In this document: one piece after another, positions 1-64,000 of the stretch
Layout of the letters: each line of letters starts with the position of its first letter
Position numbering within the stretch: the first letter of the stretch is position 1
NCBI GenBank assembly: GCA_963727775.1
Contig: CAVSHB010000001.1
Location: forward strand, 1,510,199 to 1,574,198
Source: an uncultured Nitrospiraceae bacterium
Lineage (GTDB): Bacteria > Nitrospirota > Thermodesulfovibrionia > Thermodesulfovibrionales > SM23-35
Direction: 5' to 3'
DNA: 64,000 nt
Made by a program: the position numbers and the translations under genes
The notes under the pieces: generated by a model
Seen by the model: the letters and a program-made list of their open reading frames with translations, nothing else
What the model was told of the DNA's origin: nothing
Databases searched by the model: none

Positions 1-7
1 GCCGAGG

Positions 8-211
8 GTGAGCCTGGACAGGGGGCCAGCGCTTTCTCCCCGCTTGCAGGCGTTGCTGGAGAAGAAGCGTCTGACGCTCTTGACGAGCACAGTGCAGGGC
101 AGACTGGAAAGGACGCTATCAAAGGCACAGGAAGCAAGGAAAGCGGAGACGCCTCAGTCGAAGGAGATAAAACCCTCCGGCGAAGCCTTGCGGAAAACTG
201 AGAAACCGTAG
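8..211 (+). CDS. C-terminal part of a hypothetical, probably IS-associated, protein
   Basis: ORF at the window edge directly upstream of the HTH/transposase pair; no recognisable motif. Confidence 0.35.
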   Translation: MSLDRGPALSPRLQALLEKKRLTLLTSTVQGRLERTLSKAQEARKAETPQSKEIKPSGEALRKTEKP

Positions 212-355
212 CGTAGAGACATCCTAATAATGGGGCAAGGCAGAAAACGGGTGATGGTTAAATATGGACCGAGTTGAGAAAATCGATTGTAGGGCTTCTG
301 AGGAAGGCGATTTTCTCTCAATCCGAAGATTTTTAGTTGTTAAAGGGAGTGTGCT

Positions 356-742
356 ATGAGCGACTCAAAGGATAAGGAGCGTGCCCGCCAAAGAGCAGCG
401 GTGGTGTTTGCCGTGCGCAGCGGCCAGATAACAGCCGAGGAGGGTGCGCGCCGACTGGGCGTGTCCCGCAAGACCTACTACGAATGGGAAAGCCGGGCAT
501 TACAGGCGATGACAGAAGCCATGGAAAACAAATCTGCCGGCAGACCGAACATGCCGCAGGACGAGGAGAAGCAGCGTTTACAGGAGGAGGTTACCGAACT
601 CCGGAAGAAGTTGTTTGTCGCTGAAAAGACGGTAGAAGTGCGGGATATGTTGCATGCGTATGAGTTGCAGAATGCCGGTGATAAGAAAAGCGTCCCGACA
701 AATCGGGAGGAAAAAAAACGAAAGCAAAGGAAGAAACGATAA
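356..742 (+). CDS. Transposase HTH subunit (OrfA-like)
   Basis: HTH AEEGARRLGVSRKTYYEW, GRP motif and coiled coil; GGGAG RBS. Confidence 0.8.
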   Translation: MSDSKDKERARQRAAVVFAVRSGQITAEEGARRLGVSRKTYYEWESRALQAMTEAMENKSAGRPNMPQDEEKQRLQEEVTELRKKLFVAEKTVEVRDMLHAYELQNAGDKKSVPTNREEKKRKQRKKR

Positions 743-747
743 CTCGT

Positions 748-1791
748 ATGCTTGCCATGATTGACCAGATCAGGGAGAGGACCGGGATGCCCTACAGAGC
801 GATCTGCTATGCCGTAAGACTGCCCTACCCGAGTTTTATGCGGTGGCGCATACGGCGCAAAAAAGATACGCCCTTGGTGCGGCAACCTGGTCCTCCCAAG
901 GTCAAGCCACCGGATTTTGGCAAGATTGAGCAGGATATAGCACAGTTATCTCACGGGCACAATCGCACGCAGGGAACCGGGGCGTTATATGTTCGCTACG
1001 GATCCACCGTATCAAGGCGGAAGCTGCATACAATGGTAGCAATGGCGCGGCACGATCTCAATACCTACCATCGTCAGAATCTGCGGCGCATCCGCTGGAA
1101 CGTGCCGAACGTCGCCTGGTCCATGGACCCCTGCGAATACGAACAGCGTGACGCAACTGGTGCAAAGGTATACCTGAACCAGATGCAAGATCTCGCGTCA
1201 CGCTATAAGTTTAATCCCATGACGGGAGAAGTTCCCTGCGGCGAAGAGATATCCGGCTATCTTGCGGCAACCTTCAATCGGTTTGGAGCACCCCTGTTCC
1301 TAAAACGGGACAATGGAGGTAACCTCAATCATGCAGCTGTCAATGACGTGCTTGCCGATTATTTTGTCCTACCGGTGAATAGCCCGGTCCATTATCCGCC
1401 TTATAACGGTGCGATCGAAGAGGCGCAAACCGAGCTGAAAAATGGGCTTGCCGCTAAGCTCTCGTACAGGCCCTTTTGCCCACGAGAACACATAGAGGCA
1501 TACGCCTCGACGGTTGAGCATGATCTTAATCACCAACCTCGTCCGTGCTTGAACGGTAACAACGCCTGCAGGGTGTACTTCATCGGAAAAAGAGCTTTTT
1601 CCAAATGGGAAAGGAGGGATGCCTATGTTTGGATAACGACCTTGCAGAGTGATATACTTTGCAGTGAAGGGGTTCAGCCCCAGGCGGCTTGGCGCATCGC
1701 CGTGGAGGCATGGCTGAACATGAAAGGCTTTATTACGATTACGATTAATGGAAAAGTGTTACCCAATTTTTTCTCATTTCGGTATCATTAA
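748..1791 (+). CDS. Integrase-core (rve, DDE) transposase
   Basis: WSMD, QDLASRY, KRDNGG and YNGAIEE motifs. Confidence 0.85.
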   Translation: MLAMIDQIRERTGMPYRAICYAVRLPYPSFMRWRIRRKKDTPLVRQPGPPKVKPPDFGKIEQDIAQLSHGHNRTQGTGALYVRYGSTVSRRKLHTMVAMARHDLNTYHRQNLRRIRWNVPNVAWSMDPCEYEQRDATGAKVYLNQMQDLASRYKFNPMTGEVPCGEEISGYLAATFNRFGAPLFLKRDNGGNLNHAAVNDVLADYFVLPVNSPVHYPPYNGAIEEAQTELKNGLAAKLSYRPFCPREHIEAYASTVEHDLNHQPRPCLNGNNACRVYFIGKRAFSKWERRDAYVWITTLQSDILCSEGVQPQAAWRIAVEAWLNMKGFITITINGKVLPNFFSFRYH

Positions 1792-1931
1792 CTCTTGGCG
1801 TGCACAGCGGTGTGGAACCGATAAAAACGAGTGAAATTCTACCTACTTTGCAGGAGGAGGTTTTCGTTATGGTAATACCGCGTTTGATGAAAGTGAACGC
1901 TTTATATAGAATATAACAAGGAGGCTGCCAT

Positions 1932-2129
1932 ATGGGAACATCAATAAAAGATTTGAGCGTTGAGGAATTACAAACGCTTATATCAAATACTGTCAGAGAA
2001 ACGATGGAAGATGTGATCGAAGATATGCTCGCGCTTTCGAGTGAAAATTTTCTACTTTCGATAGAACAGTCAAGAAAAGATTACAAAGAAGGCAGAATAA
2101 AATCATTCGAAGAAGTCTTTAATGTTTAA
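1932..2129 (+). CDS. Putative type II antitoxin
   Basis: AAGGAGG RBS; small acidic protein ending SIEQSRKDYKEGRIKSFEEVF; stop overlaps the ATG of a RelE-like remnant. Confidence 0.65.
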   Translation: MGTSIKDLSVEELQTLISNTVRETMEDVIEDMLALSSENFLLSIEQSRKDYKEGRIKSFEEVFNV

Positions 2130-2180
2130 GATCGTCATAACTGACAGGCATTAAAAGACATTTGAAGATCCTGCAGATAT
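2122..2180 (+). pseudogene. RelE/ParE-like toxin remnant
   Basis: ATG overlapping the antitoxin end reads MFKIVITDR, then ALKD in a shifted frame (typical RelE N-terminus); early stop. Confidence 0.5.
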
Positions 2181-2294
2181 AAACCCTCCACTCCCGTCCT
2201 TGCCTTCGGCGCATATTTCTGATAGCATTCAACGTAAGGGACACAGGTTCTCGAAAGACAAGAATATGACCGGCAACACCAAAGGAGGCACACA

Positions 2295-2411
2295 ATGGGA
2301 GACAAAGGCGGCAAAAAGGACAAAGAGAAGGGCCAGAAACAGAAGGCGATGAAACAGGCAATAGATATAAAAGAGAAGAAGGACAAACAACCAAAAAGCG
2401 CACTGAAATAG
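2295..2411 (+). CDS. 38-aa Lys-rich small protein MGDKGGKKDKEKGQKQKAMKQAIDIKEKKDKQPKSALK
   Basis: AAAGGAGG RBS at 2281-2288, ATG 2295, TAG 2409-2411; below the ORF-track cutoff. Confidence 0.65.
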   Translation: MGDKGGKKDKEKGQKQKAMKQAIDIKEKKDKQPKSALK

Positions 2412-2527
2412 GGAGCTGGATTCAACCGATAGAAAAAAGAAGAAGAGGGTGCAAATAACCGGCAATTGATAACACAACTACGGAATAGTACTATTATTAA
2501 AGATAATCTTTTTAACAAGGCAAGTAA

Positions 2528-5056
2528 TTGAATTTGGACCCTCAACCGGCATTTTGGAGCATCCCCGCTGCTGATCTTCTTCAGCAACTGCAGACAACTC
2601 CCCAGGGACTGACAAATGATGAAGCGCGGCAGCGCTTTGTCCGCTACGGCGCCAATCTTCTGAAGCCCAAAAAGAGATCGAACACACTCACTCTTCTGCT
2701 TTCTCAATTTAAAAGCCCGCTCATCCTTATCCTCATCTTTGCGGTTGGACTGTCATTTTTCCTGCACGATCCCGTCAATGCCGGCATCATCCTGACAATC
2801 GTATTAGTAAGCGGTCTTCTCGGTTTCTGGCAGGAACGCGGAGCGGCAAATGCGGTCGAAAAATTGCTCTCCATTGTACAGATAAAAGCCGAGGTGCTGC
2901 GTGATGGCGCAACGAGGGAAATCCCCGTTGAGGAGATAGTACCCGGAGATATCGTCATATTCAACGCCGGCGACGTTATTCCCGGAGACTGCCTGATTAC
3001 CGAATCGAAAGACCTTTTTGTAGATGAAGCTGCCCTTACAGGTGAAACTTACCCCGAAGATAAGATGCCGGGAATACTGCCGGAAGAAACTCCTTTGGCT
3101 CAGCGGACGAACACTCTATTCATGGGAACGCATGTAGTCAGCGGCAATGCAAAAGCACTGGTTGTCCGTACGGGCAAGGGAACTGAATTCGGAAAGGTTT
3201 CCGAACGATTGGCGCTCAGGCCGCCTGAGACGGAATTTGAGCACGGTGTCAGGAGATTCGGCTACTTTCTAATGGAGGTCACACTACTGCTGGTAATTAT
3301 CATTTTTGCAGTCAATGTGTACCTGGCGCGCCCGGTTCTGGATTCGTTTCTTTTTTCCTTGGCACTGGCCGTCGGATTGACCCCGCAGCTGCTGCCTGCG
3401 ATTATCAGTGTCAATCTTGCGCACGGCGCAAAATACATGGCGCTCAAAAAAGTAATTGTGAAACGACTTGCCTCTATCGAAAACTTCGGCAGCATGAATG
3501 TCCTCTGCTCTGATAAGACCGGCACTTTAACAGAGGGAGTAGTACATCTGCAGTCTGCCCTTAATATAAATGGGAATGAGAGCGAAAAAGTCCTGCTCTT
3601 CGCCTACCTCAATTCTTTTTACGAGAAGGGATTCACAAATCCGATTGATGAAGCTATATGCTCCTATCGCAAATTTGACGTATCAGATTATGAGAAGCTT
3701 GATGAAGAGCCGTATGACTTCATTCGTAAGCGATTAAGCATCCTGGTATCTAAAGGTAACGCACATCTTATGATTACGAAAGGGGCGTTACGAAATGTGC
3801 TTGATGCATGCTCAACAGCAGAAGATTCGACTGGCGCAATTGTGGATATCGCAGGAGTCCGCGAAGTAATACAGCGCCGCTTTGAGGAACTCAGCGGCCA
3901 AGGCCTGCGTACGATAGGCATTGCCTACAGGGATATGGGAGTGGCTGCGGAAATTACAAAAGATCATGAAGCTGATATGACGTTTTTAGGGTTCCTTGTT
4001 CTTTTCGATCCGGTCAAACCCGGAATCGTTGAAACCATCTCGGAACTACGCGGCCTCGGAATTTCGCTCAAGGTCATCACCGGAGACAACCGTCTGGTCG
4101 CAGCCCACCTCAGTCGTCAGGTCGGCTTATCGGATGCAAAAATTCTTGCGGGACCGGACCTTCGCCGGATGAGCGATGAAGCGCTGCTCAAACGGGTCAA
4201 TGAAGCGGATGTTTTCGCGGAAGTCGAACCTAATCAGAAGGAGCGCATCATCCTTGCGCTGAAAAAGGCAAAAAATGTCGTGGGGTACATGGGAGATGGC
4301 ATTAACGATGCTTCAGCGCTCCATGCCGCCGACGTGGGCATATCTGTGGACAGCGCCGTTGATGTTGCGAAAGACGCAGCCGATATCGTACTCCTGGAAA
4401 AAAATCTTGCTGTTCTTGTGCAGGGCGTGCGGGAAGGAAGAAGAACTTTTGCCAATACTCTCAAGTATGTGTTTATGGCGACAAGCGCTAATTTTGGTAA
4501 TATGTTCAGCATGGCAGGGGCATCTCTTTTCCTGCCCTTTCTCCCTTTACTTCCAAAGCAGATCCTGCTTACCAATTTACTTACGGATTTTCCGGAGATG
4601 ACTATTGCCACTGATAACGTGGACAAAGAATTAGTTGAAAAACCCCGGCGATGGAACATAGCTTTCATACGCAAATTCATGATGACTTTCGGTCTTTTGA
4701 GTTCCGTGTTTGACTATCTCACCTTTGGAGTACTGTTCCTCATCCTGCATGCTGCACCCGAAGAATTCAGAGCCGGTTGGTTTCTGGAGTCTGTCATCTC
4801 AGCGTCATTGGTTGTACTTGTTGTGCGTACAAGGATGCCCTTTTTCAAAAGCATTCCAGGGAAATATCTGTTGACGGCAACACTGCTGGTTATCAGCATT
4901 ACGCTTGCTTTGCCTTTCATTCCAGTCGGAAGAAAGCTCTTTGGATTTACAGCCTTGCCGATCTCCTTTCTTATATTGATGGGAGTAATCGTAGCTCTAT
5001 ACATTATCTCAGCCGAAGTGCTGAAAAAGGTATTTTACAAAAGGGTGAAATTTTGA
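2528..5056 (+). CDS. mgtA: Magnesium-translocating P-type ATPase
   Basis: DKTGTLT phosphorylation motif, TGET, GDGIND, PYDFIRKR, SANFGNMFS. Confidence 0.9.
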   Translation: MNLDPQPAFWSIPAADLLQQLQTTPQGLTNDEARQRFVRYGANLLKPKKRSNTLTLLLSQFKSPLILILIFAVGLSFFLHDPVNAGIILTIVLVSGLLGFWQERGAANAVEKLLSIVQIKAEVLRDGATREIPVEEIVPGDIVIFNAGDVIPGDCLITESKDLFVDEAALTGETYPEDKMPGILPEETPLAQRTNTLFMGTHVVSGNAKALVVRTGKGTEFGKVSERLALRPPETEFEHGVRRFGYFLMEVTLLLVIIIFAVNVYLARPVLDSFLFSLALAVGLTPQLLPAIISVNLAHGAKYMALKKVIVKRLASIENFGSMNVLCSDKTGTLTEGVVHLQSALNINGNESEKVLLFAYLNSFYEKGFTNPIDEAICSYRKFDVSDYEKLDEEPYDFIRKRLSILVSKGNAHLMITKGALRNVLDACSTAEDSTGAIVDIAGVREVIQRRFEELSGQGLRTIGIAYRDMGVAAEITKDHEADMTFLGFLVLFDPVKPGIVETISELRGLGISLKVITGDNRLVAAHLSRQVGLSDAKILAGPDLRRMSDEALLKRVNEADVFAEVEPNQKERIILALKKAKNVVGYMGDGINDASALHAADVGISVDSAVDVAKDAADIVLLEKNLAVLVQGVREGRRTFANTLKYVFMATSANFGNMFSMAGASLFLPFLPLLPKQILLTNLLTDFPEMTIATDNVDKELVEKPRRWNIAFIRKFMMTFGLLSSVFDYLTFGVLFLILHAAPEEFRAGWFLESVISASLVVLVVRTRMPFFKSIPGKYLLTATLLVISITLALPFIPVGRKLFGFTALPISFLILMGVIVALYIISAEVLKKVFYKRVKF

Positions 5057-5081
5057 AAGATAATTGTTCATATTATTAGCT

Positions 5082-6557
5082 ATGACGGATCCAAGCATTA
5101 AAGGTCATCGCGCTATACTGCAGAGAATTGCCCGCCGGGCGATGATCATGCGCGGCCTGTTTCCTGATTTTTCCCCCGAGGCGTTGTCCGAACTCAACAA
5201 AATCAATGCGCCTGCAATAAGAACGGAAGAACCGATACGTGATCTCAAAAACCTCCCGTGGTGTTCAATCGACAATGATGATTCACGTGATCTGGACCAG
5301 CTTACTATTGCCGAGGGAATGTCTGACGGTTCAGTGAAGGTCCTGGTCGCTGTCGCAGACGTAGACGCTATTGTCAGGAAGGGTTCGGCCATCGACGCTC
5401 ATGCGCGGCAGAACACTACCTCTGTCTATACTGCCGCCGAGACATTTCCTATGATTCCCGAAAAATTGTCAACCGATCTTACCTCCCTTAATTACGGGAC
5501 AGATCGTCTTGCCATCATAATTGAGATGGTGATTGCCCAGGATGGCTCGCTCCAGACTTCCGGGATCTATGGAGCAACGGTGCATAACCATGCAAAGCTT
5601 GCATACAACAGTGTCGCTGCCTGGCTTGAAGGTAACGGCCCCATGCCGGAAGGTATTGGTGCAGTTGAGGGGCTTGACGAGAACCTTCGCATTCAGGACC
5701 GGCTTGCTCAAAGTATGAAAGCTTTCCGGCATGTGCATGGAGCCCTGAATCTCGAAACTATAGAGGCGCGCCCGGTGTTTGATGCAGATGAGTTGCGGGG
5801 ACTTGAAGTCGAAAGCAAGAATAGGGCTAAAGATATCATTGAAGATTTCATGATTGCGGCTAATGGCGTAACCGCCCGATATCTTTCTTCCAAAATGTTT
5901 CCCTCTCTGCGGCGTGTAGTCCACACGCCTAAACGCTGGGACCGAATCATGGAGATTGCCTCAGAGTCAGGATATGCGCTGCCCCCGAAGCCGGATGTAA
6001 GGTCGCTGGAGCAGTTCCTGGTAAAAACAAAAACTGCTGATCCCCTGCGCTTTCCCGATCTCTCTCTGAGTATTATCAAGCTGCTGGGACCGGGTGAATA
6101 CACAATTGAATTTCCAGGAAACAGTTCAGAAGGGCATTTTGGACTTGCAGTTAAGGATTATACCCACTCCACGGCCCCTAATCGCCGGTACCCCGATCTC
6201 ATTACGCAACGATTGCTGAAAGCTGCAATAGCTGAACACCTCGTACCCTATGTAAAAGATGATCTGGAAGCTTTAGCCCGCCACTGTACGGAAGAAGAGG
6301 ACGCAGCAAAGAAGGTCGAACGCCAGGTAGAAAAATCTGCAGCAGCAATGCTCTTGGAGTCAAAAATCGGGGAACAATTTGATGCTATTGTGACCGGCGC
6401 AGCTCCCAAAGGCACATGGGTTCGTCTTCTTCAGTTGCCCATTGAAGGGAAATTAGTACAAGGGTTCAAAGGTATGGACATAGGCCGGCGGATTCGCGTA
6501 CAGCTGATTCACACTGACGTGGAGCAGGGATTCATCGACTTCAAGAAAATTGAGTGA
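5082..6557 (+). CDS. RNB-domain exoribonuclease (RNase II/R family)
   Basis: SIDNDDSRDLDQ catalytic motif, YTHSTAPNRRYPDL, C-terminal S1-like region. Confidence 0.9.
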   Translation: MTDPSIKGHRAILQRIARRAMIMRGLFPDFSPEALSELNKINAPAIRTEEPIRDLKNLPWCSIDNDDSRDLDQLTIAEGMSDGSVKVLVAVADVDAIVRKGSAIDAHARQNTTSVYTAAETFPMIPEKLSTDLTSLNYGTDRLAIIIEMVIAQDGSLQTSGIYGATVHNHAKLAYNSVAAWLEGNGPMPEGIGAVEGLDENLRIQDRLAQSMKAFRHVHGALNLETIEARPVFDADELRGLEVESKNRAKDIIEDFMIAANGVTARYLSSKMFPSLRRVVHTPKRWDRIMEIASESGYALPPKPDVRSLEQFLVKTKTADPLRFPDLSLSIIKLLGPGEYTIEFPGNSSEGHFGLAVKDYTHSTAPNRRYPDLITQRLLKAAIAEHLVPYVKDDLEALARHCTEEEDAAKKVERQVEKSAAAMLLESKIGEQFDAIVTGAAPKGTWVRLLQLPIEGKLVQGFKGMDIGRRIRVQLIHTDVEQGFIDFKKIE

Positions 6558-7776
6558 CATGCTGCTTTCAGAAATTGAGATAAGGAGTAAGGTACTCAGA
6601 GACCGCTATAACTCTATCGTCTTCGAAAAGGGAAGGGGAAAGGTTTACCTTGTTGGTGGATATGTACGTGACATTTTGAGAGGAATAAAATCTCAGGACA
6701 GAGATTATATCGTCTTCGGAAATCTCAGGTCTTTTGTAAATGATATAAAGAGAAATACTGGAGGGAGCGTTGTTGAATTCAAAACTGAAGGAACGATCAG
6801 GATAGCTTTTACAAAAGGAGTCACCCTGGATTTTTCATCGCCGATTGGAACACTTGGAGAAGATTTGTCCAGAAGAGATTTCACGATTAATGCCATGGCC
6901 TGGTATCCTCAAAGCGGGCTTATAGACTTATACAATGGAATAGATGATTTAAATAAGAAAAGGATATGTTTAGTTTCAAAAGAAAATATGATTTCTGATC
7001 CTTTGAGGATGTTGAGGGCATACAGATTTGCAGCCGAACTCGAAGGATCTTTAGATGAAAGAACGCGAAATATTATAAAAACACTCCACAACAATATCAA
7101 AGATGTGTCTCATGAAAGAATTACTTTAGAATTATTTAATTTGTTAAACTCGAATCATCCGGCAAAATACCTTACGATGGCTTTGTCCGACCGCCTTTTG
7201 AATAATATTTTATTGTTACCGGATAATATATTAGAAAATAATATTAGAGCAATTTCTAAGCTTGAACACATCACCTTTAAGTGTATATCGAGTAATATTA
7301 AAGCATTACTTAAGAAATCATTTTCCCAAAACCTTACTTATAAAGGATTATTATGTTTGGAACTGATAATGCGGCAACATCATTCTTCTGCAAATATGGA
7401 AAATATCAACTTAAGACTGAGTAATATTATAAGAAAACGGATCGCTATAGCTCATAGAGGGATTAGAGAATTACATGCAGCACAAAGGAACCTTAAAGAA
7501 AAATTATTTGACGTGTTTAAAAACTCTGGAGAAGCATCACTTGATATATTGATAATATCGAATAGGTTAGACCTTTTGACATATTTAAGAAGATATACAA
7601 AGATTATTAGGAAAGGAATTTTAAGTTCAGAAGAAATAATCAACACTTCGGGGATCAATCCCGGCCCTGAATTAGGGAACATGATACTGCAACTCCAAAA
7701 AGCCCAGTTCGAAAAAAGGGTAAATTCAAAAAGCAGGGCAATAAAATTCATCAGAGAAATTAGAGGTTCCGTATAG
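6550..7776 (+). CDS. tRNA nucleotidyltransferase / poly(A) polymerase family
   Basis: VGGYVRD, DRD, DLSRRDFTINAMA, DPLRMLRAYRF, ERI. Confidence 0.9.
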   Translation: MSDMLLSEIEIRSKVLRDRYNSIVFEKGRGKVYLVGGYVRDILRGIKSQDRDYIVFGNLRSFVNDIKRNTGGSVVEFKTEGTIRIAFTKGVTLDFSSPIGTLGEDLSRRDFTINAMAWYPQSGLIDLYNGIDDLNKKRICLVSKENMISDPLRMLRAYRFAAELEGSLDERTRNIIKTLHNNIKDVSHERITLELFNLLNSNHPAKYLTMALSDRLLNNILLLPDNILENNIRAISKLEHITFKCISSNIKALLKKSFSQNLTYKGLLCLELIMRQHHSSANMENINLRLSNIIRKRIAIAHRGIRELHAAQRNLKEKLFDVFKNSGEASLDILIISNRLDLLTYLRRYTKIIRKGILSSEEIINTSGINPGPELGNMILQLQKAQFEKRVNSKSRAIKFIREIRGSV

Positions 7777-8137
7777 ATAGTGCAAGTGCTAATTTAGTTT
7801 GATTAAGCTTAAAAGCTTCTTTAACAATTAATAAAAATCTATACTCTGCTTTAGGCTTTTACTATAACTCCCTATGAATTCACAACATTTGACCGAGAGA
7901 CGTTATTGGGGGTATACGAAAGAAATAAATATAATGAATCAGATGCTTTACAAATAAACATGCCCGCAAGAAAGCCTACTTTACATAATATATATTATCA
8001 GACATTGTAAATAAACAAGCGTTGTTAATAACCTGTTATTAATACTGTTTGGATATTATCTCTCTCCTTGAGGATTATAGGGTCAACCGTCTTTGATTAG
8101 GATTTAGGCACGGGAAATATTTCGCATTTATAACACC

Positions 8138-9376
8138 TTACATGTTATCTATGGGAATTCCTTTTAACAAATTCCCTTCGATGCATACAATCCCTACATG
8201 CACAAGGGATTTGGGGTTATACCTATCAGACGGTATCTTTACTTTCAGGTAATTGCTTGATGTTCCGAGTGCCGCGCTATCATCACCCCTACCTTCTACA
8301 ACAATATCAAGGGTCTTGCCAATATGCGCAGACATGTAGGCGAGCTTTTTCGCGCTGTTTAAGGCATTCAGCCCATCAAAGCGTTCTTTCTTTTCAGAAG
8401 ATGTAAGTTGCATGGGCATTTTTAAAGCTATTGTATTTGGTCTGGGTGAAAATGGGAAAATATGCATATATGTTATAGGCAATGATTCCAAAATCCGTTT
8501 GGTATTTAAATATTCTTTGTTGCTTTCTCCAGGGAATCCGACTATTACATCTGTTCCAATAGACATCCCAGGCGACTTTTTAATAATATTTTCTATTACG
8601 CTTATGTATTCTTCCGCAGTATATGTCCTGTTCATACGCGCTAAAATAGTGTTGTCTCCGCTTTGCAATGGGATATGCACATGTTGGCATATGCGGTTTT
8701 CCTGGAGCAGTTCAACTATTTCATCATGTATTTCATTTACTTCAATAGAGCTTAGTCGTATACGGTTTATTTTTGTTTTATATAGTATAGTTTTAAGTAA
8801 TTGTGAAAGTTTTGATTTATGTTTTAAGTCATATCCGAAGGAGCCAAGATGAATACCCGTCAACACAATTTCTTTATATCCTGCCGACACGAAATTATCA
8901 ACTTGTTCAATTATCTCTGCGATATTGGTGCTTATAGATCTTCCTCTTGATTTAGGAACAATACAATAAGTACATGCATTATTGCATCCGTCCTGCACCT
9001 TTATATATGGCCTCGCTTTCGAGCTGTAGCTTAAATTGTTGCTTGCGGTTATATTAGTTATCTTATTAATAATATGCAATTTATTATTATTCTCAACAAT
9101 ATCAACAGACCCATCTATATTCTTTATTTCATTATGGTTTAATTGCGAGTAACAGCCGGTAACAATTACCTTTGCCCCTGTTTTAACGGCCCTTCTTATT
9201 AGCTGGCGTGATTGATAATCGCTCTTTGCGGTGACTGTGCAGGTATTCACTACGCAGTAATCAGGATGCTCAGATAAGCCGACAATTGAACATCCGCAAT
9301 AGCGAAGGTTGCCTTCTATTGTAATGCTTTCCGCCTGGTTAACCTTGCACCCGAGGGTAAGGATTGAGACCTTCAT
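8138..9376 (-). CDS. mtaB: tRNA t6A37 methylthiotransferase MtaB
   Basis: TLGCKVNQAE, NTCTVT, radical SAM QDGCNNACTYC, HIFPFSPRPNT. Confidence 0.88.
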   Translation of the reverse strand: MKVSILTLGCKVNQAESITIEGNLRYCGCSIVGLSEHPDYCVVNTCTVTAKSDYQSRQLIRRAVKTGAKVIVTGCYSQLNHNEIKNIDGSVDIVENNNKLHIINKITNITASNNLSYSSKARPYIKVQDGCNNACTYCIVPKSRGRSISTNIAEIIEQVDNFVSAGYKEIVLTGIHLGSFGYDLKHKSKLSQLLKTILYKTKINRIRLSSIEVNEIHDEIVELLQENRICQHVHIPLQSGDNTILARMNRTYTAEEYISVIENIIKKSPGMSIGTDVIVGFPGESNKEYLNTKRILESLPITYMHIFPFSPRPNTIALKMPMQLTSSEKKERFDGLNALNSAKKLAYMSAHIGKTLDIVVEGRGDDSAALGTSSNYLKVKIPSDRYNPKSLVHVGIVCIEGNLLKGIPIDNM

Positions 9377-10692
9377 TATCCGATGGAATTTCCTTCAAGA
9401 GAATGTTTTCTGCCCTTTGTAATTTTAACGTTTATTAGTGTGCCGCGCACAACATTATCTCCGGGGTTCTTGGTGATAGTTATTATTTTATTCGATCTTG
9501 TCCTGCCTGCTAATTTTTCCTTATCCGTTTCGCTGTCTCCCTCGATAAGTATTTCCTGGACTGTTCCTTCCAAAGACTTGTTTTTTTTCATTGTTATCTC
9601 ATCCTGAATACCAAGGATTTCATTAAGCCGCCCGGTCTTTAACTCATCCGGTAGTTGGTCCTGCATAACAGCAGCCTTTGTGTGAGGCCTAGGAGAATAA
9701 TTGAAGGCGAATACACCATCAAATTCGATATCTTTTAATGCGCCGATAGTAAGGAGATGATCCTTCTCCGTCTCGCCGGGAAATCCCGCGATTATATCGG
9801 AAGTTATCGCCATAGACGGGATCTTCTCCCTCAGATCCAAGACCTTTCTTATATACTCATCGTGTGTATAACCCCTGTTCATTAACTTTAATATAGCGCT
9901 TGAGCCTGACTGCATAGGCAGATGAATGTGCTCGCATACCTTGGATAGTTCGGACATGGCGTCTATCAGTTCTGCAGATAGGTCTTTGGGATGTGAAGTT
10001 ACAAAGCGTATTCTCTCGATACCTTCCACTTCATTAAGCTTTTTTAGCAGTCCCGGGAAGTCCGTATCACTTCTATATGAATTGACATTCTGTCCAAGCA
10101 GGGTTATTTCCTTATAGCCCTTTTCTGCAAGGTCAGAGACCTCTGAATAGATATTTTCACTCGGTCTCGATTTCTCCCTGCCCCGCGTGTAAGGGACAAT
10201 ACAATAGCTGCAGAAATTATTACATCCATACATTATAGTCACCCAGGCTTTAACTCCATCTTCCCTTTTCGCAGGAAGGTCTTTCAGAGCTATGTGCGGA
10301 TTATCTTCAACAGCAACAACCTCAGTCATTTTGCTTGAAATACCATCGAGAAAATGTATGTTCTGGGGCCCGAATATATAATCCACATGCGGCGCCTTTT
10401 TTAGTATGTTCCTGCCTTCATTCTGCGCGATACAACCGGCAACGGCAATTTTCAATTCCGGTCTGTGTTTTTTGTATGATTTCATCCTGCCCAGTTCACT
10501 GTAAAACTTCTGTTCCGCTTTCTGTCTTATACTGCATGTATTGAAAACGATCAAATCAGCGTGCTGCGGGTTGTGAATTTGGGAATAACCTTCTTTTTGT
10601 AATACTCCAAGAATCTTCTCGGAGTCGTGGACATTCATCTGGCAGCCAAAGGTGTGAATATATACTCTTTTATTCATTTTAAAATGTAACAT
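9376..10692 (-). CDS. miaB: tRNA i6A37 methylthiotransferase MiaB
   Basis: TFGCQMNVHDSE, NTCSIR, GCNNFCSYC, TSHP, TRAM domain. Confidence 0.93.
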   Translation of the reverse strand: MLHFKMNKRVYIHTFGCQMNVHDSEKILGVLQKEGYSQIHNPQHADLIVFNTCSIRQKAEQKFYSELGRMKSYKKHRPELKIAVAGCIAQNEGRNILKKAPHVDYIFGPQNIHFLDGISSKMTEVVAVEDNPHIALKDLPAKREDGVKAWVTIMYGCNNFCSYCIVPYTRGREKSRPSENIYSEVSDLAEKGYKEITLLGQNVNSYRSDTDFPGLLKKLNEVEGIERIRFVTSHPKDLSAELIDAMSELSKVCEHIHLPMQSGSSAILKLMNRGYTHDEYIRKVLDLREKIPSMAITSDIIAGFPGETEKDHLLTIGALKDIEFDGVFAFNYSPRPHTKAAVMQDQLPDELKTGRLNEILGIQDEITMKKNKSLEGTVQEILIEGDSETDKEKLAGRTRSNKIITITKNPGDNVVRGTLINVKITKGRKHSLEGNSIG

Positions 10693-10741
10693 GTATTTTC
10701 TTGTTATGACAAGGCTGGTAAGGATATGTCAGTGATTTATC

Positions 10742-10770
10742 TTGACGGCAAAAACTTGATTTGCTAAGTT
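10742..10770 (+). promoter_or_regulatory. Candidate sigma70 promoter for the secA operon
   Basis: TTGACG-N17-TAAGTT upstream of secA. Confidence 0.4.
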
Positions 10771-10887
10771 TATGTTATTGGATTGCAGCAGGCGTGATTT
10801 CTATAATAATAGTTATGCATGGCCGGTTCATCTTATTCGCCTGCTAATTCTTGAAATAATAACTCTCTTAATCTTATTATATTAGCT

Positions 10888-13563
10888 ATGATTGGAACAT
10901 TACTAAGCAAGGTTTTCGGTACAAAGAACGAGCGCGAAATAAAAAGGCTATGGCCGATGGTAGAGCGCGTTAATACCCTGGAATCGCAGACAGCTTCTCT
11001 GTCGGATATCCAGCTCAAGGAAAAGACCGGGGAATTCAAGAGAAGGCTCGACACAGGAGAATCTCTCGAGGATTTACTTCCTGAGGCATTTGCAGTGGTA
11101 CGCGAAGTCTCCAGGAGAAAACTGAACATGAGGCATTTTGACGTACAGATACTTGGTGGTGTCGTGCTTCATGAGGGCAAGATTTCAGAAATGAAAACCG
11201 GTGAAGGCAAGACCCTTGTCGCCACCTTGCCCGTTTATCTGAACGCCCTCGAAGGCAAGGGGGTGCATGTTGTTACGGTGAATGATTATCTCGCAAAGAG
11301 AGATCCGCAATGGATGGGGCCGCTATATAACTTTCTCGGCCTCTCGGTAGGCGTCATACAACACGATGTTTCTTTCTTATACGATCCGTCTTATTTATCG
11401 ACCGATAAAAGACAGAATTTCCTTAAGCCGTGTTCTAGGCAGGAGGCATATGCAGCCGACATAACATACGGCACTAACAATGAGTTCGGTTTCGATTACC
11501 TCAGGGACAATATGAAATATGAAATTACCGATTACTGTCAGAGGGAATTGAATTACGCCATAGTCGATGAAGTAGACAGCATCCTCGTAGACGAGGCAAG
11601 GACGCCCCTGATCATATCCGGTCCGTCGGAAGAATCGACCGATAAATATTATAAAATAGACAAGATTATTCCTAAACTCCAGAAAGACATAGATTATACG
11701 GTAGATGAAAAGGCGAAGACGGCTGTTCTCACTGAAGACGGCAACATTAAGGTGGAGAGACTGATCGGCGCGGGAAACCTCTATGACCCTTCAAATATTG
11801 AGCTTGTGCACCATGTCCTGCAGGCGCTGAAAGCGTACACACTTTTCAAAAAAGATGTCGACTACGTTGTTAAGGACGGTGAAGTGATTATTGTTGATGA
11901 GTTTACGGGCAGGCTAATGCCCGGCAGGAGATGGTCTGACGGCCTGCATCAGGCGGTAGAAGCAAAGGAAGACGTTAAAATCGAAAGTGAGAACCAGACC
12001 CTTGCGACGATCACTTTTCAGAATTACTTCAGAATGTACAATAAACTTTCCGGAATGACAGGAACAGCCGATACCGAAGCGGAAGAATTCGCAAAGATAT
12101 ATAACCTGGAAGTTGTTGTTATCCCGACGAATCAACCTATGGTAAGGGACGATCATCCCGATATGATTTATAAGTCGGAAAAGGGTAAATTTAATGCTGT
12201 AATTACAGAGGTAGAAGAACTCAACCAGAGAGGACAGCCTGTTTTGGTAGGGACTATTTCCATAGAGAAGTCGGAATTATTGAGCTACCTCTTAAAGAAA
12301 AAAGGCATTAAACATTCCGTCCTTAATGCAAAATACCATGAGAAAGAAGCGGAGATTGTTGCCCAGGCAGGGAGAAGCGGGGCCGTCACAATAGCTACAA
12401 ACATGGCAGGAAGAGGGACGGACATAGTGCTCGGTGGCAATCCCGACGGCCTTGCAAGAGAACTCCTGAGGGATAATACCGATTATTCAGATGAAGAATG
12501 GGAACGGGCATTCTCAAAGGCGGAAAATATCTGCAGGGCCGAAAGGGAAAAAGTAGTATCCGCCGGAGGACTGCATATACTTGGAACGGAAAGGCACGAA
12601 GCAAGGAGGATTGACAATCAATTAAGAGGCCGTTCAGGAAGGCAGGGAGACCCCGGTTCATCCAGGTTTTACCTGTCAATGGAAGACGACCTTATGAGGA
12701 TCTTCGGTTCAGACAAGATATCAGGACTCATGGACAAGCTCGGCATGGAGGAAGACATGCCCATAGAAAATAAGATGGTCTCAAAAGCGATAGAAAATGC
12801 GCAGAAACGCGTGGAGGCGCATAACTTTGATATAAGAAAACATCTTATCGAATACGATGACGTTATGAATAAGCAAAGGACGGAAATCTATTCATTCAGA
12901 AAAGAGATCCTTCAGGGAGAAAACCTTAAGGACCGTGTCATGAGTATGATGGAAGAAGTCATCGACGAGCTGCTCTTCATTTATTGTCCCGAGGAAAAAC
13001 ACGTTGAAGAATGGGACCTGAAAGGGCTTAAGGATGCAGCATATGGAATATTTTTGATCATGCCGGATATCGTGCCTGCGAACCGTGATTCGTTTAAAGA
13101 TTCGCTCATTTCCGAATTCAGAAATGCATATGGAAAGAAGGAAATGGAAGCCGGCAGTGATCTCATTAGGTACCTTGAGAAAGTCATGCTTTTACAGGTC
13201 ATCGATGCCCAGTGGAAAGACCATCTGCTCGGGATGGACCATCTGAAAGAAGGCATCGGACTCAGGGGATATGGCCAGAAAGACCCATTGGTTGAATATA
13301 AGAAAGAGGCGTTTGACGTATTCGCGGATATGACGACCAGGATTTCAACTGAGGTCGTAAGCAGACTTTTTAAAATCCAGCTTCAAAAGAAAGAACCCAT
13401 AAGGAATGAGCCGTCAAGGCAGGTGAGATTAAACTATAACAGGGGGGAAGGTTCCTCTGCTCCTGCCCAATCAGTGAGGCGCGGCAAAAAAGTAGGCAGG
13501 AACGACCTTTGTCCTTGTGGAAGCGGTAAGAAATTTAAGAAGTGCTGTGGCGTCAATGCCTAA
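10888..13563 (+). CDS. secA: Preprotein translocase subunit SecA
   Basis: [25 protein letters not shown]-terminal [13 protein letters not shown]. Confidence 0.98.
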
Positions 13564-14941
13564 AATATTTTTAGTCGGTCAAAGCGCAATAAGAGATGAT
13601 TATGAGTATGCTTTAACATCTTCAGGATATAGTATCAGCAAGTTCTCTTCATTTGATAAGGTCATCCCCGGCTTGAAAGAAAATCCCGTTTTGTGCATCG
13701 TAGACAAGAAACTCGGAAATACTTCGTCTTTCAAAGAATTCCTCGCCGGATCAAAAACCATCCCCAAGATTATCATTTCAGATATCCACTCTTTTAAGGG
13801 TTTTACTCCATGGACAAAAGATACGCCGGCTTATCCTCTGTATTCGCCCGGAGATAGGGAACTAGTATATTTTGTTAAGAGAATACTTAACGAATATAAA
13901 ATGCTCGAAGAAAATAACAAATTAAAATACGGATTATCAACAGCGAAGCGCGAGCTGAATTTTTACGAAGAAGTGAACAAGTCCCTTACTTCATCATTGG
14001 AGCTGAAACACATTCTCGTAAAAATAATGGGAAAAGTCAAAGAGATGACAAGATCATACGCATGGTCCGTGTTTTTAATGGACCAGGAAACCGGAGACCT
14101 CGTTTTTGAGCACACAGATGTAAAGAAAATACGGAAATTCAGGCTAAAGATGGGCGAAGGGATTGCCGGCTGGGTTGCCCAGGAAGGGATACCCGTTGTT
14201 GTCCCCGATGTGTCCAAGGACGAACGGTTTTTAAGAAAGATAGATCAAGCCATCCATTTCAAGACCAAATCTTTGATGTGTGTTCCCATAAAAATCAATG
14301 AGCAGGTAATCGGTGTTATTGAGCTTGTTAACAAGAGCACGGGAGAACATTTCGTAAAGGAAGATCTCGACCTCCTGATGAAGTTCGTTGATCAGATTGC
14401 GATCGCTATTGAACGGACGTCGTTGTACCAGAAGATGACGGAGCTGGCTATAACGGACGATCTCACAAAGCTCTTCAATACGCGTTACCTCAACAGGACC
14501 ATCGAGATCGAGATACAGCGCTCAAGCAGATACAACACATCTGTTTCATTGATCTTCATGGATATAGACTTTTTCAAGCGCATAAACGACCGATATGGCC
14601 ATCTCGTGGGAAGCAAAGTGTTGGTCGAGATAGGACAGCTTCTTATAAAGAGTCTCAGGGCTATTGACATAGTGGCGCGATATGGAGGAGACGAATTCGT
14701 TATCGTGCTTCCACAGACCCACCCGGGCGCTGCAAAACAGATCGCAGAAAGGATGAGGAAATCCATTGAACAGAATACCTTCCTTAAGAAAGAAGGGTAC
14801 GCGCTGAAGTTGACCGCAAGTTTTGGTGTGGCCTCATTCCCTGAAAGCGCAAAATCCAAGGAAGATCTTATAAGGCTTGCAGATGACGCGATGTACAGGG
14901 TGAAGTTTCAAACAAGAAATGCGGTTTATGCTATATTATAG
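13556..14941 (+). CDS. GAF-GGDEF diguanylate cyclase with degenerate receiver-like N-terminus
   Basis: GAF (GEGIAGWVA), [11 protein letters not shown] overlaps the secA end. Confidence 0.88.
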
Positions 14942-14943
14942 CG

Positions 14944-16020
14944 ATGGCGCTTTTTAATTATGCTACCAAAGAGATCACAATCAAAATCGTTTATTACGGC
15001 CCCGGACTGAGCGGCAAAACAACAAATCTTCAGTATCTGCATTCCATTTTTGATCCTTCCAAAAGGGGAAAGCTTTTGTCCCTTGCGACAGAGGCCGACA
15101 GGACGCTCTTCTTTGATTTTTTGCCTGTAGAGCTGGGTAAAATAAGTGATTTTTCGATCCGTTTCCAACTATATACCGTACCGGGGCAGGTCAGATATAA
15201 CGCAACGAGAAAACTCGTCCTTAAAGGGGCTGATGCTGTTATTTTTGTTGCAGACTCGCAGCGCGAGATGAAAGAGCAGAACATAGAGAGTCTGAAAAAT
15301 ATGCACGAAAATCTTATTGCGAACAACATTGACCCTTATGAAATACCGGTCATCATGCAATACAACAAAAGGGACATAAAAAATATCCTGTCTGTAACTG
15401 AATTAAACAAAGACCTTAACGAAGAAGGGAAACATGAATACCGAGAAGCAATAGCCATAGACGGGACAGGCGTTGAGGACACATTTAAGCGCATAACCAA
15501 ACTCGTGATCGAGGGTATTTCAAAAAAGCACAAGGTAAATATACAACCCGTCGAGGAATCTGCAGAACATGCCGCAAAAAGCGCCGTACGGGAAGAGATT
15601 GTTCATAAACCTGCACCGACAAAGCCTGAGCCAATAATCCCCGTGATCGAACCTTTACGATACGATGAACATCCGGGAACGGAAATAGAACGCTCCGTTT
15701 ATGATATGGCTGAAAACAAGAAGGAACCTTTACGATCGGTCATCGAAGAGCCCCACCCTGCTCCCATAAAAGGTGTTGTCGAACAAAGCGTAGAAATCAA
15801 GGAAGCGCCTGGTATATCCGTTGAAAAGCTTGACAAGATAACCAATAGCGTAACCGAGATGTCGCAAACCATAAGAGAATTAAAAAACATAATTTCAAGT
15901 GTTCACTCTGAAATGAAGGAGATGAAGAGGGACCAAAAAGAAATCAGCAGCATGCTCAGGACCTTGACAAACACTTTTGAAGACATAAGAATGAAGAAAA
16001 GCTGGTTCAGGTTTTCATAA
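14944..16020 (+). CDS. MglA-family small GTPase with C-terminal coiled-coil extension
   Basis: GPGLSGKTTN, RTLFFD, TVPGQ, NKRD. Confidence 0.88.
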   Translation: MALFNYATKEITIKIVYYGPGLSGKTTNLQYLHSIFDPSKRGKLLSLATEADRTLFFDFLPVELGKISDFSIRFQLYTVPGQVRYNATRKLVLKGADAVIFVADSQREMKEQNIESLKNMHENLIANNIDPYEIPVIMQYNKRDIKNILSVTELNKDLNEEGKHEYREAIAIDGTGVEDTFKRITKLVIEGISKKHKVNIQPVEESAEHAAKSAVREEIVHKPAPTKPEPIIPVIEPLRYDEHPGTEIERSVYDMAENKKEPLRSVIEEPHPAPIKGVVEQSVEIKEAPGISVEKLDKITNSVTEMSQTIRELKNIISSVHSEMKEMKRDQKEISSMLRTLTNTFEDIRMKKSWFRFS

Positions 16021-16035
16021 ACTGAGCTGAACACC

Positions 16036-17559
16036 TCAAGCCATTTTCAGGGTATTTATCAGTGCTTCGGCTTTTTTCAATGTTTCAAAGTATTCCTTTT
16101 CCGGGTCCGAATCTGCGACAATACCTGCGCCTGCCTGGACATATGCTGTCCCGTCTTTTATGACAAACGTTCTTATGACTATATTCAAGTCCATATTTCC
16201 CGAGAAACCGACATACCCTATTGACCCTGTATAGGGACCTCGTCTTACAGGTTCAAGCTCATCTATGATTTCCATGCACCTGATTTTCGGAACGCCTGTT
16301 ATAGTCCCTCCGGGGAAGGCGGCCTTTATTGCGGCAAAGCAATCTTTCCCATATACAAGATCTCCGGTAACATTCGAAACTATATGGATGACGTGTGAAT
16401 AATCTTCTGTAATCATAAGCTCATCAACTCTTACCTTGCCGTACTCAGAAACCCTGCCGAGGTCATTCCTTTCGAGGTCTATCAGCATAATGTGCTCCGC
16501 CCTCTCCTTTTCATTCAAAAGCAACTCCGAGCGCATCATTTCATCTTCATCCCTGTCTTTGCCCCTAGGTCTTGTACCTGCAATAGGCCTTGTCTCGATC
16601 ACCCTGTCTTTGACTTTCAGTAATCTTTCAGGGGAAGAACTCACGATTTGGTAATCTCCGAAATCGACATATGCAGCAAAAGGAGACGGGTTTATGTTCC
16701 TAAGTATTTTATACAGAGGCCACGGGTCCTTTTTCATGAGATGCGCAGAGACCCTCTGAGAAAGGTTCGTCTGAAAGATATCACCTGCCGCAATATATTC
16801 TTTTGCCTTTTTTACAATATCCATATATGTTTTTTTTCTCATCTCGTAGACAATATCTATTTTTGTTTTGGATTTGACTTTTTCAATTTTTAATTTTAAA
16901 TTAAACCTATTAACTGCCTCTGTTATCTTCTCGATCCCGCATGCCGCTTCATCATATTTTTCAGACCAATATGACGGTATGTAAGGTGTTTCACCTTTAA
17001 CGCAATCTTTAACTCCAGGGCAAATTATGATCCAGCATTTTTTTAGTTTATGATCAAAGGCAATTAGTTTATCGATCATCAAAAAATGCGCATCAGGGAG
17101 GTTTATGTCATCTAATGCATTCCTCGGCAATCTTTCAAAATACTGTACAAAATCGTAACCGAAGACGCCGGCAAGACCGCCCTGAAAAGGCGGGAGCTGA
17201 TGCACAGCAGATTGATGATATGCTCCTATAAGGTTTTTTAGCAGATTTATAGGTCTGGCTGAGGATAAAGTCATTTTCCTATCCGAATAGATCTCTATCA
17301 ACCCATTTTTTGCTTTAAATGTGAGAACGGGATCAAAGCCTATAAAAGAGTACCTTGCAATTTTTTCGGGACCCTTCACGCTTTCGAGCAGAAAACTTTT
17401 TGGCGATGCTATAGACTCATAGATAGAGTCTGGAGCCGCATACGGGAGTTCCTTGTAAAGTGGCGGTATACTCCCACTTTGCGCAATTTCTAAAAACTTC
17501 TTTTTCAAGGGTGCGATCATATAATATGGAGTATAGCCTGAATAGAGTTTCCATGGCAA
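16036..17559 (-). CDS. Chorismate-binding enzyme component I (TrpE/PabB family)
   Basis: LLES, SSSPE, PIAGTRPR, KERAEHIMLIDLERNDLG, FPGGTITGVPK; start may be ~39 nt further in. Confidence 0.88.
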   Translation of the reverse strand: MPWKLYSGYTPYYMIAPLKKKFLEIAQSGSIPPLYKELPYAAPDSIYESIASPKSFLLESVKGPEKIARYSFIGFDPVLTFKAKNGLIEIYSDRKMTLSSARPINLLKNLIGAYHQSAVHQLPPFQGGLAGVFGYDFVQYFERLPRNALDDINLPDAHFLMIDKLIAFDHKLKKCWIIICPGVKDCVKGETPYIPSYWSEKYDEAACGIEKITEAVNRFNLKLKIEKVKSKTKIDIVYEMRKKTYMDIVKKAKEYIAAGDIFQTNLSQRVSAHLMKKDPWPLYKILRNINPSPFAAYVDFGDYQIVSSSPERLLKVKDRVIETRPIAGTRPRGKDRDEDEMMRSELLLNEKERAEHIMLIDLERNDLGRVSEYGKVRVDELMITEDYSHVIHIVSNVTGDLVYGKDCFAAIKAAFPGGTITGVPKIRCMEIIDELEPVRRGPYTGSIGYVGFSGNMDLNIVIRTFVIKDGTAYVQAGAGIVADSDPEKEYFETLKKAEALINTLKMA

Positions 17560-19709
17560 AATATATCACCGGGTTTTCCGTGAAAATACTGTGTACTCCA
17601 TGGTTACAAATAAATAGTGCATCCCGCACAAAATGGTTAAAAAAAGACACAAAATGGTTAACACCTTCGTTTAAGCATCTGATATAATGCTCGAATCGTG
17701 TTTTGCAGCCTACCTTAATCTGAGAGGGGTTTTTTAGTGAAGCCGAAGTTTATTAGAGGGGACATAGTGCGCAAAATTGATGCCAGACTATTATTTCTAT
17801 CCTTATTTATCTTTTTTGCTCCTTGCCCAATAGAGGCATCTGATCTCGGTCTTGAAAAAGACTTACAGGGGCGGCTGCAAGAAAGCAGTCTTATAATAGA
17901 CAAAGCTTTAGGGAACCTCTCCTCGGGCAACTCCGTAGTAAATGATATAAACGGACTTAAGAAAGTTGCAGACAAAATCAGAAGCTTAGACTTTCTGCTC
18001 CAGGATAAGTTCAAGCAGAGCGAGCAAGACACACAGTCGAGGGGGGCGAAGGCCCTGGAGAGACAAAGAGACATGTCGGATGCTTACCGAGAGGCTTTGC
18101 AGGAATACCTGAGCCTTGTAGACGGTCTTCCCCCTAATGTAGCAGTCTCACAGCCCCAACTGGAAAATGTAGCAGCCTTCCTTAACAAGATCCTTCATAA
18201 GAAGAAAAGACCGCTCCTTGGCAGTCTTCCATACAGGAACCTGAATTATCCCTCCAAAGAACCAAATGCAGACCCTGCAATAAAGCCTGCATACAAAGGC
18301 GGCAACAAAGTTATAAGTCCTGACGATACTAAAGATACGGAAGAAGCCCCGATATCAGCGGAGATAGCGGACCTTGCACAATCATTAAACTGGAACCCGG
18401 TATCTATATATGAATATGTGAAAAACAACATAGAGACAGAGTGGTACTGGGGGTGCATGAAAGGGGCTGAGGAGACATTAAGGCAGAAATCCGGCAACGA
18501 CTGTGACCAAGCGACACTGCTGACTGCTTTGCTGAGGTCTTCCGGTTTTCCATCGAGGTATGTGAGGGGAACAATAGCATTCTTCGCCGGCAAAAATGCG
18601 CCTATCACAAAGGTAAGGAACCTTTTGGGAATCGACGATCCCTGGAAAATAGCAGAATTCTTCCAGAAGGCCGGTATCCCAAATAAGCCGATCATAGCGG
18701 GTGGGACGATATCCAATTTTCAGATAGAGCATATATGGGTGGAAAGCCAGATACCTTATGCGAACTATCGTGGGGCTATGATCGATCAACAGGGCAAGAC
18801 CTGGCTCGGACTTGATACCAGTATAAAGGTAAAGGACTACCAGTACAATAATCCGCTGGATATTCTGCAGGAGATGTCTTTCTCAAACATAAGAGATGAA
18901 TATTTGGGTACAATACAGACACGGACGCCTTTGGAATATATAGAATCAAATGTGCAGGCTTATCTGACACAAAACCATCCTGATAAAACATACAGCGATC
19001 TATTGCAATCAAAGACACTCACCCCTGAGGTCATGAACATCCTTCCGGCGAGCATGCAGTTCGACCAACCGAGTATAACCCATGAATATACCGCGATACC
19101 CGATGAGCTCAAACATAACATAAAATTCACAGCAACAGACGTAAACAACAATGAATTGTTCAGTGTAATCATTGACACTCTGAACCTCTCGAACCAGCAG
19201 ACAGCCATAAGTTACGAACCTGAGACAGTGGAAGACCAGCAGATTATCGATTCCTATGGAGGGCTGGACAACACGCCCGCTTACTTAGTGAGACTGAGAC
19301 CTGTATTAAAGGTAAACGAAGAGATGGTGGTTGCAGGTAAATCCGGATTGCCGATGGGCACAGATTACAACCTCACCATCGAGCTCATCTCGCCGGGTGG
19401 AGATGAAAAGATAACAACCGCCCATATAATAGGGAATGTCTCAGCGATAGCGATAGCTGCTCAAAAAGTCATAAAACCGGAACAAATCCCTATGGAAGAA
19501 AAAGACGCAGAGAGGCTTCTGTATGAAGAGGCAAGCAACCATATCGATCGCTGGAACCAGGCTGAGGAAGAACTTGCATCACTCATCCATCTTTCTTTCA
19601 CGAGACCGGTCCCAACCGTTGTAACTGATACTGATTAAGGCCCCCCTGAACCATACCCGAATCAGGTATGATTCAGGAACCGAAATCATTTACCAAAAGG
19701 AGGCCTCAA

Positions 19710-20756
19710 ATGAGATTTTACATCAAGCAGCACAAATTTTACTGCGGTATCGATCTTCACGCAAGGACTATGTACCTTTGCATCCTCAACCAGGAAGGAA
19801 AGATCGTCCTGCATAGGGACATCAAGACAGACCCCGACATCTTTCTCAAGACGATCGCGCCATATCGTGAGGACATCGTAGTTGCCGTTGAGTGCATCTT
19901 CACCTGGTACTGGCTCGCCGATCTCTGCTGTAAAGAGAATATTTCCTTCGTCCTTGGCCATGCTCTCTATATGAAAGCCATCCATGGCGGCAAAGCCAAG
20001 AACGACAAAATAGACGCATATAAGATAGCAGCCCTGCTTCGGGGCGGCATGATGCCCATGGCCTATGTTTATCCTTCCGATATGCGCTCCACCAGAGATC
20101 TGCTCAGGCGGCGCACTCACCTCGCAAGAAAAAGGGCTGAACTCATTGCCCATATCCAAAACACCAATCACCAGTATAACTTCGCCGATATGGGAAGGAT
20201 CGCAAGGAAATGCGACAGAATCAAAGTAGGCGTTGCCGACCGCTTCACCGATCCCAGCGTACAAAAAAGCATAGAGCTCGATATCACCCTTATCGAGCAT
20301 TACGATAAACTCCTAAACCATCTCGAACATGAACTCTCTCTTATTGCGAAAGTGCATGATGCCGATTCCTATTTCCGCCTCCGCTCTATTCCAGGCGTCG
20401 GAAGGATCCTCGGCCTCACCATCCTCTATGAGATACATGATATCAACCGCTTCCCTCGCGTACAGGATTTTGTCTCATACTGCAGACTGGTGAAATCCGC
20501 CAAGGAGTCGGCTGGGAAAATAATCGGGGCATCCGGCAAGAAGATCGGCAATGCCCATCTGAAATGGGCCTTTTCCGAAGTTGCTGTGCTTTTCCTCAGG
20601 AGAAACCCAGAAGCCGTAAAATACCGCGCAAAGCTGGAGCGAAAGCACGGCAAGGCAAAGTCTCTGACCATCCTTGCTCATAAGCTTGCAAGGGCTGTCT
20701 ATAATATCCTCAAGAAAAAGGAGGTGTTTAATCCTAAAGTATTCTTTGCGAAATAA
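19710..20756 (+). CDS. IS110-family DEDD recombinase/transposase
   Basis: GIDLH, VE, KNDKIDA, SIPGVG, SAG, GNAHLKWA; AAGGAGG RBS. Confidence 0.93.
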   Translation: MRFYIKQHKFYCGIDLHARTMYLCILNQEGKIVLHRDIKTDPDIFLKTIAPYREDIVVAVECIFTWYWLADLCCKENISFVLGHALYMKAIHGGKAKNDKIDAYKIAALLRGGMMPMAYVYPSDMRSTRDLLRRRTHLARKRAELIAHIQNTNHQYNFADMGRIARKCDRIKVGVADRFTDPSVQKSIELDITLIEHYDKLLNHLEHELSLIAKVHDADSYFRLRSIPGVGRILGLTILYEIHDINRFPRVQDFVSYCRLVKSAKESAGKIIGASGKKIGNAHLKWAFSEVAVLFLRRNPEAVKYRAKLERKHGKAKSLTILAHKLARAVYNILKKKEVFNPKVFFAK

Positions 20757-21033
20757 AGCTGGGACCGGGTGAGCCTGTTCGTCTAACTGGCGCCATTAGG
20801 GTGAAGTCCGATAGATGCTCGTAAACATCATATGTTTGCAGCTTCGACTGCCCTTCGATCATCCTGGAATATTATGCCCGGCGCAAATACGCTTTGATTA
20901 GGACATCCGGTCCCTCATAACATATAAAGATTGTTAAGGTTCTGTCCCTTACCCGAGCCTGATACTAACTGGATGAGGCCACTGACCTGAACCAGACCTT
21001 TGAATAGGACGGTACAAGGGTACTAAATTGTTT

Positions 21034-22116
21034 CTAGTGTAGTGTCCCACTAACGGCTTTACAATGAACGACCTTTTCCAAGATGGCATCGACCTTTTTC
21101 GTCCAGACAAACGGCTTGGGACTCTCGTTGTTGATCTGGATGAAGTCTTCTATTGCAGCAACAAGTTCCGAAACACTGCGAAAAACTCCACAGCGAATGC
21201 GTTTCCGTGTGATCTCTCCGAACCATCTCTCCACCAGATTCAACCATGAGGAACTGGTCGGCGTGAAATGAAGGTGAAATCGGGGATGTTTTTTCAGCCA
21301 TGCTTTAACCTTGGGATGGTTGTGCGTACCATAATTATCCAGAATCATATGGACGCCCAATTCCGAGGGTACGGTGGCGTCGATCTGTCGCAGGAATTTC
21401 CGAAATTCGATGTTGCGATGCCTCGGATAACAGGAGCCAATAACTTTTCCCTCCAGCACATTCAACGCCGCGAACAGACACGTAGTGCCATTGCGCTTAT
21501 AGTCATGGGTCATGGTTCGGCAGCGCCCTTTCTTCATCGGCAAGCCGGGTTGTGTCCGATCCAACGCTTGAACTTGGCTCTTCTCGTCAACACACAGCAC
21601 CACCGCCTTGTCCGGCGGATTCAAGTACACTCCCACCACGTCCGTCAGTTTTTCAACAAACCGCTTGTCCTTGGATAACTTGAATGTCTCAACGCGATGA
21701 GGCTGAAGACCGTGCGCGTCCCATATACGTTGCACCGTGGACTTGCCGACTCCCTGAGCCCTTGCCATCGAACGCACCGACCACTGCGTGGCATCGCGAG
21801 GTGTCGTGTGGAGAGTCGCTTCGACAATGGCCTTCACCCGGTCCGGCGGAAGAGCCTGTGGACTCGGGCCATGGGGTGCGTCCTCGGCCAATCCCATCGG
21901 TCCATGCTCTTCGAAACGTTTGCGCCATTGGATTACTGTCGGGCGGGAGGTGGACAGTTGGGCCGCGATAGCGTTGTTCGACAAGCCATCCGCCGCCAAA
22001 AGACAAATACTCGCTCGCAGTACTGCTCGCTGAGGGCTGGTCTTAGCCCGTTTCCAAGCTTCCAATGTCCTGCGCTGCTCTTTTGTCATCTCCAGAACTT
22101 CTGCTTTTTCCCACAT
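21034..22116 (-). CDS. IS630 transposase
   Basis: CVDEKS, THDYKRNGT, ILDNY, SSWLNLVERWF; start set at the ATG inside the IR. Confidence 0.93.
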   Translation of the reverse strand: MWEKAEVLEMTKEQRRTLEAWKRAKTSPQRAVLRASICLLAADGLSNNAIAAQLSTSRPTVIQWRKRFEEHGPMGLAEDAPHGPSPQALPPDRVKAIVEATLHTTPRDATQWSVRSMARAQGVGKSTVQRIWDAHGLQPHRVETFKLSKDKRFVEKLTDVVGVYLNPPDKAVVLCVDEKSQVQALDRTQPGLPMKKGRCRTMTHDYKRNGTTCLFAALNVLEGKVIGSCYPRHRNIEFRKFLRQIDATVPSELGVHMILDNYGTHNHPKVKAWLKKHPRFHLHFTPTSSSWLNLVERWFGEITRKRIRCGVFRSVSELVAAIEDFIQINNESPKPFVWTKKVDAILEKVVHCKAVSGTLH

Positions 22117-22173
22117 GCCATATAGCTTACCATGACAACTAATCATTGTCCAGCTTTTAGTGGGACAGTACAC
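21037..22173 (-). mobile_element. IS630-family element
   Basis: 17-bp IRs GTGTAGTGTCCCACTAA / TTAGTGGGACAGTACAC (1 mismatch); TA duplication in a CTAG target. Confidence 0.92.
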
Positions 22174-22827
22174 TAGGTCGTGGAGAACAAGGGCAATTGC
22201 TCTCTCCACTGTCGCCGGGGATAGAGATTGTGAAAACAGTTCTCTTTCTCATGGCTATTGAACCTCGATAAGTGTTTGGTGCAGACATTGATCTAACGCC
22301 GCATTTGAAACCAAGTCAGAGCTGGCGATGGTCTTTTAAAAAAAAGAAATAGAATTTTATTTTATTTCCGATCAGGATCGTTTTTTCTCTTGACAGGGCA
22401 GGGCCTTATAAGTGTTGGAGGAGTGATAGATGTCACCTATGTTCTTGATACCCCGCATGGATACGAATGGAAAGGCGTCTTTGCAGACGCAAATCTGAGA
22501 GCGATGGAAGTAACCCCCTCTCACTCCCCCTTACCCCAAGGTGGAGAAGGCGATAGACAAAAGACATTCATGCAGCTTTCTGCATTGCAGGGGTCTATCC
22601 TTGAGAACAGGATATTTGAGGACGATTTTCAGGTGGAGTCGATCTCGACGGCAAAGCTATTTGAAATTGTAAACACTAATCTGCCTCCGACCCCAATTAT
22701 AACAATAGACAAAACCAACGTAGATAGTATGCTTCCAAGCCTTCCTTTCGATGAACAGATAAAAACGGACATTACAAATGCTGTAAACCAAAATCTAAAC
22801 GTAAAGATTCCGCAATCGGATGTAAAT

Positions 22828-22979
22828 AAACGAGCGCCGCACCATGCGCGTCGCTCGTTACGACACCACAGGGCGTTTACCCTGTGGGTCGGCAAGGGTC
22901 TTCGCTTCGCTCCGATGCCCTGCACCCCGACGACGCAAGGTTCCCGTGGCAGAGACCACGGGGTGTTTTAATAATTAAT
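22828..22979. mobile_element. ~152-bp non-autonomous hairpin-rich element (IS200/IS605-end-like MITE)
   Basis: GC-rich insert with hairpins CGAGCG..CGCTCG, CCACAGGG..CCCTGTGG and CCCGTGG..CCACGGG; removal restores QSDVN-YQDW. Confidence 0.7.
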
Positions 22980-25189
22980 TATCAGGACTGGACAGGGCTT
23001 GGCTATATTACGGAAAACCCATTGACTAGCGAAGCGGGGTACATGCTTTCCGGCATGATAGCGGGCGGCATGACGGCGAAGAACAAGCAATTGTGGATAA
23101 ATCAGGATTTGGCGAATACATTGAGCCTGCCGAATACAAAGCAAACAAATATGGATGTTAACGCAGTCGTAAGGGTTGTCAGATTGGACAAAGCAAATAC
23201 GGACTACCAGGCGGGTATAGTAGGCAAAGATCTTACAACTCCCTTTCAAGTAATTGCCCTGGACGCTAATGACAGTCCGGTTCAAGGTGTCAATATAACC
23301 TTTAAGGTACTTGCGGGTGGGGGGCAAGTAAAAGGTATAAAGCCGCTCACAGCAAAAGACACCCAGGTAACGGTAATCACCGGGGCAGACGGTATAGCCT
23401 GGGCGCTGCTTACTCTGGGGCAGAAGACGTCGGTCTCTCCGTACTACCGTCAGATGACCGATTCTAAAGGTGTAATATATTGGGAACTTGTAGGTCAGAA
23501 TTTTGTTTCGGTATATGCAACAACATAAAAGAATACTATCTCTACCGACAAACCTTTTGAGGCCTATGGAAGCCCGGGAGAGGCAACAACCATTGTCAAA
23601 GTGAACGGAGACTCAATTTCCGGGTATCCCAATGTTTTCTCGGGAACATTGTGGGTGAAGATAACCGACCAATATGAAAATCCGATCTCAAACAAGAAAG
23701 TCTATTTCACTATATTGCCCCAGACCTTTTTATCGGTGCCCCCAGTCGGCGAAACAAGAAATGCAAAGATATTCAAGGCGTTGAACGACTGCCCGATGAT
23801 AGCCACACTTGATTGTCCTAATGCTTTACCCAATGACACAGACCCGCGTAATCCTATAGAAACCACTACGACTTATTATGGAGTTATGACCTACGCAATT
23901 CTTGGAAATACAACCGACACCAAATATGCGTTTAAAGTGAGTGCAAAGAAAGACTTCTTCAACGATAAAGGTGAAAGGGTAGATACTACTGCCGATATAA
24001 CCGATGTAAAACTTGCTTCCGGATCTGCTTCTCCTGCCGAATTCGACCATTATATAGGGCATGCAGACGTCACTGATTTCCTTAAGCTTTTTTACGTATC
24101 CCGTATTAACGAACAAGGACAAATAATTGACGCGGGCGGAACAGAACAATTCTTTCCGTTTACGGTAGAGATGTGGTATATGAAGGAAAGAGAAAACACC
24201 ACTATATTCGATTCTACCCCTGTATATGACGGTACAGCAAAATTTTATGTATACCAAGACCAGGGAACCGGTACCTTTTGGCAACAATCTGTAACTAACC
24301 TTGGATGGAAGAAGAACAACAAATATATGACTTCTTACAAACTCGGAACGGAACCGGAACAGAACATTTTATATGCAACCGGGAATGCAACGATAGATGG
24401 GAAAGACCTGTATGCCAGGAGCGATAATGTTCCTATATGGACGGTAACGGCCACTGCAGACAATGCCGCTGTAATAATAAACAGTGACGGTTATCCATCC
24501 CTTGACACGGTAATAGGATATACAATAATGCCAGACGAATATAACCCTGCAACAATTGAAGTCTTCTTTTACGAAAATAACCAATATATGGGGTTAATAC
24601 CTGGAAACAGGGACGAGGTGATAGTGAGTCAGGGCTTTGCAAAAAATCGACCCTGCAAAATCATATTCCTTTGAGGTAGTGCTAAACAGAGGTACCGACA
24701 TGGAGATACGGAGTCATAGAGTGCCTATGATTGCAAGTAATTCAAGAGTAAAGCTTTGTAGGAGGGATTTAATAGGTGTTCCATATTGGCTTGTCGAGAG
24801 GTTTATTTCACAGGAGGATTATAATCAGCTTTACCATAATTTTGTTTGGATTGATGGGCATACATTTGGGTTCACCACGGGGGATAAAACGTATACTGAA
24901 AGGTGCATAGTTGAAGGTCCCGGTAAGGTTGAGGAAGATTTAACGGAGGATATTTGGGCAGCAGCTTCCGGTTCCATGCATGGAAGTTGTCAGGATATTT
25001 CATGCAATAATCCTGCCCGGCTTTTAGAAGAAGCTATAGGACAGGCTAATTTTACACGGTATTATTATTGTTTATCATACGACCCTCTCAATAACGAAAG
25101 CGGCGGGATAAATTGCCAGGAGTGGGCGACTATGATGCTTAGAACATATTGCTATTGAAAGGAATCGACAAAAGGAGTCATGGAAACTA

Positions 25190-25787
25190 ATGGGTAAAAT
25201 TTTTATTGGCTTATTAATCGTTATATGCATATTGTCCTTTGCTTTATTTTTACATTTCAATGAAATGCTGGACATCTAAAAAAAAAATAGTTTTGAAAGA
25301 AGGCGTTTTCAAGGTGATTAATGAGAAAAATGAGTTTGAGTTTGATAAGCTGAAAAACAAACCTTTTGATGTAATCGTGAGATTTTATAAGCAAGAAGGC
25401 ATTAATTACGTAGGTTTATTTTCAGGTAAAGTTGATTATGCTATTCAGACAGAATTAAAGAACCATAAAAATAGAGTTATTAAGCGGAATACTATAGAGC
25501 CTGGTAATTTTATGCCAAAAGGTTTTACAAATGAATATTTTGAATGGACATTGATGCGATTCGATGCAAATCAGTGGGAGAAATACAAAGTCAAGATTAT
25601 TTTCGATAGCGGGTTTAATGATTTTGATACTATGAAAAAAGAAATCTACCTGGAGCAACATTATGACCGCCCCTCTGCTGTATGGTGGTTCGCACTTCGT
25701 CCCTTCTTCTTAATAATCTTTATTATTACATTTATCCCAATATTGATAATGGGCTTGATCTCTTGGCGACGGAAAAAAGAAAAATGA
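25190..25787 (+). pseudogene. Membrane-anchored immunity-like protein, frameshifted at an A10 run
   Basis: MGKIFIGLLIVICILSFALFLH.. stops at the A10 tract 25278-25287 and continues in another frame to a C-terminal TM helix; directly after the toxin-like domain. Confidence 0.55.
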
Positions 25788-26003
25788 TGAAGAAATTAGG
25801 GAAATATTTATGTGTTGCTTAGTGGTTTTTTATTGCTACCACTATAGGTCCAAATTGTAGATGGCAGGAGATAGGTAATAAAGTGTCTTGGAGTAATGGA
25901 AAGATATTGCCATTTGAAAGTGTAGACTTTCAAATGTATCACAACATGGTAATAAAGTTGTTGTTATTGGGTATAAAAATATAAATATCTATCCTGGTTC
26001 ACT

Positions 26004-26363
26004 ATGCAGAAAGCCACAATGATGAGACTTGCGATAGTGATAGGTATAGTCTTTATAACTTTAACCGCATTTGCGGAAACTCCTGCTGAAATCAAGATTC
26101 TTAAAATCTCTCCTCAAGACGAAAGTGCGGTTGTTCAAACGCCGCAGGGGAAGACGCAGGTTATCAAGGTTGGAGACCCGATAGGAGACTATGGCAAAGT
26201 GATCGAGATAGTAGAGGGAAGACTTGTGATTGAGAAAAAGTCTCAAGGAAACGTTGAAACGATAATCATCAGGGTCGAAGATGGAGAGCAAAGGATTGAA
26301 AGGATCAGCAGGATGCCGGATAAACCGCCGATGCTTATTCCGAAGCTTGGGACTGACCGCTGA
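26004..26363 (+). CDS. Secreted hypothetical protein (PilP/GspC-HR-like)
   Basis: Signal peptide ending AFA; AVVQTPQGKTQVIKVGD.IG..GKVIEI pattern. Confidence 0.6.
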   Translation: MQKATMMRLAIVIGIVFITLTAFAETPAEIKILKISPQDESAVVQTPQGKTQVIKVGDPIGDYGKVIEIVEGRLVIEKKSQGNVETIIIRVEDGEQRIERISRMPDKPPMLIPKLGTDR

Positions 26364-26380
26364 TGAATAGATAATTGCAG

Positions 26381-26533
26381 GGGGATAATAAAAGGTGTAA
26401 AGCCGCTCACAGCAGACACGCAGGTAACAGTAACTACCGGGTCAGACGGCATAGTGCGTTAGGACAGACGACCACCACATACAACTATGACGCTGTCGGC
26501 AATCTCAAATCCGTTATCCTACCAAATGGTACA
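26381..26533 (+). pseudogene. Remnant: diverged copy of the Ig-like segment fused to a YD/RHS repeat
   Basis: 26381-26454 resembles 23321-23397; followed by TTYNYDAVGNLKSVILPNG. Confidence 0.65.
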
Positions 26534-26587
26534 GAGAGGTTGATGGAAATGGTAAATAATACGATTATTGGTGGCAATCTTGGCAAG

Positions 26588-27322
26588 TCAGGCAGAAAGA
26601 ATTTCGAGTGAAATCAATTCAAGTGTTTTTATAGGGTCCGGCTGCTGAAGGATCGCCCTTCCCATAACAATATAATCGGCCCCTCCCCTGAAAGCTTCCT
26701 TTGGGGTCATAGTACGCTTCTGATCATCGGGTGGAGTCCATGAGGGTCTGATGCCGGGGGTCACTATAAGAAATCCCTTTCCGCAGTGGTTCCTGATTAT
26801 TTCCACTTCCTTTGCGGATGCAACTACGCCGTCGAGGCCGGCTTTCAGGGCAAGCGCGGATAAATGTCTTACATGTGTCCTCAATCCATACTGGATACCG
26901 AGTTCGTCCCTGAGAACATCTCTTGAGAGACTTGTGAGAACGGTCACGCCGAGAATTTTGGGTCTTTTCAAATTCTCTTTAAGGCATAAATCCACAACAC
27001 TGTCCCTGCATTTTTTCATCATCTCAAGCCCCCCCGATGCATGAACATTGAACATATGCACTCCGAGTCTTGTTGCAGCAAGAGCTGCCTTTGAGACAGT
27101 ATTGGGAATATCATGAAATTTCAGGTCAAGGAAAACCTTCTTACCTTTTTTATTTATGTCTTCGACTATCCTGGGACCGCAGGAGGAAAACAGTTCAAGC
27201 CCAACTTTAAATATTCCGATGTAATCCTTGAATTTATCTACAATTTCTAAGGCATAATCATGTTCCGACACATCAAGTGCAAGAATTAATTTATCGATAA
27301 CTGAAATGCGTTCCTGATTCAT
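26588..27322 (-). CDS. pyrF: Orotidine-5'-phosphate decarboxylase
   Basis: [29 protein letters not shown]. Confidence 0.97.
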
Positions 27323-27870
27323 TTTATTTTTGCCAGTGTAATACCTTTCTGCGCCTGATATTTCCCTGCCTTATCGGCATAGGATCTTTCGCATACCTCC
27401 GACCCACCGATAAAAAGTAATTGCGCTATGCCTTCATTCGCATAGATTTTTGCCGGCAGAGGCGCCGTATTTGATATTTCCATGGTTACATACCCTTCCC
27501 ACTCAGGCTCCAAAGGTGTCACATTTATAACGATGCCGCACCTCGCATAGGTTGATTTTCCGAGACATATTACGAGGACTTCTCTCGGTATTCGAAAGTA
27601 TTCAACAGACCTGCCGAGCACAAAGGAATTCGGAGGCACAATGCAGACATCTCCCTTGAAGTCAATAAAATTGGGTGCGCTCAGGTTTTTAGGATCGACA
27701 AGGGTATTATTCGCAGTCGTGAAAATCTTGAACTCATCCGCCACTCTCATGTCATATCCGTATGAGCTTACCCCATAAGATATTACGCCTTTTTTCAAAT
27801 GGTCTTTAGGAAACGGCTCTATCATTCCCTTCCCCGCCATTTCCTTTATCCAACGGTCGCTCTTAATCAT
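27319..27870 (-). CDS. dcd: dCTP deaminase
   Basis: [32 protein letters not shown]. Confidence 0.96.
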
Positions 27871-28000
27871 TTACGATACCTTTCTTTTTATAAAATAATG
27901 CGTAGAGGAGATTACCATAAAGGGATGAAAGATGACAAGAATCTATCTCAAGATAGGGAAAACAGAATTGAATCAAACTCTTTAAGAGAAAAGGCGTGGC

Positions 28001-28297
28001 TTAAGAAATGCCGACCTTTTTCCTGCGCCCTCTCTTTGCGGGCTTTGTTTCCGGCGGAGGTCCGAACTCATTTTCAGTCGCCTTTAAATATTCATCAAAT
28101 AGATTGAGGGTTTCCTTTGCAACATCCTCCTGGAGTTTCTGTATCGCAAAACCTGCGTGCACCAGCACATAATCTCCGACCTTGACTTCATCTTCTAACA
28201 GCATAGTGCTTATATCGCGCTGAGCGCCGTATACATCTATGGTCGCTCTTGCATTATCCCCAATCGTTATAATCTTAGACGGGATTCCGAGACACAT
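28001..28297 (-). CDS. hypC: Hydrogenase maturation chaperone HypC/HupF
   Basis: MCLGIP, VGDYVLVHAGFA. Confidence 0.92.
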   Translation of the reverse strand: MCLGIPSKIITIGDNARATIDVYGAQRDISTMLLEDEVKVGDYVLVHAGFAIQKLQEDVAKETLNLFDEYLKATENEFGPPPETKPAKRGRRKKVGIS

Positions 28298-28474
28298 GTT
28301 TGTTTTCCTCCAAATACTTAAGTTCTTATTTAATTATATCATTTACCTTCATATATTAATCAATAAAAAAAGTTTAATTAAATTACCAAATAAAATCTAT
28401 AGCTCAAGGCTTTTATATAGCTATTTTCTATTGGAATTATAGTGCAAATTTAAATTATATATTTATATAGATAT

Positions 28475-28984
28475 ATGGAAAAACATGTAATGATCGGCAA
28501 AATAGACAGAGACTATATAATAAAAAAATTTCGTTCTCCCTGGCCGGCTCTTATTATCAGACTCATATTAGGTTCCGTTTTCATTTATGCCGGTTTCGCT
28601 AAAATAATTGACCCGAAGGCATTTGCCAAGGTCATCTCTCATTATGACATAATCCCGGAAATCCTTTTGGCTCCTGTCGCTATTGGATTACCCGTTATTG
28701 AATTACTCGCGGGTCTCGGCCTTATGTTTAATGCCCGCGGAAGCCTGCCGGTTATCCTTGCCCTTCTTATTGCTTTTACCATTGTCCTGGGATATGGAAT
28801 TCATAATAATCTGCACATCGATTGCGGATGTTTTTCTCCGGAAGAGATAACGGACCAGAATAATCTCAAGTCGGCACTCTATCGTGATTTAGTCATGTTG
28901 TTAGGGGCTGCCTCCCTTTTCTTGTCGGGAAGGCTTTATTCATCAAAAAATAAGCAACGCACTATTTGTGCAAAACAAAATTAA
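28475..28984 (+). CDS. MauE/DoxX-family membrane protein
   Basis: RLILGSVFIYAG..K, IDCGCF. Confidence 0.85.
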   Translation: MEKHVMIGKIDRDYIIKKFRSPWPALIIRLILGSVFIYAGFAKIIDPKAFAKVISHYDIIPEILLAPVAIGLPVIELLAGLGLMFNARGSLPVILALLIAFTIVLGYGIHNNLHIDCGCFSPEEITDQNNLKSALYRDLVMLLGAASLFLSGRLYSSKNKQRTICAKQN

Positions 28985-29003
28985 CAAAAGGAGGATTTAG
29001 ACA

Positions 29004-29513
29004 ATGTTCAAGAAAAAATTTTTTATGTGGGTTTTGACTTTACTTTTTGTATTGGGATTGGCAGGCGTTAGCCTGGCTGCATGGGGCAGCAAAGAAATTG
29101 AAACCGAAAAGACGGCTGTGCATTTTGCAAGAGAGGTAATGAAAGGCGGGTACAAGATTCTCACTACTGAAGAACTCAAGGGATGGATTGATCAAAAGAA
29201 GGACATGCTTATAGTCGACACAATGCCTTATGAAGACAGTTATAAAAAGCAGCATATACCAGGCGCGGTACAATTCGAATTCGCAAAAGAAGAGGTCACC
29301 ACTCTTGACAATAAAACTAAGGCCGCTTTTGAGAAATTATTGGGGCCGAACAAAAACCGGTTAATTGTTTTTTACTGCGGCTTTACCAAATGCGGCCGCA
29401 GCCACAACGGCGCAATGTGGGCCGTTAAGCTCGGATACAAAAATGTATATCGCGATCCCGGCGGGATTATGGCATGGGCGGAAGCGGATTATCCTGTAGA
29501 GAAAGGCAAATAA
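29004..29513 (+). CDS. Exported rhodanese-domain protein
   Basis: Signal peptide, HIPGA, VFYCGFTKCGRS, GGIMAW; AAGGAGG RBS. Confidence 0.88.
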   Translation: MFKKKFFMWVLTLLFVLGLAGVSLAAWGSKEIETEKTAVHFAREVMKGGYKILTTEELKGWIDQKKDMLIVDTMPYEDSYKKQHIPGAVQFEFAKEEVTTLDNKTKAAFEKLLGPNKNRLIVFYCGFTKCGRSHNGAMWAVKLGYKNVYRDPGGIMAWAEADYPVEKGK

Positions 29514-29525
29514 GGAGGCTACTAA

Positions 29526-30809
29526 ATGACAAAAGACTACACGAGCATGTGGAGCAATCTCGGGCTTAATCTCGAGGCCCATAACGGATTATTGGCAGTG
29601 CTTACGGACGCTTATAAAAGCATATACCTGGCACAGAAAAATCGCCCCGAAGGAATGAAGTATTTTGATTTCGTTATTTCGGAGGTACATGGCCTGAGGA
29701 TTGAAGAAATAGCACAGGCCAGTGAATCCGGCAGGAAGGTAGTGGGTACATTCTGTGTATATGTCCCTGAAGAACTGATACTCGCTGTTGACGGGGTATG
29801 CATAGGTCTATGCGCCGGGGCTGATGTGGGTTCTTCCGAAGCGGAAAAATATGTTCCGAGAAATACCTGCGCGCTGATAAAGGCATTCATGGGATTCAAG
29901 CTTGCAGGACTCTGTCCCTACGTCCAGGTCACCGACCTGATCGTAGGAGAGACAACTTGTGACGGCAAGAAAAAAGCATATGAGACCTTTAATGAAATTA
30001 CGGGCGGGAAAGTGTATGTAATGGAGGTCCCGCACAAAAAAGGCGATGACGGGAAAAGACTCTGGAAAAATGAGGTAAAGCAGTTCGCAAAAAAACTGGA
30101 GGACCTCACCGGCAAAAAAATAGACCTCGAAAACCTAACAAAAGCCTCAAAGGTTGTGAATGAGAAAAGAAAAGCGCTTAAAAGGCTTTCTTTGTTGCGC
30201 TCGCATGACCCTTCCCCTGTCTCCGGGCTTGATGCATTGCTTGTAAACCAGGTCGCATTTTATGATGACCCATTGCGGTTTACCGCCCAGGTAAATGCTT
30301 TATGCGATGAACTCGATGAACGGGTAAAATCAGGACAAGGGGTAACTCCAAAAGGTACCAAAAGGATCCTCATTTCCGGTTCACCAATGGCAATCCCGAA
30401 CTGGAAGCTCCATGCTATTATCGAAGGCAGCGGCGCTGTTGTTGTCGGCGAAGAGTCCTGCGTAGGTGAAAGAAATTTCGCCACACTCCTGAATGATGAT
30501 TTTTCAACGGTCGAAGAAGCAATGCAAAAAATAGCCGAGCGTTATATGACGATAAATTGCGCCTGCTTTACCCCGAATGATGAGCGTCTTACGGACGTGA
30601 AAGACATTGCGGTAAGACAAAAGGCAGACGGGCTTATCCACTACGCCATTCAGTTCTGCACTCCTTATATGATGGAGGCGTATAAAGTCAAAAAGGTCGC
30701 AGATAACATGAAAATGCCTTTCCTTCGTATTGAAACGGACTACAGCATGGAAGATATGGGTCAGCTGAAAACGCGTATCGATGCTTTCCTTGAAATGATT
30801 AACAAGTAA
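29526..30809 (+). CDS. Double-cubane-cluster reductase (DCCP; 2-hydroxyacyl-CoA dehydratase superfamily)
   Basis: FCVYVPEE..GLC, CALIK, CPY, TTCDGKK, EESCVG, NCACF, FCTPY, ETDY. Confidence 0.85.
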   Translation: MTKDYTSMWSNLGLNLEAHNGLLAVLTDAYKSIYLAQKNRPEGMKYFDFVISEVHGLRIEEIAQASESGRKVVGTFCVYVPEELILAVDGVCIGLCAGADVGSSEAEKYVPRNTCALIKAFMGFKLAGLCPYVQVTDLIVGETTCDGKKKAYETFNEITGGKVYVMEVPHKKGDDGKRLWKNEVKQFAKKLEDLTGKKIDLENLTKASKVVNEKRKALKRLSLLRSHDPSPVSGLDALLVNQVAFYDDPLRFTAQVNALCDELDERVKSGQGVTPKGTKRILISGSPMAIPNWKLHAIIEGSGAVVVGEESCVGERNFATLLNDDFSTVEEAMQKIAERYMTINCACFTPNDERLTDVKDIAVRQKADGLIHYAIQFCTPYMMEAYKVKKVADNMKMPFLRIETDYSMEDMGQLKTRIDAFLEMINK

Positions 30810-30818
30810 GGGGGCATC

Positions 30819-31568
30819 TTGAAGTTTGGCGGCATTGACATTGGCTCGAGATATATCAAATATGTAGTTACAGTCGATAATCGTCCGGTCTCATTCTATA
30901 GGGAAGAGACCGGACATGACCCTCTGGATGTCTGTAAAAAGCTTGTTGAAAAAGATAAACCGGACAAGCTGTTGGCGACAGGCTACGGTAGATATTTGCT
31001 TGAGATATACGGAAGCGTGAAAGCCATAACAGAAATTAAAGCAGTTGCCAGAGGAGCAAGAGAAGTATTTCCTTCATGCAGGACAATTATCGATATAGGC
31101 GGGCAGGACACAAAAGCAATATCTCTTAATGAAAACGGCCTGGTCACAAATTTTGAGATGAATGACAGGTGCGCCGCTGGTACGGGGAAATTTATCGAGG
31201 TCATGGCAAAAACGCTCGGTTTTGATATCGATAATTTCGGACATTGTCACAATGGAAACCAGGCCAAGATTAAGATAAACAGCATGTGCACTGTTTTTGC
31301 AGAATCGGAAGTTATCAGTTTAATAGCAAAAGGGATACAAAGGGAATTCATATCGTCCGCTATACATAATTCTATCGCAAGCAGAGTTATCGCATTAACA
31401 AAAAGAGTCGGGGTAGAAGAGGACATTGTCTTTGCCGGAGGGTGCGCAAAGAACCCGTACCTTAAAGCACTCCTTGAAGAAGGCACCCAAAAAAAAATCC
31501 ATGTTTATGATCTACCGGAAATGCTTGCCGCGCTTGGTGCAGCACTCTATGCAAGTGAAGAAGTATAA
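30819..31568 (+). CDS. ASKHA-type [4Fe-4S] ATPase activator (DCCP-R / HgdC-like)
   Basis: GIDIGS, DIGGQD, MNDRCAAGTG, SMCTVFAESE. Confidence 0.9.
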   Translation: MKFGGIDIGSRYIKYVVTVDNRPVSFYREETGHDPLDVCKKLVEKDKPDKLLATGYGRYLLEIYGSVKAITEIKAVARGAREVFPSCRTIIDIGGQDTKAISLNENGLVTNFEMNDRCAAGTGKFIEVMAKTLGFDIDNFGHCHNGNQAKIKINSMCTVFAESEVISLIAKGIQREFISSAIHNSIASRVIALTKRVGVEEDIVFAGGCAKNPYLKALLEEGTQKKIHVYDLPEMLAALGAALYASEEV

Positions 31569-31648
31569 ATATGTTTAACGCAAAACACTGTAGTAGTGGT
31601 CCACAGAAACTATTAATGGTAAGAGCGAGATGTTACTTTTTTCTATGC

Positions 31649-33136
31649 TTACTCTTTACTCCCTTTCTTCTTCTGTTTCTGCAAATACATGTTTTGATCA
31701 GCCTCTGACAGCATTGAATCAAGGGAAAACGGCTTTTCGGGATCGGCGAAGGCAATCCCGTTACTTAAGGAAAGTTTATAGGGTTTTGTAGAATATGCGG
31801 TATACTCTCCTATACGTTCTTTAAGTTTTTCATTAATTCGGGAAGTGACGATATTCAGATCCTTATCTTCTATCACCATTCCAAAAACAGCAAATTCATC
31901 ACCACCAATACGTGCAATAATATCTGTCTCTCGGAAAGTATTTCTTAAAATATTTGCGGTATCTATTAAAGCGTTATCACCTTCATGATGACCATAAAGG
32001 TCATTTATCTGTTTCATGCCATCCAGATCTATAAAAACCAACATCAAGATTTTTTGAAGACGTTTTGCTATTGAGTACTGCTGTGTTACCATAGATAAAA
32101 TGCCTCGTCGATTGTAAAGGCCTGTGAGTTCGTCCTTTATTGACAATGATTGGAGTTCTGCAACAAGCCTCTCTCGCTCCTGTTCTGAACGCTTTTGTTT
32201 CAATATCCCCCACGTGCTGTTCATGAGCAGAGTAATCTGGCGGGCATCAGAGTCATCGTATGTTTCTTCTTTATTGCCGACGCCTGCAACTCCTACGATA
32301 CGATCTCCATCAATAATAGGGATCCCCAGGTGACGCATTAAATGGAAATGTCCTTCCGGATAGCTCTTTTTATTCGATAAGGATTGATAATCATTATGTA
32401 TTACTGCTCCCCTTAGGCGAATACTATCCGCCCATACGCCGGCAGCTTCAAGTGGATAATGATGATCTTGCTCGGCTGTACATGTTTTCAATACATCTTT
32501 CGACCAGGAATAAAGTTGTATGGTCTGCTCATCTTCATTAAAAAAATGCAGATATCCGCCTTTACTTTTAGTCAGCCTCACCGCTTCTTCAAGTGCTAAA
32601 TCCGTGATCTCTTTTTCAGATTTTAGATCTATCCGGGTAAGGAGTAGTAATGCTTCGAGGCGCTCTTCATCCAGCTTCAGAGATTCCGCCATGCGCTTAC
32701 GCTCTGTGATGTCAATAAATGTTACAACCGCTCCAACAATGTTCCCATCTTCTATAATAGGGGTACTGGTATACGCAACTGGGAAACAAGTACCATCCTT
32801 TCTCCAAAAAACTTCGTCATCTCTATGATGGACCTTCCCATCTTTATATGAAGCGTAGATAGGGCACTCTTCTACAGGATACGAACTTCCATCCCATTTC
32901 TTGTAGTGACACAGTGTATGACTATGTCTGCCTATTAGTTCATTAACGGTATACCCGAGCATTTGAGCTGCAGCTGGATTAACGAATGTGTGTTTCCCCT
33001 GAATATCCAAACCAAAAATGCCTTCCCCTGCTGCATTTAGAACAAGTTCATATTGATGATAAAACCTTTCAACCGACTCCTCTGCCTGCTTTCGCTCGGT
33101 GATGCGTCCTATGCGGAGTTCTTTGTCCATAACCAC
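31649..33136 (-). CDS. PAS-GAF-GGDEF diguanylate cyclase
   Basis: PAS/PAC (FWRKDG), GAF, RIGGDEF. Confidence 0.9.
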   Translation of the reverse strand: MVMDKELRIGRITERKQAEESVERFYHQYELVLNAAGEGIFGLDIQGKHTFVNPAAAQMLGYTVNELIGRHSHTLCHYKKWDGSSYPVEECPIYASYKDGKVHHRDDEVFWRKDGTCFPVAYTSTPIIEDGNIVGAVVTFIDITERKRMAESLKLDEERLEALLLLTRIDLKSEKEITDLALEEAVRLTKSKGGYLHFFNEDEQTIQLYSWSKDVLKTCTAEQDHHYPLEAAGVWADSIRLRGAVIHNDYQSLSNKKSYPEGHFHLMRHLGIPIIDGDRIVGVAGVGNKEETYDDSDARQITLLMNSTWGILKQKRSEQERERLVAELQSLSIKDELTGLYNRRGILSMVTQQYSIAKRLQKILMLVFIDLDGMKQINDLYGHHEGDNALIDTANILRNTFRETDIIARIGGDEFAVFGMVIEDKDLNIVTSRINEKLKERIGEYTAYSTKPYKLSLSNGIAFADPEKPFSLDSMLSEADQNMYLQKQKKKGSKE

Positions 33137-33155
33137 TTTTTCCCTTAATTGTACT

Positions 33156-33626
33156 TTAAACTCTCAGGGTGGCGATAAGCCTTTTCGGTGAAATAAGCAA
33201 ATTGATTGCATCAATCGGAGAAGTAACAAGGATCTGCGCGGCTTCAATAGCCCCTTTTGAACACCCCTCTTTGAGACATACAGCGATACCAATCTTCGCC
33301 GCTTTAAGCATCAGTACATCATTATTCCCGTTACCGAGAGCAACCACTCTGTCAGCGCCAAGATTGATTACGTATTTTTCTTTTTGAACTATATGCCCCT
33401 CGCCTTCCAACACATGCACCGTGCAATTTACCCCTTCAAGCTCTCTCATAGCACGGCCAAAGGTATCAGAGGTCAGCACATGGATCTTTAATTTTTCAGA
33501 CAACTCATTGAGCATTTCCTTTAAGCCTGACAGCATAAGGCCGTCTTCGGAGAGGGTCCCTGAAAAATCAGTAACAAAATGCTCAATGTGAAGAACGCCT
33601 GAGGCAGGTATTTCAATTTTAATCAT
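33156..33626 (-). CDS. HAD-family hydrolase (soluble P-type-ATPase-like)
   Basis: DFSGT, TSDT, GNGNND. Confidence 0.8.
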   Translation of the reverse strand: MIKIEIPASGVLHIEHFVTDFSGTLSEDGLMLSGLKEMLNELSEKLKIHVLTSDTFGRAMRELEGVNCTVHVLEGEGHIVQKEKYVINLGADRVVALGNGNNDVLMLKAAKIGIAVCLKEGCSKGAIEAAQILVTSPIDAINLLISPKRLIATLRV

Positions 33627-33714
33627 GACAATGGTCCAAGTTGCATTTTTTAGAATTATAGCAGCAACCGGTTTATAAAAGTAAGATGCTTATGCCGTTG
33701 TAATCGGACACGCA

Positions 33715-35940
33715 TCAGATCATATCGATATATATTACTTCGTTCCCGACTCTTTTATTGACTTCTAAGTCATTCAGCAACGCATCATGTTCAGGCAGCC
33801 CGGAATCCTCTACAAGTTTGTCATGCTGATTCCCTTCAAATCGAGAGAGCTCACACACTACGGCCTTCAAGACAGGATATCCCGAAATAGGATCTTTTAT
33901 CTCGGAAGGAATTATTGAGTTTACGCTTACATGCGGCCATGCCCCAATCTGCCGGCGGCCACCTCCACCAAAGGGCACATGTACTGTGCCGGCACAAATA
34001 TCGGGTGTAACATGCGCCTCCAAAGACAGCTGTCCGCTCGACGTTTGAATAGTGACAATATCACCGCTATGTATGTCCCTTGCCTCAGCGTCAAGTGGAC
34101 TAATCTCAATGACCGCCCTATTGCGGTCAGCGAGTTCAGGACGGTCCAGATACTGGGAATTGAACCTCGACCTGCTTCGTGCCCCGGTGGTAAGCATCAG
34201 CGAAGCTGCACTTTCAAAGTTAAATGGTCGAGGGTCGGTATAAGCAGGCAACGGATTGTATCCATAACGCTTCAGCAGCGTTGACATGAATTCGAATTTA
34301 CCTGTCTCAGTCGGAAAACCGGGTCTGCCGTCATGGCGCAAATTACCCGACTCATACTTTTTGTATCGACGCTCCGGAAAAGGCAGCGTGAAAACTTCAT
34401 CACCTTTATCCATGGCATTCTGTAATCCCTGATTCCTGAAGGCCTTATTTATTATCTCATTCTCGGTCTGAGGAAATGCATTTCCATAACCTAATCTTTG
34501 CGCGATGGCAGCGAGGATCATCGAATCATTCATTGCTTCACCAACCGGTTCTATTACCTTCCGGCGCAAGCGGACATGTTCCCGATAAATATGGTAGGAA
34601 TCGATCTCGTAGTATGTGCTTGCAGGAAGGACGACATCAGCCCAGGCCGCTTCTTCAGGCATAAATCTGTCGATTACAACCATGAAGTCGAGACGATCAT
34701 ATATCTTTTTCCAAATCGTTTGATCAGGGTAAGAACGACAGGGAGAGCCGCCAACTAGGAGCAGGCCTCGCACAGGATAGGGATCGTCCTGCAATACCGC
34801 AGCGGCTAATCCGGAAACATGTGCTCTGCCGGTCAAGGCATAGAACAAAGGGTATTCTTTGCATCCCAAAGGAGGTTGGTTGCCATTATAGGTATATTCA
34901 TTAAATTGCTTATGCGGGTAATCGTAAATGTAGAGGCCACCGTCAACATCTATGTTGCCTGTAAGTGCCAGTAATGAGTATAACGCCCTTGTGTTTTGCA
35001 CGCCACTTGGCGCATATTCAAGACCGCTATAGAAATCTACGGCAACATTCGAAGTCTTGGCAATGGTCTCAGCAAGCCATTCTATCGTTTGGGTATCAAT
35101 GCCACACACATGCGCTGCCTTTGCTGCTGTGAATGAAGATGCATACTCCGCGAGTTCTTCGAACCCTGATGTCCAGCGTTCAACAAAATTCCGATCATAC
35201 CAATCCCGGTCAATAATTGTTTTTATAATAGAAAGGATAAGTGCACCATCGGTGCCCGGTAGTACAGGTATCCAATAATCTGCATTCTTAGTCAGGCGAT
35301 GACGCCTTGGGTCAATAACTATTAACTTGGCGCCCCTTGCTCGTGCCTGCCGTATGCGCCGCATTTTATCAGGCAGTCCGTCTTTGAACGGATTAGCTCC
35401 CCAGAGAATAATAAGTTTCGAATTTTCGAAATCGGGAGTGATACTATCTCCCGCAAGCCCCATGGTTGTCATAGGCGCAAGTACTTTTGATGAGACGTAA
35501 CAGACCGAACCGCAGTTCATATCGTTTGGAGAACCGAAAGGAGCGAGTATCTTCTCAAAAAAATCGGACAGGCCGTCTTCCAGAGTTCCAGCGCCCATGT
35601 AACTCGCCACGGCACTCGCATTGTATACGTCTTTAATCCGCAAAAACTCGCTTGCAATCCTATCGAGTGCTTCATCCCATGTCGCCGGTCTGAAGGCCTG
35701 CTTACCTTTTTTCCCGGATCGTATCAGCGGAGTGATGATACGGTCCGGCGAGTATACAATTTGAGGCGCAAGTCTTCCCCGCCTGCACAAATTACCGTAT
35801 TGGGAATGTGGATCAGCTGCGGTTGAAACAAGCTTTCCTTTTGAGACATGGGCACGCACCCAACATCCATGTGGACACAGACCGCATATGGCAGGAAATT
35901 CTCTCAGGTTTTCGTCAGAATGCTGATGGCTTTCTAACAT
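33715..35940 (-). CDS. Mo/W-bisPGD oxidoreductase, cytoplasmic
   Basis: CGLCPHGC..LCRRG Fe-S motif, WGANP, PGTDGAL, ADVVLPA, molydopterin-binding C-terminus; putative Cys ligand in GSVCY; no Tat signal. Confidence 0.88.
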   Translation of the reverse strand: MLESHQHSDENLREFPAICGLCPHGCWVRAHVSKGKLVSTAADPHSQYGNLCRRGRLAPQIVYSPDRIITPLIRSGKKGKQAFRPATWDEALDRIASEFLRIKDVYNASAVASYMGAGTLEDGLSDFFEKILAPFGSPNDMNCGSVCYVSSKVLAPMTTMGLAGDSITPDFENSKLIILWGANPFKDGLPDKMRRIRQARARGAKLIVIDPRRHRLTKNADYWIPVLPGTDGALILSIIKTIIDRDWYDRNFVERWTSGFEELAEYASSFTAAKAAHVCGIDTQTIEWLAETIAKTSNVAVDFYSGLEYAPSGVQNTRALYSLLALTGNIDVDGGLYIYDYPHKQFNEYTYNGNQPPLGCKEYPLFYALTGRAHVSGLAAAVLQDDPYPVRGLLLVGGSPCRSYPDQTIWKKIYDRLDFMVVIDRFMPEEAAWADVVLPASTYYEIDSYHIYREHVRLRRKVIEPVGEAMNDSMILAAIAQRLGYGNAFPQTENEIINKAFRNQGLQNAMDKGDEVFTLPFPERRYKKYESGNLRHDGRPGFPTETGKFEFMSTLLKRYGYNPLPAYTDPRPFNFESAASLMLTTGARSRSRFNSQYLDRPELADRNRAVIEISPLDAEARDIHSGDIVTIQTSSGQLSLEAHVTPDICAGTVHVPFGGGGRRQIGAWPHVSVNSIIPSEIKDPISGYPVLKAVVCELSRFEGNQHDKLVEDSGLPEHDALLNDLEVNKRVGNEVIYIDMI

Positions 35941-36070
35941 CCTGATTAAATTTAATATAGAATTGCAATATACATCAAATAGCTAATATCAATGGGTTTA
36001 CATATACCTATAGTAATATTATGCTATCTCAGGTTATGTATTCTAATCTAAATAAATCGTCAGACTCATT

Positions 36071-37126
36071 TTAGCGCACCTGGATTACTCCTTGTGGCGC
36101 GCCCAGAACTTCTCCAATTTTATTAGCTACAGGTGTCTCTTTCTCGATAAGTTTTTCTATCAGTAGGTCAGCCTTTTCATGTGGAACAGATATGAGGAGA
36201 CCGCCTGAGGTTTGAGCATCCGACAAAATGTCTATGAGTACCGCATCCAAACCTGGAGAAACATCTACCTGATGAGAACAAAAACTCCTATTGCGCAAAC
36301 TACCTTCCGGAAACATGCCCATAGATGCAAAGGGCAGTGCATCGGGAATGATGGGTACTTCTTTTGCATAAAGCCTCATACATACTTTGCTCGCCTTTGC
36401 CATTTCCAATGCATGACCGAGAAGTCCAAAGCCGGTAATATCAGTAACTGCGCTCACTCCGACTTCCATCATTCCTTCCGCCGCTCCTCTGTTCAAAGCA
36501 GCCATTAGTTCCGTGATCTCCCCCGTAAGCTTTTCAGTAAGGCATCCGCCTTTTAAGGCGGTTGTAAGTATACCAGTACCAAGGGGTTTGGTCAAAATCA
36601 GGACATCCCCCTCTTTGGCATTATCATTTGTCAAAAAATGATCAGGGTGAACGACCCCTGTCACTGAGAGACCATATTTTATTTCCGGATCCTCTACGCT
36701 ATGTCCTCCAGCCATAACAGCTCCTGACCTGTGTACAACTTCCATTCCACCTTCGAGGATTGCCCGAAGGATTGCCTTATCCATTTCTTTTACCGGGAAG
36801 CAAACAATATTCATGGCAGTTATGGGTTTGCCACCCATTGCATAGATATCGCTGAGCGAATTGGCAGCAGCGATACGTCCAAAGTTAAACGGGTCATTGA
36901 CGATAGGCGTAAAGAAATCAAGAGTCTGAACGATTGCTATTTCAGCGCTCAAACGATATATAGCAGCATCAGCCCACTTCTCAGCACCTACAAGAAGATT
37001 GGGATTATTTTCTAACGGTAAGCCACTAAGAATTTCCTCTAAGTCCGCCGGACTTATTTTTGATGCTCAGCCGGCAGCACGCACCTTCTCCATGAGTTTA
37101 GGAGCTTCCTTCAGGTTATCCGGCAT
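36071..37126 (-). CDS. selD: Selenophosphate synthetase, selenoprotein (Sec20)
   Basis: The ORF-track fragment extends upstream through an in-frame TGA (37067-37069) as MPDNLKEAPKLMEKVRAAG-U-ASK; DFFTP, DITGFGL, QTSGGLL. Confidence 0.93.
37040..37056 (-). promoter_or_regulatory. SECIS hairpin of selD
   Basis: TAAGTCC-GGC-GGACTTA begins 10 nt after the TGA; G-rich loop. Confidence 0.8.
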
Positions 37127-37196
37127 ATTATTCTCGTATCAAATTAATAAAAGAGAGGCAACTTGATTTTTTGGACACAGGTCCCCGCAGGCGCTG

Positions 37197-37784
37197 TTAT
37201 TGTTTATTATCTCTTGCGGCAATGCCCCTGAGGTCTATTTCCCAGGCTGAGCAGGAATAATGGGGCCGCACAAAATCCTTTAATCCCACGACTTCAAGAA
37301 GGAGCTTCACCCCATACGTGCCAATTTCAGCCTCTGCCAGTGGCCATTTAATTCCATATTTTCTTGCAATCTCGAAAACCGGTCTGTTTTCCCTGCTGTC
37401 ATCAAGGTTCGTGCCATCAACGAGGTTTTTAAAGCCAAGCTGGTCAGCAAATCTCCTGAGCTGATCAAATAATTCTGCCTTGCATATAAAACAGCGCTTC
37501 TCGGGGTTATTGATAAATTCATCATTCATATATTCCCTTGTGAGAACTACTTCATGGCGGGTGCCGAGCCTCGTGCCCAGTTCTGATGCAAGATTTTTTT
37601 CTTCATCTCTTCGTATTGGTGAAACAGCAGTTACTGCTACTACATGTTCCGGTCCTAATACTTCCATTGCTGTATACAGGAGTAGGGTACTGTCTTTCCC
37701 CCCTGAGTAGGCCAAAACCATATCGCCGTAACTCTTGAGGATGCTTTTTAGAAACTCATATTTCTTATAGGGGGTATCTATCAT
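37197..37784 (-). CDS. Short LarE-like PP-loop ATPase (sulfur-insertase family)
   Basis: AYSGGKDS, RCFICK, DGTNLDD, RP, HYSC; lacks the usual C-terminal domain. Confidence 0.78.
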   Translation of the reverse strand: MIDTPYKKYEFLKSILKSYGDMVLAYSGGKDSTLLLYTAMEVLGPEHVVAVTAVSPIRRDEEKNLASELGTRLGTRHEVVLTREYMNDEFINNPEKRCFICKAELFDQLRRFADQLGFKNLVDGTNLDDSRENRPVFEIARKYGIKWPLAEAEIGTYGVKLLLEVVGLKDFVRPHYSCSAWEIDLRGIAARDNKQ

Positions 37785-37830
37785 TTTTTATAATAACAAA
37801 GACAATAAGATTCAGGAAACCTGATACGAA

Positions 37831-38616
37831 CTATACGGCAACTGCATGTTGTCCACAGTTTTCTCTGAAAAGCTGCATATACTCGTTGAGAAAATTTCTC
37901 GTCTTCAGAATTTCATCCTGAAGAGGAAGCTCAATAACCCACCAGTCACAGGAAGGCGTTGAACTCAGCAGCTCAAGACGATCAAAAAGTTCATCAAGGC
38001 TGCTGGGTGCTATATGCCCTACCCGTGGAATCTCTGTATGATAGATATGCGCGTTGAAGACGCGGTCTTGATGTGGCGTGATATATACATCATAGTCATC
38101 TTTCCTGCAAAAATGTGCATGACCGATATCAAAAGTTATCCCCGCACCAGTCTCCTTAATCAATGTCGCAAACAGTTCCGGGTTATGCGTCCATGCATTG
38201 ATGATATTTTCAAGACAAACGGTTATTCCCCGATCAGATCCAAGAGATACGAGTTCAGACAGATTCTCAATCGCCTTGGTCCAATCCAGTTCTGCATCTG
38301 AATGGTCACCGAGTCCGATATGAACGGTCATGTATCTCCCGTTGGCAGAAGAGGCGAAATCTATTGCCTTATGGAATAAATCCATGGCCTCGTATGACCT
38401 GTGATCCGAGTAACACAGATCGACATTGTAAAAGAAGCAGTGATAACGTACCTCAAATTCCCTCAGTTGATGCATCTTCCACAAGAAATCATCTTTAGAC
38501 ATATTAAGATCGAAAGACCAGTCTATACCCTGAAAACCATGCGTATGGGCAAAATCAGCCAACATCCCTGCATCCTGTCCAAAAATATTGCATATGGCAA
38601 GACTTGGCGTTGGCAT
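37831..38616 (-). CDS. Xylose-isomerase-like (AP endonuclease 2) TIM-barrel protein, paralogue 1
   Basis: CLEN, FDIGHA, NAHIY, GH.AP, WWVIE. Confidence 0.78.
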   Translation of the reverse strand: MPTPSLAICNIFGQDAGMLADFAHTHGFQGIDWSFDLNMSKDDFLWKMHQLREFEVRYHCFFYNVDLCYSDHRSYEAMDLFHKAIDFASSANGRYMTVHIGLGDHSDAELDWTKAIENLSELVSLGSDRGITVCLENIINAWTHNPELFATLIKETGAGITFDIGHAHFCRKDDYDVYITPHQDRVFNAHIYHTEIPRVGHIAPSSLDELFDRLELLSSTPSCDWWVIELPLQDEILKTRNFLNEYMQLFRENCGQHAVAV

Positions 38617-38753
38617 CTTCCAGGCTATCCTCTCAGCCTCAACATAAAGATACTCATAAACTCATCATATAAAATAAAAAACGTATAAAGCAAATAGATA
38701 AATAATATAGAAGATTTATTACCCATCGTGATTATCTATCGGATCTGAGATTT

Positions 38754-39530
38754 CTAAATAAAAGAGAGAAACTGGATTAGGTAATCTCTGGTCTTCAGAA
38801 TTTCATCTGGGTTCGAAAGCTCGATAACCCACCAGTCACATTGGATCACTGACCTGAGAAGCCATAGGGAATCAAAAATCTGGTCGAGGCTTTGGGGTGC
38901 GACATGCCCTCGCTCCGGAATCTCCGTATAGTAGATGTGGGCATTAAAAATCCGCTCTTTGTTGGGCCGTACATACAATTTTAAAAAATTCTCAGAGGGC
39001 CTTTCCCCCCCGCAGGCATTGATATGTCCAATGTCTAAGGTTACTCCCGCGCCGGTTCTCTCAACTAAAGTTTTAAACTTATTGGGGTTGCTCGTCCAGG
39101 CAGTGGTTATATTCTCAAGACAGATGGTTATCCCATGCTCTGCTCCAAATAAAACAAGGCTTGAGAGATTCTCAATAGCCCTTTCCCAATCAAGTTCTTT
39201 AACGGAGTTTTGTCCGAGGCCTATATGCATTGTTATGTATCTTCCGCCAGCCTTAGAAATTAAACCTATCATTAGTCTGAATATATGCATGGCTTTCTCT
39301 GCTCTTTGGTCAGCATAGGCAATATCAATACGCGGCCAGGGACAATGATAACGAACCTCAAAATCTTTCAGCATATCCATTTTTTGCAGGAAATCTCTTT
39401 CAGTGAGGTCAAAACCTAAAGACCAGTCTATCCCCTCAAAGCCAAATTTAGAAGCGAAATCCGCAAGCATTTTGGCATCCTGCCCATAAATGTTGGTAAT
39501 CGCAAATCTAACATCATTTAGTTTATTCAT
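38754..39530 (-). CDS. Xylose-isomerase-like TIM-barrel protein, paralogue 2
   Basis: CLEN, LDIGH, NAHIY, GHVAP, WWVIE. Confidence 0.78.
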   Translation of the reverse strand: MNKLNDVRFAITNIYGQDAKMLADFASKFGFEGIDWSLGFDLTERDFLQKMDMLKDFEVRYHCPWPRIDIAYADQRAEKAMHIFRLMIGLISKAGGRYITMHIGLGQNSVKELDWERAIENLSSLVLFGAEHGITICLENITTAWTSNPNKFKTLVERTGAGVTLDIGHINACGGERPSENFLKLYVRPNKERIFNAHIYYTEIPERGHVAPQSLDQIFDSLWLLRSVIQCDWWVIELSNPDEILKTRDYLIQFLSFI

Positions 39531-39737
39531 TTAGCTACAATATAAAATTCAATAAAAATATTTTACTGTTGTTTAGATGATATATTTCTTGACCCGGAAC
39601 AATCCAGTGTCTTCTTTCTTGTATAGGAATTTTCTATGTTTTAACCCTTACTGATAATTAAATACTATTTGTTTTATCAAATTAATTCATAAAGAATATT
39701 AAAACATGAGTAAGCCTCCTTACCCCAAGAAACATTC

Positions 39738-40004
39738 ATGACAGTATATGCAATTATAACGTTTTGTAATACACACTTTGCCCTAAAAGCCAAAAAGGTG
39801 TTAGAAATAAATGGCAGAAGGGCAGAAACGATACCGGTACCAAGGGAATTTAGCTCGGAATGTGGTTTCTGCTCCAGAGTGATCTGGGAAGAAAAAGAGG
39901 AAATTGAGACAATTCTCCGGGAAAGTGACGTTGAAATAGACGCGATCTATCGTTGGGTCAGAGACGAGGAAATGGAAAGAAAGAAGAAGTTCAGGTTTGT
40001 TTAA
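39738..40004 (+). CDS. DUF3343-family putative Se/S carrier protein
   Basis: F.NTHFALKA.K.L, IPVPREFSSECG. Confidence 0.8.
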   Translation: MTVYAIITFCNTHFALKAKKVLEINGRRAETIPVPREFSSECGFCSRVIWEEKEEIETILRESDVEIDAIYRWVRDEEMERKKKFRFV

Positions 40005-40056
40005 TTTGTGCAATATCTGGTTTGTGGTTGAAAATTGAGAAACAAAGGGGGTTCAG

Positions 40057-40671
40057 ATGGTAATAAAAGTTGATGCAAGGGGATTACCGTGTCCGCAGCC
40101 TGTTCTGAAAGCAAAAGAAGCATTGGAGCAAGCAAAAGGAGGCTCTCTGATAGTAGTCGTCAGTAGTGAGGAATCAAGGGACAACGTCGTAAGATTTCTT
40201 AAATACTCAGGCGCTGAGATTGAAAAGATCGATGAACAGGCGGGCGAATTTTCTATCTATACAAAAAAAATATCAGACACCACAAAGGCAGAGCTAAAGA
40301 CTGAGGATTACATCTGCGACACCCAGCAGACAGGGATCGGGACCACGATCTTTATCAATAAAGACAGAATAGGTCACGGCAGCGATGAACTGGGGAATAA
40401 TCTTATCAAAGTCTTCATTTCGACTATTAGAGAACTGTCTGTTCAGCCAAGGACGATCTGCTTTATGAACAGCGGAGTGAAGTTGACCGTCACAGGAGCT
40501 GAAACCGTACCTCACCTGAAAGAGCTCGAAGAAAAAGGGATCGAACTCCTTGTGTGCGGAACATGTCTCGTATACTTCAATCTGAAAGAACAATTAGCCG
40601 TCGGCAAGATATCGAATATGTATGACATCTCGGAGACCATGCTCAAGTCTTCCAAGGTCATTACAGTTTAG
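40057..40671 (+). CDS. yedF: Selenium-metabolism protein YedF (TusA + DsrE-like)
   Basis: DARGLPCPQPV; G..ELG..L, FMNSGVKL, CGTCL, SNMYDI. Confidence 0.88.
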   Translation: MVIKVDARGLPCPQPVLKAKEALEQAKGGSLIVVVSSEESRDNVVRFLKYSGAEIEKIDEQAGEFSIYTKKISDTTKAELKTEDYICDTQQTGIGTTIFINKDRIGHGSDELGNNLIKVFISTIRELSVQPRTICFMNSGVKLTVTGAETVPHLKELEEKGIELLVCGTCLVYFNLKEQLAVGKISNMYDISETMLKSSKVITV

Positions 40672-40689
40672 GTCGGTGTGTAATAGTGA

Positions 40690-41859
40690 GTGCTTAATAT
40701 GAAGAAAAAGGTAATTTACTTTGACAATGCCGCAACGTCCGGGATAAAGCCCGATACGGTCGTCCCCGCAGTTTGTAACTGCCTGAAACATGCTAATGCA
40801 AATCCGGGCAGGTCCGGGCATTCATTGTCCGTTAAGGCAGCAGAGGTCATATATAATTGCCGCGAGGCGATAGGTGAATTATTCAATTTTCCTAAATTAA
40901 AAAATATTGTCCTCACCAAAAATGCTACTGAAGCATTAAATATTGTGCTACATGGGTCATTGGATCCGGGGGGAGAAGTGATCACAACTTCGATGGAACA
41001 CAACTCCGTACTGAGGCCGTTGAATCATCTTAATAATAAGGGGGCAATCTCTCTGAAGATATTGAAGGCGGATACAAACGGCATCGTATCCCCTGCCCAG
41101 ATAAAGAAAGCTATTACTGGTAATACAAAGCTCATCGCTGTGACATCTGCTTCAAATGTCACCGGCACAAAAATTGATTTGGAAGGAATTCACGGGGTCT
41201 GTGCGACTAAGGGCGTAAAGCTTTTGGTTGATGGGGCGCAAGGCGCGGGAGCTATGAAGATAGATTTAGGGAAAACGCCTTTTGATTTTCTTGCAGTCAC
41301 AGGACATAAACATCTTTTCGGCCCCCAGGGTACAGGGGCGCTCATTGTCAGGAAGCCTGTTGAGCTGTCTTCTTTGATGCAGGGAGGTACGGGAAGTTCA
41401 TCGGAAAAGACGGTACACCCTGATTTCCCTCCCGACAAGTTTGAAGCCGGGACACTGAATACCCCCGGATATGCAGGACTCGCCGCAGGCATCCGCTTCC
41501 TTCTAACCGAAGGCATTGATAACATAATTGAACGTGAACACCAACTCACAGAATATCTCCTCAAGAAACTATCAGAACTCGAAGAAATTGAAGTCTATGC
41601 ACCAGACGCGCCCCGGGTAGCCACGATTTCCTTCAATATCAAAGGGGCAACAGCATCGGACATCTCCCATTATCTTGATGCTGAATGGGGAATCTGTGCG
41701 AGACCGGGACTGCGTTGCTCGCCGGAAGCTCATAAGACGCTTAACACTTTTCCCCGGGGCACATTACGGTTCTCTTTGTCCTGCTTTAACACTATCAAGG
41801 AAATAGATACAGCTGCTAAAGCACTAAAATCCTTTGTCAAAAATATGAGAGGTAAATAA
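40690..41859 (+). CDS. Class-V PLP enzyme, cysteine desulfurase / selenocysteine lyase family
   Basis: YFDNAAT, EHNSV, DGAQ, GHK (PLP Lys), EAGT, RPGLRCSP. Confidence 0.88.
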   Translation: MLNMKKKVIYFDNAATSGIKPDTVVPAVCNCLKHANANPGRSGHSLSVKAAEVIYNCREAIGELFNFPKLKNIVLTKNATEALNIVLHGSLDPGGEVITTSMEHNSVLRPLNHLNNKGAISLKILKADTNGIVSPAQIKKAITGNTKLIAVTSASNVTGTKIDLEGIHGVCATKGVKLLVDGAQGAGAMKIDLGKTPFDFLAVTGHKHLFGPQGTGALIVRKPVELSSLMQGGTGSSSEKTVHPDFPPDKFEAGTLNTPGYAGLAAGIRFLLTEGIDNIIEREHQLTEYLLKKLSELEEIEVYAPDAPRVATISFNIKGATASDISHYLDAEWGICARPGLRCSPEAHKTLNTFPRGTLRFSLSCFNTIKEIDTAAKALKSFVKNMRGK

Positions 41860-41863
41860 CCAT

Positions 41864-42493
41864 ATGGAAAAAGAGGCTCTGGCTGACAAAGCAGCCTCAA
41901 TAAGGGATGTCGCCGCTGCCCTTCGGGAACAGCTTGATGTCATGTCTGAAAAGTGCATTGAATGTAAGCTATGCCAGGAAGAATGTGCATTCCTCAGAAA
42001 ATATGGGAAACCGAAGTATATTGCTGATTCCTATAATCCTTCGGATAAAATTTATCAGGAAAGACCGTTTGAATGCAGCCTTTGCCAGCTATGCGCGGCT
42101 GTATGTCCCGTAAAGATCAATCCCTCCCTTATGTTTCTTGAAATGCGGCGTGATACTGCCAAACGCGGGAAAGGTGATTATCCGGAGCATTCCGTCATAT
42201 TGGAATATGAAAAGCGCGGAACATCCAAACGCTATACTTACTACGCTTTTCCTGAGGGTTGTAACACTATTTTATTCCCCGGCTGTACTCTTGCAGGAAC
42301 ACGGCCTGATAAGGTAATAGAACTCTATGAACACTTGAAGCAGTTCATCCCTGCGCTTGGAATTGTACTTGATTGCTGCGCAAAGCCCTCACATGACCTT
42401 GGAAAAGAAAAATATTTCAATGCATTGTTTAATGAGATGAAGGAACTATTGCCGGAACCGTTAAAGTCTCTAAGGCTCCTTTCACTTATTTAA
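41864..42493 (+). pseudogene. Truncated (Fe-S)-binding CCG-domain protein
   Basis: CIECKLCQEEC, CSLCQLCAAVCP, FPGC, CC; ends abruptly within the CCG domain. Confidence 0.65.
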
Positions 42494-42525
42494 ATAGGAT
42501 AATACTGAAAAAAAAGCTGAAGCAT

Positions 42526-42714
42526 ATGGTGAACGGCTCCATAAGCCGTGAAAGAACCTTCACGGCAGCAAAGACTAAGAAAAGAGGAATATTAAAGCGC
42601 ATTCTCTTCCTTGTATTTATTATCGCCGCTATCTTTGTGATACGTTTTACAGGTGCAACAAGCTATCTTGAGCAAGGTGCCCTTAGATTCTGGGACTCGG
42701 CCTTATCATTTTAG
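42526..42714 (+). pseudogene. N-terminal fragment of a membrane protein (TVP38/DedA-like)
   Basis: Single TM helix then abrupt stop; follows the truncated Fe-S gene. Confidence 0.4.
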
Positions 42715-42800
42715 TGTCGTTAATTCCGTTATTTTACAGACGTTACAAAATTAAAAAAAGGAAGCCTGATCTGCTGTGATCAAATGTAATAATGATTTGC

Positions 42801-43358
42801 TTATTCTAATTCTGTGCAGCGATAAATTTTTATATCATCAAGGTAAATAATTCCGGTAACACCCTGAAGGCCTATTCTAATCATTGCTTTTTGGGCATCT
42901 TCCGGAATTTTCCATTTATAAGATACTACTTTCCAATCAAATGTGCCATGGAAACGATCCCAATCGGTTGGATTTTTTAGACCATGTGGGGTCACAGCCT
43001 CGATATCAATATATCCACCATAATTGTGCTGAGGCTTATCTCCGATATTATCGCCTTTAATCATTGCATCTATTCTAATTATTTGCCCAGCCCAGACAGT
43101 CACAGGCAAGTTCAATTCCAATGCCGTGAAATCATCTTCATCGGTACATATCCTCTGTATTTTCGCAGCCTTTCCACTAAAACCATCACTCAATAAAATA
43201 CTACCACCTTCATCATGTGGTTCCCAGTCTGTATAACTTTCATCGTCGAATGTGTATGACTTTATTTGTTCACAGGTAGCTAACAGCGGTGTTACTTCCA
43301 CCATAAAGGTTGCAGAAATCAAAAAAACCGTTAAAATTGACAATATAGTTAGCTTCAT
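42801..43358 (-). CDS. Secreted carbohydrate-binding-module-like protein
   Basis: Signal peptide; GTFDWK..IP..A...IGLQG.TG.IYLDDI beta-sandwich pattern; ATGA overlap with the upstream gene. Confidence 0.65.
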   Translation of the reverse strand: MKLTILSILTVFLISATFMVEVTPLLATCEQIKSYTFDDESYTDWEPHDEGGSILLSDGFSGKAAKIQRICTDEDDFTALELNLPVTVWAGQIIRIDAMIKGDNIGDKPQHNYGGYIDIEAVTPHGLKNPTDWDRFHGTFDWKVVSYKWKIPEDAQKAMIRIGLQGVTGIIYLDDIKIYRCTELE

Positions 43359-43930
43359 TTTTTTATTTCGCCGCGAGTTTTCCGAAACAGCGTCCAATCG
43401 ACAAGGCTAACCAAAAGTTCTTTTATTAATTCTAATGTTTTTGGGTCTGTAACCTTCCCGTCTTTATCGATCTTCTCATTAGCAAAAGGTACCATGACCT
43501 CGGGACGGTTCACTGGATACATGTTCAAAAAAACAAAACATTGACGTAGATGGTATTGTGCTCTTGCCGTACCTATCATGCCTATTGAAGCTCCCATAAC
43601 GGCAACCGGCTTGCCCTCCAGAACATTGTCACCATATGGCCTTGAGGCCCAGTCAATCGCATTCTTGAGTACCCCGGGAATAGAGTAGTTATACTCGGGA
43701 GTGGAAATTAAAATAGCGTCCGCCGTTTTGATCTTAGCCTTAAAGTCCTTAACTTTTCCCGCTGGTTCTTTTTCCAAATCCTGATTAAAAGGCGGGATGC
43801 CTTCAAGATCAAATATGCTTAGTTCAGCATCACCCGGAACTAAACTCGATGCAGCCCGTAATATTGCCTTATTGTAAGAATCCTTCCTTAAACTGCCTGC
43901 GAACCCAAGAATTGATATTTTTGTGTTCAT
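43355..43930 (-). CDS. NADPH-dependent FMN reductase
   Basis: GSLRKDSYN, TPEYNYSIPGVLKNAIDW. Confidence 0.92.
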   Translation of the reverse strand: MNTKISILGFAGSLRKDSYNKAILRAASSLVPGDAELSIFDLEGIPPFNQDLEKEPAGKVKDFKAKIKTADAILISTPEYNYSIPGVLKNAIDWASRPYGDNVLEGKPVAVMGASIGMIGTARAQYHLRQCFVFLNMYPVNRPEVMVPFANEKIDKDGKVTDPKTLELIKELLVSLVDWTLFRKTRGEIKK

Positions 43931-43941
43931 AGCCCCTCCAT

Positions 43942-44694
43942 TTATGTAATCAGTGAGACATCAATCAGAAGCAGTTCGGCATCGCTATCAGCAGATATAT
44001 GTGTATCCATTGCTCCCACAACTTGGGCCGCTCCGAGGACAGGGATTCTGTTACCATTTGTTTCCACTGGACCTCCTTCCAGCACATATAGATATGCTCC
44101 GCGACCTTTTTCCAATGAATGCTCGACACTATGCCCTTTTCGGAGAAAGCATGAATACACCCGCGCATCAGAATGGATAAGGAGCGCATCCTCATGCTCA
44201 TTCGAAACAAGCGGGAGGAGCTTGTTTGTCCTATCTTTTTTCTCAACTGCCTTTTGTTCTACAGAAGGTACCAGATCTATTTCCGATGGAATGAACCACA
44301 TTTGAATGAATCGCATCGGAATGTCTGATCTGTTGTTTATTTCCGAATGGTACATGCCCCGTCCTACAGTAGTATGCTGCACCCATCCTTTTTTAAGGAC
44401 ACCGCCTTTCCCCCGCTGGTCTTCATGACGGAATTCCCCTTCTGCACAATAGGTGACAACCTCTATTTCACTGTGGGGATGAAGCGGCCATACAGCGCCG
44501 GGAGAGAGGGTATCGTCATTGAAGACCCGCAGTGTCCCAAGTTGCATGTGTTCGGCGTCGTAGTTGTCGCCAAAAGAGAAATGCCAGCGGCCGTGAAAGG
44601 TGCCATTCACTATTTCTCCATGGATCTGATAAATACTTTCCGGCTCACGTATGATTATCTGGGGCTTTACTATGGCCTTTTTGTGATTCGACAT
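43942..44694 (-). CDS. Pirin-family protein
   Basis: HFSF, LRVFNDD, HPH, HED, HSE, QMW. Confidence 0.9.
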   Translation of the reverse strand: MSNHKKAIVKPQIIIREPESIYQIHGEIVNGTFHGRWHFSFGDNYDAEHMQLGTLRVFNDDTLSPGAVWPLHPHSEIEVVTYCAEGEFRHEDQRGKGGVLKKGWVQHTTVGRGMYHSEINNRSDIPMRFIQMWFIPSEIDLVPSVEQKAVEKKDRTNKLLPLVSNEHEDALLIHSDARVYSCFLRKGHSVEHSLEKGRGAYLYVLEGGPVETNGNRIPVLGAAQVVGAMDTHISADSDAELLLIDVSLIT

Positions 44695-44818
44695 GTTTAA
44701 TGCTCCTTGTCTAACGCTGATATGTCAAATGTCCTCCACACTTCCAATGTAACACACTCAAAGAAACTGTCAAGTTAAGGACGATTCTTTGTTCCTTTCT
44801 TTTTTATAGATTATCAAC

Positions 44819-46711
44819 TTACTGTTTAGAACGGGACGGCACACTTAATTCAGGAGTTATAGTCACCTTGATCTTATCCTCAAGAATTTTCAATCTATCA
44901 GTCACATTCTGATATCTATAAAGGCGAAGTCCGTAGTCATCCATATAAGATTCCATCTTAAAGACTTGCGCAACCCCTAAGTGCCATGACCAGTCGGGCG
45001 ATCCATGGGCTGTACCTTTATAGCCTTGAGGCACATAACGGAACCAACTCTCAACAAATCTTCTCTCAATATCTGTGCCGCCATAATTTACCTTTGCAAA
45101 CCATCGCCATAGTCCTGCTGGATAATCAAGCGTCCACTTCACCCCAAGAAAATCCTGTATCGTGTCTATGCCTCTAACACCTGCCTTGTATCCCGGAAGA
45201 AGCCCCTTGTCATAAAGAGACTGGACTTGCTTACGCTGATCAATAAGCCTTTTATTCATAGCAACCATGTAATTGTCCAAGACGTCCAGGAATGTTGAAG
45301 CAAAACGGTCTGAATGGCAATCGCCACAGAGATTAACCCAGAGATCGCGGCGTTCCTGAAAATCCATTGTAGTAGCTCCTGCTGCTTTAGCCTTAGGAAG
45401 AACTATCCGCATATCCAAAGGTTCTTCTTTAGGCATAAAATTTCCTGTTGGATCGTGATATGCTGTTCCCATTCGCCATATCGCCTTTGAAACCATGTTA
45501 TGGCTGACATATGTTTCACCATCTTTTTTATACCTCATGTGACAGTACTGACATGTAGGAGCAACATAGTCAGAACCTGGAATAGCCTCTTTCAAAAGAA
45601 CTTTCGTATTTGGATGGTAGGTCTCCGTGATATGGCCATGTTTACTGTCCTTGAATGTCTCTGCATCCGGATGATCATATCCCATGTGGCATGCTTCACA
45701 TGCTTTGGGAGCCCGCGCATCTGATGCTTTAAACGTATGTCGTGTATGGCATGAATCACATCCACGGACTTCAGTGTTATGACATAAATCGCAACCGACC
45801 TGGAGATTGTGATTCACGCTCGCATACCAGGGAGGTGCAATGTTTGAAATCCAATTAGCCCCATGGCTGGGTCTTCCTGTAGGATACGGTGGTGTCGTTA
45901 CTGTCATCTCGCTTAACATTTCTACATATTGTTTCGCATGGCACACAGCACAGGTCCGGACTGTGGGAAGGATAACACCGGTCTCGGTTGTCTTTGTCTC
46001 AAGGGCACCCGGTTTCATGTGACAATCAATACACAGCACTGTATACGTAGTTTTTGTAGGATCGAAAAGAGGACTCTTAATACCTGTGAGCTCTTTGGGA
46101 TGGATACCCATGCCCTTGATTACCACCTCAGAGTAATTCCGGGCAATTTCCTTTATCCCTGGTACCTTCTGTTGGAACCATTTAGGGATTTCTGCCTCTT
46201 TAAAAAATTCCTCGATTTTGCCGTCGGCAAGAAAAATGGAAGCCTTTAACTTTTTCTCAAAGCGATCCATGGGGATATCATAGTGACTTCCTTCTGACCA
46301 CATCATCCAGAGACCCGGAGTAGCTTTCATCCCGACACGAGCGTTGTGGCATTGGACACACATATGCCGCTTTAGGCCCAGGTATGGATATTTAAAGGGA
46401 TGGTTGATTATTTTGTCATTATAGAAATCCTCCGGGTCAATGTATCCCTGGTGAGGAATTGGGGGAAAGTACCATGAATCAGGAAGGAAGACAGGAGAAG
46501 TATATTTATGTTCAGGAAACGGAAGATAGTCCTTAATGTAGTCACGGGGCTTTCCTGGTGGCTGACCCGCCAAAACAGACTGAGATAGATCGACTATTTC
46601 CTTCGTTTCTGTTGAGTAATTCTGATGCTCAGCGATCAACTGATTTGTCGCTCCAATCAGAACAAGAACCATAAAAAGAGCAACAAATAAAAAATATATT
46701 CCTCTCCTCAT
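44819..46711 (-). CDS. Octaheme cytochrome c, hydroxylamine oxidoreductase (HAO) family
   Basis: Signal peptide; 8 CxxCH; CHTRH.F, CHMGYDH, AHGSPDW. Confidence 0.85.
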   Translation of the reverse strand: MRRGIYFLFVALFMVLVLIGATNQLIAEHQNYSTETKEIVDLSQSVLAGQPPGKPRDYIKDYLPFPEHKYTSPVFLPDSWYFPPIPHQGYIDPEDFYNDKIINHPFKYPYLGLKRHMCVQCHNARVGMKATPGLWMMWSEGSHYDIPMDRFEKKLKASIFLADGKIEEFFKEAEIPKWFQQKVPGIKEIARNYSEVVIKGMGIHPKELTGIKSPLFDPTKTTYTVLCIDCHMKPGALETKTTETGVILPTVRTCAVCHAKQYVEMLSEMTVTTPPYPTGRPSHGANWISNIAPPWYASVNHNLQVGCDLCHNTEVRGCDSCHTRHTFKASDARAPKACEACHMGYDHPDAETFKDSKHGHITETYHPNTKVLLKEAIPGSDYVAPTCQYCHMRYKKDGETYVSHNMVSKAIWRMGTAYHDPTGNFMPKEEPLDMRIVLPKAKAAGATTMDFQERRDLWVNLCGDCHSDRFASTFLDVLDNYMVAMNKRLIDQRKQVQSLYDKGLLPGYKAGVRGIDTIQDFLGVKWTLDYPAGLWRWFAKVNYGGTDIERRFVESWFRYVPQGYKGTAHGSPDWSWHLGVAQVFKMESYMDDYGLRLYRYQNVTDRLKILEDKIKVTITPELSVPSRSKQ

Positions 46712-46770
46712 CTTCCCCCTCCTTTTCTTATTGCCGGGGCCATGTCTATAAGCTGAAAATCTCCAAAAGT

Positions 46771-48234
46771 CTACTTTGTGGGGTTAAAAGAAGCCTGCTT
46801 AGTAACCATATCAACTATCGGCAATGCAGGCACTTTCGTGAGACCGTAAATCTCTTTCAGGTTTATGCTTTCGGATACGGCGCCAAGAAGTGCTTCAGCC
46901 ACTCCCTGGTCGGCCTGGCGATATCGAAGCTTCGCTTCAATCATGATAGTGTTGATACCTTGCGGGGCGCTTATTCCGTAGTAAACGTCCTTATAACCCC
47001 TCGGAGGGATGGTGTCATGCCTGGAGAACGAGGTCACAACCCATGGGTCGATAGCAAAATAAAATTCCTTGCCCATTCCGTCGGAATTTAAGATTCGCGT
47101 ATTCTCAACGAGGTGACCCTGCGCATCGATACTGCCGCTGGTCATAAGGACGTTACCTTTGTCATCCTTTGCCGTGATTTCCAGCCACATCTGTCGAACA
47201 TTGGTAAGAGACGTAGGAAGGTTATGACCTGCACGGACATCTTTGACTCGCACTCTTATTTCCGCAAGTCTTCCGTTGCGATAGATGGGAGAGAGGTCCA
47301 TATCTGCCGCCGCCTGTAACCTTTTTACCGCCATTTCGTATTCTTCATTCAGGATGGCTGCTTTCTTGTCGTCACCGGCTTTCTTTGCAGCGCCTGAGGC
47401 CAGATAAGAGAGGAGATAGTTGGCGCCATTAAAGTTGTGATGGTATTCCGCACGCTGGGGTTTGCGGAAATCATCGGAGGCGCGCAAAAAAGTGGCGAAG
47501 TCGACCATGTGACAATCCTGACAAAGGATTTCCTTCTGGGCATAAGCGCCGTGCTTCCATTCAAGATAGGTGGATTCCAGCGGGAAGTGATCTTCATAAT
47601 GGTAGACTTGGTGGCAACTAGCACAAAGGTCGGCCTGTAAATGCAACGACGATTCGACACAATCATGGAAACCCCTTCCGCAGTTGTTGGAAGTTTTGAA
47701 GGGACCGCGTTTGATAAGCTTAGCACCATCGGCAGAATCTATCCCGGGGGTGAGGATAAAAGAGCCATTTTCGGGCTCATGAGATGGAGTCTGCCAATGG
47801 GTTGTGCCACTAATAGAGTGACAGATATCGCAGGACACCCCTGCCAATGCCATAGGACTTAAATCTGCGATACCGGGTCTCTTGATCTCGCCGGTTATCA
47901 TCCCCGCCGCTGAATGGCATCCTTCACATTGCCGGGCGATCTCATGTCCCACTGCTTTGTATGCTCTGCTCAACTCTCCCTGATACACAGGTTCCTGGAG
48001 AGCTAAAGAATGTACCGACCCTGTCCATTCCTCGTACTGCTTGCGATGGCAACCGCCACAAACATGCGGTGAGGTAAAATTGGCGTTGGACTTGTTCCAC
48101 TTGATCAGGGAGGGATAATAAGGATAAAATTCACGATCTACATTAAAGACCTTGGACCCTGCAAAAACAGAACCCCCAAACCCTCCCAACACTAATACAA
48201 TAATAACCCACGCCATTTTGATGCTCGGTTTCAT
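46771..48234 (-). CDS. Multiheme cytochrome c (c554-like), 5 CxxCH
   Basis: Signal peptide; CGGCH, CEGCH, CDICH, CASCH, CQDCH; AGHNLPT. Confidence 0.85.
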   Translation of the reverse strand: MKPSIKMAWVIIVLVLGGFGGSVFAGSKVFNVDREFYPYYPSLIKWNKSNANFTSPHVCGGCHRKQYEEWTGSVHSLALQEPVYQGELSRAYKAVGHEIARQCEGCHSAAGMITGEIKRPGIADLSPMALAGVSCDICHSISGTTHWQTPSHEPENGSFILTPGIDSADGAKLIKRGPFKTSNNCGRGFHDCVESSLHLQADLCASCHQVYHYEDHFPLESTYLEWKHGAYAQKEILCQDCHMVDFATFLRASDDFRKPQRAEYHHNFNGANYLLSYLASGAAKKAGDDKKAAILNEEYEMAVKRLQAAADMDLSPIYRNGRLAEIRVRVKDVRAGHNLPTSLTNVRQMWLEITAKDDKGNVLMTSGSIDAQGHLVENTRILNSDGMGKEFYFAIDPWVVTSFSRHDTIPPRGYKDVYYGISAPQGINTIMIEAKLRYRQADQGVAEALLGAVSESINLKEIYGLTKVPALPIVDMVTKQASFNPTK

Positions 48235-48662
48235 AAAACCCCCTTTGTCATCGAAATGTTGATAATGTTTCTTCTGACATCGATTCTTGCACTTTTCTGT
48301 TAATCTGGTAGTTCTAAGACCATAGTATCAAATTCACTGGAGGTATTTAGACCTTATCCTTATTTTGTGGCAGCTCCACCATATCTTTCTTCATAGAACT
48401 TGTTTATCTTCTCAAGCTGTTCTTTGCTCATACCTTTTATATACCATTCATGTCTGATATCTGACCCAATATATTTTTTTACAAGTTCATTATAAAGGTC
48501 GGGTCCCGCAACATTTCTCACCTCGGGAAGAAACTCACTATAAAAATTTTTAGCAACTTCATAGATTCCAAGCCACCATGCATAATCAGGACCCGACATC
48601 GAGGCGCCATGTCTTGCCCGCCTTCCTTCGTGATGCCATAATTCAAAATAAATCCAATCTAG

Positions 48663-50365
48663 GAGTCTGTCGGACTTTCAACATTTCTGAAAAGTTTACT
48701 TCTTGAAGGACACGGCAGTCTCTTAAGAACCTTTATTGCAAACTGGGCAGCAGAAATCTTTTCGGCCTGTAATTATCTAAGTCCGACAGACCTGCATGGG
48801 CGTTCCTTATGGCATAATAGACAAGCGGCATAAGAATGAACAACAGGAGATCAGCATAATGTTCAAACAATGTGACAGAGAGACGATATATTTATTTCCG
48901 CCGTCGGTGCAGGAATGGTTGCCCGAGGGTCACTTGGCGAGATTTGTCGTAGAGATAGTGGATCAGCTTAATCTTGACCGGTTGAAAAATGATTATGCAG
49001 GACGAGGCAGTGAGGCATACAGCCCTGAGATGCTGGTGGCATTATTATTTTACGGATATGCGACGGGAGTCTTTTCGAGCAGGCAATTAGAGCGTAGCAC
49101 GTACGACTCTGTAGCATTCCGGTATGTGGCAGCCAACAGTCACCCTGACCATGACACAATAGCAACCTTTCGACGTCGGTTTTTGCCTAAGCTGAAAGAA
49201 CTGTTTGTGCAGATACTAATGATAGCAGCAGAAACCGGGGTATTGAAGTTAGGCACGGTCAGCTTGGATGGGACCAAAATGAAAGCCAATGCCTCAAAGC
49301 ACAAGGCGTTGAGCTACGGGCATGCATGCAAAATAGAGAATAAGTTGAAAGTGGAAGTGGCGGAACTGATGAAGAAAGCTGAGGCTGCTGACAAAGCTGA
49401 CATTCCTGACGGCATGAACATCCCGGAAGAGCTGGAGCGGCGAGAGAAGCGGCTGAAAATGATAGCTGAAGCAAAAGCTGAGATAGAGCGCCGTGCGGCA
49501 GAGCGGCATGCAATGGAACAAGCCGACAGTGAAAAGAAACAGGCAGAGCGTGTAGCCAAACAAAAGCAGAGCGGCAAGAAACCCCGAGGCAAAGGACCCA
49601 AGCCGCCTGCAGCCGGGCCAACTGACAAAGATCAGGTCAATCTGACCGATGAAGAATCTCGCATAATGCCGGCATCGGGTGGAGGATTCAAGCAGGCTTA
49701 TAATGCTCAAGCAGCCGTGGATACAGAAACAATGCTTATTGTCGCAACGCATGTAACACAACAATCCAATGACAAACAGCAGATGAAACCAGCGCTTGAA
49801 GCGCTTACATATCTGCCCGAACAACTTGGCAAAGTAAAAACTATAATAGCCGACAGCGGGTATTACAGCGAAGCAAATGTGCAAGAATGTGAGAGCAAAG
49901 GAATAGAGCCATATATAGCAGTAGATCGGCAGAGTCATAATCAGCCTTTATGGGAGCGATTCGTCGAACCGCCTCCATTGCCGGTTGATGCTGATGCAGT
50001 GACAAGAATGAAACATCGGTTGAAGACAGTTGCCGGTAAGGCAATTTATGCGATACGCAAGAGTACTGTGGAGCCGGCGTTTGGGGTAATCAAGGCAGCT
50101 ATGGGATTTGACCGATTCCTGTTGCGTGGTTTTACTGCAGTCAATGGCGAGTGGGATATGATCTGCATTGCATGGAACATCAAAAGGCTGCATGCATTGA
50201 GGAACAGCCAGGTAGGCGCCTGAAAATGGCGATGGCATAATGTATCCAACAAAACACCGGCAGGAAAGAACCGATGACAGACGATCAAATCATGAAAAAT
50301 AACTACAATCGACTCTCTCGGATTCCAACCGCTGTCAAAAACAGCAATTCAAGTCCGACAGACTC
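48663..50365 (+). mobile_element. IS1182-family element
   Basis: Perfect 15-bp IR GAGTCTGTCGGACTT / AAGTCCGACAGACTC; CTAG duplication at 48659-48662 and 50366-50369. Confidence 0.93.
48859..50223 (+). CDS. IS1182 transposase
   Basis: LPEGHLARF, PDHDTI..FR, LDGTKMKANAS, ADSGY, RKSTVEPAFG. Confidence 0.93.
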   Translation: MFKQCDRETIYLFPPSVQEWLPEGHLARFVVEIVDQLNLDRLKNDYAGRGSEAYSPEMLVALLFYGYATGVFSSRQLERSTYDSVAFRYVAANSHPDHDTIATFRRRFLPKLKELFVQILMIAAETGVLKLGTVSLDGTKMKANASKHKALSYGHACKIENKLKVEVAELMKKAEAADKADIPDGMNIPEELERREKRLKMIAEAKAEIERRAAERHAMEQADSEKKQAERVAKQKQSGKKPRGKGPKPPAAGPTDKDQVNLTDEESRIMPASGGGFKQAYNAQAAVDTETMLIVATHVTQQSNDKQQMKPALEALTYLPEQLGKVKTIIADSGYYSEANVQECESKGIEPYIAVDRQSHNQPLWERFVEPPPLPVDADAVTRMKHRLKTVAGKAIYAIRKSTVEPAFGVIKAAMGFDRFLLRGFTAVNGEWDMICIAWNIKRLHALRNSQVGA

Positions 50366-51564
50366 CTAGTTTGTCATCGAAGTCCGCTTTTGTCAATTTG
50401 CCTTTTTCCATCAGTTCATTTCTTATTAGCATTGCAGGTTTAGCAAACTTTTCATTGTAAAAATTGATAAGATTATCAAATTGATTGTAGTGTCCTTCTA
50501 TGAAAGGTTTTGAATGACAATTCCTGCAGACATTCTTCATGGCTTCACGTTTATTATCGGCATCGGCGAGTTTCTTCGATATGGGTGGTCTCAATGTCCA
50601 GCTTATTCTTGCCCCTACGTCATGGGTAGCTTTCTGGGAAGGGGTAGCCCCCATATGACATGTTACGCAGGTTGGAGCCGCAGAATAATCTTTTCCAACA
50701 ACCCATTCATCTTTGTCCATTTGTAATCTTTTTTTATTTGATACATAGAGAATACCATGCTTTGATTCTTCATAGACTTCTATTTGTGGATGGTCTGGCC
50801 CAAGGTGACATTTTCCGCAAGTTTGAGGCTCGCGTGCCTGAGCCTTTGAAAAATTATGTCTTGCATGGCATGCTGAGCATGAACCTTTTGAACCATCAGG
50901 ATTAATCCTGCCCATACCTGTATTTGGCCAGCTGTTTGTATCAAGTTTTCCGTTAGCTAACACTTTTACCTTTGCCCCATGGCATTGCAGACATCCTACG
51001 GTTACCGCTTCATGTCCTCCAATAACCTCGCCAAGATAATTGTCCAGCGAATTGAGAATATCCGCCGCTTTAGCATGATGGCTTGTGGTCATTTCTTTAA
51101 CTTCTTTGGGGTGACATTTTGAACAGTCATTTGGGGTTACGAGAATTGCTATTGTGAACCCGTTATGTTCAATTGCATCGGCGTCAGTCTTTTCCGCTTT
51201 ATGACATGAATAACAATCGATACCCTTTTGTGCATGTTTACTGATTCTCCATTCCCGCACAAAAGCCGGGGACAATGCTTCGTGACAACCGATGCATGCT
51301 TGCCCTTGACTTGACACTTTGACATTCTCATTGGCTTCCTCTCCTGATGAGGTACAAATAAATATATTCATAGTAAAGAACATTACTGCAGCTGTTATCA
51401 AAAAATGTCTTTTCATAAAACCTCCTTTTAGCTGCATATTTTTAACTAAACTGAAAATAAGCAATGCTATATTTCTGTGATGAACATGCTGCAATAACTG
51501 ACAGAGATAATATTAATAGCAGTTTCATTTTATATTTGACTCTAAATATCATGCTGATATAATT

Positions 51565-51659
51565 TGGAGAGGGATAGTGGGAATCGAACCCACGAATAAT
51601 CCTGTGAGGACATTTCGCTGGTTTTGCAGACCAGGCGGGGCCCAGCCCCGTTATCCCTC
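51565..51659 (-). tRNA. tRNA with Sec-type fold, GCA (Cys) anticodon and U73 (selC*-like), copy 1
   Basis: GAGGGAUA/UAUCCCUC 8-bp acceptor + UCCA; D arm CGGGGC-UGG-GCCCCG; CUGGU-CUGCAAA-ACCAG; long variable arm; GUGGG-UUCGAUU-CCCAC. Confidence 0.9.
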
Positions 51660-51842
51660 GTGTTTATTGTTATATAGAGCTGATGAATAAGTAAAATAGA
51701 TTTTATATATACTTATATAACCTGGCATAGATTTATTGAAATGTCTATATTTCCGCATCGGATCTAAAAATTATTCCTGCGACTATGAAAAGTGGAGTTA
51801 AAAGCAGATTTCTGAGGTTCTCACTATTTAGATAAATTCTTT

Positions 51843-52637
51843 TTATTTAAGATAGCTTTGTATAATCTCTTCAGCCTTTTTCAGAGCAAACTCATCTAAG
51901 AATCGTTTGATGGTATTCTCATCGAAAGAAACACTATCATCCATTTCCCTGTAATTCTTACTTAAAACACAGGCAAGCTGCTGCTCTCCTTCATCCCATT
52001 CCGAACCGATGATTGACTTAATCTCCATGCCTGATTTTATGGAGCGAAGGGGGAGTAAAAGCTCTATGTTAAACCTGTTCGTAAAACTCTGATAGGCATC
52101 CAGAGCCACTCCTATCTGATTGATCTTAATTCTTCCGTCGTGTGATTCCCTCTCTCCTCCTATGACTATATTGATTTGTAATTTTTCGGCCAAAGGGATA
52201 CGAATAGCGTGCAGATAGAGATGACAGCCGATGCAATGGGAGGAAAAACCATATTTATGAAACAAATGTGTGGCATATCTTCCGCAAAGGGTCCACCAGA
52301 ATTTCGGAGAACCCAATATAACAGGATCGAAAACTTTAATCCTCTTTTTCTTTAATAAGGTTTTCATGGATTTTATTTTAAGGAGGGGAATATTCCAGTT
52401 ACCATATTCTGTCCCAGTATATGCCAGGGTAGGAATGATAGCCTGAATCGCTCGTATATCACATGCCCGGATAACCGCTGCTATGCTGTCCCGCCCTGCT
52501 ATTTCTGCTATGGCAACATGCTGTGTTTCCCTGATTTGTTTCACAGTCGCTTCCGGCAGCATCCATTCAGGGAATTCAGAGATAAGATCAGGTTTACCGG
52601 CTAATAGTGATAGGAGTCTTGCGCTTAGGTCTTTCAT
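51843..52637 (-). CDS. Uncharacterised PP-loop-like (adenine nucleotide alpha-hydrolase) protein
   Basis: EIAGRDS (variant of SGGxDS), HCIGCH, GGERESHDG, PL, LACV. Confidence 0.6.
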   Translation of the reverse strand: MKDLSARLLSLLAGKPDLISEFPEWMLPEATVKQIRETQHVAIAEIAGRDSIAAVIRACDIRAIQAIIPTLAYTGTEYGNWNIPLLKIKSMKTLLKKKRIKVFDPVILGSPKFWWTLCGRYATHLFHKYGFSSHCIGCHLYLHAIRIPLAEKLQINIVIGGERESHDGRIKINQIGVALDAYQSFTNRFNIELLLPLRSIKSGMEIKSIIGSEWDEGEQQLACVLSKNYREMDDSVSFDENTIKRFLDEFALKKAEEIIQSYLK

Positions 52638-53932
52638 ACGATCAATGGTTTATAATTCCCGGGATAGTAAGGCTGATCAACCGTGGTATCCATAAGTCCC
52701 TGCATCTTCGCCATGTCAAGAAAATTAAGGATCATATGCATCAATTCCTTTCCTCTCATCATACTGAGGGCCCCTTTTGCACAGGCTATTTCATTAAAAT
52801 AGCCGACTTCGTCTCTTCTTACATATTTACCAACCAAGGTGAGAGGCACAGTCTCTCCGGTGTGTATCATCGTGCCGGAACTTGCTGTTGAATGGTCTGC
52901 CGTAATAACAAGCAGAACTTCTCTGTCTTTTATAATCTCATTCACGGCAACGGACATCGCCCTGTCAATCGCCTCAATCACATCTTTCTTATACCATGGA
53001 TTCTTGGTGTGTCCCGCCTCGTCGGGCATCTTTGTATGGACATGGATGAAGTCATAATCACCCGCATCTTTAGCGATATATAGGCGTTGTTTCAGGTCCT
53101 TTTCAATATTTCCCGTATCGCTGACCTTCCTTACGTCCATCCCGAGTTCATCACAGAGGCCGTGGTAAATGGCTCCGGAGGAGATTGAAAGTCCCCTCAA
53201 ACCCCATCTGTCCCTGAAAGACATCAGCGGTCTTTTCTTGCCGGCCCTTTGCGTCACAACTGCGTTTACAGCCGGTAGATTTCGGGATATGCGCTCGCTG
53301 TTAATCCTATGGCCGGCGAGTCTTTGATAACCCCAAATAAGGTATTTGTTTAAAATCTCAGCGGTCTTCCCGGAGATGAAAGATACTTCTTTATGCTGAA
53401 TGGGAACGATCTCCATGAGCGGCTTGCCTTCGTAGATCGGATCCGAATCGGTTATTTTGTCGCTCACGTCTCCGCTCAGGACAAGAAACCCATCGAGGCC
53501 TTTTGATGGTATCAAGCGAATATTGATTCCATCTGTTTCGAAGGACTCTATCGATGACATCAGTTCCCTGGCTTCATCAGATGAAATATCCGGCCGGCCC
53601 CATTTCAGAACAAGATTATTATTCCTTTGCTCAACACAGCACAGATGGCATAAGACGGCTACATCATTATCATCAAAGGACAGACCCTTTCCCTTTGCTT
53701 CGATGTAGCCCCTTCCCGGGAATTCGTCTATTTCATACCCAAAGATGATGAAGTGGGCCGTCTCGCTCGACATGGGAACACCCTGCATCAACGTGTGATA
53801 CAAACCGTTCATGCCTGTCGATGCAAGGCAATCCAGATGAGGTGTATAGGCGGCATAGAGAGGCGTCTTGCCATCGAAGCAATCCTGCCCCCTATCTCCA
53901 AGACCATCCAAAATCACTAAGATACATCGCAT
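52634..53932 (-). CDS. Cofactor-independent phosphoglycerate-mutase-like protein (ApgM type, alkaline phosphatase superfamily)
   Basis: LDGLGD, KTPL..A.TP, SSE.AH, GRG..EA, PDEAGH, TADHST. Confidence 0.82.
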   Translation of the reverse strand: MRCILVILDGLGDRGQDCFDGKTPLYAAYTPHLDCLASTGMNGLYHTLMQGVPMSSETAHFIIFGYEIDEFPGRGYIEAKGKGLSFDDNDVAVLCHLCCVEQRNNNLVLKWGRPDISSDEARELMSSIESFETDGINIRLIPSKGLDGFLVLSGDVSDKITDSDPIYEGKPLMEIVPIQHKEVSFISGKTAEILNKYLIWGYQRLAGHRINSERISRNLPAVNAVVTQRAGKKRPLMSFRDRWGLRGLSISSGAIYHGLCDELGMDVRKVSDTGNIEKDLKQRLYIAKDAGDYDFIHVHTKMPDEAGHTKNPWYKKDVIEAIDRAMSVAVNEIIKDREVLLVITADHSTASSGTMIHTGETVPLTLVGKYVRRDEVGYFNEIACAKGALSMMRGKELMHMILNFLDMAKMQGLMDTTVDQPYYPGNYKPLIV

Positions 53933-54013
53933 GTCTATTTATAGCACAGCAAACACTGATTATCCTAATCAATGTTGCCTATAGATCAATCTTTTGCGAT
54001 TGATTTTCTCTAT

Positions 54014-54042
54014 TTGACAACAGTAAAGGCGGGTAATAATAT
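54014..54042 (+). promoter_or_regulatory. Candidate sigma70 promoter for the PHP gene
   Basis: TTGACA-N17-TAATAT ending 6 nt before ATG 54049; no SD. Confidence 0.5.
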
Positions 54043-54048
54043 AAAATT

Positions 54049-54645
54049 ATGATTCTTGACATGCACATTCACACTTCTTTTTCCCCATGCAGCGTGCTTA
54101 ATATTCCTACACTTTTAAAAAGAGCCCGGAAAGTCGGGTTGGATGGAATTTGCATTACTGATCATGACACAATGGCCTCACAAACCATCTTCAACAATAT
54201 AGATAATAACCAGGGAATCTGTATCATTATCGGCATGGAATATACAACAGTAAAAGGCGATTTCCTGGTTTTTGGCCCGAATGAATCCATACCAAAAGGA
54301 ATGGATGCAGAACGTCTTATCAAGTGGGTTAATAAAGAAGGCGGAGTGGTCATCCCTGCTCACCCATTCAGGAAAAGCAGGCCTACGGATTTGGGGGTCC
54401 TGTCATCAGTGAAAATCGTCGAAGTATTAAACGGCAGAAACCAACCATCTGAGAACGAATCATGTAAAATTTGGCTTGCTCAATATGGCAACGGTACAAG
54501 GCAGATTGGAGGCAGCGATGCCCATACCCCTGAAGAGATAGGTCGAATGGCTACTATATTCAATAAGAATATTTATGATGTCGAAGATTTTATCAATGAG
54601 CTTCATACCGGGAATTACACCCCAAGACAATTTCATTCCTTTTAA
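54049..54645 (+). CDS. PHP-domain phosphoesterase
   Basis: DMHIHT, ITDHD, GME, AHPFR, GGSDAH. Confidence 0.88.
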   Translation: MILDMHIHTSFSPCSVLNIPTLLKRARKVGLDGICITDHDTMASQTIFNNIDNNQGICIIIGMEYTTVKGDFLVFGPNESIPKGMDAERLIKWVNKEGGVVIPAHPFRKSRPTDLGVLSSVKIVEVLNGRNQPSENESCKIWLAQYGNGTRQIGGSDAHTPEEIGRMATIFNKNIYDVEDFINELHTGNYTPRQFHSF

Positions 54646-54655
54646 AGTAGCTAAA

Positions 54656-56536
54656 TTACCATTCGTGTAAAGCCTTTCTTATATCTCCAACTCTTTTTGT
54701 AATTCCATTTGAATCGAGATATTCGAGAAACTGAATGGCATACTTACCTGTAGTGGGAAAGGTATCTTTGAACTCTCTCATTGTCATTTCAGATTTTTCA
54801 CTGAAAAAGTTCTTCAGGTTCTCAATTGCTTTCCTGTAAACAGAAGCAGTTATATGGAGAGAATTATTAATTTTTACAAGACTCCCTTCCTTTACCATGA
54901 GTTTCAGCATATCCGACATATATTTCTGCTCCACTTCGAGAATCTTATATAATTCTTCAAAGCTTAACGGCCGGGTTCCTGCGTTGTCCAACAGTTCAAG
55001 AATCTTGCTTCGGATTGTCTCATCCTTCCCTGAGAAAGTCGCTCGAAATTGCACAAGCCTCACAATTTCTTTTTCCATAACAATTTCTTTTGATGACGAG
55101 AGCAGACAAGCAAAAACTTTGGGGTCAAGATTCAGTCGGGTCCGCAGTTCCTCCTTCTGAATGCCGTGCTTTAAGGGATTTTTTTCATGGAAATTCGCAA
55201 TCTCATGTTGCACGAGCTTACCGAAGGAATTTATATTCACCCTATGAAGCAGGATATCATCATACTGCCGAAGAATACCTTTTTCTATCAGCTCCCTTAT
55301 TGAATGGTTGATGGTTGTGACTTCTTCTTTAATCCAGCTCTGAATGAGAGAAAACTTAATACCCTGTATGCCGGCCCTTTTCACTTTCAACGCTATTTTG
55401 TCGGACAAAGTTCCGGAATCAAACAGTATTAAATCATCTAAACTTTTCTTATGACTCATCTTGTATGACGAAGGATCCAGCACTTCTCCGCCGCCAATAG
55501 TATCTAAAGGAGAAAATCTTCGTATAATGTATCTATCTCCGGACATTGCTATAACGGGATACTGGAGTCTGAACTGGCAGTAGCAATTCTCGCCGGCCCT
55601 CAGCTCATCTCTCCCGTAAAGGATAATTCTTGCTGTATTCTCGGACGTGCCTATATGGAAGTGAACAATGTCCCTGTTTTTCAGTATTTGAGAGTGTTTC
55701 AATAATTCCACTTTTGCGTCTATCATCGTGGCCGGTATAAACTCTGAGCGATTGACAACTGCATCTCCTCTTTGTAAGGCTTCTTTAACAACTCCCTGGA
55801 GATTGATCGCCACGCGTTGTCCCGCATACGCCGTCTGTATAGGTTTCCCATGGCTGTGGAGACCTCGTACTTTACTCCTTATTCCGCACGGAAGAATTTC
55901 AACATCGTCATCAACGGATATGCAACCGGATACGGCTGTGCCTGTTACGACAGTTCCAAACCCTTTTAAGGTAAACACCCTATCGATAGGGAGCCGGAAA
56001 AGACCTCCTGCCGGTTTCGATCCAACATTAATGGCTTTTTCTTTAATCTTTTCTTTTAAAAGCTCAATGTTGAACATTGATTTCGATGAGACACGGATAA
56101 TTTCAGCACCTTCAAGAAAGGTTCCTTTGACAAAGGTCCTTACATCGTCTTCAACGAGATCGAGCCACTCCTGCTCTACAAGGTCAACTTTTGTAATGGC
56201 GATGATACCCGATTTAATCTTGAGGAGATCGCAGATATAAAGGTGTTCACAGCTTTGAGGCATAATCGATTCGTCTGCGGCAATAACAAAGAGAACAAGG
56301 TCTATGCCGCCTGCGCCGGCAAGCATATTCCTTATTAGCCTCTCATGTCCCGGGACATCAACGATCCCGACCGTAAGTCCGTCGGAATATTTAAGATCGG
56401 CGAAACCGAGATCAATGGTAATCCCGCGCTCTTTTTCTTCCTTAAGCCTGTCGGGGTCTATTCCTGTCAGCGCCTTGACAAGTGCGCTTTTACCGTGATC
56501 AATATGTCCGGCGGTACCGAGAATTATATTTTGCAT
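54656..56536 (-). CDS. selB: SelB-family elongation factor (probable paralogue, SelB*)
   Basis: [37 protein letters not shown], winged-helix C-terminus [18 protein letters not shown]. Confidence 0.92.
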
Positions 56537-56566
56537 AGCAAATTGTAAATTGAGATAGTATAATTA

Positions 56567-56661
56567 TGGAGAGGGGTAGTGGGAATCGAACCCACCAATA
56601 ATCCTGTGAGGACATTTCGCTGGTTTTGCAGACCAGGCGGGGCCCAGCCCCGTTACCCCTC
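56567..56661 (-). tRNA. tRNA with Sec-type fold, GCA (Cys) anticodon and U73 (selC*-like), copy 2
   Basis: GAGGGGUA/UACCCCUC acceptor + UCCA; differs from copy 1 at 3 positions; 30 nt upstream of the selB ATG. Confidence 0.9.
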
Positions 56662-56814
56662 GTGTCTATTATCATATAGTTTATATGCATAAGTATAATA
56701 GATATTATCTATATTCATCCTGGTAATTATAGATCCAATTTGAAGCCTTCACGTCATCATTGATATGCACATGCATATTGCACTTTCACTGTCTGATGAT
56801 ATTAAATATCCAGT

Positions 56815-59388
56815 ATGTCTGAATTGACCCCATTGATGAAGCAATATTTCAGCATTAAAGAAAAATACAGAGACGCTATCGTCTTTTTCAGGCTCGGAGA
56901 CTTTTATGAGATGTTCGGGGAAGACGCCGAAAAGGCGTCAAAGATACTTCAGATCGCGCTGACCACAAGAGACAAATCAAAAGAAGACCCTATGCCCATG
57001 TGCGGAATCCCTTATTTCGCGTCTGAATCTTACATACTCAAACTGATCAAGGCAGGGTACAAGGTAGCGATCTGCGAGCAGATGGAAGACCCGGCAACGG
57101 CAAAAGGTATAGTTGAAAGGGACATTGTCAGGGTAATTACTCCTGGTACACATACTCCGGAAAATCCTAAAGAAAACTCTTATATCATTAGTTTGTTTCC
57201 TGCCGGAGATAAACACGGCATAGCGATAGCGGACATCTCCACAGGGGAATTCGTCGTATATGAGACAACCGAGAATATTGAAGACGAAATGTTCAGGTTT
57301 GAACCGAGGGAAATCCTAATCCCTCAGAGCGCTAAGAACAATATCCATTATAGAGAGGCCCTTAATGCGTTTTATATTTCTGTTTATGATGATTGGTTTT
57401 TTGATTATTCTGAAGCATACAAGATTTTATTAAAGCATCTAAAGGTATCGTCCCTTGAAGGATATGGCTGTGAAGGCATGAATGCCACCATCTCCGCCGC
57501 CGGGGCCCTGGTCAGTTACCTTGAAGACACACAGAAGGAAACGTTCATCCTCAAAAAAATATCTGCATTGCGCCTGGATTCTTTTATGTTTCTCGATGCG
57601 TCAACACAAAAAAACCTTGAGCTTACGCATAATCTCAAAGACGGTACAACTGAAGGGACTCTCTTGTGGGCACTTGATGAAACCCTCACTCCGATGGGAG
57701 GCAGGTTCCTTCGGTCATCCATCCTGAAACCTCTGGTTAATATAACTGAGATAAAAAACAGACTTGATTCAATCGAATATCTTTTGGAGGATTACGAGCT
57801 TCTTGAAGAGTTGAGGACATCCTTAAGAAAGATACAGGACCTCGAAAGGATTTCATCAAGGGTAAATGCAAAAAGCGCAAATGCAAGGGACCTCATTGCA
57901 ATAAAAACTTCGGCGCAGAACCTTCCAAAGATAAAAAAATCCCTTGTCCTTTCCAAAAACCCTTATTTACGCTCTGTCTCCGAGGAAATTTTCGAATTTT
58001 CTCATATTAAGGAATTGATAGGTCGGAGTATTATTGATGCGCCTCCGATAAGTCTCAGAGACGGCGGGATAATCAAGGACGGTTATAACGCCGAGATCGA
58101 TGAACTCAGGAATCTGTCCAAAAAAGGGAAAGACTTCATCGCTGAATTAGAGACTAAAGAAAAGCAAAGGACCGGCATATCCTCCCTGAAAGTCGGTTAT
58201 AACCGTGTCTTTGGTTACTATATCGAGATCACAAAATCGCACCTCCATATGGCGCCTGCTGACTATATACGGAAACAGACATTGGTTGGAGGAGAAAGAT
58301 TCATAACGCCCGAACTAAAAGAATACGAATCAAGGGTGCTCGGTTCCGAAGAGAGGCTGAAAAATCTTGAGTACCGGATTTTTCAGGACATACTTGAAGA
58401 TGTACAAAAGGAATCCGTTTTGCTGTCAAAAACATCGTCCGCCCTTGCAATTGCCGATTTTCTGACTTCTTTGGCCGTTGTCGCTAAGAGGAACAGCTAT
58501 GTTAAACCGGCTATCGATGAAAACGGCGAGATAGACATCGAAGATGGAAGGCACCCTGTTCTCGAAAGGATACCGTCAGCCGACAGGTTTATCCCTAATA
58601 ACACCTTTCTTGATACGGAAGATGACCGACTCCTTATAATCACCGGACCCAATATGGCCGGTAAATCCACATACATGAGGCAGGTCGCCCACATTGTTAT
58701 TATGGCGCAGATGGGAAGCTTTATCCCCGCTTCCCGCGCAAAGATTGGACTCACCGACAGAATATTCACAAGGATAGGCGCATCGGATTTCCTTGTAAAG
58801 GGACAGAGCACATTCATGGTCGAGATGATAGAGGTTGCAAACATCACCCATAATGCAACATCGAAGAGTCTCATTATCCTTGACGAGGTCGGCAGAGGGA
58901 CGAGCACATTCGACGGTATAAGCATTGCATGGGCTGTCGCGGAACATATTTTAAACACTATTAAAGCTAGGACTCTCTTTGCAACGCATTATAATGAACT
59001 TACAGAACTTGCGCTGACGAACGATGGGGTAAGGAATTATAACGTATCTGTAAAAGAATGGGGAGATGAGATAATCTTTTTAAGGAAGATTGAAAAAGGT
59101 CCTGCGGACAAGAGTTACGGTATACAGGTTGCAAGGCTTGCGGGTCTGCCTGACAATATCATAAACAGGGCAAAAGAAGTGCTTGCAAATCTTGAGAAAG
59201 AGGAGTTGAATGAAACAGGAAGTCCAAGGTTTGCCGACAAGAAATCAAAGAAAAGGAAAACCCAGCTCGATCTGTTCTCGTCCATGAGTGATTCCGTTAT
59301 CGCTGAAATAAGAAACCTCGATTTGAAAAAACTCACACCCGAAGAAGCGCTGATCAGGCTTATTGATATCAAGAAGAAGATAAGCTAA
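56815..59388 (+). CDS. mutS: DNA mismatch repair protein MutS
   Basis: TPLMKQY, GDFYEMF, TGPNMAGKSTY, DEVGRGTST, SYGIQVARLAGLP. Confidence 0.98.
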   Translation: MSELTPLMKQYFSIKEKYRDAIVFFRLGDFYEMFGEDAEKASKILQIALTTRDKSKEDPMPMCGIPYFASESYILKLIKAGYKVAICEQMEDPATAKGIVERDIVRVITPGTHTPENPKENSYIISLFPAGDKHGIAIADISTGEFVVYETTENIEDEMFRFEPREILIPQSAKNNIHYREALNAFYISVYDDWFFDYSEAYKILLKHLKVSSLEGYGCEGMNATISAAGALVSYLEDTQKETFILKKISALRLDSFMFLDASTQKNLELTHNLKDGTTEGTLLWALDETLTPMGGRFLRSSILKPLVNITEIKNRLDSIEYLLEDYELLEELRTSLRKIQDLERISSRVNAKSANARDLIAIKTSAQNLPKIKKSLVLSKNPYLRSVSEEIFEFSHIKELIGRSIIDAPPISLRDGGIIKDGYNAEIDELRNLSKKGKDFIAELETKEKQRTGISSLKVGYNRVFGYYIEITKSHLHMAPADYIRKQTLVGGERFITPELKEYESRVLGSEERLKNLEYRIFQDILEDVQKESVLLSKTSSALAIADFLTSLAVVAKRNSYVKPAIDENGEIDIEDGRHPVLERIPSADRFIPNNTFLDTEDDRLLIITGPNMAGKSTYMRQVAHIVIMAQMGSFIPASRAKIGLTDRIFTRIGASDFLVKGQSTFMVEMIEVANITHNATSKSLIILDEVGRGTSTFDGISIAWAVAEHILNTIKARTLFATHYNELTELALTNDGVRNYNVSVKEWGDEIIFLRKIEKGPADKSYGIQVARLAGLPDNIINRAKEVLANLEKEELNETGSPRFADKKSKKRKTQLDLFSSMSDSVIAEIRNLDLKKLTPEEALIRLIDIKKKIS

Positions 59389-59405
59389 TAAACCCCCCAT
59401 AGGAT

Positions 59406-59514
59406 GAGGCGGATATAGTATTTTCGCTCATTCTCGGCCTGACATACGTCATCCCTCCGAGGTAAATTTTTTCTTCGAAAGAATTTAAAACCGCTCAAAT
59501 ACTATATCCGCCTC
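59406..59514. repeat. 109-bp element bounded by a perfect 18-bp inverted repeat (MITE-like)
   Basis: GAGGCGGATATAGTATTT (59406-59423) / AAATACTATATCCGCCTC (59497-59514). Confidence 0.65.
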
Positions 59515-59524
59515 GTTATAATTA

Positions 59525-61147
59525 GAGTCTGTCCATAAATTATAACTATAGGAAACAAAAAGAGAAATGGTAAAATTGCAGAGGAAATAAGAAACGTGGA
59601 GGAAGCCTTGAAACTGTTGAAGGAACTGAAACTGCAATTTGAAAAAGAGCTGTGGGCCTTGAATCCGGAACTGGCTGTAATGGACACGATACTGAACCAG
59701 CATCCTGAGATATACGAAATAGTGAAGGATGACATAACCAAGGGCAAAGAAAGCAGCAGTCTCGGCAGGCAGGACATGCCGACAGTGGAACAGATAGTGA
59801 GGGCGGCGATATACAAAGAGATGAAAAACCTGACCTATCGTGAGCTTGAGCATGCGCAACATGATTCCAGGATGTGCGCGGTATTTATCAAACTTGACGA
59901 CCGGAAGCCGTTTTCCTTTGAGGCGTATCAGAAATACATATCCCGGATAAGCGGAGAAGCGCTGGATAAGGTGATGGTAGCGATCAATAAAACCGCAATA
60001 GGCGAAGGGCTTGAAGACGGCAAAAGCATACGGACCGACGGGACCGTAATAGAGACAAATATACATTATCCGACAAACAACTCATTGATATGGGACTGCA
60101 TCAAAACCATAGATCGACTATTGAAAAAACTGAAGGCCAGTGGAGTGGAGATCAAGGTACGGAGCTACAAGAAACAGGCTAAGAAGAACCATTACAAGAT
60201 CAATAACACCAAAGCTAAAGAGGAACGGGAAGAGGAATTCAAGAAACAACTGAAGCTGCTTCGCAGCAGCATCAACCAGGCAGAGAGGGCATTAACAGCA
60301 GAACTGCCCAAAACGATAGAAGGCTGGATAATTGCAGAGGCGGCAAGGAAAGAACTGAAAGACGTGTTGCCGAAGGCGGAGAAAGTATATGACATCTCCC
60401 GGCGACATGAGATCCTTGGGGAGGCTGTGCCGAACGAAGAGAAGATATTTTCGATCTATGAAGACCATACGGACATCATAGTGAAGGGGAGGAGAGAAGT
60501 AGAATTTGGACATAAGATAAACCTTGCGACAGGCCGTAGCAATCTGATACTTGATTGCAAGGTGCTGGAGGGCAACCCTGCCGACGCAACACTTTATGGG
60601 GCAGTGATAGATCGTCTCAAGGATAACTATAAGATAATCCCCCGTGATATGGTGACTGACGGCGGCTATGCCTCAAAGGACAATGCGAGGATAGCGCATG
60701 GGAAAGGGATCGTCAACATCGTCTTCAATAAGATAAAAGGGTCGCTTAAGAACATCGTCAGAAGCGCGAACATGGAAACGCGGCTGAAGAAATGGCGCAG
60801 CGGCATTGAAGCAGTTATCTCGAATCTGAAAAGGGGTTTTGAATTGTACCGGTGCGAATGGAAGACAAGGGCGCGATTTGATGCCAAGGTGTACTGGAAC
60901 GTGATTGTTTACAACATTCGTGTGATGACAGGAGCGCTCCTTGCGAAGATGCAAACGCAGATGCAATGAAGACAGGCGAAAGGCAGATCACAAAAGGAGC
61001 ATAAAGGGATATCCACGTCCGAAATCATGAAAAATATGACGACAGCATGCTTTTTGAAGTATAAGAACCACAATCCGAACAGGTGCCGGCACTGCCGGGA
61101 CAGTTTTCTGTTCGTAAATTAGGAAACGGTAGTTTATGGACAGACTC
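59525..61147 (+). mobile_element. IS element (IS5-like / ISNCY DDE)
   Basis: Perfect IR GAGTCTGTCCATAAA / TTTATGGACAGACTC flanked by TAATTA on both sides. Confidence 0.88.
59596..60969 (+). CDS. DDE transposase (IS5-like / ISNCY)
   Basis: RTDGTVIETNIHYPT, KIFSIYE.HT, EFGHK, DGGY, RSGIEAVISNLKR. Confidence 0.88.
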   Translation: MEEALKLLKELKLQFEKELWALNPELAVMDTILNQHPEIYEIVKDDITKGKESSSLGRQDMPTVEQIVRAAIYKEMKNLTYRELEHAQHDSRMCAVFIKLDDRKPFSFEAYQKYISRISGEALDKVMVAINKTAIGEGLEDGKSIRTDGTVIETNIHYPTNNSLIWDCIKTIDRLLKKLKASGVEIKVRSYKKQAKKNHYKINNTKAKEEREEEFKKQLKLLRSSINQAERALTAELPKTIEGWIIAEAARKELKDVLPKAEKVYDISRRHEILGEAVPNEEKIFSIYEDHTDIIVKGRREVEFGHKINLATGRSNLILDCKVLEGNPADATLYGAVIDRLKDNYKIIPRDMVTDGGYASKDNARIAHGKGIVNIVFNKIKGSLKNIVRSANMETRLKKWRSGIEAVISNLKRGFELYRCEWKTRARFDAKVYWNVIVYNIRVMTGALLAKMQTQMQ

Positions 61148-61467
61148 TAATTAGTGACATATGTAACTTTGCCTTCCTTGCTCTGGGCCAATTCCTGAAG
61201 TCTCGTCATTATATTAACTATGTGAAATGCATTGGCTATACTGTCATAGCTTAGCGGCTGCATTTCGATAGGATATACCCAGCAGTCCATCATGTCTCCC
61301 AATAATATCACTTCTTTTATTGAATCATCTCTAATCAACTATTCCATAAATTGCTCGAACATCCTGGCTTCATTTTTGTAGAACCAATCATAACAGCCTT
61401 GTGAATTTCCCAAACTCAACCCTGTACTCATATGACTGTCACTGACAAAGACTCTCTTAATAGACAT
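61148..61467 (-). pseudogene. Calcineurin-like metallophosphoesterase, N-terminal remnant
   Basis: MSIKRVFVSDSH..LLGDMMDCW; in-frame TAG at 61339-61341; cut by the IS where the GNH motif would be. Confidence 0.7.
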
Positions 61468-61639
61468 GCCATTTCTATTTCGAATATACGCTTAAATACC
61501 GTCAGCCCTGTTCCTGTCGCCAAAACTGCAGAGAGGCTGCCACAGAATGGCAGGGGAAAAGATAGCAGATATCTTGATACCGCGAATATGTTTGATCCGC
61601 CCCGGAATACGCACAGTGTGTTTGTCGCTAACGAATAAG

Positions 61640-61670
61640 CGTTATTCCGCTGCGAAGTTGCGGAATAACG
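61640..61670. repeat. 11-bp perfect hairpin, probably part of the IS91-like element end
   Basis: CGTTATTCCGC-N9-GCGGAATAACG. Confidence 0.6.
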
Positions 61671-61699
61671 TGTGGAGAACATCCTATAGTGCCTCCTGT

Positions 61700-62057
61700 C
61701 AAGACAAAAAACATCTGGGAAATTTACTTAAATATCAATGATCGTTATCCGAGATCTTGCAAGAACAATAGTCTGCCGTACGTCCATCTGGACGATAGTA
61801 TTTTTTCTCGACGCACTCTCTCACTACAATCGAACTTGATCTCTGATAGTTACGTTTATCCGACGTGTTCCGCATTGAGCGTACCGCCCATCATCCCTTA
61901 TCCAGACTCTCAAGTTCAGTGAGAGGCCCTATATTGTTCTCCACGAGGTCTTTCGCCTCAACTAAGCCAAGCTCGGGCTCTCTGCGTCTTGTTTTTGGGG
62001 CCTCCAGAACAGAAACGGCTTCACAGGAAGCCCTCAGTTAAGTTCTTTTGATGTGGC
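61700..62057 (-). ncRNA. Putative bridge/seek RNA of IS110 (ends not determined)
   Basis: Contains GGCTTAGTT-hairpin-GTGGAGAAC matching both insertion flanks. Confidence 0.75.
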
Positions 62058-63350
62058 CTATATTTGGATATCCCCCTTATTGAGATATTTTGGATCGAAT
62101 AGCTCCTTCTTTTTCATCAAGGTCCATGCGATAACCAAAAGCTTTGCGGCTATCTTTACACGCATCTTCGTACTAATTCCCTTTTCCCTCTGCCGACCTC
62201 TGAGCTTATTGGTGTAATAAATCGTAAAATCTTTGTTATGAAAGGAAGCGATTAGAGCAGCCTGATATAAGGCGTAGCGAAGATCGGCTTTCCCTTGTTT
62301 GGAGATTACCGGCGTTACGCTGTTTGAAGTCTTTCCGCTTCGCTCCGCGCAAAGGTCGAAACCAGCCATCTTCAGGACCTGCTTGTCGCTCGTAAAGCGA
62401 AAGGGATTACCTATCGCCCCGAGAACCTTTGATGAGACATCCGGCCCAAAGCCAGGGATACTCAAAAGGCATGGGTATTCCGGAAACTGTAGGCACATAT
62501 CCTCTATTTTATCTTCCACCTCTTTGATCGTCTCTCGCACCTGATTAAGCATGGATACCATCACCTTCGCCTCGAACGGCACTGCGTCTCCTACATAACA
62601 TCCAATGGAATCAGGGGCTATCTGCCAGATCGCCTGCAGCAGCTTTTGTTGGGCAATATTCATTCTGCTGAGGGCAACGTGCCTGCGGAATTCATCGAAT
62701 TCCATCCCGGCGATCACCGAGGGATTAAGACAGCGGCCGACTACGGCCAGGCTCACCGCTGGGCCGAAGTGGCGGTCCATTTCAGGGAAATACTGGGCCA
62801 GAAGCTGATTGCGGATGCGAACCCGGAGGCCATGTTCCTCTTTCTTGAGTCGTCTCTTTAAGGAAAGGAGATTCCTCAGATCCCGCATCTTCGGATCCGG
62901 ATATTCATAGAATAGGAATTTCCCTTGGGAAATGAGGTCGGCTACGTTAGAGGAATCCTTGGTGTCGTGCTTATCCCATCTGCCATCCAGAAGCGTGCGG
63001 TTGTTTTTTACTGCCGTCCCCGCTACCAAAACAACCATATGCCCACACTTAATAAGATGCTCTCCCAGAGGCTTATGGTAATTGGCTGTGGGCTCAAGAC
63101 CAAAGACCACCTTTGTAAGGTCATGCTGGACCTTAAGCGCTTCTGTCAGCGTCAGCAGTTTCTCGAATCCTTCAATCGTGTTGTCAAAGATCACTCCCTT
63201 GTGCAGCGTTTTGCCGTTAGCCGTGCCGAAAAAGGCATTGTGCTTCTCTTTAGCCACGTCGATGCCGATGATCAAATACTGATCGGAGCCACGTATCTCT
63301 TTCTTGACTTGTCGAAACTCCCTAAGTCTGATACCATCTACTTGTTCCAT
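62058..63350 (-). CDS. IS110-family DEDD recombinase/transposase
   Basis: GIDVAK, LEPT, KHDTKDS, SIPGFG, RSG, SKQG..LR. Confidence 0.93.
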   Translation of the reverse strand: MEQVDGIRLREFRQVKKEIRGSDQYLIIGIDVAKEKHNAFFGTANGKTLHKGVIFDNTIEGFEKLLTLTEALKVQHDLTKVVFGLEPTANYHKPLGEHLIKCGHMVVLVAGTAVKNNRTLLDGRWDKHDTKDSSNVADLISQGKFLFYEYPDPKMRDLRNLLSLKRRLKKEEHGLRVRIRNQLLAQYFPEMDRHFGPAVSLAVVGRCLNPSVIAGMEFDEFRRHVALSRMNIAQQKLLQAIWQIAPDSIGCYVGDAVPFEAKVMVSMLNQVRETIKEVEDKIEDMCLQFPEYPCLLSIPGFGPDVSSKVLGAIGNPFRFTSDKQVLKMAGFDLCAERSGKTSNSVTPVISKQGKADLRYALYQAALIASFHNKDFTIYYTNKLRGRQREKGISTKMRVKIAAKLLVIAWTLMKKKELFDPKYLNKGDIQI

Positions 63351-63748
63351 AGAAACCTCCTGTCAAAAGAATTTTGTTTCTCCATAAACTTATTCTTACA
63401 GGAGGTTTCTATTTTTTAATAGCTATAAAATTAGTCTCCCTTATGATTGAATGGGGAAGTTTGATCTTATGCCATTTCTATATATAACTAAGCCGGTGCG
63501 CCGGATATGGGGATTCGATTAATTCTCCCGGAACTTTTTCTATCGAAGAGGATATGGTTTATGGAGCATCTGTCTTATTTTGATCTGCATGAGATCATCC
63601 TGATACGAAAATTGAGGCTGAGATTGCGACCATTGCAGCTGGATAGTATCCCAAGGTCTGATTTCAGACAATAGGGGAGCATAGCGAAACAGGATGCTGT
63701 TTTCGCAGGTTGATAGAGCTATGATTTTTGAGCTATCGCCGGTGTGCA

Positions 63749-64000
63749 TCAGTATCGATCCGGAGGGCTATTGCACCTGGAAGGGAGCAAATACTCAATC
63801 GTGACCATTGTGCCCTTCTTGCAAACCGGGCAGGTATTGATATCGATACCGTAGATTCTGAGCAACTGATCCTGCCAGGTCTCTGATTTTTCTTCTTCTT
63901 CTTCTTTTGTTTCGGTTTTACAACTGCCGATGAGCTTACGGCATAGCGCGATGTTGTCTTTACGCTTTCTGTTTGCGAGGAGTCCGAAGTGCCTGATTTA
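63749..64000 (-). pseudogene. C-terminus of an IS91-family (Y2) transposase
   Basis: Reads IRHFGLLANR..CPVCKKGTM..SPP; the in-frame codon at the window edge (63998-64000) is TAA, so possibly disrupted. Confidence 0.75.

Follow-up and report, generated by a model that had tools for sequence, protein, structure and literature searches.

Near one end of the window (the whole 64,000-nucleotide stretch of DNA analysed) lies an IS110-family element whose non-coding end repeats short pieces of its own flanks. Are these pieces the guides of a bridge RNA and, if so, what are they aimed at? We put at roughly 0.88 the probability that the element works like IS621, with a bridge RNA encoded downstream of the gene, and that it belongs to a clade programmed to the ends of IS91-family elements.

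The element and its recombinase

The element proper occupies 61681..63486 on the minus strand, 1806 bp between two GT cores, the left copy at 63487..63488 and the right copy at 61679..61680 (both minus strand). Its ends were set by the other copies in the genome and by the conserved ends of relatives. As in the IS110 family, a dinucleotide core is found at both ends, without a longer target duplication.

The recombinase gene (62058..63350, minus strand) encodes 430 aminoacids, the length that the earlier note had given. The protein matches PF01548 (79.9 bits) and PF02371 (62 bits) in Pfam, a RuvC-like DEDD domain and a C-terminal Tnp domain, and NF033542 in NCBIfam with 168.8 bits, against a cut-off of 140. 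When aligned to IS621 (8wt6_A), its residues D31, E86, D129, D132 and S338 coincide with the catalytic residues of IS621, as listed in the accessible part of PMC11208158. Judged by its sequence, this is an intact recombinase of the DEDD/Ser type and of the IS110 family. The non-coding ends of the element are unequal, with 377 nt downstream of the gene versus 136 nt upstream.

A hairpin with 27-bp arms (63349..63412, minus strand; fold z -5.70) covers the ribosome-binding site and start codon of the recombinase. Its arms are visible in most of the relatives shown, and it would damp translation of the gene.

Guides of the target loop

On the minus strand, GGCTTAGTT at 61960-61968 is a 9-nt match to the left flank (63486-63494), and GTGGAGAAC at 61936-61944 is a 9-nt match to the reverse complement of the right flank (61672-61680). 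The hairpin GAGG-N7-CCTC (61945..61959, minus strand) separates them. All three motifs stand where the earlier note had placed them, and both matches have the length it gave. As a measure of the guides themselves, 9 nt does not hold. The left target guide is GGCTTA-GT (61961..61968, minus strand), and the T that closes the left match belongs to the loop, where it changes whatever the target (T66/A11/G7/C2 in relatives). The right target guide (61936..61944, minus strand) is near absolute at +1 to +3 in relatives and partial at +4/+5, so that only about 3-5 bases past the core carry signal; since +6/+7 are at background there, the 9-nt right match in this copy is partly luck. Two U bases 5' of the left target guide could wobble-pair with the CC common to both known targets.

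Relatives were taken from 160 loci fetched from contigs, the best 80 of 196 from genomes and the best 80 of 574 from metagenomes, to which 9 further loci were added (169 in total). Named records among those fetched are mostly Nitrospirota and delta-proteobacteria. A target loop was parsed in 140 of the 169 loci, while 29 gave none with the pattern used. In viral contigs the same pattern was found at 120 loci, 0 of them with a recombinase, and these matches are therefore attributed to chance. The contigs of RNA runs X19 and X20 hold relatives, none at 99% or above.

After rows without a clean junction and duplicates were dropped, the guides of the target loop were seen to covary with the flanks. 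On the left, 85 distinct guide-flank pairs give 534 matches, compared with a shuffle mean of 346 and a maximum of 396 (2000 shuffles). On the right, 86 pairs give 383 matches (shuffle mean 283, maximum 318). The shuffle test overstates the case, because the relatives cannot count as independent, and about four in five right pairs (68 of the 86) fall in one guide class. More telling are the nine right-guide classes, each of which agrees with its own flank; one of the two pairs of the GTA class differs at +3. By position, from +1 to +7, the right guide matches at 1.0, 0.99, 0.95, 0.56, 0.41, 0.38 and 0.16; the last two values compare with 0.38 and 0.17 in shuffled pairs. The central proposal of the earlier note, that this is the target loop of an IS110 bridge RNA and that guide and target are a natural pair, is thus strongly supported by covariation across relatives.

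One sub-lineage (L029, L043, L110, L128, L130, L132, L134, L136) has a shifted left junction, reading GA or AT and not GT, and an altered donor loop.

The predicted bridge RNA and its donor loop

The predicted bridge RNA spans 61810..61988 on the minus strand, with an outer stem around the target loop, followed by the donor loop. A 188-nt stretch folds with a z of -3.09, and 2 of 200 shuffles were as stable. In the consensus of 37 sequences, 14 of the 27 pairs have two-sided changes.

The donor loop was missed by the earlier note, and both this loop and the covariation of its handshake base are additions to it. The left donor guide GGAT (61893..61896, minus strand) matches the last bases of the right end. 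Its triplet is the same as the element's final three bases in 108/108 loci (not de-duplicated), through variants G, T, C and A in 86, 17, 3 and 2 of them. The right donor guide GTAAC (61849-61853) is followed by the handshake base T (61848), the two together occupying 61848..61853 on the minus strand. In 69 of 70 distinct cases (G-C 62, T-A 7, one miss), this handshake base is the complement of target base -1, a pairing described for IS621 in PMC11208158. Covariation with the element ends is found in the donor loop as well, with the right donor guide being conserved and not covarying.

Between the stop codon and the bridge RNA there is a conserved hairpin with a U-rich tail (62017-62032, minus strand), possibly a terminator or a processing site.

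Chance matches and the length of the core

Could the matches be chance, or copied flank sequence with no guiding role? In favour of this, an Rfam search gave no match up to E 1, and the whole 377-nt non-coding end folds no better than shuffles (z -1.40). Against it, 200,000 base shuffles of that end produced the left 9-mer 271 times and both 9-mers jointly 0 times, covariation is position-specific in two loops, and the scaffold is conserved with two-sided pair changes. We regard such an origin as exceedingly improbable. Hardly more credible is the sole unusual claim of the earlier note, by which the element is as we describe it but with a 3-nt GTT core. It is true that GTT is present at both junctions and in both guides of this copy. 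Across relatives, however, the base after GT at the right junction is not constant (C 71, T 7, A 6, G 2); in 86/86 pairs it is the base that the guide has. For the left junction, T follows the core in 85/85 pairs, a circular count since the pattern demanded T; it was replaced by a count anchored on the guide and not on the element end, with 79 distinct cases anchored and no anchor in 25 loci, where TATA comes next in 70/79. In the 64 loci where both ends were read, the left third base is T in 59 and the right third base is non-T in 61. In copy E, a paralog in the same genome, the left junction reads GTT and the right one GTC. Furthermore, the handshake base pairs with the base adjoining GT, as with the 2-nt core of IS621, and its complementarity to target base -1 fixes the 2-nt register independently. 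The core is the 2-nt GT; at the left junction the third T is the first base of the element, and at the right junction it is target base +1.

Copies in the genome

The genome holds six close copies, A (this one) to F. Copies B and C have the same flanks as A. Copy D has the same guides at another site, just after a stop codon and outside any host element; it confirms the left target, with 8 bases in common, and the right target over its first three bases. Copy E is 89% identical and frameshifted near codon 86; its guides are AATAAGC-GT and GAATG-AC, and it sits in exactly that target. Copy F is truncated; it has the guide GGTTTA, and its right flank differs from the guide there by one base. The comparison of flanks between copies, which the earlier note had put forward as a check, calls for caution: three of the four full copies (A, B and C) lie on the same host-element end, and only D is clearly separate.

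A composite unit bounded by IS110 cores was ruled out, the flanks shared by A, B and C being host-element sequence.

The target lies in another mobile element

Both flanks belong to another mobile element, which the earlier note overlooked. The target is a motif that lies 47 nt inward from the transposase-distal end of an element with an integrase and an IS91-family transposase. On the left, the non-coding 3' end of this host (63489..63748, minus strand, 260 nt) ends in the left target, preceded by a small GC-rich repeat. Upstream of it is a C-terminal piece of the host transposase (63749..63997, minus strand), severed from its front by the insertion of a recombinase trio. On the right, the 47-nt host tip (61632..61678, minus strand) begins with the right target, which is followed by a terminal hairpin with 11-bp perfect arms (61640-61670).

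In B and C, the transposase front and the integrase lie beyond the trio of tyrosine recombinases. The front, on the copy at C3, matches PF04986 and PF14319, and NF033538 with 363.7 bits; as in the IS91 family, it is a Y2 HUH transposase with a zinc domain. The trio has opposite orientations in B and C, between 31-bp inverted repeats (G000 C1:340431-343843 and C3:215054-218465; L001, L002). We take such trios to be what is called RIT. Contig C1 ends at the 31-bp trio repeat, at the window end (64000).

Among 30 loci with integrase and Y2 elements, the same tip is found about 530 nt past the matched part in 9, and a similar motif at the integrase-proximal end in 22. Four host copies in genome G362 diverge directly after the tip. 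The empty site that the earlier note had reconstructed is real: in 12/12 uninterrupted host ends of other genomes, picked for carrying the tip, GT is at the expected distance from it, 7 exactly and 5 with one extra base. The closest of these ends matches 28 of 30 bases on the left, and one uninterrupted end is also a loose contig end in run X1. The distal tip of the host is marked by the hairpin, and GTTC/GTCC is found near the proximal end, in line with PMC13181058, but conservation runs three bases past this tetranucleotide. They may correspond to the sub-terminal palindromes and GTTC-type tetranucleotide of the IS91 family.

Two host tips set head to head, with no transposase, form free palindromes of about 47 nt at G000 C1:630.6k, C3:359.7k, C3:224.0k and C1:291.7-293.5k, and also in G406, G012, G400 and G412. 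The one at C3:224.0k has 11 extra bases, identical to the right target. They are possibly by-products of rolling-circle transposition.

Two other kinds of target were considered. A REP family was ruled out: the hairpin arm has 10 matches in the genome, one of them chance-like, and the arm is the host tip. As for an integron attC, considered for its likeness to the target, the 13 loci in viral contigs that matched the motif had the look of repeated elements at their upstream ends.

Guide variants and preference for the host

GGYTTA guides are present in 7 of the 140 parsed loci, 4 of them from this genome, and the E-type guide in 2 of the 140. All four outside loci with GGYTTA guides sit in host ends, with 79-91% protein identity: L015, L095 and L100 in the integrase-proximal end, and L169, read by eye beyond the 140 parsed loci, in the transposase-distal end. 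In a protein tree of 94 sequences (L169 and F left out), the GGYTTA loci and E form one clade with a support of 0.877, nested among elements with a CAAC-GT-CCC target. Paralog E and L097 sit in free palindromes of two host tips.

The E-type guide occurs in L013 and L097, on separate branches of the recombinase tree, which suggests that the RNA region was exchanged between elements. A relative with another guide (L007/L020) sits in a palindrome resembling the end of the ISNCY element that adjoins this locus (window 59596-61160), and is possibly a second case of aiming at the ends of another element.

In this genome a number of host ends are unoccupied, and so are two left matches of 6 out of 6. 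Three integrase and IS91-like elements of another subfamily (G000 C1:20.5-23.5k, C2:571-573.9k and C3:339.4-342k) have a full match to the left guide at their upstream end, differ at +3 and are also unoccupied. An occupied host end of this type was found in none of 400 other genomes of the phylum, and in 401 genomes the junction pattern was found in this genome only.

What do these occurrences say about the host? The guides may simply aim at a short sequence, the link to IS91 ends being incidental or due to one old inherited insertion. Copy D lies outside the host element, which implies targeting by sequence rather than by element; moreover, the GGYTTA loci are one clade, and A, B and C are on one host end. 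On the other hand, the outside loci are in two different host ends, so that at least two insertions are needed; guide variants track end variants, and paralog E and L097 occupy a second site in the same host tip. On this balance, an incidental link appears unlikely.

Somewhat less doubtful, though still a tentative proposal, is a lineage specialised on integrase and IS91-family elements. It would have guides for both ends and the terminal hairpin, insert so as to leave the 47-nt tip whole, ride with its host (A, B and C), and be able to flip the host interior when both ends are occupied (L100). In L100:1-2286 the IS110 joins the integrase-proximal host end to the transposase-distal tip, the arrangement expected from an inversion of the host interior. 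In support of riding with the host, A, B and C are at three places with the same host end and insert, and diverge directly after the tip. Against it, the transposase of the host is interrupted, there are empty host ends elsewhere in the genome, and C has three substitutions in common with D that are absent from A and B, which fits separate insertions or gene conversion.

Possible junction promoter and proposed mechanism

Close to the right end there is a -35 box, TTGACA (61697..61702, minus strand), with an inferred function. It lies 17 nt from a TTATAT -10 box (63482-63487) only when the element is a circle, and a promoter scan of the linear element gave 0 sites. Among the sequencing runs, all of them contigs, no joint was listed. 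Consensus boxes at 15-17 nt spacing are found in 73 parsed loci, the -35 box itself being part of the search pattern.

By analogy with IS621, the following cycle may be proposed. The element would excise as a circle joined at the GT core, building an active promoter from which the RNA would be expressed. The donor loop of the RNA would bind the circle junction and its target loop GGCTTA-GT-TCT(CC), and the DEDD/Ser recombinase would exchange strands at GT through the chemistry assumed for IS621. In the sub-lineage programmed to a motif near both ends of the integrase and IS91-family element, the insertion is nested in another mobile element, here 47 nt from the transposase-distal tip.

Comparison with known systems

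The mechanism is already known from IS621, and a readable target loop is no surprise to a specialist. IS91-family ends as a class of IS110 target are probably undescribed, but unsurprising. Among the titles and abstracts found, none has an IS110 element aimed at IS91-family ends; subscription papers for the most part and ISfinder lay outside this scope, and supplements may list the clade. IS91 and ISCR have 0 occurrences in the main text of PMC11187229, and for the target motif the places shown from the supplements of PMC11208160 are barcodes or unrelated alignments.

The value of the locus is in a natural system that is fully mapped, with a GT-core bridge RNA downstream of the gene and both loops and the handshake base read from natural covariation. 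It offers many natural guide variants on one scaffold, suited to reprogramming. IS91-family elements are known for moving neighbouring genes. Should the nested element prove to move along with its host, or to rearrange it, RNA-guided and rolling-circle transposition would be linked.

IS621 and ISCro4 (IS622), according to the accessible parts of Durrant 2024 (PMC11208160) and Hiraizumi 2024 (PMC11208158), have in common with this element the DEDD and Ser residues, a 2-nt core, a target loop followed by a donor loop as internal loops, the handshake base, a junction promoter (a predicted one here) and a very short sub-terminal repeat. In contrast, the RNA here is downstream of the gene and theirs upstream, and the core is GT instead of CT. 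Compared with IS621, the protein is about 100 aminoacids longer (about 26 at the N-terminal and about 74 between the two domains), the left donor guide shares no more than the G with the core, and sequence likeness is weak (E 1e-15).

With the IS1111 group, as the consulted sections of Siddiquee 2024 (PMC11187229) present it, the element shares a long non-coding region downstream of the gene. In those elements, sub-terminal inverted repeats of 11-13 bp stand 7 and 3 bp away from the ends; a repeat scan of this element found none of that size. Across 73 loci the sub-terminal repeats measure 3-7 bp, this copy having 5, and stand 4 and 2 bp away from the core; in this respect the element departs from the IS1111 group despite its downstream RNA. 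According to the same sections, a 3' non-coding region is found in some of the elements that lack such repeats, a description that fits this element.

ISPpu10 (bioRxiv 10.64898/2026.03.19.712850, in the part available) likewise has a target adjoining a stem-loop. Here such a structure may be dispensable; copy D lies outside the host context.

Finally, IS4321/IS5075, which target Tn21-family terminal repeats, and the IS1111-attC elements are also IS110-family elements aimed at a conserved site of another mobile element. The host here differs from that of IS4321/IS5075 in being an integrase and IS91-family (Y2 HUH) element, and it is struck near both ends, at two positions.
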